Source of the DNA: Eledone cirrhosa
Lineage: Eukaryota
DNA length: 64,000 nt
Direction: 5' to 3'
NCBI GenBank assembly: GCA_964016885.1
Contig: OZ024744.1
Location: 43,772,001 to 43,836,000 of the forward strand
The notes beneath the pieces were generated by a model that was not told the DNA's origin, ran no database searches, and saw nothing but the letters and a program-made list of their open reading frames with translations. The translations under genes and the position numbers were made by a program. Below, piece after piece: positions 1 through 64,000 of this stretch (the stretch's first letter is position 1; the number at the start of each line of letters is the position of its first letter).

Positions 1-3000
1 AGGTAACATAAGCTTGTGTCTAATATGCAGGTAATATCAGGAGGTGTCTAAAATGGAGGTAATATAGGGAGGTAACATAGGGTGGTGTCTAGTATAGAGG
101 TATTAAAGGGTGGTGTCTATTATAGAGGAAACACAGGGTGTTGTTTAATATAGGGGTAATATAGGGTGGTGTCTAATATAGAAGTAACATAGGGTGATGT
201 CATTATAGAGGTAACATAGGGTGGTGTCTAATATAGAGGATTTATAGGGTGGTGTCAATTATAGGGGAAGATATGGTGGTGTCTATTATAGAGGTAACAT
301 AGGGTGGTTTCTATTATAGAGGTAATATAGGGTGGTGTCTAATATAGAGGTAACATAAGCTTGTGTCTAATATGCAGGTAATATCAGGAGGTGTCTAATA
401 TGGAGGTAATATAGGGTAGTGTCTAATAGAGAGGTAACATAGGGTGGTGTCTAATATAGATGTAACATAGGGTGGTGTCTAATATAGAGGTAGCATAGGC
501 TGGTGTCCATTATAGAGGTAGCATAGGGTGGTGTCTAATATAGGGGTAACATAGGGTGGTGTCTATTAGAGAGGTAACATAGGGTGGTGTCTATTATAGA
601 GGTAACATAGGGTGGTGTCATTATAGAGGTAACATAGGCTGGTGTCTAATATAGTGGTAATATATGGTGGCGTCTAATAAAGAGGTAACATAGGGTGGTG
701 TCTAAAATAGAGGTAACACAGGGTGGTGTCCATTATAGAGGTAACATACGGTGGTGTCTAATATAGAGTTAATATAGGGTGGCGTCTAAAACAGAGGTAA
801 GATAGGGTGGTGTCTAATATAGAGATGACATAGGGTAGTGTCTAATGTAGCGGTAATATAAAGGGGAGTCATTATAGAGGTAACATAGGGTGGTGTCGAA
901 TATAGAGGTGTTATAGGGTGGTGTCAATTATTGAGGAACATAGGGTGGTGTCTATTATAGAGGTAACATAGGGTGGTGTCTATTATAGAGGTAATATAGG
1001 GTGGTGTCTAATATAGACATAAGATAGGGTGATGTCTAATATGCAGGTAATATCTGGTGGTGTCTAATATAGAGGTATTATATGGTCGTGTCAATTATGG
1101 AGGTAACATAGGGTGGTGTCTAATATAGAGGTAATATAGGCTGGTGTCCATTATAGAGGTAGCATAGGGTGGTGACTAATATAGAGGTAACAAAAGGTGT
1201 TGTCTATTACAGAGGGAACATAGGGTGGTGTCTATTATAGAGGTAACATAGGGTGTTGTCTATTATAGAGGTAATATAGGGTGGTGTTTAATATAGAGGT
1301 AACATATTGTGGTGTCTAATATACAGGTAATATAGGGTGGTGTCTATTATAGAGGTAACATAGGGTGATGTCTATTATAGAGGTAATATAGGGTGGTGTC
1401 TATTATAGTGGTAACATACGGTGGTGTCTAATATAGAGGTAACATATTGTGGTGTCTAATATAGAGGTAACATAGGGTGGTGTCTAATGTAGAGGTATTA
1501 TATGGTCGTGTCAATTATAGAGGTAACATAGGGTGGTGTCTAATATAGAGGGAACATAAGGTGTTGTCTAATATAGAGGTAACATTGGGTGGTGTCATTA
1601 TAGAGGTAACATAGGGTGGTGTCTAATATAGAGGTAATATATGGTGGCGTCTAATAAAGAGGTAACATAGGGTGGTGTCTAATATAGAGGTAACATAGGG
1701 TGGTGTCCATTATAGAGGTAACATAGGGTGGTGTCTAATATCGAGGTAATATAGGGTGGCGTCCAAGACAGAGGTAAGATAGGGTGGTATCTAATATAGA
1801 GATGACATAGGGTGATGTCTAATATAGAGGTAACATAGGGTTGTGTCTATTATAGAGGTAATATAGGGTGGCATCTAATACAGAGGAAACATAGGGTGGT
1901 GTCTAGTATAGAGGTATTATAGGGTGGTGTCTATTATAGAGGAAACACAGTGTGTTGTTTAATATAGAGGTAATATAGGGTGGTGCCTAATATAGAGGTA
2001 ATATAGGGTGGTGTCTAATATAGAGGTGTTATAGGGTGGTGTCAATTATAGAGGAACAAAGGGTGGTGTCTATTATAGAGGTAATATAGGGCGGTGTCTA
2101 ATATAGACATAACATAGGGTGGTGTCTAATATGCAGGTAATATCTGGTGGTGTCTAATATAGAGGTAATATAGGGTAGTGGCTAATATAGCAGTAACAGA
2201 GGGTGGTGTCTAATATAGGGGTAATATAGGGTGGCATCCTAATACAGCGGTAAGATAGGGTGTGTCTAATATAGAGATGACATAGGGTGATGTCTAATAT
2301 AGAGGTAACATAGGGTTGTGACTATTATAGAGGTAATATAGGGTGGCATCTAATACATAGGAAACATAGGGTCGTGTCTAGTATAGAGGTATTAAAGGGG
2401 GGTGTCTATTATAGAGGAAACACAGGGTGTTGTTTAATTGTGAGGTAATATAGGGTGGTGTCTAATATAGAGGTAATATAGGGTGGTGTCTAATATAGAG
2501 GTATTATATGGTCGTGTCAATTATAGAAGTAACATAGGGTGGTGTCTAATATAGAGGTAACATAAGGTGTTGTCTAATATAGAGGTAACATCGGGTGGTG
2601 TGATTATAGAGGTAACATAGGGTGGGGTCTAATATAATGGTAATATATGGTGGCGTCTGATAAAGAGGTAACATTGGGTGGTGTCTAATATAGAGGTAAC
2701 ATGTCTATTATAGAGGTAATATAGGGTGGCATCTAATACAGAGGAAACATTGGGTGGCGTCTAGTATAGAGGTATTATAGGGTAGTGCCTAATATAGAGG
2801 TAATATAAGGAGGAGTCATTATAGAGGTAACATAGGGTGGTGTCTAGTATAGAGTTAATATAGGGTGGTGTCTATTATAGAAGTAACATATTGTGGTGTC
2901 TAATATAGAGGTAATATAGGGTGGTGTCTAATATAGAGGTATTATATGGACGAGTCAATTATGGAGGTAACATAGGGTGGTGTCTAATATAGAGGTAACA

Positions 3001-6000
3001 TAAGGTGTTGTCTAATATAGAGGTAATAGAGCGTTGTGTTTAATATAGAGAAAAAATAGGGTGGTGTCATTATAGAGGTAACATAGGGTGGTGTCTAATA
3101 TAGAGGTAATATATGGTGGCGTCAAATATAGAGGTAACATAGGGTGGTGTCTAATATAGAGGTAACATAGGCTGGTGTCCATTATAGAGGTAACATAGGG
3201 TGGTGTCTAATATAGAGGTAATATAGGGTGGCGTCTAATACAGAGGTAAGATAGGGTGGTGTCTAATATAGAGGTGACATAGGGTGATGTCTAATATAGA
3301 GGTAACATAGGGTTGTGTCTATTATAGAGGTAATATAGGGTGGCATCTAATACAGAGGAAACATAGGGTGGTGTCTAGTATAGAGGTATTATAGGGTGGT
3401 GTCTATTATAGAGGAAACATGGGATGTTGTTTAATATAGAGGTAATCGAGGGTGGTGTCTAATATAGTGGTAATATGTGGTGGTGTCTAATATAGAGGTG
3501 TTATAGGATGGTGTCAATTATAGAGGAATATAGGGTGGTGTCTATTATAGACGTAACATAGGGTGGTGTCTAATATAGAGGTAACATAGGGTGGTGTCTA
3601 ATATAGAGGAACATAGGGTGGTTTCTATTATAGAGGTAACATAGGGTGGTGTCTATTATAGAGGTAATATAGGGTGGTGTCTAATATAGACATAACATAG
3701 GTTGGTGTCTAATATAGAGGGAATATAGGGTAGTGTCTAATAGAGAGGAAACATAGGGTGGTGTCTAATATACAGGTAACATATGGTGGTGTCTAATATA
3801 GAGGTAACATAGGCTGGTGTCCATTATAGAGGTAGCATAGTGTGGTGTCTAATACAGAAGTAACAAAGGTGGTGTCTATTACAGAGGTAACATAGGGTGG
3901 GTTCTATTATAGAGGTAACATAGGGTGGTGTCTATTATAGAGGTAACATAGGGTGGTGTCTATTATAGAGGAAACACAGGGTGTTGTTTAATTGTGAGGT
4001 AATATAGGGTGGTGTCTAATATAGAGGTAATATAGGGTGGTGTCTAATATAGAGGTATTATATAGTCGTGTCAATTATAGAAGTAACATAGGGTGGTGTC
4101 TAATATAGAGGTAACATAAGGTGTTGTCTAATATAGAGGTAACATCGGGTGGTGTGATTATAGAGGTAACATAGGGTGGGGTCTAATATAATGGTAATAT
4201 ATGGTGGCGTCTGATAAAGAGGTAACATAGGGTGGTGTCTAATATAGAGGTAACATAGGTTGTTGTCTATTATAGAGGTAATATAGGGTGGCATCTAATA
4301 CAGAGGAAACATTGGGTGGCGTCTAGTATAGAGGTATTATAGGGTAGTGCCTAATATAGAGGTAATATAAGGGGGAGTCATTATAGAGGTAACATAGGGT
4401 GGTGTCTAGTATAGAGTTAATATAGGGTGGTGTCTATTATAGAAGTAACATATTGTGGTGTCTAATATAGAGGTAATATAGGGTGGTGTCTAATATAGAG
4501 GTATTATATGGACGAGTCAATTATGGAGGTAACATAGGGTGGTGTCTAATATAGAGGTAACATAAGGTGTTGTCTAATATAGAGGTAATAGAGCGTTGTG
4601 TTTAATATAGAGAAAAAATAGGGTGGTGTCATTATAGAGGTAACATAGGGTGGTGTCTAATATAGAGGTAATATATGGTGGCGTCAAATATAGAGGTAAC
4701 ATAGGGTGGTGTCTAATATAGAGGTAACATAGGCTGGTGTCCATTATAGAGGTAACATAGGGTGTTGTCTAATATAGAGGTAATATAGGGTGGCGTCTAA
4801 TACAGAGGTAAGATAGGGTGGTGTCTAATATAGAGGTGACATAGGGTGATGTCTAATATAGAGGTAACATAGGGTTGTGTCTATTATAGAGGTAATATAG
4901 GGTGGCATCTAATACAGAGGAAACATAGGGTGGTGTCTAGTATAGAGGTATTATAGGGTGGTGTCTATTATAGAGGAAACATGGGAGGTTGTTTAATATA
5001 GAGGTAATCGAGGGTGGTGTCTAATATAGTGGTAATATGTGGTGGTGTCTAATATAGAGGTGTTATAGGATGGTGTCAATTATAGAGGAACATAGGGTGG
5101 TGTCTATTATAGACGTAACATAGGGTGGTGTCTAATATAGAGGTAACATAGGGTGGTGTCTAATATAGAGGAACATAGGGTGGTTTCTATTATAGAGGTA
5201 ACATAGGGTGGTGTCTATTATAGAGGTAATATAGGGTGGTGTCTAATATAGACATAACATAGGTTGGTGTCTAATATAGAGGGAATATAGGGTAGTGTCT
5301 AATAGAGAGGAAACATAGGGTGGTGTCTAATATACAGGTAACATAAGGTGGTGTCTAATATAGAGGTAACATAGGCTGGTGTCCATTATAGAGGTAGCAT
5401 AGTGTGGTGTCTAATACAGAAGTAACAAAGGTGGTGTCTATTACAGAGGTAACATAGGGTGGGTTCTATTATAGAGGTAACATAGGGTGGTGTCTATTAT
5501 AGAGGTAACATAGGGTGGTGTCTATTATAGAGGTAACATAGGGGGGTGTCTAATATAGAGGTAACATATTGTGGTGTCTAATATAGAGGTATTATATGGT
5601 CGTGTCAATGATAGAGGTAACATAAGGTGGTGTCTAATATAGAGGTAACATAAGGTGTTGTCTAATATAGAGGTAATATCGGGTGGTGTCATTATAGAGG
5701 TAATATGGGGTTTTGTCTAATATAGAGAAATCATAGGGTTAGTGTCATTATAGAGGTAACATAGGGTGGTGTCTAATATAGAGGTAATATATGGTGGCAT
5801 CTAATGAAGGGGTAACATAGGGTGGTGTCTAATAGAGAGATGACATAGGGTGATGTCTAATATGGAGGTAACATAGGGTTGTGTCTATTATAGAGGTAAT
5901 ATAGGGTGGCATCTAATACAGAGGAAACATAGGGTGGCGTCTAGTATAGAGGTATTATAGGGTCGTGTCTATTATAGAGGAAACACAGGGTGTTGTTTAA

Positions 6001-9000
6001 TATAGAGGTAATATAGGGTGGTGGCTAATATAGAGGTAACATAGGGTGATGTCATTATAGAGGTGACATAGGGTAGTGTCTAATATAGAGGTAACATAAG
6101 GTGTTGTCTAATATAGAGGTAATATCGGGTGGTGTCATTATAGAGGTAATATGGGGTTGTGTCTGATATAGAGAAATCATAGGGTTAGTGTCATTATAGA
6201 GGTAACATAGGGTGGTGTCTATTATAGAGGTAATATAGGGTGGTGTCTATTATAGAAGTAACATATTGTGGTGTCTAATATAGAGGTAATATAGGGTGGT
6301 GTCTAATCTAGAGGTATTATATGGTCGTGTCAATTATGGAGGTAACATAGGGTGTTGTCTAATATAGAGGTAACATAAGGTGTTGTCTAATATAGAGGTA
6401 ACATCGGGTGGTGTCATTATAGAGGTAATATGGGGTTGTGTCTAATATAGAGAAATCATAGGGTTAGTGTCATTATAGAGGTAACATAGGGTGGTGTCTA
6501 ATATAGAGGTAACATAGGGTGGTGTCTAATAAAGAGCTAACATAGGGTGGTGTCTAATATAGAGTTAACATAGAGTGGTGTCCATTATAGACGTAACATA
6601 GGGTGGTATCTAATATAGAGGTAATATAGGGTGGCGTCTAATTCAGAGCTAAAATAGGGTGGTGTCTAATATAGAGATAACATAGGGTGATGTCTAATAT
6701 AGAGGTTACATAGGGTTGTCTCTATTATAGAGGTAATATAGGGTGGCATCTAATACAGAGGAAACATAGGGTGGTGTCTAGTATAGAGGTATTATAGGGT
6801 GGTGTCTATTATAGAGGAAACACAGGGTGTCGTTTAATATAGAGGTAATATAGGGTGGTGTCTAATATAGAGGTAATATATGGTGGTGTCTAACATAGAG
6901 GTAATATAGGGTGCTGTCTAATATAGACATAACGTAGGGTAGTGTCTAATATAGAGGTAATATAAGGGGGAGTCATTATAGAGGTAACATAGGGTGGTGT
7001 GTAATAAAAAGGTAACATAGGGTTGTATCTATTATAGTGTTAACATAGGGTGGTGTCTAATATAGACATAACATAGGTTGGTGTCTAATATAGAGGGAAT
7101 ATAGGGTAGTGTCTAATAGAGAGGAAACATAGGGTGGTGTCTAATATACAGGTAACATATGGTGGTGTCTAATATAGAGGTAACATAGGCTGGTGTCCAT
7201 TATAGAGGTAGCATAGTGTGGTGTCTAATACAGAAGTAACAAAGGTGGTGTCTATTACAGAGGTAACATAGGGTGGGTTCTATTATAGAGGTAACATAGG
7301 GTGGTGTCTATTATAGAGGTAACATAGGGTGGTGTCTATTATAGAGGAAACACAGGGTGTTGTTTAATTGTGAGGTAATATAGGGTGGTGTCTAATATAG
7401 AGGTAATATAGGGTGGTGTCTAATATAGAGGTATTATATAGTCGTGTCAATTATAGAAGTAACAAAGGGTGGTGTCTAATATAGAGGTAACATAAGGTGT
7501 TGTCTAATATAGAGGTAACATCGGGTGGTGTGATTATAGAGGTAACATAGGGTGGGGTCTAATATAATGGTAATATATGGTGGCGTCTGATAAAGAGGTA
7601 ACATAGGGTGGTGTCTAATATAGAGGTAACATAGGTTGGTGTCTATTATAGAGGTAATATAGGGTGGCATCTAATACAGAGGAAACATTGGGTGGCGTCT
7701 AGTATAGAGGTATTATAGGGTAGTGCCTAATATAGAGGTAATATAAGGGGGAGTCATTATAGAGGTAACATAGGGTGGTGTCTAGTATAGAGTTAATATA
7801 GGGTGGTGTCTATTATAGAAGTAACATATTGTGGTGTCTAATATAGAGGTAATATAGGGTGGTGTCTAATATAGAGGTATTATATGGACGAGTCAATTAT
7901 GGAGGTAACATAGGGTGGTGTCTAATATAGAGGTAACATAAGGTGTTGTCTAATATAGAGGTAATAGAGCGTTGTGTTTAATATAGAGAAAAAATAGGGT
8001 GGTGTCATTATAGAGGTAACATAGGGTGGTGTCTAATATAGAGGTAATATATGGTGGCGTCAAATATAGAGGTAACATAGGGTGGTGTCTAATATAGAGG
8101 TAACATAGGCTGGTGTCCATTATAGAGGTAGCATAGGGTGGTGACTAATATAGAGGTAACAAAAGGTGTTGTCTATTACAGAGGGAACATAGGGTGGTGT
8201 CTATTATAGAGGTAACATAGGGTGTTGTCTATTATAGAGGTAATATAGGGTGGTGTTTAATATAGAGGTAACATATTGTGGTGTCTAATATACAGGTAAT
8301 ATAGGGTGGTGTCTATTATAGAGGTAACATAGGGTGATGTCTATTATAGAGGTAATATAGGGTGGTGTCTATTATAGTGGTAACATACGGTGGTGTCTAA
8401 TATAGAGGTAACATATTGTGGTGTCTAATATAGAGGTAACATAGGGTGGTGTCTAATGTAGAGGTATTATATGGTCGTGTCAATTATAGAGGTAACATAG
8501 GGTGGTGTCTAATATAGAGGGAACATAAGGTGTTGTCTAATATAGAGGTAACATTGGGTGGTGTCATTATAGAGGTAACATAGGGTGGTGTCTAATATAG
8601 AGGTAATATATGGTGGCGTCTAATAAAGAGGTAACATAGGGTGGTGTCTAATATAGAGGTAACATAGGGTGGTGTCCATTATAGAGGTAACATAGGGTGG
8701 TGTCTAATATCGAGGTAATATAGGGTGGCGTCCAAGACAGAGGTAAGATAGGGTGGTATCTAATATAGAGATGACATAGGGTGATGTCTAATATAGAGGT
8801 AACATAGGGTTGTGTCTATTATAGAGGTAATATAGGGTGGCATCTAATACAGAGGAAACATAGGGTGGTGTCTAGTATAGAGGTATTATAGGGTGGTGTC
8901 TATTATAGAGGAAACACAGTGTGTTGTTTAATATAGAGGTAATATAGGGTGGTGCCTAATATAGAGGTAATATAGGGTGGTGTCTAATATAGAGGTGTTA

Positions 9001-12000
9001 TAGGGTGGTGTCAATTATAGAGGAACAAAGGGTGGTGTCTATTATAGAGGTAATATAGGGCGGTGTCTAATATAGACATAACATAGGGTGGTGTCTAATA
9101 TGCAGGTAATATCTGGTGGTGTCTAATATAGAGGTAATATAGGGTAGTGGCTAATATAGCAGTAACAGAGGGTGGTGTCTAATATAGGGGTAATATAGGG
9201 TGGCATCCTAATACAGCGGTAAGATAGGGTGTGTCTAATATAGAGATGACATAGGGTGATGTCTAATATAGAGGTAACATAGGGTTGTGACTATTATAGA
9301 GGTAATATAGGGTGGCATCTAATACATAGGAAACATAGGGTCGTGTCTAGTATAGAGGTATTAAAGGGGGGTGTCTATTATAGAGGAAACACAGGGTGTT
9401 GTTTAATTGTGAGGTAATATAGGGTGGTGTCTAATATAGAGGTAATATAGGGTGGTGTCTAATATAGAGGTATTATATGGTCGTGTCAATTATAGAAGTA
9501 ACATAGGGTGGTGTCTAATATAGAGGTAACATAAGGTGTTGTCTAATATAGAGGTAACATCGGGTGGTGTGATTATAGAGGTAACATAGGGTGGGGTCTA
9601 ATATAATGGTAATATATGGTGGCGTCTGATAAAGAGGTAACATTGGGTGGTGTCTAATATAGAGGTAACATGTCTATTATAGAGGTAATATAGGGTGGCA
9701 TCTAATACAGAGGAAACATTGGGTGGCGTCTAGTATAGAGGTATTATAGGGTAGTGCCTAATATAGAGGTAATATAAGGAGGAGTCATTATAGAGGTAAC
9801 ATAGGGTGGTGTCTAGTATAGAGTTAATATAGGGTGGTGTCTATTATAGAAGTAACATATTGTGGTGTCTAATATAGAGGTAATATAGGGTGGTGTCTAA
9901 TATAGAGGTATTATATGGACGAGTCAATTATGGAGGTAACATAGGGTGGTGTCTAATATAGAGGTAACATAAGGTGTTGTCTAATATAGAGGTAATAGAG
10001 CGTTGTGTTTAATATAGAGAAAAAATAGGGTGGTGTCATTATAGAGGTAACATAGGGTGGTGTCTAATATAGAGGTAATATATGGTGGCGTCAAATATAG
10101 AGGTAACATAGGGTGGTGTCTAATATAGAGGTAACATAGGCTGGTGTCCATTATAGAGGTAACATAGGGTGGTGTCTAATATAGAGGTAATATAGGGTGG
10201 CGTCTAATACAGAGGTAAGATAGGGTGGTGTCTAATATAGAGGTGACATAGGGTGATGTCTAATATAGAGGTAACATAGGGTTGTGTCTATTATAGAGGT
10301 AATATAGGGTGGCATCTAATACAGAGGAAACATAGGGTGGTGTCTAGTATAGAGGTATTATAGGGTGGTGTCTATTATAGAGGAAACATGGGATGTTGTT
10401 TAATATAGAGGTAATCGAGGGTGGTGTCTAATATAGTGGTAATATGTGGTGGTGTCTAATATAGAGGTGTTATAGGATGGTGTCAATTATAGAGGAATAT
10501 AGGGTGGTGTCTATTATAGACGTAACATAGGGTGGTGTCTAATATAGAGGTAACATAGGGTGGTGTCTAATATAGAGGAACATAGGGTGGTTTCTATTAT
10601 AGAGGTAACATAGGGTGGTGTCTATTATAGAGGTAATATAGGGTGGTGTCTAATATAGACATAACATAGGTTGGTGTCTAATATAGAGGGAATATAGGGT
10701 AGTGTCTAATAGAGAGGAAACATAGGGTGGTGTCTAATATACAGGTAACATATGGTGGTGTCTAATATAGAGGTAACATAGGCTGGTGTCCATTATAGAG
10801 GTAGCATAGTGTGGTGTCTAATACAGAAGTAACAAAGGTGGTGTCTATTACAGAGGTAACATAGGGTGGGTTCTATTATAGAGGTAACATAGGGTGGTGT
10901 CTATTATAGAGGTAACATAGGGTGGTGTCTATTATAGAGGAAACACAGGGTGTTGTTTAATTGTGAGGTAATATAGGGTGGTGTCTAATATAGAGGTAAT
11001 ATAGGGTGGTGTCTAATATAGAGGTATTATATAGTCGTGTCAATTATAGAAGTAACATAGGGTGGTGTCTAATATAGAGGTAACATAAGGTGTTGTCTAA
11101 TATAGAGGTAACATCGGGTGGTGTGATTATAGAGGTAACATAGGGTGGGGTCTAATATAATGGTAATATATGGTGGCGTCTGATAAAGAGGTAACATAGG
11201 GTGGTGTCTAATATAGAGGTAACATAGGTTGTTGTCTATTATAGAGGTAATATAGGGTGGCATCTAATACAGAGGAAACATTGGGTGGCGTCTAGTATAG
11301 AGGTATTATAGGGTAGTGCCTAATATAGAGGTAATATAAGGGGGAGTCATTATAGAGGTAACATAGGGTGGTGTCTAGTATAGAGTTAATATAGGGTGGT
11401 GTCTATTATAGAAGTAACATATTGTGGTGTCTAATATAGAGGTAATATAGGGTGGTGTCTAATATAGAGGTATTATATGGACGAGTCAATTATGGAGGTA
11501 ACATAGGGTGGTGTCTAATATAGAGGTAACATAAGGTGTTGTCTAATATAGAGGTAATAGAGCGTTGTGTTTAATATAGAGAAAAAATAGGGTGGTGTCA
11601 TTATAGAGGTAACATAGGGTGGTGTCTAATATAGAGGTAATATATGGTGGCGTCAAATATAGAGGTAACATAGGGTGGTGTCTAATATAGAGGTAACATA
11701 GGCTGGTGTCCATTATAGAGGTAACATAGGGTGTTGTCTAATATAGAGGTAATATAGGGTGGCGTCTAATACAGAGGTAAGATAGGGTGGTGTCTAATAT
11801 AGAGGTGACATAGGGTGATGTCTAATATAGAGGTAACATAGGGTTGTGTCTATTATAGAGGTAATATAGGGTGGCATCTAATACAGAGGAAACATAGGGT
11901 GGTGTCTAGTATAGAGGTATTATAGGGTGGTGTCTATTATAGAGGAAACATGGGAGGTTGTTTAATATAGAGGTAATCGAGGGTGGTGTCTAATATAGTG

Positions 12001-15000
12001 GTAATATGTGGTGGTGTCTAATATAGAGGTGTTATAGGATGGTGTCAATTATAGAGGAACATAGGGTGGTGTCTATTATAGACGTAACATAGGGTGGTGT
12101 CTAATATAGAGGTAACATAGGGTGGTGTCTAATATAGAGGAACATAGGGTGGTTTCTATTATAGAGGTAACATAGGGTGGTGTCTATTATAGAGGTAATA
12201 TAGGGTGGTGTCTAATATAGACATAACATAGGTTGGTGTCTAATATAGAGGGAATATAGGGTAGTGTCTAATAGAGAGGAAACATAGGGTGGTGTCTAAT
12301 ATACAGGTAACATAAGGTGGTGTCTAATATAGAGGTAACATAGGCTGGTGTCCATTATAGAGGTAGCATAGTGTGGTGTCTAATACAGAAGTAACAAAGG
12401 TGGTGTCTATTACAGAGGTAACATAGGGTGGGTTCTATTATAGAGGTAACATAGGGTGGTGTCTATTATAGAGGTAACATAGGGTGGTGTCTATTATAGA
12501 GGTAACATAGGGGGGTGTCTAATATAGAGGTAACATATTGTGGTGTCTAATATAGAGGTATTATATGGTCGTGTCAATGATAGAGGTAACATAAGGTGGT
12601 GTCTAATATAGAGGTAACATAAGGTGTTGTCTAATATAGAGGTAATATCGGGTGGTGTCATTATAGAGGTAATATGGGGTTTTGTCTAATATAGAGAAAT
12701 CATAGGGTTAGTGTCATTATAGAGGTAACATAGGGTGGTGTCTAATATAGAGGTAATATATGGTGGCATCTAATGAAGGGGTAACATAGGGTGGTGTCTA
12801 ATAGAGAGATGACATAGGGTGATGTCTAATATGGAGGTAACATAGGGTTGTGTCTATTATAGAGGTAATATAGGGTGGCATCTAATACAGAGGAAACATA
12901 GGGTGGCGTCTAGTATAGAGGTATTATAGGGTCGTGTCTATTATAGAGGAAACACAGGGTGTTGTTTAATATAGAGGTAATATAGGGTGGTGGCTAATAT
13001 AGAGGTAACATAGGGTGATGTCATTATAGAGGTGACATAGGGTAGTGTCTAATATAGAGGTAACATAAGGTGTTGTCTAATATAGAGGTAATATCGGGTG
13101 GTGTCATTATAGAGGTAATATGGGGTTGTGTCTGATATAGAGAAATCATAGGGTTAGTGTCATTATAGAGGTAACATAGGGTGGTGTCTATTATAGAGGT
13201 AATATAGGGTGGTGTCTATTATAGAAGTAACATATTGTGGTGTCTAATATAGAGGTAATATAGGGTGGTGTCTAATCTAGAGGTATTATATGGTCGTGTC
13301 AATTATGGAGGTAACATAGGGTGTTGTCTAATATAGAGGTAACATAAGGTGTTGTCTAATATAGAGGTAACATCGGGTGGTGTCATTATAGAGGTAATAT
13401 GGGGTTGTGTCTAATATAGAGAAATCATAGGGTTAGTGTCATTATAGAGGTAACATAGGGTGGTGTCTAATATAGAGGTAACATAGGGTGGTGTCTAATA
13501 AAGAGCTAACATAGGGTGGTGTCTAATATAGAGTTAACATAGAGTGGTGTCCATTATAGACGTAACATAGGGTGGTATCTAATATAGAGGTAATATAGGG
13601 TGGCGTCTAATTCAGAGCTAAAATAGGGTGGTGTCTAATATAGAGATAACATAGGGTGATGTCTAATATAGAGGTTACATAGGGTTGTCTCTATTATAGA
13701 GGTAATATAGGGTGGCATCTAATACAGAGGAAACATAGGGTGGTGTCTAGTATAGAGGTATTATAGGGTGGTGTCTATTATAGAGGAAACACAGGGTGTC
13801 GTTTAATATAGAGGTAATATAGGGTGGTGTCTAATATAGAGGTAATATATGGTGGTGTCTAACATAGAGGTAATATAGGGTGCTGTCTAATATAGACATA
13901 ACGTAGGGTAGTGTCTAATATAGAGGTAATATAAGGGGGAGTCATTATAGAGGTAACATAGGGTGGTGTGTAATAAAAAGGTAACATAGGGTTGTATCTA
14001 TTATAGTGTTAACATAGGGTGGTGTCTAATATAGACATAACATAGGTTGGTGTCTAATATAGAGGGAATATAGGGTAGTGTCTAATAGAGAGGAAACATA
14101 GGGTGGTGTCTAATATACAGGTAACATATGGTGGTGTCTAATATAGAGGTAACATAGGCTGGTGTCCATTATAGAGGTAGCATAGTGTGGTGTCTAATAC
14201 AGAAGTAACAAAGGTGGTGTCTATTACAGAGGTAACATAGGGTGGGTTCTATTATAGAGGTAACATAGGGTGGTGTCTATTATAGAGGTAACATAGGGTG
14301 GTGTCTATTATAGAGGAAACACAGGGTGTTGTTTAATTGTGAGGTAATATAGGGTGGTGTCTAATATAGAGGTAATATAGGGTGGTGTCTAATATAGAGG
14401 TATTATATAGTCGTGTCAATTATAGAAGTAACAAAGGGTGGTGTCTAATATAGAGGTAACATAAGGTGTTGTCTAATATAGAGGTAACATCGGGTGGTGT
14501 GATTATAGAGGTAACATAGGGTGGGGTCTAATATAATGGTAATATATGGTGGCGTCTGATAAAGAGGTAACATAGGGTGGTGTCTAATATAGAGGTAACA
14601 TAGGTTGGTGTCTATTATAGAGGTAATATAGGGTGGCATCTAATACAGAGGAAACATTGGGTGGCGTCTAGTATAGAGGTATTATAGGGTAGTGCCTAAT
14701 ATAGAGGTAATATAAGGGGGAGTCATTATAGAGGTAACATAGGGTGGTGTCTAGTATAGAGTTAATATAGGGTGGTGTCTATTATAGAAGTAACATATTG
14801 TGGTGTCTAATATAGAGGTAATATAGGGTGGTGTCTAATATAGAGGTATTATATGGACGAGTCAATTATGGAGGTAACATAGGGTGGTGTCTAATATAGA
14901 GGTAACATAAGGTGTTGTCTAATATAGAGGTAATAGAGCGTTGTGTTTAATATAGAGAAAAAATAGGGTGGTGTCATTATAGAGGTAACATAGGGTGGTG

Positions 15001-18000
15001 TCTAATATAGAGGTAATATATGGTGGCGTCAAATATAGAGGTAACATAGGGTGGTGTCTAATATAGAGGTAACATAGGCTGGTGTCCATTATAGAGGTAA
15101 CATAGGGTGGTGTCTAATATAGAGGTAATATAGGGTGGCGTCTAATACAGAGGTAAGATAGGGTGGTGTCTAATATAGAGGTGACATAGGGTGATGTCTA
15201 ATATAGAGGTAACATAGGGTTGTGTCTATTATAGAGGTAATATAGGGTGGCATCTAATACAGAGGAAACATAGGGTGGTGTCTAGTATAGAGGTATTATA
15301 GGGTGGTGTCTATTATAGAGGAAACATGGGAGGTTGTTTAATATAGAGGTAATCGAGGGTGGTGTCTAATATAGTGGTAATATGTGGTGGTGTCTAATAT
15401 AGAGGTGTTATAGGATGGTGTCAATTATAGAGGAACATAGGGTGGTGTCTATTATAGACGTAACATAGGGTGGTGTCTAATATAGAGGTAACATAGGGTG
15501 GTGTCTAATATAGAGGAACATAGGGTGGTTTCTATTATAGAGGTAACATAGGGTGGTGTCTATTATAGAGGTAATATAGGGTGGTGTCTAATATAGACAT
15601 AACATAGGTTGGTGTCTAATATAGAGGGAATATAGGGTAGTGTCTAATAGAGAGGAAACATAGGGTGGTGTCTAATATACAGGTAACATAAGGTGGTGTC
15701 TAATATAGAGGTAACATAGGCTGGTGTCCATTATAGAGGTAGCATAGTGTGGTGTCTAATACAGAAGTAACAAAGGTGGTGTCTATTACAGAGGTAACAT
15801 AGGGTGGGTTCTATTATAGAGGTAACATAGGGTGGTGTCTATTATAGAGGTAACATAGGGTGGTGTCTATTATAGAGGTAACATAGGGGGGTGTCTAATA
15901 TAGAGGTAACATATTGTGGTGTCTAATATAGAGGTATTATATGGTCGTGTCAATGATAGAGGTAACATAAGGTGGTGTCTAATATAGAGGTAACATAAGG
16001 TGTTGTCTAATATAGAGGTAATATCGGGTGGTGTCATTATAGAGGTAATATGGGGTTGTGTCTAATATAGAGAAATCATAGGGTTAGTGTCATTATAGAG
16101 GTAACATAGGGTGGTGTCTAATATAGAGGTAATATATGGTGGCATCTAATGAAGGGGTAACATAGGGTGGTGTCTAATAGAGAGATGACATAGGGTGATG
16201 TCTAATATGGAGGTAACATAGGGTTGTGTCTATTATAGAGGTAATATAGGGTGGCATCTAATACAGAGGAAACATAGGGTGGCGTCTAGTATAGAGGTAT
16301 TATAGGGTCGTGTCTATTATAGAGGAAACACAGGGTGTTGTTTAATATAGAGGTAATATAGGGTGGTGGCTAATATAGAGGTAACATAGGGTGATGTCAT
16401 TATAGAGGTGACATAGGGTAGTGTCTAATATAGAGGTAACATAAGGTGTTGTCTAATATAGAGGTAATATCGGGTGGTGTCATTATAGAGGTAATATGGG
16501 GTTGTGTCTGATATAGAGAAATCATAGGGTTAGTGTCATTATAGAGGTAACATAGGGTGGTGTCTATTATAGAGGTAATATAGGGTGGTGTCTATTATAG
16601 AAGTAACATATTGTGGTGTCTAATATAGAGGTAATATAGGGTGGTGTCTAATCTAGAGGTATTATATGGTCGTGTCAATTATGGAGGTAACATAGGGTGT
16701 TGTCTAATATAGAGGTAACATAAGGTGTTGTCTAATATAGAGGTAACATCGGGTGGTGTCATTATAGAGGTAATATGGGGTTGTGTCTAATATAGAGAAA
16801 TCATAGGGTTAGTGTCATTATAGAGGTAACATAGGGTGGTGTCTAATATAGAGGTAACATAGGGTGGTGTCTAATAAAGAGCTAACATAGGGTGGTGTCT
16901 AATATAGAGTTAACATAGAGTGGTGTCCATTATAGACGTAACATAGGGTGGTATCTAATATAGAGGTAATATAGGGTGGCGTCTAATTCAGAGCTAAAAT
17001 AGGGTGGTGTCTAATATAGAGATAACATAGGGTGATGTCTAATATAGAGGTTACATAGGGTTGTCTCTATTATAGAGGTAATATAGGGTGGCATCTAATA
17101 CAGAGGAAACATAGGGTGGTGTCTAGTATAGAGGTATTATAGGGTGGTGTCTATTATAGAGGAAACACAGGGTGTCGTTTAATATAGAGGTAATATAGGG
17201 TGGTGTCTAATATAGAGGTATTATATGGTGGTGTCTAACATAGAGGTAATATAGGGTGCTGTCTAATATAGACATAACGTAGGGTAGTGTCTAATATAGA
17301 GGTAATATAAGGGGGAGTCATTATAGAGGTAACATAGGGTGGTGTGTAATAAAAAGGTAACATAGGGTTGTATCTATTATAGTGTTAACATAGGGTGGTG
17401 TCTAATATAGACATAACATAGGTTGGTGTCTAATATAGAGGGAATATAGGGTAGTGTCTAATAGAGAGGAAACATAGGGTGGTGTCTAATATACAGGTAA
17501 CATATGGTGGTGTCTAATATAGAGGTAACATAGGCTGGTGTCCATTATAGAGGTAGCATAGTGTGGTGTCTAATACAGAAGTAACAAAGGTGGTGTCTAT
17601 TACAGAGGTAACATAGGGTGGGTTCTATTATAGAGGTAACATAGGGTGGTGTCTATTATAGAGGTAACATAGGGTGGTGTCTATTATAGAGGAAACACAG
17701 GGTGTTGTTTAATTGTGAGGTAATATAGGGTGGTGTCTAATATAGAGGTAATATAGGGTGGTGTCTAATATAGAGGTATTATATAGTCGTGTCAATTATA
17801 GAAGTAACAAAGGGTGGTGTCTAATATAGAGGTAACATAAGGTGTTGTCTAATATAGAGGTAACATCGGGTGGTGTGATTATAGAGGTAACATAGGGTGG
17901 GGTCTAATATAATGGTAATATATGGTGGCGTCTGATAAAGAGGTAACATAGGGTGGTGTCTAATATAGAGGTAACATAGGTTGGTGTCTATTATAGAGGT

Positions 18001-21000
18001 AATATAGGGTGGCATCTAATACAGAGGAAACATTGGGTGGCGTCTAGTATAGAGGTATTATAGGGTAGTGCCTAATATAGAGGTAATATAAGGGGGAGTC
18101 ATTATAGAGGTAACATAGGGTGGTGTCTAGTATAGAGTTAATATAGGGTGGTGTCTATTATAGAAGTAACATATTGTGGTGTCTAATATAGAGGTAATAT
18201 AGGGTGGTGTCTAATATAGAGGTATTATATGGACGAGTCAATTATGGAGGTAACATAGGGTGGTGTCTAATATAGAGGTAACATAAGGTGTTGTCTAATA
18301 TAGAGGTAATAGAGCGTTGTGTTTAATATAGAGAAAAAATAGGGTGGTGTCATTATAGAGGTAACATAGGGTGGTGTCTAATATAGAGGTAATATATGGT
18401 GGCGTCAAATATAGAGGTAACATAGGGTGGTGTCTAATATAGAGGTAACATAGGCTGGTGTCCATTATAGAGGTAACATAGGGTGGTGTCTAATATAGAG
18501 GTAATATAGGGTGGCGTCTAATACAGAGGTAAGATAGGGTGGTGTCTAATATAGAGGTGACATAGGGTGATGTCTAATATAGAGGTAACATAGGGTTGTG
18601 TCTATTATAGAGGTAATATAGGGTGGCATCTAATACAGAGAAAACATAGGGTGGTGTCTAGTATAGAGGTATTATAGGGTGGTGTCTATTATAGAGGAAA
18701 CATGGGAGGTTGTTTAATATAGAGGTAATCGAGGGTGGTGTCTAATATAGTGGTAATATGTGGTGGTGTCTAATATAGAGGTGTTATAGGATGGTGTCAA
18801 TTATAGAGGAACATAGGGTGGTGTCTATTATAGACGTAACATAGGGTGGTGTCTAATATAGAGGTAACATAGGGTGGTGTCTAATATAGAGGAACATAGG
18901 GTGGTTTCTATTATAGAGGTAACATAGGGTGGTGTCTATTATAGAGGTAATATAGGGTGGTGTCTAATATAGACATAACATAGGTTGGTGTCTAATATAG
19001 AGGGAATATAGGGTAGTGTCTAATAGAGAGGAAACATAGGGTGGTGTCTAATATACAGGTAACATAAGGTGGTGTCTAATATAGAGGTAACATAGGCTGG
19101 TGTCCATTATAGAGGTAGCATAGTGTGGTGTCTAATACAGAAGTAACAAAGGTGGTGTCTATTACAGAGGTAACATAGGGTGGGTTCTATTATAGAGGTA
19201 ACATAGGGTGGTGTCTATTATAGAGGTAACATAGGGTGGTGTCTATTATAGAGGTAACATAGGGGGGTGTCTAATATAGAGGTAACATATTGTGGTGTCT
19301 AATATAGAGATATTATATGGTCGTGTCAATGATAGAGGTAACATAAGGTGGTGTCTAATATAGAGGTAACATAAGGTGTTGTCTAATATAGAGGTAATAT
19401 CGGGTGGTGTCATTATAGAGGTAATATGGGGTTGTGTCTAATATAGAGAAATCATAGGGTTAGTGTCATTATAGAGGTAACATAGGGTGGTGTCTAATAT
19501 AGAGGTAATATATGGTGGCATCTAATGAAGGGGTAACATAGGGTGGTGTCTAATAGAGAGATGACATAGGGTGATGTCTAATATGGAGGTAACATAGGGT
19601 TGTGTCTATTATAGAGGTAATATAGGGTGGCATCTAATACAGAGGAAACATAGGGTGGCGTCTAGTATAGAGGTATTATAGGGTCGTGTCTATTATAGAG
19701 GAAACACAGGGTGTTGTTTAATATAGAGGTAATATAGGGTGGTGGCTAATATAGAGGTAACATAGGGTGATGTCATTATAGAGGTGACATAGGGTAGTGT
19801 CTAATATAGAGGTAACATAAGGTGTTGTCTAATATAGAGGTAATATCGGGTGGTGTCATTATAGAGGTAATATGGGGTTGTGTCTGATATAGAGAAATCA
19901 TAGGGTTAGTGTCATTATAGAGGTAACATAGGGTGGTGTCTATTATAGAGGTAATATAGGGTGGTGTCTATTATAGAAGTAACATATTGTGGTGTCTAAT
20001 ATAGAGGTAATATAGGGTGGTGTCTAATCTAGAGGTATTATATGGTCGTGTCAATTATGGAGGTAACATAGGGTGTTGTCTAATATAGAGGTAACATAAG
20101 GTGTTGTCTAATATAGAGGTAACATCGGGTGGTGTCATTATAGAGGTAATATGGGGTTGTGTCTAATATAGAGAAATCATAGGGTTAGTGTCATTATAGA
20201 GGTAACATAGGGTGGTGTCTAATATAGAGGTAACATAGGGTGGTGTCTAATAAAGAGCTAACATAGGGTGGTGTCTAATATAGAGTTAACATAGAGTGGT
20301 GTCCATTATAGACGTAACATAGGGTGGTATCTAATATAGAGGTAATATAGGGTGGCGTCTAATTCAGAGCTAAAATAGGGTGGTGTCTAATATAGAGATA
20401 ACATAGGGTGATGTCTAATATAGAGGTTACATAGGGTTGTCTCTATTATAGAGGTAATATAGGGTGGCATCTAATACAGAGGAAACATAGGGTGGTGTCT
20501 AGTATAGAGGTATTATAGGGTGGTGTCTATTATAGAGGAAACACAGGGTGTCGTTTAATATAGAGGTAATATAGGGTGGTGTCTAATATAGAGGTAATAT
20601 ATGGTGGTGTCTAACATAGAGGTAATATAGGGTGCTGTCTAATATAGACATAACGTAGGGTAGTGTCTAATATAGAGGTAATATAAGGGGGAGTCATTAT
20701 AGAGGTAACATAGGGTGGTGTGTAATAAAAAGGTAACATAGGGTTGTGTCTAATACAGAGGTAACATAGGGTGGTGTCTAATATAGAGGTAACATAGGGT
20801 TGTATCTATTATAGTGTTAACATAGGGTGGTGTCTCATATAGATGTAACAGGGTGGTGTCTAATATAGAGGTAATATAGGGTGGTGTCTAATATAGACAT
20901 AACATAGGGTAGTGTTTAATATAGAGGTAATATAAGGGAGAGTCATTATAGAGGTAACATAGGGTGGTGTCTAATATAGAGGATTTATAGGGTGGTGTCA

Positions 21001-21790
21001 ATTATAGAGGAAGATAGGGTGGTGTCTATTATAGAGGTAACATAGGGTGGTTTCTATTATAGAGGTAATATAGGGTGGTGTCTAATATAGAGGTAACATA
21101 GGCTGGTGTCTAATAGAGAGATAACATAGGGTGGTGTCTAATATAGAGGTCACATAGGGTGGTGTCTAATATAAGGGTAACATAGGGTGGTGTCTATTAC
21201 AGAGCTAACATAGGGTGGTGTCTATTATATAGTAACATAGGGTGTTGTCTATTATAGAGGTAATATAGGGTGGTGTCTATTATAGTGGTAACATACGGTG
21301 GTGTCTAATATAGAGGTAACATATTGTGGTGTCTAATATAGAGGTAATATAGGGTGGTGTCTAAAGTAGAGGTATTATATGGTCGTGTAAATTATAGAGG
21401 TAACATAGGGTGGTGTCTAATATAGAGGTAACATAAGGTGTTGTCTAATATAGAGGTAACATCGGGTGGTGTCATTATAGAGGTAATATTGGGTGGCGTC
21501 TAATACTGAGGTAAGATTAGGTGGTGTCTAATATAGAGATGACATAGGGTGATGTCTAATATATAAGTAACATAGGGTTGTGTCTATTATAGAGGTAATA
21601 TAGGGTGGCATCTAATACAGAGGAAACATAGGGTGGTGTCTAGAATAGAGGTATTATAGGGTGGTGTCTATTATAGAGGAAACACAGGGTGTTGTTTAAT
21701 ATAGAGGTAATATAGGGTGGTGTCTAATATAGAGGTAACATAGGGTATTGTCTAATATAGAGGTAATATAAGGGGGAGTCATTATAGAGG
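1..21790 (+). repeat. 28-bp tandem satellite, block 1 (consensus AGAGGTAACATAGGGTGGTGTCTAATAT; 27-bp variant ...GGTGTCATTAT)
   Basis: GTCTAATA recurs every 28 nt (e.g. 421, 449); the array is continuous and G-rich on the + strand throughout. Confidence 0.98.
1141..20746 (+). repeat. Higher-order repeat domain of the satellite (3,376-bp unit; 6,969-bp super-duplication 1141-8109 / 8110-15078)
   Basis: Near-identical spurious ORFs start at 4100, 7476, 11069, 14445, 17821 (spacings 3376, 3593, 3376, 3376); the variant string CTGGTGTCC...GTGACTAAT...CAAAAGG occurs at 1141 and 8110. Confidence 0.9.
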
Positions 21791-22164
21791 TGTAGCGGTT
21801 GTCTCCCTTGTTTTGATTGGGATCTAGACGGGAAGTAGAACCCTTTCTGCAACTTCCGGTCAGAGCCCTATAAAACTAACAACTTTAAGCTTTCTAACTC
21901 TCATTGCCTTTTCGGCACCAGGTCAAGAGCCTCTCATTGGGCTCCGCCATTCATTTGGCCAACAGGCGCCTCTCCTTAGCCAGGCGTCCTCTGCCAGCCA
22001 CCATTGCCTGGCAATCAAAACGGTAACTACTAACTTTGCTTCATTCTAACATCATCCTCATCTTTGACATGTGAACTATACTATCCACCATTGTTAATTA
22101 AATATTATACACACAAACCATGTCTCGTTTTGTTACATTCATACAACCCAGTAATCTCGCTATA
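21791..22164 (+). repeat. 5' LTR of element 1 (374 bp)
   Basis: Matches 23560-23911 with ~5 substitutions and one ~22-bp indel; TATA-like TATAAAA near 21868. Confidence 0.92.
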
Positions 22165-22165
22165 T

Positions 22166-22197
22166 TGGTAACCCTGACGTGATACGAACACGCAGCC
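22166..22197 (+). promoter_or_regulatory. Extended tRNA-Trp primer-binding site
   Basis: TGGTAACCCTGACGTGAT-A-CGAACACGCAGCC versus the reverse complement of a metazoan tRNA-Trp 3' half as recalled (TGGTGACCCCGACGTGAT-T-CGAACACGCAGCC). Confidence 0.85.
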
Positions 22198-23559
22198 GTT
22201 CATCGCTATAAGTGGTCACCCCCCCCCCCCCAAAAAAAAAGAAAAAAATAGCACATCTGGTTTTGTGAGTAACATTACGAATACACAGCAAATTTAGCGA
22301 GAAACTATGAAAATACTCAAGGACACGTACATGTGGAATTCGCACAGACATACTTTTTCTCTCACGCATCCATTAACTGTCGCATTTCACCAATATATAT
22401 ATGTTTCTCGTTTCTTACAACGAACACTTTCAAAACAAAAAAAAAACAAAAAAACATTTCACGATATATATATATATGTTTCTCGTTTCTTACAACGAAC
22501 TCTTTCAAAACACACAAAAAAAAAAAAGAAATTTGATATTCTTTAAAAAACATTTCAACAGGAACATTTATTTTCGATGAACCTTTTTGTTCATCGTTTT
22601 CTTCATCGTTCAAGTTTTTTGTTTTTTTCCAAAGTTCACACCAATAATTATGCTGAGTGAAGCCTTTCTTTTTCATCATTGTCACTTTCAAAATTGCACT
22701 ATCATTTTCTCGCGCGTTAGAAATATTATTTTTTTCAACCTTGTATTGGCACGTGTAGGCAGCACAAATTCTCGATTCACAGAGATGTCTCTACACACAG
22801 ACATAGCCGCACGCCAGAGATAACATTTCTCGCCAAGGATTCTTCAGCCTTAAGCTATATTCTTCTATTTGCCGGTTTATAAATTTACAATGTAAATTTA
22901 CCGTTGATAACCGCGCATTTATTAAGAATGCTTATTTCTCTGGTCACTGGCCTCTTGACCCTTCCAGGTCAACGCATTCTCAACATCGACCATCAACTTC
23001 GGCTGCTATTTCTAGCACTTTGCGCAACTCATTTTTTCTAAAAAAAAAAAAAATTTTTTTTTTTTTACTGTGAATTTAAACACCGAATACGCTCACTCAG
23101 CGAGACAACAGCAGCAGCAGCAGCAATACATCAACACAGCTTCACCAACAACCAGCAGAACGCCAGAGAATTTATTTTTGCAGCACTCTCCCTGTGAGAA
23201 AATCCATTCGGAGGTTGGAAATTTCACGATATACCACAGAACAGAGACCACCTGCATTCATTCTCTGGAACACACTTTCTTTCCTGCTGTCATGTGATTG
23301 CACACCTGTGAACTATATTTTGTACATTTGAACTTTGAGCTCTTCTATTACTTTTACTTTATTACATTGTATCTTTGGGTGATGGATAGATGGATGTCCA
23401 GTCGTTCTCTGGCCAAGAGCGGTTGGCTACCTTGATATCTATCATTGATTTTTCCAAACATTCTTTTGTCGTAATTTTCATGCCTGTTACAACATTCTCG
23501 CCAACTTGTTACATATTTTCATTTCGATTTTTATACACTAAAATTCTGGCGGGAGGTTA

Positions 23560-23911
23560 TGTAGCGGTTGTCTCCCTTGTTTTGATTGGGATCTAGACGG
23601 GAAGTAGAACCCTTTCTGCAACTTCCGGTCAGAGCCCTATAAAACTAACAACTTTAAGCTTTCTAACTCTCATTGCCTTTTCGGTACCAGGTCAAGAGCC
23701 TCTCATTGGGCTCTGCCATTCATTTGGCCAACAGGCGCCTGGCCTTAGCCAGGCGTCCTCTGCCAGCCACCATTGCCTGGCAATCAAGGTCATCTGCATC
23801 ATCCTCATCTTTGACATGTCAACTATACTATCCACCATTGTTAATTAAATATTATACACACAAACCATGTCTCGTTTTGTTACATTCATACAACCCAGTA
23901 ATCTCGCTATA
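23560..23911 (+). repeat. 3' LTR of element 1 (352 bp)
   Basis: Direct repeat of 21791-22164, followed by TSD GAGG and resumed satellite. Confidence 0.92.
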
Positions 23912-26900
23912 GAGGTAACATAGGGTGGTGTCTATCATAGAGGTAATATAGGGTGGTGTCTAATATAGAGGTAACATAGGGTGGTGTCTAGTATAAAAGT
24001 AATATAGGGTGGTGTCTATCATAGAGGTAACATAGGGTGGTGTCTATTATAGAAGTAACATATTGTGGTGTCTAATATAGAGGTAACATATTGTGGTGTC
24101 TAATATAGAGATAATATAGGGTGGTGTCATTATAGAGGTAATAGAGCGTTGCGTCTAATATAGAGAAAACATAGGGTGGTGTCATTATAGAGGTAACATA
24201 GGGTGGTGTCTAATATAGGGGTAAGATATGGTGGCGTTAAATATAGAGGTAACATAGGGTGGTGTCCATTATAGAGGTAACATAGGGTGTTGTCTAATAT
24301 AGAGGTAATATAGGGTGGCGTCTAATACAGTGGTAAGATAGGGTGGTGTCTAATATAGAGATGACATAGGGTGATGTCTAATATAGAGGTAACATAGGGT
24401 TGTGTCTATTATAGAGGCAATAAAGGGTGGCATCTAATACAGAAGAAACATAGAGTGGTGTCTATTATACAGGAAACACGGGGTGTTGTTTAATATAGAG
24501 GTAATATTATAGAGGAACATAGGGTGGTGTCTATTATAGACGTAACATAGGGTGGTGTCTAATATAGAGGTAACATATTGTGGTGTCTAATATAGAGGTA
24601 ATATAGGGTGGTGTCTAATATAGAGGTATTATATGGTCGTGTCAATTATGGAGGTAACATAGGGTGTTGTCTAATATAGAGGTAATATAGGGTGGTGTCT
24701 AATATAGACATAACATAGGGTAGTGTTTAATATAGAGGTAATATAAGGGGGAGTCATTATAGAGGTAACATAGGGTGGTGTCTAATATAGAGGATTTATA
24801 GGGTGGTGTCAATTATAGAGGAAGATAGGGTGGTGTCTATTATAGAGGTAACATAGGGTGGTTCCTATTATAGAGGTAATATAGGGTGGTGTCAATTATA
24901 GAGGAAGATAGGGTGGTGTCTATTATAGAGGTAACATAGGGTGGTTCCTATTATAGAGGTAATATAGGGTGGTGTCTAATATAGAGGTAACATAGGCTGG
25001 TGTCTAATATAGAGGTAACATAGGGTGGTGTCTAATATAGAAGTAATATAGGTGAGGTCTATTGTTGAGGTAACATAGGGTGGTGTCTTATATAGAGGTA
25101 ACATAGGGTGGTGTCTATTATAGAGGTAATATAGAGTGGTGTCTAGTATAGAGGTAATATAGGGTGGCGTCTAATACTGAGGTAACTTAGGGTGTTGTCA
25201 AGTTTACAGGTATCATAGGGTGGTGTCTATTATAGATGTAACATAGGGTGGTGTCTAATATAGTGGTAATATAGGGTGGTGTGTATTATAGAGGTAACAT
25301 AGGGTGGCGTCTAATATAGAGGTAATATACGGTGGCGTCTAAAACAGAGGTAACATAGGGTGGTGTCAAATATAGAGGTAACATAGGGTGGTGTCATTAT
25401 AGAGGTAATATAGGGTTGTGTCTAAGATAGAGGTAACGTAGGGTTGTGTCTATTATAGAGGTAATATAGGGTGCCATCTAATACAGAGGAAACATAGGGT
25501 GGTGTCTAGAATAGAGGTATTATAGGGTGGTGTCTATTATAGAGGAAACACAGGGTGTTGTTTAATATAGAGGTAATATAGGGTGGTGTCTAATATAGAG
25601 GTAACATAGGGTATTGTCTAATATAGAGGTAATATAAGGGGGAGTCATTATAGAGGTAACATAGGGTGGTGTCTATTATAGAGGTAATATAGGGTGGTGT
25701 CTATGATAGATGTAACATATGGTGGTGTCTAATATAGAGGTAACATAGGGTGGTGTCTAGTATAAAGGTAATATAGGGTGGTGTCTATAATAGAGGTAAC
25801 ATAGGGTGGTGTCTATTATAGAAGTAACATATTGTGGTGTCTAATATAGAGGTAACATATTGTGGTGTCTAATATAGAGATAATATAGGGTGGTGTCATT
25901 ATAGAGGTAACATAGGGTGGTGTCTAATATAGAGGTAATATATGGTGGCGTCAAATATAGAGGTAACATAGGGTGGTGTCCATTATAGAAGTAACATAGG
26001 GTGTTGTCTAATATAGAGGTAATATAGGGTGGCGTCTAATACAGTGGTAAGGTAGGGTGGTGTCTAATATAGAGATGACATAGGGTGATGTCTAATATAG
26101 AGGTAACATAGGGTTGTGTCTATTATTGAGGCAATAAAGGGTGGCATCTAATACAGAAGAAACATAGGGTGGTGTCTAGTATAGAGGTATTATAGGGTGA
26201 TGTCTATTATACAGGAAACACGGGGTGTTGTTTAATATAGAGGTAATATTATAGAGGAACATAGGCTGGTGTCTATTATAGACGTAACATATTGTGGTGT
26301 CTAATATAGAGGTAATATAAGGTGGTGTCTAATACAGAAGTAAGATAGGTTGGTGTCTATTATAGAGGTAACATAGGGTAGTGTCTAATATAGAGGTAAC
26401 ATAGGGTGGTGTCTATTATAGAGGTATATAGGGTGGTGTCTATAATAGATGTAACATATGGTGGTGTCTAATACAGAGGTATCATAGGGTGGTGTCTAAT
26501 ATAGAGGTTATATAGGGTGGTCTCCAAAATAGAGGTAACATAGGGTGGTGTCTATTATAGAGGTAACATAGGGTGGTGTCTATTATAGAGGTAACATAGG
26601 GTGGTGTCTAATATAGAGGTAAGATAGGGTGGTGTCTAATATAGAGGTAACATAGGGTGTTGTCTATTATAGAGGTAACATAGGTGGTGTCTATTATAGC
26701 GGTAACATAGCGTGTTGTCTATTATAGAGGTAACATAGGGTGTTGTCTATTATAGAGGTAACATAGGGTGGTGTCTAATATAGAGGTAACATAGGGTGGT
26801 GTATAATATAGAGGTATTATATGGTCGTGTCAATTATAGAGGTAACATGGAGTGGTGTCTAATATAGAGGTAACATAAGGTGTTGTCTAATATAGAGGTA

Positions 26901-29900
26901 ACATCGGGTGGTGTCATTATAGAGGTAATATAGGGTTGTGTCTAATATAAAGTAAACATATGGTGGCGTCTAATAAAGAGGTAACATAGGGTGGTGTCTA
27001 ATATAGAGGTAATATAGGGTGGTGTCCATTATAGAGGGAACATAGGTTGGTGTCTAAAATAGAGGTAATATAGGGTGGTGTCCATTATAGAGGTAACATA
27101 GGGTGGCGTCTAATACAGAGGTAAGTTAGGGTGGTGTCTAATATAGAGATGACATAGGGTGATGTCTAATATAGAGGTAAAATAGGGTGGTGTCTAATAT
27201 AGAGGAAACATAGGGTGTGTCTAGTATAGAGGTATTATAGGGTGGTGTCTATTATAGAGGAAACACAGGGTGTTGTTTAATATAGAGGTAATCTAGGGTG
27301 GTGTCTGATATAGAGGTAACATAGGGTGATGTCATTATAGAAGTAACATAGGGTAGTGTCTAATATAGAGGTAATGTAAGTGTGAGTCATTATAGGGGTA
27401 ACATAGGGTGGTGTCTAATATAGAGGTGTTATAGGGTGGTGTCTATTATAGAGGTAATATAGGGTGGTTTCTAATATAGACATAACATAATGTGGTGTCT
27501 AATATGCAGGTAATATCTGGTGGTGTCTAATATAGAGGTAACATAGGCTGATGTCCATTATAGAGGTAGCATAGGGTGGTGTCTAATATAGAGGTAACAT
27601 AGGGTGGTGTCTATTACAGAGGTAACATAGGGTGGTGTCTATTACAGGGGTAACATAGGGCGTTGTCTATTATAGAGGTAATATAGGGTGGTGTCTATTA
27701 TAGTGGTAACATACGGTGGTGTCTAATATAGAGGTAACATATTGTGGTGTCTAATATAGAGGTAACATATTGTGGTGTCTAATATAGAGGTAATATAGGG
27801 TGGTGTCTAATGTAGAGGTAACATAGGGAGGTGTCTAATAGAGAGGTAACCTAGGGTGGTGTCTAATATAGAGGTAACATCGGGTGGTGTCATGATAGAG
27901 GTAATATAGGGTTGTGTCTAATATAGAGAAAACATAGGGTTAGTGTCATTATAGAGGTAACATAGGGTGGTGTCTAATACAGTGGTAACATAGGATGGTG
28001 TCCGTTATAGAGGTAACATAGGGTGGTGTTTAATGTAGAGGTAATATAGGGTGGCGTCTAATACAGAGGTAAGATAGGGTGGTGTCTAATATAGAGATGA
28101 CATAGGGTGATGTCTAATATAGAGGTAAGATAGGGATCTGTCTATCATAGAGGTAATATAGGGTGGCATCTAATACAGAGGATACATAGGGTGGCGTCTA
28201 GTATAGCGGTATTATAAGGTGGTGTCTATTATAATGGAAACACAGGGTGTTGTTTAATATAGAGGTAATATAGGGTGGTGTCTAATATCGAGAAAACATA
28301 GGGTGGTGTCATTATAGAGGTAATATAGGGTGGCATCTAATACAGAGGAAACATAGGGTGGTATCTAGTATAGAGGTATTATAGGGTGGTGTCTATTATA
28401 GAGGAAACACGGGGTGTTGTTTAATATAGAGGTAATATAGGGCGGTGTCTAATATAGAGAAAACACAGGGTGGTGTCTTTATAAACGTAACATAGGGTGG
28501 TGTCCATTATAGAGGTAACATAGGGTGGTGTCTATTATAGAGGTAATATAGGGTGGTGTCTATGATAGATGTAACATATGGTGGTGTCATTATAGAGGTA
28601 TCATAGGATGGTGTCTAATATAGAGGTTATATGGGGTGGTGTCTAGCATAGAGGTAACATTGGATGGTGTCTATATTAGCGGTAACATATGGGTTGTATC
28701 TATTATAGAGGTAACAGAGTGGTTTCTATTATGGGGGGAACGGAGGGTGGTGTCTATTATAGAGGTAACATAGGGTGGTGTCTAATATAGAGGTAACATA
28801 GTGTCGTGTCTATTATAGAGCTAACATAGGGTGGTGTCTATTATAGAGGTAACATAGGCTGGTGTCCATTATAGAGGTAGCATAGGGTGGTGTCTAATAT
28901 AGAGGTAACATAAGGTGTTGCCTAATATAGAGGTAACATCGGGTGGTGTCATTATAGAGGTAACATAGGCTGGTGTCTAATATATAGTAAACATAGGGTG
29001 GTGTTATTATAGAGGTAACATAGGGTGGTGTCTAATATTGAGGTAATATATGGTGTCATCTAATAATGAGGTAACATAGGGTGGTGTCTAATATAGTGGT
29101 AACATAGGGTTGTGTCCATTATAGAGGTAACATAGGGTGGTGTCTAATATAGAGGTAACATAGGGTGGTGTCTAATATAGTGGTAACATAGGGTGGTGTC
29201 CATTATAGAGGTAACATAGGGTGGTGTCTAATATAGAGGTAATATAGGGTGGTGTCTAATATAGAGATGACATAGGGTGATGTCTAATATAGAGGTAACA
29301 TAGGGTGGTGTCTAATATAGAGGTAACATAGGGTGGTGTCTAATATAGTGGTAATATTGGGTGGTGTCTAACATAGAAGTAATATGGGGTGGTGTCTATT
29401 TCAGAGGTAATATAGGGTGGTGTCATTATGGAGGTAACATAGTGTGGTGTCTAGTATAGAGGTAATATAGGGTGGTGTCTATTATAGAGGTATTATCGGG
29501 TGGTGTCTATTATAAAGGTAATATAGGGTGGTGTCTAATATGGAGGTAAAATAGGGTGGTGTCTAATATAGAGGTAATATAGGGTGGTGTCCAATATAGA
29601 TGTAATGTAGGCCGGTGTCTATTATAGAGGTAGTATAGGCTGGTGTCATTATAGATGTAACATGGGGCGGTGTCTATTATAGAGGTAACACAGGGTGGTG
29701 TCTAGTATTGAGGTAACATAGGGTGGTATCTACTATAGAGGTAATACAGGGTGGTGTATAATATAGAGGTAACATATGGTGGTGTCTAATATAGAGGTAA
29801 CATAGGGTGGTGTCATTATAGAGGTAATATAGTTTTGTGTCTAATATAGAGGTAATATAAGGTGGTGTCTAATATAGAGGTAACATAGGGTGGTGTATAA

Positions 29901-32900
29901 TACAGAGGTAACAGAGGGTTTGTCAATTATAGAAGTAACATGGGGTAGTGTCATTATAGAGGTAATATACGTTGGTGTCTATTATAAAGGTAACACACGG
30001 TGGTGTCTAGTGTAGAGGTAATATAGGGTGGTGTCTAGTATGGAAGTAACATAGGGTGGTGTCTCTTATAGAGTCAACATTGGGTGGTGTCTAGCATAGA
30101 GGTAACAGTGGATGGTGTCTATTATAGAGGTAACATAGGGTGGTGTCTAATATAGAGGTAATGTAGGGTGGTGTCATTATAGAGGTAATATAGCGTTGTG
30201 TCTAATATAGAGGTAACATAGGGTGGTGTCTAATATAGAGGTAATGTAGGGTGGTGTCATTATAGAGGTAATATAGCGTTGTGTCTAATATAGAGGTAAC
30301 ATAGGGTGGTGTCTATTATAGAGGTAACATAGGGTGGTGTCTAATATAGTGGTAATATAGAGTGGTGTGTATTATAGAGGTAACATAGGGTGGCGTCAAA
30401 TATAGAGGTAATATAGGGTGGTGTCTATAATAGTTATAACAGAGGGTGGTGTCATTATAGAGGTAGTATAGGGAGGTGTCAATATAGAGGTAACATAGGG
30501 TGGTGTCAATTATAGAGTTAATATAGGGTTGTGGTTATTATAGAGGTAACCTGGGGTGGTGTCTAATATAGAGGTAACATAGGGTGGTGTCTAGTATAGA
30601 GTTAATATAGAGGTAATATAGGGTGCTGTCTAATATAGAGGTAACATGGAGTGGTGTCTATTATAGAGGTAATATAGGGTGGTGTCTAGTATAGAAGTAA
30701 CATAGGATGGTGTATATTATAGAGGTAACATGGGGTGGTGTCCAATATAGAGGTAACATAGGGTGGTGTCATTATAGAGGTAATATTGGTTTGTGTCTAA
30801 TCTAGAGGTAATATAGGGTGGTGTCTAATATAGAGGTAACATAGGGTGGTGTATAATATAGAGGTAACAGAGGGTTTGTCAATTATAGAGGTAACATAGG
30901 GTGGTGTCTAGTATAGATGTAACATAGGGTGGTGTCTAATATAGAGGTAACATAGGGTGGTTTCTAATATAGAGGTAATATAGAGTGGTGTCTAGTATAG
31001 AGGTAACTTAGGGTGGTGTCATTATAGAGGTAACATAGGGTGGTGTTTAATATAGAGGTAACATAGTGTGGTGTCTAATATTGAGGTAATATAGGGTGGG
31101 GTCTATTATAGAGGTAACATAGGATACTGTCTATTATAGAGGTAATATAGGCTGGTGTCTAATATAGAGGTAACATAGGATGGTGTCTAATATAGAAGTA
31201 ATATAGGGTGGTGTCTAATATAGAGGTGACATAGGGTGATGTGTAATATAGAAGTAATATAGGCTGGTGTCTAATATAGAGGTAACATAGGATGGTGTCT
31301 AATATAGAAGTAATATAGGCTGGTGTCTAATATAGAGGTAACATAGGATGGTGTCTAATATAGAAGTAATATAGGGTGGGGTCTATTATAGAGGTAACAT
31401 AGGATACTGTCTATTATAGAGGTAATATAGGGTGGTGTCTAATATAGAGGTAACTTAGGGTGGTGTCTAATATAGAAGTAATATAGGGGAGGTCTATTGT
31501 TGAGGTAACATAGGGTGGAGTCTATTATAGAGGTAATATAGAGTGGTGTCTAGTATAGAAGTAACATAGGGTGGTGTCTCTTATAGAGGCAACATGGGGT
31601 GGTGTCTAACATAGAGGTAACAGTGGATGGTGTCTGTTATAGAGGTAACATAGGGTTGTATCAATTATAGTGTTAACATAGGGTGGTGTCTAATATAGAG
31701 GTAATATAGGGTGGTGTCATTATAGAGGTAATATACGGTGGTCTCCAATATAGAAGTAACATAGGGTGGTTTCTATTATAGAGGTAACATAGGGTGGTGT
31801 CTAATATACAGGTAATATAGGGTGGTGTCATTATAGAGGTAATATAAGGTGGTCTCCAATATAGAAATAACATAGGGTGGTTTCTATCATAGAGGTAACA
31901 TAGGGTGGTGTCTAATATAGAGGTAATATAGGGTGGTGTCATTATAGAGGTAATATAGGGTTGTGTCTAATATAGAGGTGACATAGGGTCGTGTCATTAT
32001 AGAGGTAACAGGGTTGTGTCTTATATAGAGGTAACATAGGGTGGTGTCAAATATAGAGGTAATATAGGGTGGTGTCTAATATAGAGGTAATATAGGGTGG
32101 TGTCATTATAGAGGTAATATAGGGTTGTGTCTAATATAGAGGTAACATAGGGTGGTGTCATTATAGAGGTAACCGGGTTGTGTCTTATATAGAGGTAACA
32201 TAGAGTGGTGTCTAATATAGATGTAATATAGGGTGGCGTCTGATACAGAGGTAAAATAGGGTGGTGTCTAATATAGAGGTAACATAGGGCGGTGTCCATT
32301 ATAGAGGTAACATAGTGTGGTGTCTAATATAGTGGTAATATAGGGTGGTGTGTATTATAGAAGTAACGTAGGGTGGCGTCTAATATAGAGGTAATATAGG
32401 GTGGTGGCTATAATAGTGATAACATAGGGTGGTGTCTAATATAGAGGTAACATAGGGTGGTGTATATTATAGAGATAACAGACGGTGTTATCAATTACAG
32501 AGGTAAGATGGGGTGGTGTCCATTATAGAGGTAACATAGGGTGGTCTCTAATATAGAGGTAACATAGGTTGGTGTCTAATATAGAGGTAATATGTGGGGG
32601 TGTCTATATAGAGGTAACATACGGTGGTGTCTAGTATAGAGGTAACATAGGGTAGTGTCTAATAGAGAGGTAATATAGGGTGCTGTCTATTATAGAGGTA
32701 GTATATGCTGGTGTCTAATATTGAGGTAATATATGGTTGTGTTTTATATAGAGGTAATATAGGGTGGTGTCTAATATAGAGGTAACATATGGTGGTGTCT
32801 AATATAGAGGTAACAAAGGGTGGTGTCTAATATAGAGGTAATATAGGGTGGTGTCTATTATAGAAGTAACATAGGGTGGTGTCATGTACAGAGGTAATAC

Positions 32901-33498
32901 AGGGTGGTGTCTAATATAGAGGTATTATAGGGTGGTGTCTATTATAGTTCTAACATATGGTGGTGTCATTATAGAGGTAACATAGGGTGCTGTCTAGTAT
33001 AATACAGGTAACATAGGGCGGTGTCTAATATAGAGGTAACATAGGATGCTGTCTATTATAGAGGTAATATAGGGTGGTGTCATTATAGAGGTAACATAGT
33101 GTGGCGTCTAATATAGAGGTAACATAGGGTGGTGTCTATTATAGAGGTAACATAGGGTGGTGTCTAGTATAGAGTTAATATAGAGTGCTGTCTAATATAG
33201 AGGTAATATAGGGTGGTGTCTAATATAGAGGTAACAGAGGGTTTGTCAATTATAGAGGTAACATGGGGTGGTGTCTAGTATAGAGGTAACATAGGATGGT
33301 GTCTATTATAGAGGTAACATGAGGTGGTGTCCAATATAGAGGTAACATAGGGTGGTGTCTTTATAGAGGTAATATAGGTTTGTGTCTAATATAGAGGTAA
33401 TATAGGGTGGTGTATAATATAGAGGTAACAGAGGGTTTGTCAATTATAGAGGTAACATGGGGTGGTGTCTAGTATAGAGGTAACATAGGATGGTGTCT
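23912..33498 (+). repeat. 28-bp satellite, block 2 (more diverged, local short duplications)
   Basis: Same monomer; no long exact periodicity seen. Confidence 0.97.
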
Positions 33499-34043
33499 TC
33501 TAGCAGAATGATTAGTCGTGGTCGCCAGTGTGGTAAAATGATGGTATTCTCGTTGGATTGTCTTGTAGACATAGACGTGAGGGAAGGTCCCTCGTCTATT
33601 TACCATCTTTGTATTTACAATATTCCTTTCATCAGGTCGCCAATTCCAGCAGCATGGTTAATATGATGTTATTGAGACACGAGTAACATAATAATGATTT
33701 CAACAGCAGAAATTAGAGATGAAATGTATGTTTATTTTTGATGTAGCACAAACAATGTTTGTTAACTTATATGGTTGAAGTTACACATACAATGAGGTTA
33801 CAAAAGGGAATGTGCCATTGCGCCGGAAAGCCGGCAGGCTAGCGTGCAAAATCTCACCGTTAAATTGTACGTGTTGCTGGTTCGAATTTCCTTGTACAAG
33901 AGAAAGATTCTTCAAATCTTCGCGGGGAATTTCTTCCTCAGGGCGCGTAGGGATACATCCTCTTCTACTGCCGCTGATTGGCTGAACTAGGCCAAATCAC
34001 GCGCAGAGAATGTATGTGAGCCCGCGGAATGTAGGTCACTACA
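33499..34043 (-). repeat. 3' LTR of element 2 (~545 bp)
   Basis: Aligns to 35697-36237 with roughly 30 differences. Confidence 0.9.
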
Positions 34044-35653
34044 ATAACCCCGAGCAGATTTTTAGCCGAAAATCGTAAACGAAGAAGCTAAGGACCCACA
34101 AGGAAGTCGATACAGATTATTGAATCAGCAAGAACAAATGCTGAAAGAGCACATCAGTTTTAAAAAATAATTGGGCAGAAGGCTGCATGCAAGAAAAAAA
34201 ATGAGGCGCTATGGGCCCTGTTGAGCCGCTGTGTCAAATGACCAGCTGTTTTGTTGTTTATACATGACCAGTAAAGGTCTAACAAAAACGGATAAAGTCT
34301 GACATGGGCGAAGTTGCTGTTCTTGCATTTAATGTTAATGGTAAGTGCTGTGGACGAAGCTATTATGGTAGTTTACCATTGCTGGCAAGAAGATGATGGG
34401 TAGGCGAAAAAATGTTGGCCTCGCAGATGTATTGCCGAATGTGCTAGGGAGCCAGGAAAAAATGGCTGGTTGCTTTGAAAAGAAAAAAAAGCAAGTTTAA
34501 TCTGTAGGTGGGTTGCAGTGTAAATTCTATAATTCGGGCGAATCCACAGAAGTGGTGGAAATGCTGACAAGTCCAGTTCAATTTGCCGTTTTCCCAGCGA
34601 GTCGGGCAAAAACAGCAAGACGAAGGCCGTCATGGACGATCAGTGTGCAACGAGATGCAAAACTGTTTGAGCTCAGCTGCAATTAGTATTCTCGTGTTGC
34701 GGTGCCTGTTTGAATCCAAGTGGATTAAGCTCTGTGAGCTGCTAGCATGTGACAGCATCTCAACCAGGTGAAAAGGGACTCGCAGAATATCATGTTTGAA
34801 GAACATATACCAAGAACAACATGTTGGTGTGACAAAAAAATGTGTGCATATGCAGGCATGTAAAACAGCAAAGTATGTGAATGAACAAAAACCATGAGCA
34901 AGCAAATAGCAAAGGAGCACAAAATAAGTAAATGCATTCTACAAAGAAATATGTGAATGTAACAAACTGATAATTCAAAGTCAATCTGAGGGAGCAGAGA
35001 AATTGCTCAATGAAAAATTCAAAGTTTTTCAAAGTCAAATAGTTCACACGTCACCAGTGTACAGACTTTCTGACACTAGTTCTATCTGAAAACTGAAAAA
35101 GAAGTTTGTTAATGCCGTTAGGGGTTAGATGTATGGTGTTTTTGAGAGTTTTCGTGGCCATTTTACCGTCCTGCCACCTTGTGTGACATAAGGTTGTGTT
35201 GCTTGTTGTTAAAGCAAAGTCAATGAATCTTCTGTAGAGTAGCAGTCACCAACATGGCAGCCACGTCTGACGCCCTAATGGTTAGAAAACTACCTCTCAA
35301 TTTCTCGAGTCCCTGTGGTAACGAGACAGAAGGTATGGTGGTTGCGTCGGTAAAGTTACAAGCCGTTTTGAAATTTCCGATGTGTGGTGGTTTTCGTCGG
35401 TAAGGCTAAGTAGCTGCCATCTCACTATTCCCTGTCGTTGGCCAGTGGTTAAACAATGTTGTCGCTGCTGCTGCTGCTGCTGTCGTTGTTGATTGTAGAC
35501 AGGACTTGTCGGTAGCCATTTTGAAATTTCCTCGTGGCGAAAAGCTTTTGAAATACTGCTAATTTTTAAAAAAATTTTGAAAGTAATATATTGTATTTTC
35601 GCAAGTTGCGAAAAGGCCGGCAGCGCGGCAATAAAAGTTCAACTGAACAAAAA

Positions 35654-35687
35654 AGAAGGCTGCGTTAAATTCTTACGTCGGTCACCA
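35654..35687 (-). promoter_or_regulatory. Degenerate tRNA-Trp PBS plus downstream ACGCAGCCTTCT box of element 2
   Basis: Minus strand reads TGGTGACCGACGTAAGAATTTAACGCAGCCTTCT, starting 9 nt after the LTR end. Confidence 0.7.
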
Positions 35688-35696
35688 CTTAAGCAG

Positions 35697-36237
35697 TGTA
35701 GCAGTATGAAGTCGTGGTCGCCAGTGTGGTAAAATGATGGTATCCTCGTTGGATTGTCTTGTCGACATAGACGTGGGGGAAGGTCCCTCATCTATTTACC
35801 ATCTTTGTATTTCAATATTCCTTTCGTCAGGTCGCCAATTCCAGCAGCTTGGATTATAGATGTTATTGAGACACGAGTAACATAATAATGATTTCAACAG
35901 CAGAAATTAGAGATGAAATGTATGTTTATTTTTGATGTAGCACAAACAATGTTTGTTAACTTATATGGTTGAAGTTACACATAAAATGAGGTTACAAAAG
36001 GGAGTGTGCCAATGCGCCGGAAAGCCGGCAGGCTAGGGTGCAAAATCTCACCGTTACATTTTACGTGTTGCTGGTTCAAAGTTCCTGGTACAAGAGAAAG
36101 ATTCTTCAAATCTTCGCGGGGAATTTCTTCCTCAGGGCGCGTAGGGATATATCCTATTCTACTGGCGCTGATTGGCTAAACTGAGCCAAATCCCGCACAG
36201 AGAATGTATGTGAGCCCGCGGAATGTGGGTCACTACA
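35697..36237 (-). repeat. 5' LTR of element 2 (~541 bp)
   Basis: TG...CA termini; followed on the minus strand by the PBS. Confidence 0.9.
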
Positions 36238-39200
36238 TGTCTATTATAGAGGTAACATGGGGTGGTGTCCAATATAGAGGTAATATAGGGCGGTGTCTAT
36301 TATAGAGGTAGTATAGACTGGTGTCATTATAGAGGAAACATAGGGTCATGTCTATTATAGAGGTAATATAGAACAGTGTCTATTATAGAGGTAACATGGG
36401 GTGGTGTCTAGTATAGAGGTAACATAGGGTAGTGTCATTATAGAGGTAAAATAGGTTTGTGTCTAATATAGAGGTAATATAGGGTGGTGTCTAATATAGA
36501 GGTAACATGGGGTGGTATCTAAGATAGAGGTAACACAGGGTAGTGTCTAATATAGAGGTAATATAGAGTGGTGTCTAATATAGAGGTAACTTAGGGTGGT
36601 GTCTAATATAGAAGTAATATAGGTGAGGTCTATTGTTGAGGTAACATAGGGTGGTGTCTAATATAGAGGTAACATAGGGTGGTGTCTATTATAGAGGTAA
36701 TATAGAGTGCTATCTAGTATAGAAGTAACATAGGGTGGTGTCTCTAATAGAGGCAACATGGGGTGGTGTCTAGCATAGAGGTAACAGTGGGTGGTGTCTA
36801 TTATAGAGGTAACATAGGGTTGTATCAATTATAGTGTTAACATAGGGTGGTGTCTAATATAGAGGTAATATAGGGTGGTGTCATTATAGAGGTAATATAC
36901 GGTGGTCTCCAATATAGAAGTAACGTAGGGTGGTTTCTATTAGAGAGCTAACATGGGGTAGTGTCTAATATAGAGGTAACATAGGGTGGTGTCATTATAG
37001 AGGTAATATAGGGTTGTGTCTAATATAGAGGTAACATAGGGTGGTGTCATTATAGAGTTAACATAGGGTGGTGTCTAATATAGAGGTAATATAGGGTTGC
37101 GTCTAATACAGAGGCAACATAGGGTGTTGTCAAGTTTAGAGGTAACATACGATGGTGTCTATTATAGCGGTAACATAGGGTGGTGTCTAATATAGTAGTA
37201 ATATAGGGTGGTGTCTAGTATAGAGGTAACATAGGGTGGCGTCTAATATAGAGGTAAAATAGGGTTGTGTCCATTATAGAGGTAACATAGGGTGGTGTCT
37301 AACATAGAGGTAATATACGGTGGCGTCTAATACAGAGGTAACATAGGGTGGTGTCAAACATAGAGGTAGTATAGGGTGGTGTCAATATAGAGGTAATATA
37401 GGGTGGTGTATAATATAGAGGTAACATAGGGTTGTGTCATTATAGAGGTAATATAGGGTTGTGTCTAATATAGAGGTAACATACGGTGGTTTCTAATGTA
37501 GAGGTAACATAGGGTGGTGTATAATATAGAGGTAACAGAGGGTTTGTCAATTATAGAGGTAACATGGGGTGGTGTCTAGTATAGAAGTAACATAGGGTGG
37601 TGTCTAATATAGAGGAAACATAGGTTGGTGTCTAATAGAGAGGTAATATAGGGTGGTGTCTATTATAGAGGTAGTAGAGGGTGGTGTCTAATATTGAGGT
37701 AACATATGGTTGTGTCTAATATAGAGGTAACATATGGTGTTGTCTAATATAGAGTTAACATAGGGTGGTGTCTAATATAGAGGTAATATAGGGTGGTGTC
37801 TAATATAGAGGTGATATAAAGGGTGGTGTCAAATATAGAGGTAACATATGGTGGTGTCTATTATAGAAGTAAAATAGAGTGGTGTCCATTATAGAGGTAA
37901 CATAGGGTGGTGTCTAATATAGAGGTATTATAGGGTGGTGTCTATTATAGTTCTAACATAGGGTGGTGTCCTTATATAGGTAACATAGGGTGGTGTCTAG
38001 TATAGAGGTAACATAGGGTGGTGTCTAATATAGAGGTAACATAGGATACTGTCTATTATAGAGGTAATATAGGGTGGTGTCATTATAGAGGTAACATAGG
38101 GTGGCGTCTAATATAGAGGTAACAGAGGGTGGTGTCTAATATAGAGGTAACATAGGGTGGTGTCTATTATAGAGGTAACATAGGGTGGTGTCTGTAATAG
38201 AGGTAACATAGGGTGGTGTCTGTAATAGAGGTAACATAGGGTGGGGTCTAATATAGAGGTAATATAGGGTGGTGTCTATTATAGAGGTAACCTGGGGTGG
38301 TATCTAATATAGAGGTAACATGGGGTGGTGTCTAGTGTAGAGTTAATATAGAGTGGTGTCTAATACAGAGGTAATATAGGGTGAAGTAAGATGGGTTTGT
38401 GTCTAGTATAGAGGTAACAGAGGGTGATGTCTAATATAGAGGTAACATAGGGTTGTGTCTATTATAGAGGTAATATAGGATGGTGTATATTATAGTGGTA
38501 ACATAGTGTGGTGTCATTATAGAGGTAACACAGGGTGGTGTCTAATATAGAGGTAATATAGTGTGGTGTCTAATATAGAAGTAATATGGGGTGGTGTCTA
38601 TTATAGACGTAATATAGGGTGGTGTCTAATATAGAGGTAACATAGTGCGGTGCCTATTATAGAGGTAATATGGGGTGGTGTCTAATATAGATGTAACTTA
38701 GGGTGGTGTCATTATAGAGGTAATATAGGGTGGTATTTTATATAGAGGTAACATAGAGTGGTGTCTAATATAGAGGTAATATAGGGTGGTGTCTATTATA
38801 AAGGTATTATAGGCTGGTGTCATTATAGAGGTAACATAGGGTGGTGTCTAATATAGAGGTAACATAGGGTGGTGTCTAATATAGAGGTAACATAGGGTGC
38901 TGTCTAATATAGAGGTAACATAGGGCGGTGTCCATTATAGAGGTAACATAATGTGGTGTCTAATTCTGAGGTAATATAGGGTGGCGTCTAATACAGAGGT
39001 AACATAGGGTGTTGTCAAGTATAGAGGTAACATAGGGTTGTTGTCTATTATACAGGCAACATAGGGTGGTGTATAATATAGAGGTAATATAGGGTGGTGT
39101 GTATTATAGAGGTACCACAGGGTGGTGTCTAGTATAGAGGTAACATAGGGTGGTGTATATTATAGAGGTAATATAGTGTTGTGTCTATTATAGAGGTAAC

Positions 39201-42200
39201 ATAGGGTGGTATGTATATAGAGGTAATATAGGGTGGTGTCTAATATAGAGGTAATATAGGGTCGTGTCAAAGATAGAGGTAACATATGGTGGTGTCTGAT
39301 ATAGGTAAAATAGGGTGGTGTCTATTGTAGAAGTAATATAGGGTGGTGTCCATTATAGTAGTAACATAGGGTGGTGTCTTGTATAGAGGTAATACAGGAT
39401 GGTGTCTAATATAGAGGTATTATAGGGTGGTGTCTATTATAGTTCCAACATAGGGTGGTGTCATTATAGAGGTAACATAGGGTGGTGTCTTATATAGAGG
39501 TAACATAGGGTGGTGTCTAATATAGAGGTAACATAGGATACTGTCTATTATAGAGGTAATATAGGGTGGTGTGTATTATAGAGGTAACATATGGTGGTGT
39601 CTATTATAGAGGTAATATAGGGTGGTGTCCATTATTGAGGTAACATAGGGTGGCGTCTTGTATAGAGGTAATACAGGATGGTGTCTAATATAGACGTAAT
39701 ATAGGGTGGTGTCTAATATAGAGGTAATATAGGGTGGCGTCTAATACAGAGGTAACATAGGGTGGTGTCTAATTTAGAGGTAACATAGGGTTGTATCTAT
39801 TATAGTGTTAACATAGGGTGGTGTCTCATATAGATGTAACATAGGGTGGTGTCTATTATAGAGGTAATATAGGGTGGTGTCTATTATAGAGGTATCATAG
39901 GGTGGTGTCATTATAGAGGTAATATAGTGTTGTGTCTAATATAGAGGTAACATAAGTGGGTGTCATTATAGAGGTAACATATGGTGGTGTCTAATATAGA
40001 GGTAACATAGGGTGTTGTCTAATATAGAGGTAATATAGGGTGGCATCTAATACAGAGGTAACATAGGGTGTTGTCTAATATAGAGGTAATATAGGGTGGT
40101 GTCTATTATAGAGTTAATATAGGGTCGTGTCTATTATAGTAATAACATAGGGTGGTGTCTAATATAGAGTTGTCATAGGGTGGTGTCTAATATAGAGGTA
40201 ACATAGGGTTGTGTCTAATACAGAGGTAATATAGGGTGAAGTAAGATAGGGTGGTGTCTAATATAGAGGTAACATAGGGTGATGTCTAATATAGAGGTAA
40301 CATAGTGTGGTGTCTATTATAGAGGTAACACAGGGTGGTGTCTAGTATAAAGCTACGATAGGGTGGTGTCTAACATAGAGGTAACATAGGGTGGTGTATA
40401 TTATTGAGGTATCATAGGGTGGTGTCTTATATAGAGGTAATATAGGGTGGCATCTAATACAGAGGTAACATAGGGTGGAGTCTATTATAGAGGTAACACA
40501 GGGTGGTGTCTAGTATAAAGCTACGATAGGGTGGTGTCTAATACAGAGGTAACATAGGGTGAAGTAAGATAGGGTGGTGTCTAACATAGAGGTAACATAG
40601 GGTGGTGTATATTATTGAGGTATCATAGGGTGGTGTCTTATATAGAGGTAATATAGGGTGGCATCTAATATAGAGGTAACATAAGGTGGTGTATATTATA
40701 GAGATATCATAGGGTGGTGTCTAATATAGAGGTAATATAGGGTGGTGTCTAATACAGAGGTAACATAGGGTGAAGTAAGATAGGGTGGTGTCTAATGTAG
40801 AGGTAAGATAGGGTGATGTCTAATATAGAGGTAACATAGGGTTGTGTCTATTATAGAGGTGATATAGGATGGTATATATTATAGTGGTAACATAGTGTGG
40901 TGTCATTATAGAGGTGACATAGTGTGGTGTCTAATATAGAGGTAATAAATGGTGGCCTATAATACAGATGTAACATAGGGTAGTGTCTAATATAGAGGTA
41001 ATATAAGGGGGAGTCATTATAGAGGTAACATAGGGTGGTGTCTAATATAGAGCTAATATAGGGTGGTGTCTATTATAGAGGTAAGATAGGTAGGTGTCTA
41101 TTATAGATGTAACATATGGTAGTGTCTAATATAGAGGTAACATAGGGTAGTGTTTAATATAGAGGTTATATAGGGTGGTCTCCAATATAGATGTAACATG
41201 GTGTGGTGTCTATTATAGAGGTAACATAGGGTGGTGTCTAATATAGAAGTATATCGGGTGGTGTCTATTGTAGAGGTAATATAGGGTGGTGTCATTATAG
41301 AGGTAACATAGTGCGGTGTCTATTATAGAGGTAATTTAGGGTGGTGTCTATTATAGAGGTAACACAGGCTTAAGTCTAGTATAGAGGTAATATAGGGTGG
41401 TGTCTAATTTAGAGGTAACATAGGGTGGTGTCTTATATAGAGGTAACATAGGGTGGTGTCTAATATAGAGGTAATATAGGGGCTGGCTAATACAGAGGCA
41501 ACATATTGTGGTGTCTAATATAGAGGTAACATAGGGTGGTGACCATTATAGAGGTAACATAATGTGGTGTCTAATAGAGGTAACATAGGGTGTTGTCAAG
41601 TATAGAGGTAACATAGGGTGGTGTCTATTATAGAGGTAATATAGGGTCGTGTCTATTATAGTGTTATCAGAGGGTGGCACCTAATATAGAGGTAACATAA
41701 GGTGGTGTCTAATAGAAGAAACATAGTGTGGTGTCTAATATAGAGGTAATATAGGGTGGTGTCTATTATAGAGGTAACACAGGGTGGTGTCTAGAATAAA
41801 GCTATGATAGGGTGGTGTCTAATATAGAGTTAACATAGGGTGGTGTATATAATAGAGGTATTATAGGGTGGTGTCTAATATAGAGGTAACAAGGGTGGTG
41901 TCTATTATAGATATAACATATGGTGGTGTCTAATATAGAGGTAACATAGGGTAGTGTCTAATATAGAGGTTATATAGGGTGGTCTCCAATATAAAGGTAA
42001 CATAGGGTGGTGTCTATTATAGAGGTAATATAGGGTGGTGTCTAATATAGAGGTAGACATAGGGTGGTGTCTAATATAGAGGTAATATAGGGTGGTGTCT
42101 AATATAGAAGTATTATGGGGTGATGTCTAATATAGAGGTAATAGAGGGTGGTGTCTATTATAGATGTAACATATGGTGGTGTCTAATATAGAGGTAACAT

Positions 42201-45200
42201 AGGGTAGTGTCTCATATAGAGGTTATATAGGGTGGTCTCCCATATAGATGTAACACAGGGTGGTGTCTATTATAGAGGTAACATAGGGTGGTGTCTAATA
42301 TAGCGGTAACATAGGGTGGTGTCTAATATAGAAGTATATTGGGTGGTATCTATTGTAGAGGTAATATAGGGTGGTGTCATTATAGAGCTAACATAGGGTG
42401 GTGTCTAATATAGAAGTAATATAGGGTGGTGTCTAATATAGAGGTAATATAGGGTGGTGTCTATTATAGAGGTATCATAGGGTGGTGTCTATTATAGATG
42501 TAACATAGGGTGGTGTCTAATATAGAGGTAACATAGGGTAGTGTTTAATATAGAGGTTATATAGGGTGGTCTCCCATATAGATGTAACATAGGGTGGTGT
42601 CTATTATAGAGGTAACATAGGGTGGTGTCTAATATAGCGGTAACATAGGGTGGTGTCTAATATAGAAGTATATTGGGTGGTGTGTATTATAGAGGTACCA
42701 CATGGTGGTGTCTAGTATAGAGGTAACATAGGGTGGTGTATATTATAGAGGTACCACATGGTGGTGTCTATTATAAAGGTAATATAGGGTTGTGTCTATT
42801 ATAGGGGTAATATAGGGTCGTGTCTATTATAGAGGTAATATAGGGTCGTGTCTATTATAGAGGTAATATAGGCTCGTGTCTATTATAGGGGTAACATAGG
42901 GTGCTATGTATATAGAGGTAATATAGGGTTGTATCTTATATAGGGGTAACATAGGGTGGTGTCTATTATAGATTTATTATAGGGTGGTGTCTAATATAGA
43001 GGTAATATAGGGTGGTCTCTAATATAGAGGTAGTATTGGGTCGTGTCATTATAGAGGTAACATAGGATGGTGTCTATTATAGAGGTAATATAGGGCGGTG
43101 TCATTATAGAAGTAACATAAGGTGGTGTATAATATAGAGGTAACAGGGTGGTGTCTATTATAGAGGTAACATAGGGTGGTGTCATTATAGAGGTAACATA
43201 GGGTGGTGTCTACTGTAGAGGTAACATATGGTGAGGCCTATTATAGAGGTAACAAAGGGTGGTGTCTACTATAGAGGTAACATATGGTGAGGCCTATTAT
43301 AGAGGTAACATAGGGTGGTGTCTAATACAGAGGTAACATAGGGTGTTGTCAAATATAGAGGTAACATAGGGTGGTGTTTATTATAGAGGTAATATAGGGT
43401 CGTGTCTATTATACTGTTAACAGAGGGTGGTACCTAATATAGAGGTAACATAGGGTGGTCTCTAATATAGAAGAAACATAGTGTGGTGTCCATTATAGAG
43501 GTAACATAATGTGGTGTCTAATATAGAGGTAATATAGCGTGGCATCTAATACTGAGGTAACATAGTGTGGTGTCTAAAATAGAGGTAATATAGGGTGGTG
43601 TCTACTATAGAGGTAACACAGGGTGGTGTCTAGAATAAAGCTACGATAGGGTGGTGTCTAATATAGAGGTAACATAGGGTGGTGTATATAATAGAGGTAT
43701 TATAGGGTGGTGTCTAATATAGAGGTAACATAGGGTGGTGTCTAGTATAGAGGTAACATAAGGTGTTGTCTAATATAGAGTTAACATAGGGTGGTGTCAT
43801 TATAGAGGTAACAAAGGGTGGTGTCTAATACAGAAGTAAAATAAGGCGGTGTCTAATATAGAGGTAATATAGGGTGGCGTCTAATACAGAGGTAAGATAG
43901 GGTGGTGTCTAATATAGAGGTAACCTAGGGTGATATCTAATATCGAGATAACATAGGGTTTTGTCTATTATAGAGGTAATATAGGATGGTATATATTATA
44001 GTGGTAACATAGTGTGGTGTCATTATAGAGGTAACATAGGGTGGTGTCTAATATAGAGGTAATAAAGGGTGGCGTCTAATACACAGGCAACATAGGGTGG
44101 TGTCTAGTATAGAGGTAACACAGGGTGTTGTTTAATATAGAGGTATCATAGGGTAGTGTCTAATATAGAGGTTATATAGGGTGGTCTGCAATATATAGGT
44201 AACATAGTGTGGTGTTTATTATAGATCTAACATAGGGTGGTGTCCATTATAGAGGTAACATAGGGTGATGTCATTATAAAGCTAACATAGGGTCGTGTCT
44301 AATATAGAGGTAATTTAAGGGGGAGTCATTATAAAGGTAACATAGGGTGGTGTCTAATATAGAGGTAATATAGGGTGGTGTCTATTATAGATGTAACATA
44401 TGGTGGTGTCTAATATAGGGGTAACATAGGGTAGTGTCTAATATAGAGGTTATATAGGTTGGTCTCCAATATAGAGGTAACATAGGGTGGTGTCTAATAT
44501 AGAGGTAACATAGGATGGTGTCTAATATAGAGGTAATATAGGGTGGTGTCTAATATAGAGGTAATATAGGGTGGTGTCTAATATAGAAGCAATATGGGGT
44601 GGTGTCTATTATAGAAGTATTATAGGGTGGTGCCATTATAGAGGTAACATAGTGCGGTGTCTATTATAGAGGTAATATAGGGTGGTGTCTAATATAGATG
44701 TAACTTAGGGTGGTGTCATTATAGAGGTAACATAGGGTGGTGTCATTATAGAGGTAACACACGTTGGTGTCTAGTATGAAGGTAATATAGGGTGGTGTCT
44801 AATATAGAGGTAATATAGGCTGGTGTCATTATAGAGGTAACATAGGGTGGTGTCTAATATAGAGGTAACATAGGGTGGTTTCTAAAATAGAGCTAACATA
44901 GGGTAGTGTCTAATATAGAGGTAATATAGGGTGGTGTCTAATATAGAAGTATTATGGGGTGGTGTCTAATATAGAGGTAATAGAGGGTGGTGTCTATTAT
45001 AGAGGTAGTATAGGGTGGTGTCATTATAGAGGTAACATAGGATGGTGTCTAATATAGAGGTAATATAGGGTGGTGTCTATTATAGAGGTAAGATAGGGTG
45101 GTGTCTATTATAGATGTAACATAGGGTGGTGTCTAGTATAGAGGTATTATAGGGTGGTGTCTATTATAGTGGTAACATAGGGTGATGTCCTTATAGAGGT

Positions 45201-45590
45201 AATATAGGTTGGGGTCTATTATAGTGGTAACATAGGATGGTGTCTATTATAGAGGTAATATAGCGTGGTGTCTAATATAGAAGTAATATAGGGTGGTGTC
45301 TATTATAGTGGTAACATAGGGAGGTGTCTAATATTGAGGTAATATAGGGTGGTGTCTTGTATAGAGGTAACATAGGGTGGTGTCTAGTATAGAGGTATTA
45401 TAGAGTGGTGTCTATTATAGTGGTAACATAGGGTGATGTCCTTATAGCGGTAATATAGGTTGGGGTCTAATATAGAGCTAACATATGGTGGTGTCTTATA
45501 TATGGTGGTATCTATTACAGAGATAACATAGGGTGGTGTCTAATGTAGAGGTAACAGAGTGTGGTGTCATTGTGGAGGCAATATAGCATG
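36238..45590 (+). repeat. 28-bp satellite, block 3 (most diverged; array edge at ~45,590)
   Basis: Same monomer with many variants; decays into unique sequence at ~45,560-45,600. Confidence 0.97.
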
Positions 45591-45602
45591 CTGTATATTT
45601 CT

Positions 45603-46060
45603 GATTTAGAGTAATAAATCAATAAAAATAACAAACCTATATCGGGCAGCAGCCTTTGATACGCAGCGAGACCTAAATCTGTTTCGCAAGAATTAATAAT
45701 TGAAAGCCAACATTCCTGTGCTCGTCAGTAGGTATCCAGAATTTCGTAATTTTTACTTCAAAGTATCTGAGAAGACTGAAAGATTTGCCGATATAAAAGC
45801 ACATGTTGCAGCGCCTAGCGCGTCTCATACTGATGCTGCTAAAAATAGCAGCCGGGTTTATGAGACTAAATTTAGCTGTACGTAAGGAGCCGAGAATATC
45901 ATAGATTGAGTTAGAAACTAAAAATAGATACCTTCTGATGAGCATAGGAATGGTGGCTTTCACTTAATAATCCTTGCGAAACATATTTAGGTTTGTCTGG
46001 CTATCAAAGGCTGTTTCGCGGTATATGTTTGTTATTTTTATTGATTTATTACTTTAAATC
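45603..46060. mobile_element. Inverted-repeat element (~135-bp imperfect arms) with a hammerhead motif in each arm; Penelope pLTR- or retrozyme-like
   Basis: 45603-45737 is the reverse complement of ~45927-46060; cores are CTGATGA...GAAA (+) and CTGACGA...GAAA (-). Confidence 0.75.
45927..46005 (+). ncRNA. Type I hammerhead ribozyme motif
   Basis: CTGATGA (45935), stem II GCATAGGA/TCCTTGC, GAAA (45978), stem III ACA/TGT, GTC triplet (45995-45997); stem I imperfect. Confidence 0.65.
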
Positions 46061-46543
46061 GAGACAGGCAATCCATATTGTTTTAAGTTAGTATTTTTTC
46101 AACTTAGCTAACTTGGTCATTTGCATATGGATATATGGATATATATAAATATATACATATATATAATTGAATATATGAGAGAGATGAACACAGATATAAG
46201 TATACATGTGTTCCAATTGCAAATGATTCTGTTAGTAGAAATGGAGGAGGGAGTTATGTCTGTGTGGCGGGTATGGTTAGCATGTTAAGGTGTTAGAGTA
46301 TTAACGTATGTTAAGGTATATTTAGCTCTGGTTTTTATTTTAGAATATAGAAAGTGATATGTGTGTATGTGTGTATGTATGTGTCTGTTTGGATGGTTAG
46401 CATGTTATGGTGTTAACATAATGTATATTAAACTATATTTAATGCTGGTCTATATTTTTGAATAAACATATTTTCCTTATTTATTCGTATTTGTTCTGTT
46501 GTATTGGCAGGGCAAAGCTAAAGTGGGGAGACTTAGAATTTGG

Positions 46544-46586
<43 letters not shown>

Positions 46587-46765
46587 AATAATAATATTAT
46601 TTATACTTATATATACACTATATATAATTATAACCAGGTAAGGTTAGTAATTCATTACTACCTTATTTTCAGTAAGAAAAATAGTTCAACGTAAATACAT
46701 CAGATGTTTTACAGAGCAGGAATATAAATTACAGAATAATCAAAACTATGTTCAAAACATTTTAT

Positions 46766-46812
46766 TTCTGACAATCGTTTCTTCCAAACTTTCGTTTGGA
46801 ATCATCGGAGCA
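46766..46812 (-). ncRNA. Minimal type I hammerhead ribozyme motif (one core substitution)
   Basis: Minus: TGCT-CCGATGA-TTCCAAAC-GAAA-GTTTGGAA-GAAA-CGATTG-TC-AGAA; perfect 8-bp stem II with a GNRA loop. Confidence 0.7.
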
Positions 46813-47584
46813 CTAGCAAAGTTTAGACATATAATTAACGTCCTATTCTACAGAACAAACATAAAGATACATAGATATTAATGTTATCATCAACAGTGTC
46901 ATATTTACAGAGTGGAGATGTTGAGGTCAGTAACAGTGGATGTGACAAAGATTACAAAAGAATAATATAACAATTATATAGGAATTAAGGCAGAAAGTTA
47001 CTCGCAAAACGAGGACATTAGCAGTACATATGCAAGCGTATAGAGAGTGCAAATGTGTTAGGCGTGTACAGAATAGCTAGGTAGGAAACAAGCAATTGTA
47101 CTAGGCATATATATTACAGTGTGGCAAAGGTATCACATAATACAATACAGGTATAAAAGCATATTAAGCAGACAGAGATATTTGTGTATTGAAAGTAGTT
47201 TCTATGAAGTTTATAGTGGATGTAGTGTGATAATTGTTCCGGTAATGTTCAAATGTGCATGTGTTGTGGGTATTAATAATAAGGTTTTCCTTTCCATTAC
47301 ATTGGTTATATTTTAATAATGTTTATTAGTAGTTACAACTATGTTTGTATATTGGTGCTATTACAATCTTATCCAGAGTTGAGTTGTTCTGGTGTGATTT
47401 GTCTAACGGTTTAATTTCAGGAAGTGGATTACAGATCTATATTAAGGGGAGCTAATGTGAAAGGGGAGATAATTAGTGATTAATTTGTATATAATAGAAA
47501 AAATGTATAGTTGTTTACAGCTTCAATTAGTTAGATTCCTTGTGCTAATATACAATATATTATGTTTTAAGTGAATCCCTTTTA

Positions 47585-47770
47585 TATAATTATTTCTAGT
47601 TTTGGCACAAGGCCGGCAATTATCCCAGTGTATTACTGGTACTTTATTTTATCGACCCCGTAACTATGAAAGGCAAAGTTAACTCCGGCGGGTTTTGAAC
47701 TCAGATCATAAAGGGCCGTAACTCTTTTCTGCAAAGCATGGCGTCCGACCCTCTACCGATACTGCCAATC
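47585..47770 (-). mobile_element. tRNA-derived SINE
   Basis: Minus strand A box TGGCAGTATCGG and B box GAGTTCAAAACC; inverted homolog of 47846-48030. Confidence 0.8.
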
Positions 47771-47845
47771 CTATATAATGCTATTTATTTATATATTTAA
47801 TTTTAAATACAATCTATTCTCCTATAATACATTAAAGGTCTCATT

Positions 47846-48030
47846 GAATTGGCAGTATCGGTAGAGGGTCGGACGCCATGCTTTTCAGCATAGTTACGTC
47901 GCTTTACGGTCTGAGTTCAAATCCCGTCGAGGTTAACTTTGCTTTTCATCCTTACCGGGTCGATAAAATAAAGTACCAGAAATGAACCGGGTAATTGCTG
48001 GCCTTGTGCCAAAAGTAAAAACAATTATAT
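47846..48030 (+). mobile_element. tRNA-derived SINE (resembles octopod SINEs)
   Basis: A box TGGCAGTATCGG, B box GAGTTCAAATCC, body GGGTCGATAAAATAAAGTACCAG...GGCCTTGTGCCAAAA. Confidence 0.8.
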
Positions 48031-48299
48031 TATTATCTACCCATTACTGAATAAAATATAAGTAAGCTATAGTAGTTATATTAAATGGTGGTAACTTTAT
48101 GTTTATTCTTAATAGTTATTGTAGAGTATAACATTTGAGATAAATATGAGGTAAGTAGAGAAATGAGCTGATCATAGAGTGTGATGCTGTGGGGGTAATT
48201 ATATGCTGATAAAACCTAGAGGTGAAGTGTTAATGGTGGTGAGGAATCCAGATCTGACATTGTTATATACTAGCATCTAGGTTTAAAGTTGTGGAAAGA

Positions 48300-49640
48300 G
48301 TGCCGGTGGTAATGTTGGCACATGGAAAAATTTCTGATTTTCTATTTAAGAAGTTTAGTTTAGAATAGATTATAGTGCAGGTCTCTAAAATATAGAGGTT
48401 ACATAATTTATTCGGGGTTTATACGATGCGGCCTAATCTATTACTACCCATTGAAGTGTGTATGGTCTATTTTTAGTTTTCAGATAGTGTATGTAGTTAG
48501 ATAAAGAAGTGGAGTTGGCTAGATTGCGATTTTTGAAAGTGAGATGCGAGTTATATCTCGTCTTAAAGCAGATCGAAGTAGAACCGATATATGTTTTTGA
48601 AGAGATGTTTGTATTGACTGTGCATGAGTAACTTATGTCTTTGATTAAGTAATTTTTACCTAAGGGGCACGTTCTATTTGTTCTACAGTTACAGTTATTC
48701 TGGTTGTTTACTTGCTGGTTAATAGGGTGTGTAGATGCATGGTTGTTAGGGGTAGTATTAGGGTAATGATGATTATCATTCTCCTTGTTATTAATTTCAT
48801 TAGTGCTATTACTATTGTTGCTACTAGAATTGCTCTGGTATTATGATTTAATTAGTTGAAAATAATTATTAATCTTCCTTTTATTACTACTAGCTATATA
48901 GTATATATAGTACGCGATGTTAGAATAAGAGATTTTAATGGTATTTTTATTGATAAGATTATGGTATTTGTGGCCGACTGGGAAGTTTTTTTCTAAGATT
49001 GTGAAGAAAGCCTTAGGCAAGTTGGTAGAGACGTTTAGATTGAAAGGGGGGATTGAAAAATGTATTAGTTCTACTATTTTTGTTTTTTGTAATGTTATTT
49101 GAGGTTTGTTTATATTTGTTTATATTATTATTGGGGTGTTTATTTTGGTGCGAGTTAAATTTGATATTACCCTTCGTACTATAGTTATAGTGGTTAGTAC
49201 TTTTATTATTTTTCTTCATGGCCATATTGTGAGAAATAATGTTGTAACTAGGTGATTTTATGGGTAAAAATTTAATTTCATTTTTATGTCCTGATTTAGC
49301 TAAGGCCTCATTATAGTATTGGGAATCACTGTTAAATATGGTTTCATTATATGATAGAGTAGAAATTCTATTTGATATTCCTTTAGTAATTGAGTTTAAT
49401 ATGGAGTTAGGGTGGTTAGAGTTGATATCCACATAAAGTAGTTTTTCGTTTGGTTTATGAAATGGTGTATATATTTTAGAGTCCAGGCAAAGGGTAGCAT
49501 CAAGAAAGTTAACGTTTTTAGTGTTTTTATCTAAGGTAATACCTAAGTTAATACCTAAGTTATCTAAGGTAATATCTAAGGTAATATCTAAGTAATACCT
49601 AAGTTTTTGAAAAATGTATGTAATTGTTTCCTAGTTCTTT
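48300..49640 (-). pseudogene. Penelope-like element fragment: RT C-terminus, Asn-rich linker, GIY-YIG endonuclease (disrupted)
   Basis: VNFLDATL...FHKPNEKLLYVDINSNHP...YYNEALAKSGH; FNPPF; CNCRTNRTCPLG; YIGST..FKTRYNSH; stops and frameshifts. Confidence 0.88.
49529..49604. repeat. ~12-bp tandem repeat (CTAAGGTAATAT/C) near the 5' end of the Penelope fragment
   Basis: About six imperfect copies visible. Confidence 0.8.
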
Positions 49641-49834
49641 ATGTATGTATATATATATAAATGATATTAATAAATGGAAACTATCTTTATAAACCCATAT
49701 TTATTTTATTATATATATTTTTTAAGGGTACCAACATTTTGGTACGCACTCATCAGATAAAATACAAAAATTCTTTTACAGATAGTGACATAATATTCAA
49801 AACTAGAACTCACGTTTTGAGTTCTGTTTGAATA

Positions 49835-49982
<148 letters not shown>

Positions 49983-49989
<7 letters not shown>

Positions 49990-50719
49990 GTGTATTTTGC
50001 AATACACTGTATGCTTCATAAAAAGCATTTTGAAGACCATACGTTATTGTTTTAAAATAGTGACAATGTCACTTCTTTAAATTTTCAGCAAACAGTGGAG
50101 ATAAACTGACAGAGCTCTGTTTCGTACTTTTTGGTACTTATCAATGTTCACTACCCCTCCTGTTTACCGAAAATTATGTGTGTTGGATTCTTATAGAATT
50201 CCAGTAATAATCAGGAACTGATTATACAGAGCGGTCGCCGGTCCAGTAGAAATTGAAAATTAGAATTGGTGCTCTGAAATAGCGATATATATATGAATGT
50301 ATATATAGTGTATTTTGCAATACACTGTATACTTAATTAAAAGCATTTTGAAGACCAGATGCTATTGTTTTAAAATAGTGACAATGTCACTTATTTAAAT
50401 TTTCAGCAAACAGGGGACCGGCGACCGCTCTGTATAATCAATTATTGATTATTACTGGAATTCTATAAGAATCCAACACACATAATTTTCGGCAAACAGG
50501 AGGGGTAGTGAACTTTGATAAGTACCAACAAGTACAAAACAGAGGTCTGTCAGTTTATCTCCCCTGTTTGATGAAAATTTAAATAAGTGACATTGTCACT
50601 ATTTTAAAACAATAACGTATGGTCTTCAAAATGCTTTTAATTAAGCATACAGTGTATTGCAAAATACACTATATATACAATCATATATATATTGCTATTT
50701 CAGAGCACCAATTCTAATA

Positions 50720-50722
<3 letters not shown>
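49983..50722. mobile_element. Retrozyme-like element copy 1: ~1.35 tandem copies of a 318-bp unit followed by an inverted copy
   Basis: TGTATTTTGCAATACACTG at 49991 and 50309; 50415-50722 is the reverse complement of the unit; degenerate hammerheads at 50104-50148 (-) and 50511-50555 (+); (TA)n on both sides. Confidence 0.8.
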
Positions 50723-50793
<71 letters not shown>

Positions 50794-51009
50794 AATGGAA
50801 GTACAGCATAATCGAAGCTCGAGCCGCAGCTAAGCCAACAAATGCAATCAGAAAGTACAGCCAAGCACTCGATAAGGTATAAAACCTTAGAGTAATAACA
50901 TTACGTTTAAAGTGCTTTGGAAATGGAAGATAGCGACCGGTAATTTAGCCGCGGGGACTGTAGCAACGAAAGAACTGACTCGCGAGAAAAAATATACACA
51001 CACACACAT

Positions 51010-51340
51010 ATATATATGTCCTACCTTTAGCAAGGTAGGACTTAAGGTAGAGATGGAACCCAATAGAAAAATAGTGAATTTCCTGGACACCACCCTCAAC
51101 CTCAACACCAAGCTACACCACCCATATCATAAACCCAATGAGAAGCTGGTGTATATCAACGCTGAGTCTAATCACCCTACATCTATAGTTAAGGCCGTAG
51201 TTAAGAGTGTCTCTGACAGGATCTCTAACTTGTCGGCTAATAAAGAGATATTCAATAGTAACGCTGATTACTATAACTCAGCGCTACCTAAGGCGTCCCA
51301 CAGCCATAGGATCAGCTATAACCCTAAGGGACATGATCAA
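51010..51340 (+). pseudogene. Penelope-like RT C-terminal fragment
   Basis: KIVNFLDTTLNL...PYHKPNEKLVYINAESNHP...RISNLS...YYNSAL in ORF 50912-51361; homologous to 49013-49520 (-). Confidence 0.85.
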
Positions 51341-51972
51341 GATGACCCAATCGTTATCTAATGTTTAAAACATAAATAGCTGCGATATATGCACCATATC
51401 AATCAAAAACGATATGAGAATTGAATACCATACTAAAGCGCCAGTAAGCTTGCTAAGAATCTGCAGGTAGAAATTTTAATAAATACAACATTTGGCTTGG
51501 GTAAACTTTAAGATGTTCTTTCATTGTAGGTTTCTTTTCTCAGCCAGTACGTTAAAGAAAATTGATAGTTACAACAATAAAGGTTGAACAGAGAACACAT
51601 TTTTTTAACAAACTTTACAATAATTTGTACAACCATAAATTACATTGTTAGAGCCTCAGAGTATACAATATTTTTTGTTCGGACCTCGAGAGCAAAGATG
51701 AAGAGATTGTTTGGCAAGCTCACTCTAGAGCATCCTACATACAATTGATCTTGTTTTTCCCAGATGAAGACCAGCCACTTTTAGGGTTTGACCCTGAGCT
51801 TTGTTGATGGTAATCGCGAAGCTTAGTCTCTCTGATCTTGCGGCCAGGCTAGGACTTTTTGGGTGGCATATCGGCAGTAACAATGACGATAAGCCGTCTG
51901 TGCTTTCGTGAAATAAATACGTTTGTTTATATTTTGTTTTTGTGTATGCAAAAATATCCGTACACGAATATA

Positions 51973-52018
<46 letters not shown>

Positions 52019-52334
52019 TAACAGATTACAGTTTAAACAAAGAATCGGTGCTTTCACCCTTAACAGGATTGTAGTGGCTGAGATGGTCGCTTGGCAACTA
52101 GCAGTTGCCTCCCCTTAACAACCCTTCAGAGAGCGGAGGCAAAAATACATCCCGACACAGACGCAGGTTCACTCACTCTCTTTGGACCGCGGACATGAAC
52201 AGACGTGGAAAGATTCGCTCCTCAAAATATTGACGTTGTAGGAAATTTACTAATTTATCGCATTTAATAAAATGATTGTTAGATTTGTTTGTTCATTTAT
52301 TTATTCAACAAAGAGAAACATCCCTTTCCTTTAT

Positions 52335-52370
52335 TGGCGACCCTGACGATAAAGAATGAAAACGCAGCCT
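52335..52370 (+). promoter_or_regulatory. tRNA-Trp PBS plus ACGCAGCCT box
   Basis: TGGCGACCCTGACGAT...AACGCAGCCT, 1 nt after the LTR. Confidence 0.8.
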
Positions 52371-52902
52371 ATTTGAATTCGCCATTCGTTTTAACGGCAA
52401 TGTGGAATGGCTTAACATTTGGAATGTTCGAATCACTTAGCGTAAGTCCATAAAATTCATAATATTCCATTTGTTGAAGCACGCATACAGACAAACACAA
52501 AAATACAACACAAAAAAAAAAAAATAAAAAAAAAAAAAAGGATTTCTCTGGATATAGAATTTTGCTTTCAACATTTGTGGAAATTACAAATGGAGACTCA
52601 GATATTTTGTTTTCCCGCGTTCAGCTTGTCTTCTCCAATCCCAGCCATCGGATTGGCTGCATCGTGCCACATGACGGCTTCTTCATCACGGACACATTTT
52701 TAAATCAGCCATCTTGGATTTTCTTACCATTAATTTTCATAGAAAATGATTTTTTTTATTATTAAAATTTTCTTTAGAATATTTTTTTTAAAGAAAAAAA
52801 ATTAGCAGTATTTCAAAACGGCTACCACCAATTATCAGCAATCAGCAGCAACACCTGGCTAAATATTAACCAACACCAAAAATTCATCAAATACGTGGCA
52901 CC

Positions 52903-53426
52903 ATGAGTCAACATCATTTGCCGTCCTTCGCAGGCGACATCAAGTTGTGGTTTGCGCAGCTGGAATGTTTCTTTGAATTAACCAAGACAAAAGAACAGCA
53001 TAAGCTGAAGGTCCACCGCCAAGTGCGCAAAGGATATTGGTTAATAGTTTAGAGAAGGAGTCGTTGGAGCAACTTGCCGCGTCCGCGGATAAAATACTTG
53101 AGGTGGACTCGAACAGCAATCAGCATAATCCTTATGTGGCTTCAGCTTGCGTCCCCCCACGCAGTTCTTCTGTGGCCGACAGCAAACTGTTGGAGTTGAT
53201 TGAAGCTCTCACCAAAAAGGTAGAAGATTTGACTGTACATCACAGAGAGCCTTCTCAACGTTTGAGGTATCGTTCGCCGCCGTCCTCTATTCATCGCCAG
53301 CACTACGACGCAGACAACAATAATTCTTCGTTGTGTTGGTATCATGCTAACTTCGGCAGTAGGGCACAACGTTGTCGCACGCCCTGTAATTACAAGAGAT
53401 CGGGAAACGCAAAGCTGAGGCACTAG
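52903..53426 (+). pseudogene. gag: gag, internally deleted and frameshifted near 53012
   Basis: N-terminal LPSFAGDIKLWFAQLECFF is joined out of frame to LEQLAASADKILE...LCWYHANFGSRAQRCRTPC. Confidence 0.85.
53402..53408 (+). promoter_or_regulatory. -1 ribosomal frameshift slippery heptamer G_GGA_AAC
   Basis: X_XXY_YYZ pattern in the gag frame; the -1 frame continues into protease-like [10 protein letters not shown]. Confidence 0.8.
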
Positions 53427-56400
53427 GGGCGGCTAGTGAACTCTGGGAAAACCGACCGAACCGCCATCTTTTCGTATACGACCTGCGGTCAAAAAAATTG
53501 TCGATACTGGCGCGTCGCTGAGTATTTGGCCAGTCAGTTATCTCAAAAAAAGCCCAGCTGAAACAAATATAAATCTACGAGCAGTCAACCACACGGCCAT
53601 TCGAACGTACGGGCAAATTTCGCTTCCTCTTCGGTTAAAAAATTTGCGGCGTGATTTGAAGTGGAAGTTTACTATCGCCGACTTGCCATACGCCATTTTG
53701 GGAGCGGATTTTCTCCACCATTTTTCCTTGTTGGTGGACATTCGCAGACAACGCCTTTTTTATGCTGAAACAGGCCTTTCTTTCGAGGGTTCAGAGCCGG
53801 ACGTCGCCACTGTCAACCCTTCCTTTTACTTGGCTGAAGTGGGCAACCAGTATCAAAGCCTGTTACATTCATTCCCTCAGTTGACGCAGGGAAAGTTACG
53901 AATAACTAGCCCGGATCATGCGATTGAACACTTTATATCCACTACAGATCCACCTGTTTTCTCACGTCCTCGAAGATTATCTACAGAGAAGTTGAAAGCT
54001 GCACGGTCTGAATTCGACCACATGCTGGAATTGGGAATAATTCGGCGTTCCACAAGTCCTTGGGCATCGCCTCTACATATGGTACTTAAATCTTCTGGTG
54101 ATTGGAGACCGACGGGTGACTACCGACGCTTAAACGCGATTACTGTGCCTGACCGTTATCTAATCCCGCATTTGCAGGATTTTGCATCGTCATTGCAAGC
54201 TTGCAGAATCTTTTCTAAGCTTGATTTGATTCGTGCTTATAATCAAATTCCGGTTAACAAGGAGGATATTCCGAAGACTGCTATTGCCACTCCTTTTGGA
54301 GCATTCGAGTTCCTCACTATGCCTTTCGGCCTTAGAAATGCTGCAAGTACCTTCCAACGATTTATGGATGATATTACTCGGGGCCTGGATTTTGTGTACA
54401 CGTATATCAATGATGTACTGATTTCTAGTTCTCCCCCTGAGCAGCATTCAAAGCATCTGGATACCCTATTTCGTCGTTTACAGAGATATAATGTCCGTAT
54501 TAATGCTTCCAAGTGTGTTTTCGGCTCGACTTCACTAACATTTTTAGGCCATCTGATTGACGCCGATGGTATTCGACCTCTTCCTGAGAAGGTTAAGGCA
54601 GTATCGGATTTGCCTCCGCCAAGTTCACTGCCACAATTGCGTCAATTCCTGGGCCTTGTACATTTTTATAGGCGATTCGTACCTGGTTATTCCAACTTTC
54701 TGTTCTCGTTGACAGACATTTTTAAGGGTTGCCGGCTTAAGAATATGGACATTTCCTTAAATAAAACGCAGCTTGAGGATTTTAAAAAAGTGAAAAAGGC
54801 GTTAGCGAACGCGTCTTTGCTCGCCCACCCAGTACCCAACGCCGAGCTATCGCTATGTGTTGATGCTTCGGATAGCGCTGTGGGCGCAGTCTTACAGCAG
54901 AAGTGTGATGGGGTACAGCAACCACTCGAGTTCTTTTCGAGGAAGTTAAAGCCTGCCGAAACTCGCTATAGCACCTTTGGAAGGGAGCTATTAGCAATTT
55001 ATTTATCAGTGAAACATTTTGCTCATGTACTTGAAGGTAGAACATTCACCATTTTCACTGATCATAAACCTTTGACGTTTGCTCTTCGAACTAAAGCAGA
55101 CAAATACTCGCCCAGAGAGACGAGACATCTGGACTTCATCTCACAGTTCACGAACGACATTCAACATATTCCGGGTTCTTTGAATACAGCGGCCGATGCG
55201 CTGTCTCGCCTGCCGATCGCATCGATTTCGTCTTCCGAGGAGATAGGTTTACATCGAATGGCAGCTGCCCAACCCACTCTCGAATCGTTGGATGTTACAT
55301 CGCCAGAGTTTGTACAGTGCAAACTGAAATACATTCCGATCTCAACTGCTGACGGACAAATACTGTGTGATGTTTCGTTGGACTCACCACGACCTCTAGT
55401 CCCAGTGGAACATCGACGAACTGCGTTTCTCGCTTTACATGGCATTTCTCACCCAGGAGTATCAGCCTCAGTAAAACTCATAACAGCCAGATTTTTCTGG
55501 CCTGAGATGAGACGTGACATTGCTGCTTGGTGTCGTTCCTGTGTTGCTTGCCAACAAGCGAAAGTTCATAGACATGTTAAGGCTCCTCTCGGAACCTTCA
55601 CCTGCCCCGATGCAAGATTTCGTCACATTCATGTGGACATCGTCGGCCCGTGGCCGGTTAGTCGTGGCTTTTCGTATCTTTTGACGATTGTTGACCGTTT
55701 TTCGCATTGGGCTGAAGCCATCCCTATAACAGATATCACCGCTGAAACCACAGCCCGTACTCTCGTATCTTCATGGATCGCTCGTTTCGGTGTACCAACC
55801 ACCATAACAACGGATCGTGGTCGTCAATTTGAGTCTAACCTCTTCCGAGAACTAACCCAAATCCTGGGGGCTACTCGAATAAGAACCACGGCTTACCACC
55901 CAGCCTCAAACGGAATGGTGGAAAGATTCCACAGGCACTCAAAGCCTCCTTAAGGGCTTCCATGGACTCTTCACGTTGGAGCGAGTACCTACCTATTGTG
56001 TTGTTGGGTATTCGGTCGACGGTAAAGGTGGACCTTGGGTTCTCCTCTGCCGAATTAGTTTATAGTACTCCTCTGGCGTTACCGGGGAAAATGCTGGCTC
56101 CTTTTGACCTGACTTCGCAGGACCCCGCTTCCTACGTGTCCCGGCTTCACTCTTATTTCAAGGATCTACCACCGATGGGCACTAGGAAGCAGACTGTAAA
56201 AACTGCCGTCCCAAGGGATATTGCCTTGTGGACACATGTGTTCGTTAGAGACGACGCCGTGAGACCCCCTCTTCAACGGCCGTACTCAGGACCCTATCGT
56301 GTGCTTGTTCGCACAGACAAACATTTCACACTGGACATTCGGGGTTCCAGGGAAACGGTTTCCGTTGATCGTCTCAAACGAGCAAACCTGGACAATGACA

Positions 56401-56546
56401 CAATGACACTTGAAACTCAAATGCCCCCTTCTTTTTCTTTGCCACATAGGCCTATTTCTCCCCCCCCCCCATCAACACACAGAACTACGACCCGTTCTGG
56501 GCGAAAGGTGCATTGGCCCCGTAAGCTATGCAGTAATATAAACTGA
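53402..56546 (+). pseudogene. pol: pol (protease, RT, RNase H, integrase) with frameshifts near 53495 and 55937 and a YIDD>YIND change
   Basis: VDTGAS (53500), [30 protein letters not shown] (54403), [32 protein letters not shown]. Confidence 0.95.
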
Positions 56547-57240
56547 ATTGTATTCTTTTTTTTCTTCCAATTGTTTTTGCTGTATATTGCATTTTGTTAC
56601 TTTTTGATTCTTGACTGCCTACGGCAGTGTCAATATATTATATTTTTCGTAACATTACGACTATTGTCAATTCTGACACAGTCCATTTTTTTTAGTGCAT
56701 TTTTATAACTATGCTACATATGGCATTTTTATTGCCTAGCAAAACATTTTTTTCTTGTTTATCGCATTTGGGGCCCCTTTATTGCGAAGAGTGTTATCTT
56801 TTCATGCATTTTGCATCTTTTACTGTACGTTTTTTTTTCTGTGTTAATGCTTGCAGACATGAACCTATTTATTATTTTTTTTTTAATTTGTTGATACATT
56901 CTTCTACATTTTGTAAACTACCTTCGCTTCATTGTTAACGGTTTTTCGACAAAAAATCTGCTACGAGGTGAATGTAGTGGCTGAGATGGTCGCTTGGCAA
57001 CTAGCAGTTGCCTCCCCTTAACAACACTTCAGAGAGCGGAGGCAAAAATACATCCGGACACAGACGCAGGTTCACTCACTCTCTTTGGACCGCGGACATG
57101 AACAGACGTGGAAAGATTCGCTCTTCAAAATATTGACGTTGTAGGAAATTTACTAAATTATCGCATTTAATAAAATGATTGTTAGATTTGATTGTTCATT
57201 TATTTATTCAACAAAGAGAAACATCCCTTTCCTTTAGGAT

Positions 57241-57567
57241 CTCTGAAACTAAAAAAAATCAATCTGTGAACGCAGAAGTAAATATTTCTAAAAACGTTGC
57301 AACCGGAAGAAAACAGGAAGATGATACTTTGGTTCGTGAAGACGTTAGGAATGTCGTATAACCGGAAGTGTTGACATTTGAACATTTTAAAGAAGTGAAT
57401 ATTTAAATAATGTCTTTAATCTTTTAACAAAATTGAGTACACAAAAATACCCTCACTTTCTAACTTGGAAAAAGTTACATCTATGGTGCAAATTTGGAGC
57501 CGTTTGGTCCAGCCGCTTGGCGGAAAGTTTGTTACTTACATACGGCCGTCAGCTTTATAGTATAGAT
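57241..57567 (+). repeat. Interspersed repeat interrupted by the Gypsy element (5' part 52013-52069); possibly Helitron-like non-autonomous
   Basis: The joined flanks match the reverse complement of ~59895-60055; the end AAATTTGGAGCCGTTTGGTCCAGCCG...CTTTATAGTATAGAT resembles Helitron-derived repeats (class uncertain). Confidence 0.55.
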
Positions 57568-58008
57568 GCTTAATTAAAAACGTTTTGAAGACCTTGCGCT
57601 ATTATTTTAAAGTAGTGACTATGTCACTTATTTTTTCAACAAACAAAGGGAGATAAGCTGACAGATCTGTTTCATACTGTTCGTAATCATCAGAGCTTAA
57701 CACTCGCCGATGCTTGTTGAAAATTATAGATGTTGGATTCTTATAGAATTCCAGTAGTAATCAGGAACTGATTATACAGAGCGATTGCCGGTCCAGCAAA
57801 AATTGAAAATTAGAATGGGGCTCTGAAATAGCGATGTATACATGAATGTATATATAGTATATACAGTTTATCTCCCTTTGTTTGTTGAAAAAAGAAGTAA
57901 CATAGTTTTCAAAATGTTTTTAATTAAGCATACAGTATATTGCCAAACATACTATATATAATTTCATGTATACATCGCTATTTCAGAGCACCATTCTAAT
58001 TTTCAATA
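57568..58008. mobile_element. Retrozyme-like element copy 2 (permuted near-full unit plus inverted partial copy)
   Basis: Homologous to 49983-50722 (e.g. GTTGGATTCTTATAGAATTCCAGTA.TAATCAGGAACTGATTATACAGAGCG); inversion junction ~57860-57864. Confidence 0.8.
57655..57698 (-). ncRNA. Minimal type I hammerhead ribozyme with palindromic stem III
   Basis: Minus: AAGCT-CTGATGA-TTACGAACAGTAT-GAAA-CAGATCTG-TC-AGCTT; perfect stem I, intact core, mismatched base of stem II. Confidence 0.8.
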
Positions 58009-58439
58009 CAATATATATATTTTTATATATATATATATATATAGTTTTGCGAGGTTTTTTTATATGAAATCGTGTGTCGAAACAAATATTGTTATACTTG
58101 GGGAGGGTCATATTTGTGTAATATTGCCAGAATTAATAAATATATAGACAGACTGAATAAAAATGGCGTAGACATACAACACAACAGGAGGAAAATATAA
58201 CACCACTGACGATGTTGCAGATGTGCAACGAAAGATTCATGATAAACTATATATATGTGTTTGTGTCTATATTGTATCTGTATTATTTTTGACCGTCGGT
58301 CAGTCAATGGCAACATTGAGGACCGAGTAAGTTAGATTACCGATATAAAAGACAGCGAGAAGCGAAAACCAACCAAACAGTGAGTGTGTTCTGTTATTAA
58401 TTCTGGCAATATTACACAAATATGACCCTCCCCAATTAT

Positions 58440-58554
<115 letters not shown>

Positions 58555-58669
58555 TATAAAAATTTCAGGTTATTAATAATGTAGTGATAATATATCGTCA
58601 CGTTAGAGATGAACAGCGTAGGTGTAGGTTTGCTCAACGAGTATAAATTATATTCCGGAGAAAATATAG

Positions 58670-59019
58670 AAAAGATGAATATAAAATGAAAGTGCTTTTA
58701 TAAAGGAATTTATTAGGTATTGACATATGTTTCTGTTACAGACGGAATACCTATGTATCGCTGCTTGCGTAATCATATAATGTTAGCAAGTATTCGATAG
58801 CAAATGTATAATCAGTTGTCACTTCTTCAGAGATATTGGATAAATTTATCCAATATCTCTGAAGAAGTGACAACTGATTATGCATTTGCTATCGAATACT
58901 TGCTAACATTATATGATTACGCAAGCAGCGATACATAGGTATTCCGTCTGTTACAGAAACATATGTCAATACCTAATAAATTCTTTTATAAAAGCACTTT
59001 CATTTTATATTCATCTTTT
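58670..59019. repeat. 350-bp near-perfect spacerless palindrome
   Basis: Centre GGATAAA|TTTATCC at 58844/58845; 175-bp arms with ~3 mismatches. Confidence 0.95.
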
Positions 59020-59029
59020 ATATATATAT

Positions 59030-59507
59030 ATCTATCTATCTATCTATCTAAGGCGGGTAAAATTCCCGAGATCCATGGACGAGTTCTCTCCAGCGGTCTC
59101 TGTCCCTCATTATCGCTGCCATATCCTGCATCTCCAACAGACCAGTGTCTGTCCTTAGGGCATCAACATATGTTAACCTTGGTCTTCCTCTTCTAGTGTG
59201 TCCATGTAGGGGCTCCCAAAGGAGCACTGAGTGCAATGTCAACTCTGGATGTCGGTGAGCATGTCCAGCCAACCTCAGTCTCCTCTGTGTCACTTTTGAG
59301 CTGACTTTTGGGATGGTCCCATACAGCTCTGAGTCGGACCTTCGTAGAGACCTGAAAATCCGCCTCTTCATTGCTGTAGTGGAGTCTGTGCTGCTGTATG
59401 GGTCTGAGACTTGGACACTGACCAAGAGACTCACTCAGATGGTGGATGGGTGCTACACGAGAATGCTGAGGATGGCTCTGAACATTAATCAGTATACACT
59501 GAGGATG

Positions 59508-59510
<3 letters not shown>
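59030..59510 (-). mobile_element. RTE-type LINE 3' fragment with inverted 5' segment and (TAGA)n tail
   Basis: Minus 59331-59048: ELYG...RRLRLAGH...RRGRPRLTYVD; plus 59332-59509: KIRLFIAVVESVLLYGSETWTLT...RMLRMALNI. Confidence 0.85.
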
Positions 59511-59545
<35 letters not shown>

Positions 59546-59549
59546 GTTA

Positions 59550-59600
<51 letters not shown>

Positions 59601-59664
59601 ATAATAATAAATTTGAAGACTAAAATCCAAAGAGGGCTCGATAAGGATAAATATATATCAAATA

Positions 59665-60057
59665 TATAAGAACCGTGGTTTGGTCTTTGCGCGCAATTGT
59701 TCTCCACGCTCCACATATGACGTATTATCTTCGTTTTTTCCGTTCATTGCCAGAAAACGTCTCTATGAACCACCTAAGAGAACATTAGCCTACGACTTCT
59801 TTATACCATAAACGTGGTTCTGTCTTTCCGCGTAATTGTTTTTCACCGTACCTATTAATGACGTATTATATTCGTTTTTCCCGTTCTTTGCCAGGGAACG
59901 TTTCCACGAACCAAAGTATCGTCTTCCTGTCTTCCTCCGGTTGCAACGTATTTTGAAATATTCACTTCTGCGTTCACAGATTGACTTTGTTAGTTTCAGA
60001 AGATCCCGTTAAGGGTGAAAGCAGAGATTCTTTGCTTAAACTTTAATCTGCTTAAAC

Positions 60058-60058
<1 letters not shown>
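59665..60058 (-). repeat. Second, uninterrupted copy of the repeat hosting the Gypsy insertion, with an internal ~140-bp tandem duplication
   Basis: Reverse complement CTTTCACCCTTAACGGGATCTTCTGAAACTAAC; CGTGGTT...TGACGTATTAT...GAACC occurs twice. Confidence 0.75.
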
Positions 60059-60112
<54 letters not shown>

Positions 60113-60374
60113 TCCTATCACCATCATCGTCATACGTCAATGTGGTGCTCGTAAGACTCATTGAGGTCAACTTTGTCTTTTAATTTTTTTACCTCAATTT
60201 TGCCTTTCATCTTTTTGAGATCAATTTTGCCTTTCGTCGAGGATGAATTGGCGGAAATTGGCGGAATTGTTAAAATACTGATGGGATGTTTTATGGTATC
60301 TGATCTGGTTTCAGTGCCTTCCGTTTTCAAATGCTCTGCCCAGGAGACGCAAATGGCAAATAGTATTAACAATG

Positions 60375-62910
60375 TATACATTGATGGCTTCTACAGAGTC
60401 CCTGGAGGCCACAGATTTGGCAAAAGGCATCAGGAAGGTTTCAGGCTCCTAGAATTCTGCAACGCCAATGAAATATTCATATGAAACACACGCTTCAAAA
60501 AACCCGACAACCACCTGATCACCTGTAGATCAAGGGAGCATTCTAGTCAGATAGATTTTATCTTTATCAGAAGGCGAGATAGAGTATCGGTGGTAAACAC
60601 GAAATCCTACCCTGGTGAGGAATGTACCACCCAACATAACCTAGTAGTCAGCGACCTCATTGTCAAAGCTAGACGAACTTGGAAACAGAAAGCAGCCTAA
60701 AGGAGAAGGATATGGAAGCAGAAAGATTCCTCATGCAGCTACAGATTGAGAGATAATTTGCTTGACTCTTATGACAGTAAAGAACAACAGATAGAAGCAT
60801 TCAATATAGGGGAGCACTGGGAGTTCCTGAAGGCGACAGACGAGATATTTGAATGGAGCAGGGCTACTAAGAGGAGGGTGACTGGGGGTGGAACAATAAG
60901 GTATATGTGTCAATTAAAGCCAAGAGACTGGCATAGGAAAAATGGAAGAACGGGAGAAGCAGAGTACACTACATAGAGACCAGGAGGGAAGCTGGGCAAC
61001 AAGTATACTTAGCAAGGAGGGAAGCAGGGGACAAAAGAAACAAGCATGTTTTTCAGCGTGATGACCAAAAACAGGAAGTGTTCAGGATTGTGAGACAGTG
61101 AGTTAGGTAAAATTGTGATGTCATTCGTGAGCCGGGATGGTAAAGGTTCACTTGTCGTCACAGACGCCGATAATAAAGCTGCATGCAAGAGCCATTATGA
61201 AAGATTACTAAATGAGGAGAATACATTGGAGTTAAAGACCCTACCCCAAGTGGATCCTACAGAGGGCCAAGCAATAGAAGTCAGCAACAATGTAGTAAGT
61301 AAGGCAATTAAGGATATGAAGACTGGGAAAGCAGCCGGGCTATCAGGCATAGTTACCGAGGTGCTGAAAGTATCTTAGTCGGTAGGACACACCATAACCA
61401 CACGTATTGTTAACCAGGTAATACTAGATAGTGTCATACCAAATGATTAGCACAGTAGCATCATTGTCAACTGCTACAAGGGTAAAGGAGATGCACTAGA
61501 TAGAGGAAACTATAGAGGTATAAAGTTGATGGACCAGGTCATGAAAGTAACAGAAAGAGTTATAGAACAGCTGATTAGGGACCGGGTAAGTCTAGATGAG
61601 ATGCCGTTCGGATTTGTATCCGGCAAAAGCACCACAGATCGCCTCTTATTGGTAAAGCAGCTGCAGGAAAAGTACCAAGCTAAAAGGAAGCCGCGCTACT
61701 TGGCATTTTGTCGATTTGGAAAAGCTTTTGATAGGGTACCCCGTGCCATAATTTGGTGGGCTTTTAGAAAACTAGGAGTAGATGAGTGGCTTGTAAAGGC
61801 TGTACAAGTCATGGATAGAGGAGCAGCCAGCAAAGTTAGGATTAGCAATGACTATAGCGAGGCATTTAGCGCACAACTTGGCGTCCATCAGGGCTTTGTT
61901 TTTAGCCCTCTCCTGTTTATAATCGTACTACAGGCTATAACAGAGGAGTTTCAGACTGGCTGCCCGTGGGAACTCCTGTACGCGGATGATATTACACTCA
62001 TAGTGGAGTCTTTGGTGGAAATAGAAAAGAAATTCCAAACATGGAAGCAGGGCCTAGAAACAAGAGGTCTTAAAGTCAACCTGACAAAAACTAACGTGCT
62101 AGTAAGTAGAAGAGAAAAGGGATCCCTGGTCCCCCGGGGAAATGGCCTTGCTCAATTTGTAGGAAAAAAGTCGGTAGAAATTCCATACTCTGCCCAAATG
62201 CAAACTATGACTACACAAGAGATGTAGTGGGATATCAATAAGTTTAGCTAAGAATATAGGCCTCACATGTAACCGCTGCATCGGGGCAGTAAGCAGCAAA
62301 TGACCACAGGAAATAAACGCTATCAAATTTTGGGGTAGTTCGGTAGAAACAGTAGACAGCTTCTCCTACCGGTGTGACCAAATTACTAGCGGAGGTGGGT
62401 GTTCTGAAACTATAGTAGCCAGAGTAAGATCGGGATAGAAAGGATGTTGTAGCTAGCAGTACTACCACAGCTAGCTACAATATTTTTTTCCTCAAAATGA
62501 AAGGCAACCAGTATGATGCGTGCATAGGAACAACAATATTGCATGGTAGTGAGACCGGAGCGCTGTGTGCAGAAGACTTGCATACGTTGGAAAGAAATGA
62601 AACTCACATGCTCTGATGAATATGTAATTGTAATATACGTGAACGACAAAGCATAAACGAACTGAAAAAGAAACTAGGCATAAGAGGAATCAGATGATGT
62701 GTGCAGGAGAGGACATTACGTTGGTATGGACATGTGACGCGTATTAAGGATGACAGCTGTATAAAAAGTTGCAGAGCGCTCAAAATTGATGGAAGCCATT
62801 GGGTGGAAAGACCCAGGAAGTCTTGGCATGAGGTGATAAAAGCTGACCTTGCCCAATTGCACCTCTCAAATGTGATGACACAGGACCAGGATCTCTGGTG
62901 TTATAGTAAT
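60375..62910 (+). pseudogene. Degenerate RTE-clade LINE (APE endonuclease, RT, C-terminus)
   Basis: GGHRFGKR..EG.RLLEFC, SQIDFI, GKAAG, KAFDRVPR, GVHQG..FSPLLF, LLYADDI, GLKVNLTKT, LRWYGHV; many stops and frameshifts. Confidence 0.92.
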
Positions 62911-63487
62911 ACAGAATACCCGCCTTCCCATGGGCACAGGCTGAAGCTAAAGCATACATATATATATATAGTATGCATCCCTCCCATACATCTCTCATGA
63001 GGACAGGCTGTAGCATATGTCCAGTGAAGCCTCTAGCCGACACTGTAAAGTGGTCATGGTGGTGACACGGCAAAAAGTACTTCTCTTAACCTCTTTTATA
63101 TTCAATTATGTAAATTACTCCAGATGAAATCCGTCCTAAACTTTTTTCCTTTGTAAAAATCTAAACCCCAAACAATAAGCAACGTAGAAAAGTAATCTGT
63201 TAACCAGATCATAAATGTTCAGAGTTGTCACTTGGCATATTACGTAAATAAACTCTACAAAATATTCTTTTTTGTTTTCTTTTTTTAAAAAAACCTTGAG
63301 AATCACAAGCAATTGCTATTAAAAGTTTCATGAATTTCCACCGACATACATAAACATTCCAATTGTATTTTTTTCTAGTACACAATTCAATACGCACCTC
63401 ATACATATATGTGTGTGTATACACACACACACATACACACACCCATATATATATATTTATATACATATATATATATATGTACATAAC

Positions 63488-63573
<86 letters not shown>

Positions 63574-63685
63574 CATACGGAATATATATATATATATATA
63601 CATACACCTACACACACATGTATTGATAGTGGTGTATCCATATGTGTTCATGTTTGTACCATATGTCTCCTGTAAGACCACTGAC

Positions 63686-63694
63686 TATATAAAG
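63686..63694 (+). promoter_or_regulatory. Putative TATA box
   Basis: TATATAAAG 57 nt upstream of an ATG in CAACCATG context. Confidence 0.5.
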
Positions 63695-63742
63695 AGTAGG
63701 AATAACAGAGAGAAGACACAGCTGTTCTCTTCTTCTTCAACC

Positions 63743-63791
63743 ATGTTGTACTTGAGTTGCCTCGCACTTGCTTTCGTGGCCATCTTTGCAG
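63743..63791 (+). CDS. Probable first coding exon of a secreted protein (signal peptide MLYLSCLALAFVAIFA-)
   Basis: Good Kozak context, hydrophobic 16-aa stretch, phase-1 splice donor CAG|GTAAAT, upstream TATA. Confidence 0.6.
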
Positions 63792-64000
63792 GTAAATATC
63801 ACACTTACATGATATATCTATAGCTCACACACCCCTATCTTCACGTACGTAACACTACCGGGGATTATGTGGAACTACATCGTCTACACAGCCCATATAT
63901 ATATATCCTGCAGCGATGTGTATTGTCTTTAAAACGTAGAAATATCCGAGACCCCCAGTAGACAACTGATGAGGGAGCCCTACCCCCTCCCTGTTCTTGC

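What the first reader, a model, noticed from the sequence alone, without database searches (positions are those of the whole stretch)
49983..58008. A ~318-nt hammerhead-bearing retrozyme-like family present twice, circularly permuted, beside Penelope fragments
Seen: two homologous non-coding elements (49983-50722, 57568-58008). Copy 1 has a longer-than-unit tandem of a 318-bp monomer; copy 2 starts at a different point of the same monomer. Each monomer has one type I hammerhead with a palindromic stem III (ACAGAGCTCTGT; ACAGATCTGT), and both copies end in an inverted arm stopping at the same place (GAGCACC..TTCTAAT.TTCA) against (TA)n. Known: animal non-LTR retrozymes are short tandem monomers with type I hammerheads that yield circular RNAs, and Penelope-like elements carry minimal hammerheads and insert with inverted termini. 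Inference: a non-autonomous family copied from a circular or multimeric RNA by Penelope RT; I do not recognise this family.
Basis: partly seen in the sequence, partly recalled or inferred. Interest (0 to 1): 0.82.

Follow-up and report, generated by a model that had tools for sequence, protein, structure and literature searches.

The report
Hammerhead mini-Penelope (animal retrozyme) family
These are two decayed copies of a 318-base, protein-free repeat that carries a predicted self-cutting hammerhead RNA and has the end structures typical of Penelope jumping genes, so it is likely a new member of the known animal 'retrozyme' class that borrows Penelope enzymes to move.

Summary
The feature is real: a multi-copy, non-coding 318-bp unit (copies 81.5% alike) with one extended type I hammerhead per unit. 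Copy 1 has the compensatory U3-A8 core and copy 2 the canonical C3-G8 core. Each of the three hammerheads carries a damaging change.

Read in hammerhead sense, both insertions show the published Penelope-like (PLE) anatomy: a partial tandem, a head-to-head inverted arm and a fixed 3' end in (TA)n. Copy 1 has a 31-nt tail on one arm only.

'Circularly permuted' is not supported. The 3' end is fixed and the 5' ends vary. Copy 1's two tandem units differ at three clustered sites, which fits a linear multi-unit RNA better than one circle copied 1.4 times. Three of five inversion junctions lie within 10 nt of the predicted cleavage site, hinting that self-cleavage sets the template's 5' end.

The neighbouring Penelope fragments share no convincing non-coding sequence with the unit, so no partner was found. 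No RNA was examined; cleavage and circles are untested.

Verdict: new member of a known kind (non-autonomous PLE / animal non-LTR retrozyme), with a modest mechanistic hint.

The parts
49838..49989 (.). (TA)n tract at the left end of copy 1 (insertion target); overlaps the unit's own TA-rich stretch
   Evidence: homology to the unit runs to about 49967
49967..50253 (-). Copy 1 downstream unit, lacking the 31-nt tail (short 3' end, in the TA-rich stretch)
50078..50177 (-). Type I hammerhead, copy 1 left arm: U3-A8 core 50144-50138, predicted cleavage between 50108 and 50107, stem I extended by a 13-bp distal helix; private A.A mismatch at 50145
   Evidence: family reads restore the pair in 605 of 674 reads
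50169..50269 (-). Best-conserved segment (91% between copies), spanning and following the fixed 3' end point; holds two short hairpins; inferred binding site for the PLE protein
   Evidence: (D13); role inferred from PMC11167929
50254..50417 (-). Copy 1 upstream 5'-truncated unit (pLTR-like partial tandem, 164 nt). Begins 9 nt after the cleavage site and contains the 31-nt tail 50284-50254
50415..50723 (+). Copy 1 inverted arm, 309 of 318 nt of a unit, head-to-head with the left arm through a 3-nt GGA overlap; hammerhead core 50515-50521 (U3-A8, G12A); ends with the tail 50693-50723
50723..50791 (.). (TA)n tract at the tailed 3' end of copy 1
57566..57803 (-). Copy 2 downstream unit; 3' part missing, abuts another repeat at 57566
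57631..57727 (-). Type I hammerhead, copy 2: canonical CUGAUGA core 57693-57687, C17 at 57660; first pair of stem II lost (U.U)
57804..57862 (-). Copy 2 upstream 5'-truncated unit (59 nt, includes the tail)
57864..58007 (+). Copy 2 inverted arm: starts at the hammerhead cleavage site (C17 or +1), has a 27-nt internal deletion, ends with the tail
58011..58043 (.). (TA)n tract at the tailed 3' end of copy 2
48418..49552 (-). Neighbouring decayed PLE ORF fragments (end of RT, linker, GIY-YIG region); context only
   Evidence: tblastn with P0002, P0003, P0005; PLE label is my reading of the motifs
51023..51328 (+). Second neighbouring PLE RT fragment; context only

Best explanation
The two elements are decayed insertions of a multi-copy, protein-free 318-bp unit with a predicted type I hammerhead, and they were likely copied into (TA)n tracts by the reverse transcriptase and endonuclease of an unidentified Penelope-like element. 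SHOWN: the unit, its hammerhead fold with compensatory changes, the partial tandem, the head-to-head inverted arm, the fixed 3' end, the optional 31-nt tail and the (TA)n flanks. INFERRED: (1) a tandem source locus is transcribed through more than one unit; (2) the upstream hammerhead often cleaves and gives the template its 5' end, while the downstream one stays uncut; (3) the PLE protein binds the conserved segment after the unit junction, nicks AT-rich DNA on both strands and starts reverse transcription at one of two internal sites 31 nt apart, 141 and 172 nt after the cleavage site; (4) the two cDNAs grow inwards, stop early or at the cleaved end, and are joined by microhomology, giving the palindrome. 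Circles may also form but are not needed to explain these copies.
For: Hammerhead: 83 of 87 cells paired (95.4%) against 34-46% when slid, and three pairs changed on both sides, including the 3:8 tertiary pair. Family reads show the same stem I swap: 50147 T>C in 608 of 670 reads; 50105 A>G in 355 of 805, with a further 339 of 819 written as a G insertion there. Two G.U pairs become Watson-Crick in 549 of 620 and 541 of 618 reads (run X8). Non-coding: longest ATG ORF 32 aa, 33% G+C. Family: 4092 of 17,142,217 contigs of run X1 lie on the unit; several with 16-26 differences bridge the junction at 50254 (records 6, 7, 8), and end-to-start joints 50347>50030 occur in X1 and X8. The short distance from junction to hammerhead is kept in two copies 81.5% alike, so no ORF belongs there. 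Fixed 3' end: loose ends before 50258-50259 in 68 X1 contigs, mostly TA-rich. Published PLE anatomy matches: partial tandem, inverted 5'-truncated copy and 30-40-bp tail (PMC8557442); 31-bp optional tail and head-to-head inversion (PMC3846280); tail = distance between two internal RT starts, both strands nicked (PMC11167929). Cleavage-site starts: 2 of 4 arm starts in the window (P 0.007) and 3 of 5 inversion junctions with reads added (P 0.003). Linear multimer: the left unit and right arm share three changes (50040, 50042, 50044) that the upstream partial unit lacks, and that unit carries the family allele at 50044 (C in 270 of 296 reads).
Against: No autonomous partner was found: the PLE flanks in the window score 27-48 against the unit, versus shuffle maxima of 31-44 and 346 for copy 2 (the one value above its null, 48 vs 44, was against a mononucleotide shuffle and was not inspected). 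No window hammerhead is intact. The covariation rests on two subfamilies, and 18-38 of 500 shuffles reach the observed values. The cleavage-site window was chosen after seeing the data and n is 5; 2 of the 3 opposite-strand joints in the reads (50256/50293, 50144/50222) do not touch it. Gene conversion between the inverted arms could also explain the shared changes. For the anole PLE, hammerhead cleavage was dispensable in vitro and no RNA reads ended at the cut (PMC11167929). 347 loose-end rows and 63 variant rows were not shown, so an ORF-bearing flank in a minority of copies is not excluded.
Confidence: 0.72

Rival explanations
1. Same family, but the template is a ligated 318-nt circle (the classical retrozyme model and the first reader's): RT primes at a fixed site and runs round more than once.
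For: Copy 1's right arm covers 309 of 318 nt and crosses the cleavage site. One period folds strongly as a circle: -76.3 kcal/mol, z -5.7, 0 of 100 shuffles. Related retrozymes in coral, mussel and axolotl form circles (PMC7229834). One X1 contig joins 50274 to 50108, the C17 end.
Against: A circle has no end at the cleavage site, yet 2 of 4 arms start there. Copy 1's tandem units differ at three clustered sites, one of which is the family allele in the upstream unit.
Confidence: 0.15
2. The units are only pLTR stubs (5'-truncated 3' ends) or deletion products of an autonomous PLE, not a self-propagating mini-element.
For: All insertion signatures are those of ordinary PLEs. Read depth is highest just upstream of the 3' end. 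An earlier scan note reached this reading for another genome (e1-7808612, unchecked).
Against: The junction-to-hammerhead stretch of about 110 nt has no ORF in either copy (81.5% alike) and is bridged by diverged contigs. The hammerhead is canonical (4-bp stem II, long stem I, 4-bp stem III), unlike the minimal PLE type (PMC4209133).
Confidence: 0.1
3. A fold-back artefact of assembly, or a MITE-like DNA transposon with long terminal inverted repeats.
For: Six palindromic features lie within 45.6-59.1 kb; the flanks are TA.
Against: Arms are only 93-95% identical and one has a 27-nt deletion. Ends are asymmetric by 31 nt and centres differ between copies. Opposite-strand joints with other coordinates occur in two public runs.
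Confidence: 0.03

Closest known systems
Animal non-LTR retrozymes (Cervera and de la Pena 2020, PMC7229834; Li, Clavereau and Pollet 2026, bioRxiv 10.64898/2026.07.22.740005)
   Same: Short AT-rich non-coding unit (318 bp; published range 150-450), canonical type I hammerhead with palindromic stem III, tandem joints, strongly self-paired, PLEs in the same genome.
   Different: These copies are dispersed partial tandems with inverted arms and a tail, not long arrays. No two consecutive complete hammerheads in the window. Circles and cleavage untested. U3-A8 core in one subfamily.
EN+ Penelope-like element insertions with pLTR, inversion and tail (PMC3846280, PMC8557442, PMC11167929)
   Same: Partial tandem, head-to-head inverted 5'-truncated copy, optional 31-nt tail, AT-rich target, hammerhead upstream of the fixed 3' end.
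   Different: No RT or GIY-YIG ORF; whole unit is 318 bp; hammerhead is extended rather than minimal.
Non-autonomous PLEs such as MRC1 of Chlamydomonas (PMC8557442)
   Same: ORF-less, pLTR-forming, head-to-tail insertions.
   Different: Chlamys-type elements lack canonical hammerheads and share their 3' ends with a known partner; no partner is known here.
U3-A8 hammerhead variant of Schistosoma Cercyon PLEs (PMC4209133)
   Same: Same compensatory swap of the 3:8 core pair.
   Different: There it is in minimal hammerheads; here it is in an extended one, and a sister copy has C3-G8.

Membership tests
Type I hammerhead ribozyme | Core (N3 U G A N N8 A with 3:8 pair, GAAA, UH) and three helices, stem I open | tested here: met
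   each copy has one private defect (A.A in stem I; G12A; U.U in stem II)
Type I hammerhead ribozyme | Rfam family match at gathering score | tested here: not met
   none; HH9 22.2 and 20 bits against 52
Type I hammerhead ribozyme | Self-cleavage | not testable with these tools
   needs in vitro transcription
Animal non-LTR retrozyme | Non-coding unit of 150-450 bp, G+C under 50%, canonical type I hammerhead | tested here: met
   318 bp, 33% G+C, longest ORF 32 aa
Animal non-LTR retrozyme | Head-to-tail tandem copies | tested here: met
   about 1.4 units in copy 1; end-to-start joints in X1 and X8
Animal non-LTR retrozyme | Two consecutive units with complete hammerheads ('active' in Li et al. 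2026) | tested here: inconclusive
   absent from the window; no laid contig spans a whole unit; no whole genome held
Animal non-LTR retrozyme | Expressed as linear and circular monomer RNA | not testable with these tools
   no RNA run could be laid
PLE-type insertion | Partial tandem forming a pLTR | tested here: met
   164-nt and 59-nt upstream partial units
PLE-type insertion | Inverted 5'-truncated copy, head-to-head | tested here: met
   both copies
PLE-type insertion | Optional 30-40-bp tail at one end | tested here: met
   31 nt on copy 1's right arm, absent from its left arm
PLE-type insertion | AT-rich or (TA)n target | tested here: met
   3 of 4 outer ends abut (TA)n; TA-rich loose ends
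Autonomous PLE | RT plus GIY-YIG ORF between the pLTRs | tested here: not met
   none in the unit
Non-autonomous PLE | Terminal sequence shared with an autonomous partner | tested here: inconclusive
   no convincing match to the two PLE remnants in the window; rest of genome not available
Minimal PLE hammerhead (min-HHR) | Helix II of 7-8 bp, helix I of 4-5 bp, little or no helix III | tested here: not met
   helix II 4 bp, helix I 7 + 13 bp, helix III 4 bp against PMC4209133

The most novel reading that the evidence does not exclude
This family preserves in DNA direct evidence that an animal retrozyme is moved in trans by PLE enzymes through internal initiation at two fixed sites, and that hammerhead self-cleavage sets the 5' end of a linear multi-unit template in vivo. 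That would run against both the rolling-circle model for retrozymes and the in vitro result that PLE hammerhead cleavage is dispensable.
Probability: 0.35. Interest if true: 0.6.

Novelty: new member of a known kind. Interest (0 to 1): 0.36.

Why it matters
How animal retrozymes move, and what the hammerhead does in the Penelope cycle, are open questions: the 2020 paper proposes circles copied by PLE RT, the 2026 preprint says the mechanism remains to be worked out, and the 2024 in vitro study found cleavage dispensable. A short, abundant unit with a fixed 3' end, a 31-nt tail and 5' ends that appear to cluster at the ribozyme cut would let both questions be tested by counting junctions in one assembly. 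The family itself is an ordinary addition to a known class.

Tried and rejected
- No whole genome is held, so copy number, partner and junction counts could not be done genome-wide.
- Sequencing-run search: no RNA holder listed; this says nothing on expression.
- Pattern scans found 0 loci in metagenome contigs (two patterns) and 0 in viral contigs.
- All six pile-ups of read ends in run X8 (50080, 50197, 50200, 50254, 50264, 50338) fall on AATT sites, so I read them as restriction cuts, not element ends. The 377 reads with mixed loose ends behind 50254 (agreement 0.35) may be ligation chimeras and were not used.
- Joints 50105>50215 and 50106>50206 were left out of the cleavage-site count: their middle is unknown and a common variant breaks alignments there.
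- The 544 reads with (TA)n before 50285 may include chance microsatellite matches and were not counted.
- My strict hammerhead scan missed copy 1 because of its private defects, so its null for copy 1 is void; the relaxed scan found it, but also gave 4 other hits in AT-rich sequence at scores 8-11, so the scan is not specific alone.
- One search used a structure string out of register with the alignment and is void; one search is the corrected count.
- Pfam named none of the 4 PLE fragments (one unrelated hit below cut-off).
- Rejected: free circular permutation; the neighbouring PLE remnants as attached ORF or partner; MITE; assembly fold-back.
- Earlier-findings searches by place and by sequence returned nothing.
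Full report
OBSERVATION. The two elements are real and homologous: 81.5% over 298 columns. Copy 1 has a period of 318 (49967-50099 against 50285-50417, 92%) and an inverted arm at 50415-50723. Copy 2 has a forward part at 57566-57862 and an inverted arm at 57864-58007. Rfam finds nothing at gathering score and only weak Hammerhead_HH9 matches at two of the three sites (E 0.16, 0.88). A motif-and-helix scan places type I hammerheads at 50144(-), 50515(+) and 57693(-); 0, 1 and 0 of 300 shuffles reach those scores. The unit is 33% G+C with no ORF over 32 aa.

THE HAMMERHEAD. It is the extended type: 7-bp proximal and 13-bp distal stem I, 4-bp stem II, 4-bp palindromic stem III. On the three copies 83 of 87 cells pair, against 34-46% when the partners are slid. 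Three pairs change on both sides, including the core 3:8 pair: copy 1 has U3-A8, copy 2 has C3-G8. With three rows this is suggestive only (18-38 of 500 shuffles reach it). The U3-A8 swap is already reported in Schistosoma PLEs (PMC4209133). Each window copy has one private defect. Reads of other copies restore the stem I pair (605 of 674), show the same compensatory stem I swap, and turn two G.U pairs into Watson-Crick pairs (run X8; RAD reads come from a limited set of loci and are not copy counts). Positions 50139 and 50144 were not among the 40 variant rows shown (63 hidden), so the family-wide share of each core is unknown. Loose ends behind 50144 in 24 X1 contigs suggest U3 is common, and one X4 contig shows the canonical start. 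Cleavage itself is untested.

ANATOMY. Read in hammerhead sense, both insertions are head-to-head: 5' ends meet in the middle and 3' ends point out. Each left arm is a partial tandem, a 5'-truncated unit (164 nt; 59 nt) followed by the next unit. Both right arms end within 2 nt of unit position 50254, next to (TA)n. Copy 1's left arm ends about 31 nt earlier, in the unit's own TA-rich stretch. This matches the published PLE pattern: partial tandem, inverted truncated copy and 30-40-bp tail (PMC8557442); a 31-bp tail on one inverted pLTR and head-to-head orientation (PMC3846280). In the anole PLE the tail is the distance between two internal RT start sites, and both target strands are nicked (PMC11167929). 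The apparent permutation comes from a fixed 3' end with variable 5' truncation. Copy 2's left end abuts another repeat and is probably clipped (inference).

FAMILY. laid 4 runs on one period (50030-50347): 4092 of 17,142,217 contigs in X1, 7279 of 12,467,656 reads in X8 (97% only partly), 28 of 8,254,286 in X4 and 7 of 18,734,193 in X7. X1 may not be independent of the window's source. Diverged contigs bridge the junction at 50254, end-to-start joints occur in X1 and X8, and 68 X1 contigs leave the unit at 50258-50259 into mostly TA-rich sequence. So the ORF-less 318-bp unit is a family with a fixed 3' end, not a one-off deletion.

PARTNER. The two neighbouring ORF remnants (48418-49552 minus; 51023-51328 plus) match RT-plus-endonuclease proteins at 30-53%; I call them PLE from recalled motifs. 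Their non-coding flanks give no convincing match to the unit, and the left one has a different hammerhead-like box near 46790. They are neighbours in a shared TA-rich landing zone, not an attached ORF.

TEMPLATE. Copy 2's right arm starts at the cleavage site and copy 1's left arm 9 nt after it (2 of 4 arm starts; P 0.007). One of three opposite-strand joints in the reads (50102/50251) also does, giving 3 of 5 junctions (P 0.003; window chosen after the fact). In copy 1 the left unit and right arm share three clustered changes that the upstream partial unit lacks, and at 50044 the upstream unit has the family allele (270 of 296 reads). One circle copied 1.4 times would give identical units; a linear transcript of a tandem locus, cut at its upstream hammerhead, fits directly. 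Gene conversion between the arms is an untested alternative. Against a needed cleavage step: the anole PLE did not need it in vitro, and no RNA reads ended at its cut. In favour of a circle: copy 1's right arm spans 309 of 318 nt across the cut, and one period folds at z -5.7.

COMPARISON AND NOVELTY. It works like a non-autonomous PLE and meets the sequence features of animal non-LTR retrozymes. Expression, circularity and an active dimer were not shown. That retrozymes are non-autonomous PLE derivatives is already argued in print. I found no description of this family, nor of retrozyme 5' ends mapping to the cut, in six searches of an open-access library; Repbase and Dfam were not available, so the family may be catalogued there.

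PAPERS SEEN. bioRxiv 10.64898/2026.07.22.740005: parts 1-3 of 5 (main text through discussion; supplements closed, and their retrozyme tables could bear on prior description). PMC7229834: parts 2-4 of 6. PMC4209133: outline and parts 1-2 of 4. PMC11167929: parts 1-2 of 4. PMC8557442 and PMC3846280: matched passages only. No supplements were read. Other papers: search listings only.

VERDICT. New member of a known kind; interest 0.36. The most novel reading (cleavage-defined linear template, moved in trans by internal initiation) has probability about 0.35 and interest 0.6 if true.

Noticed in passing
records 13 (X4) and 18 (X7); shares window 50212-50308: A 340-nt high-depth contig whose start and end overlap in X4 (period about 310 nt) shares about 83% with the tail and junction region. 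The same flank occurs in 2558 X8 DNA reads at 0.99 agreement. It looks like a young, homogeneous sister tandem family; whether it has a hammerhead was not seen.
   Followed up: partly
window 45603-46060: Another head-to-head inverted element (134-nt arms, 86%) with CTGA(T/C)GA...GAAA boxes and a long stem II in both arms; unrelated in sequence to the 318-bp unit; its fold is not significant against shuffles.
   Followed up: partly
window 58043-58447: Small inverted element (54-nt arms, 98%) between (TA)n tracts, with a CTGACGA-stem-GAAA box at 58206-58234 and about 43 extra nt on one arm only; probably another PLE-type stub.
   Followed up: partly
window 58664-59025: Perfect palindrome of 181-nt arms (98%) with no spacer, next to TA-rich sequence; no intact hammerhead core.
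   Followed up: partly
window 47584-48030: Two tRNA-like SINE copies head-to-head inside the PLE remnant. They resemble SINEs I recall from octopus genomes (recall, untested).
   Followed up: no
window 52070-57240: LTR retrotransposon of Gypsy type (label from recalled motifs) with 98% identical LTRs and a GGAT target duplication, inserted in a repeat that also occurs uninterrupted near 59897-60106.
   Followed up: partly
window 46765-46830 and 49715-49770 (minus strand); 63955-64000: Decayed hammerhead-like boxes on both sides of the left PLE remnant, and a CTGATGA box at the window's end.
   Followed up: partly
window 60-45568: A 45-kb satellite of 28-bp units (about 1625 copies) with signs of higher-order repeats fills most of the window.
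   Followed up: no
window 51725-52012: ORF remnant with a motif like the end of a PIF1/Helitron helicase (recall).
   Followed up: no
window 50250-50256 (minus strand): The unit junction reads TCAATTT, an initiator-like word, with a TA-rich hairpin about 31-47 nt upstream; a possible promoter at the same point as the fixed 3' end. The TATA-like run is not kept in copy 2.
   Followed up: no
run X8, behind 50254: 377 reads leave the unit here into mixed sequence: either a fixed 5' boundary at the unit junction or restriction-ligation chimeras at an AATT site; unresolved.
   Followed up: partly
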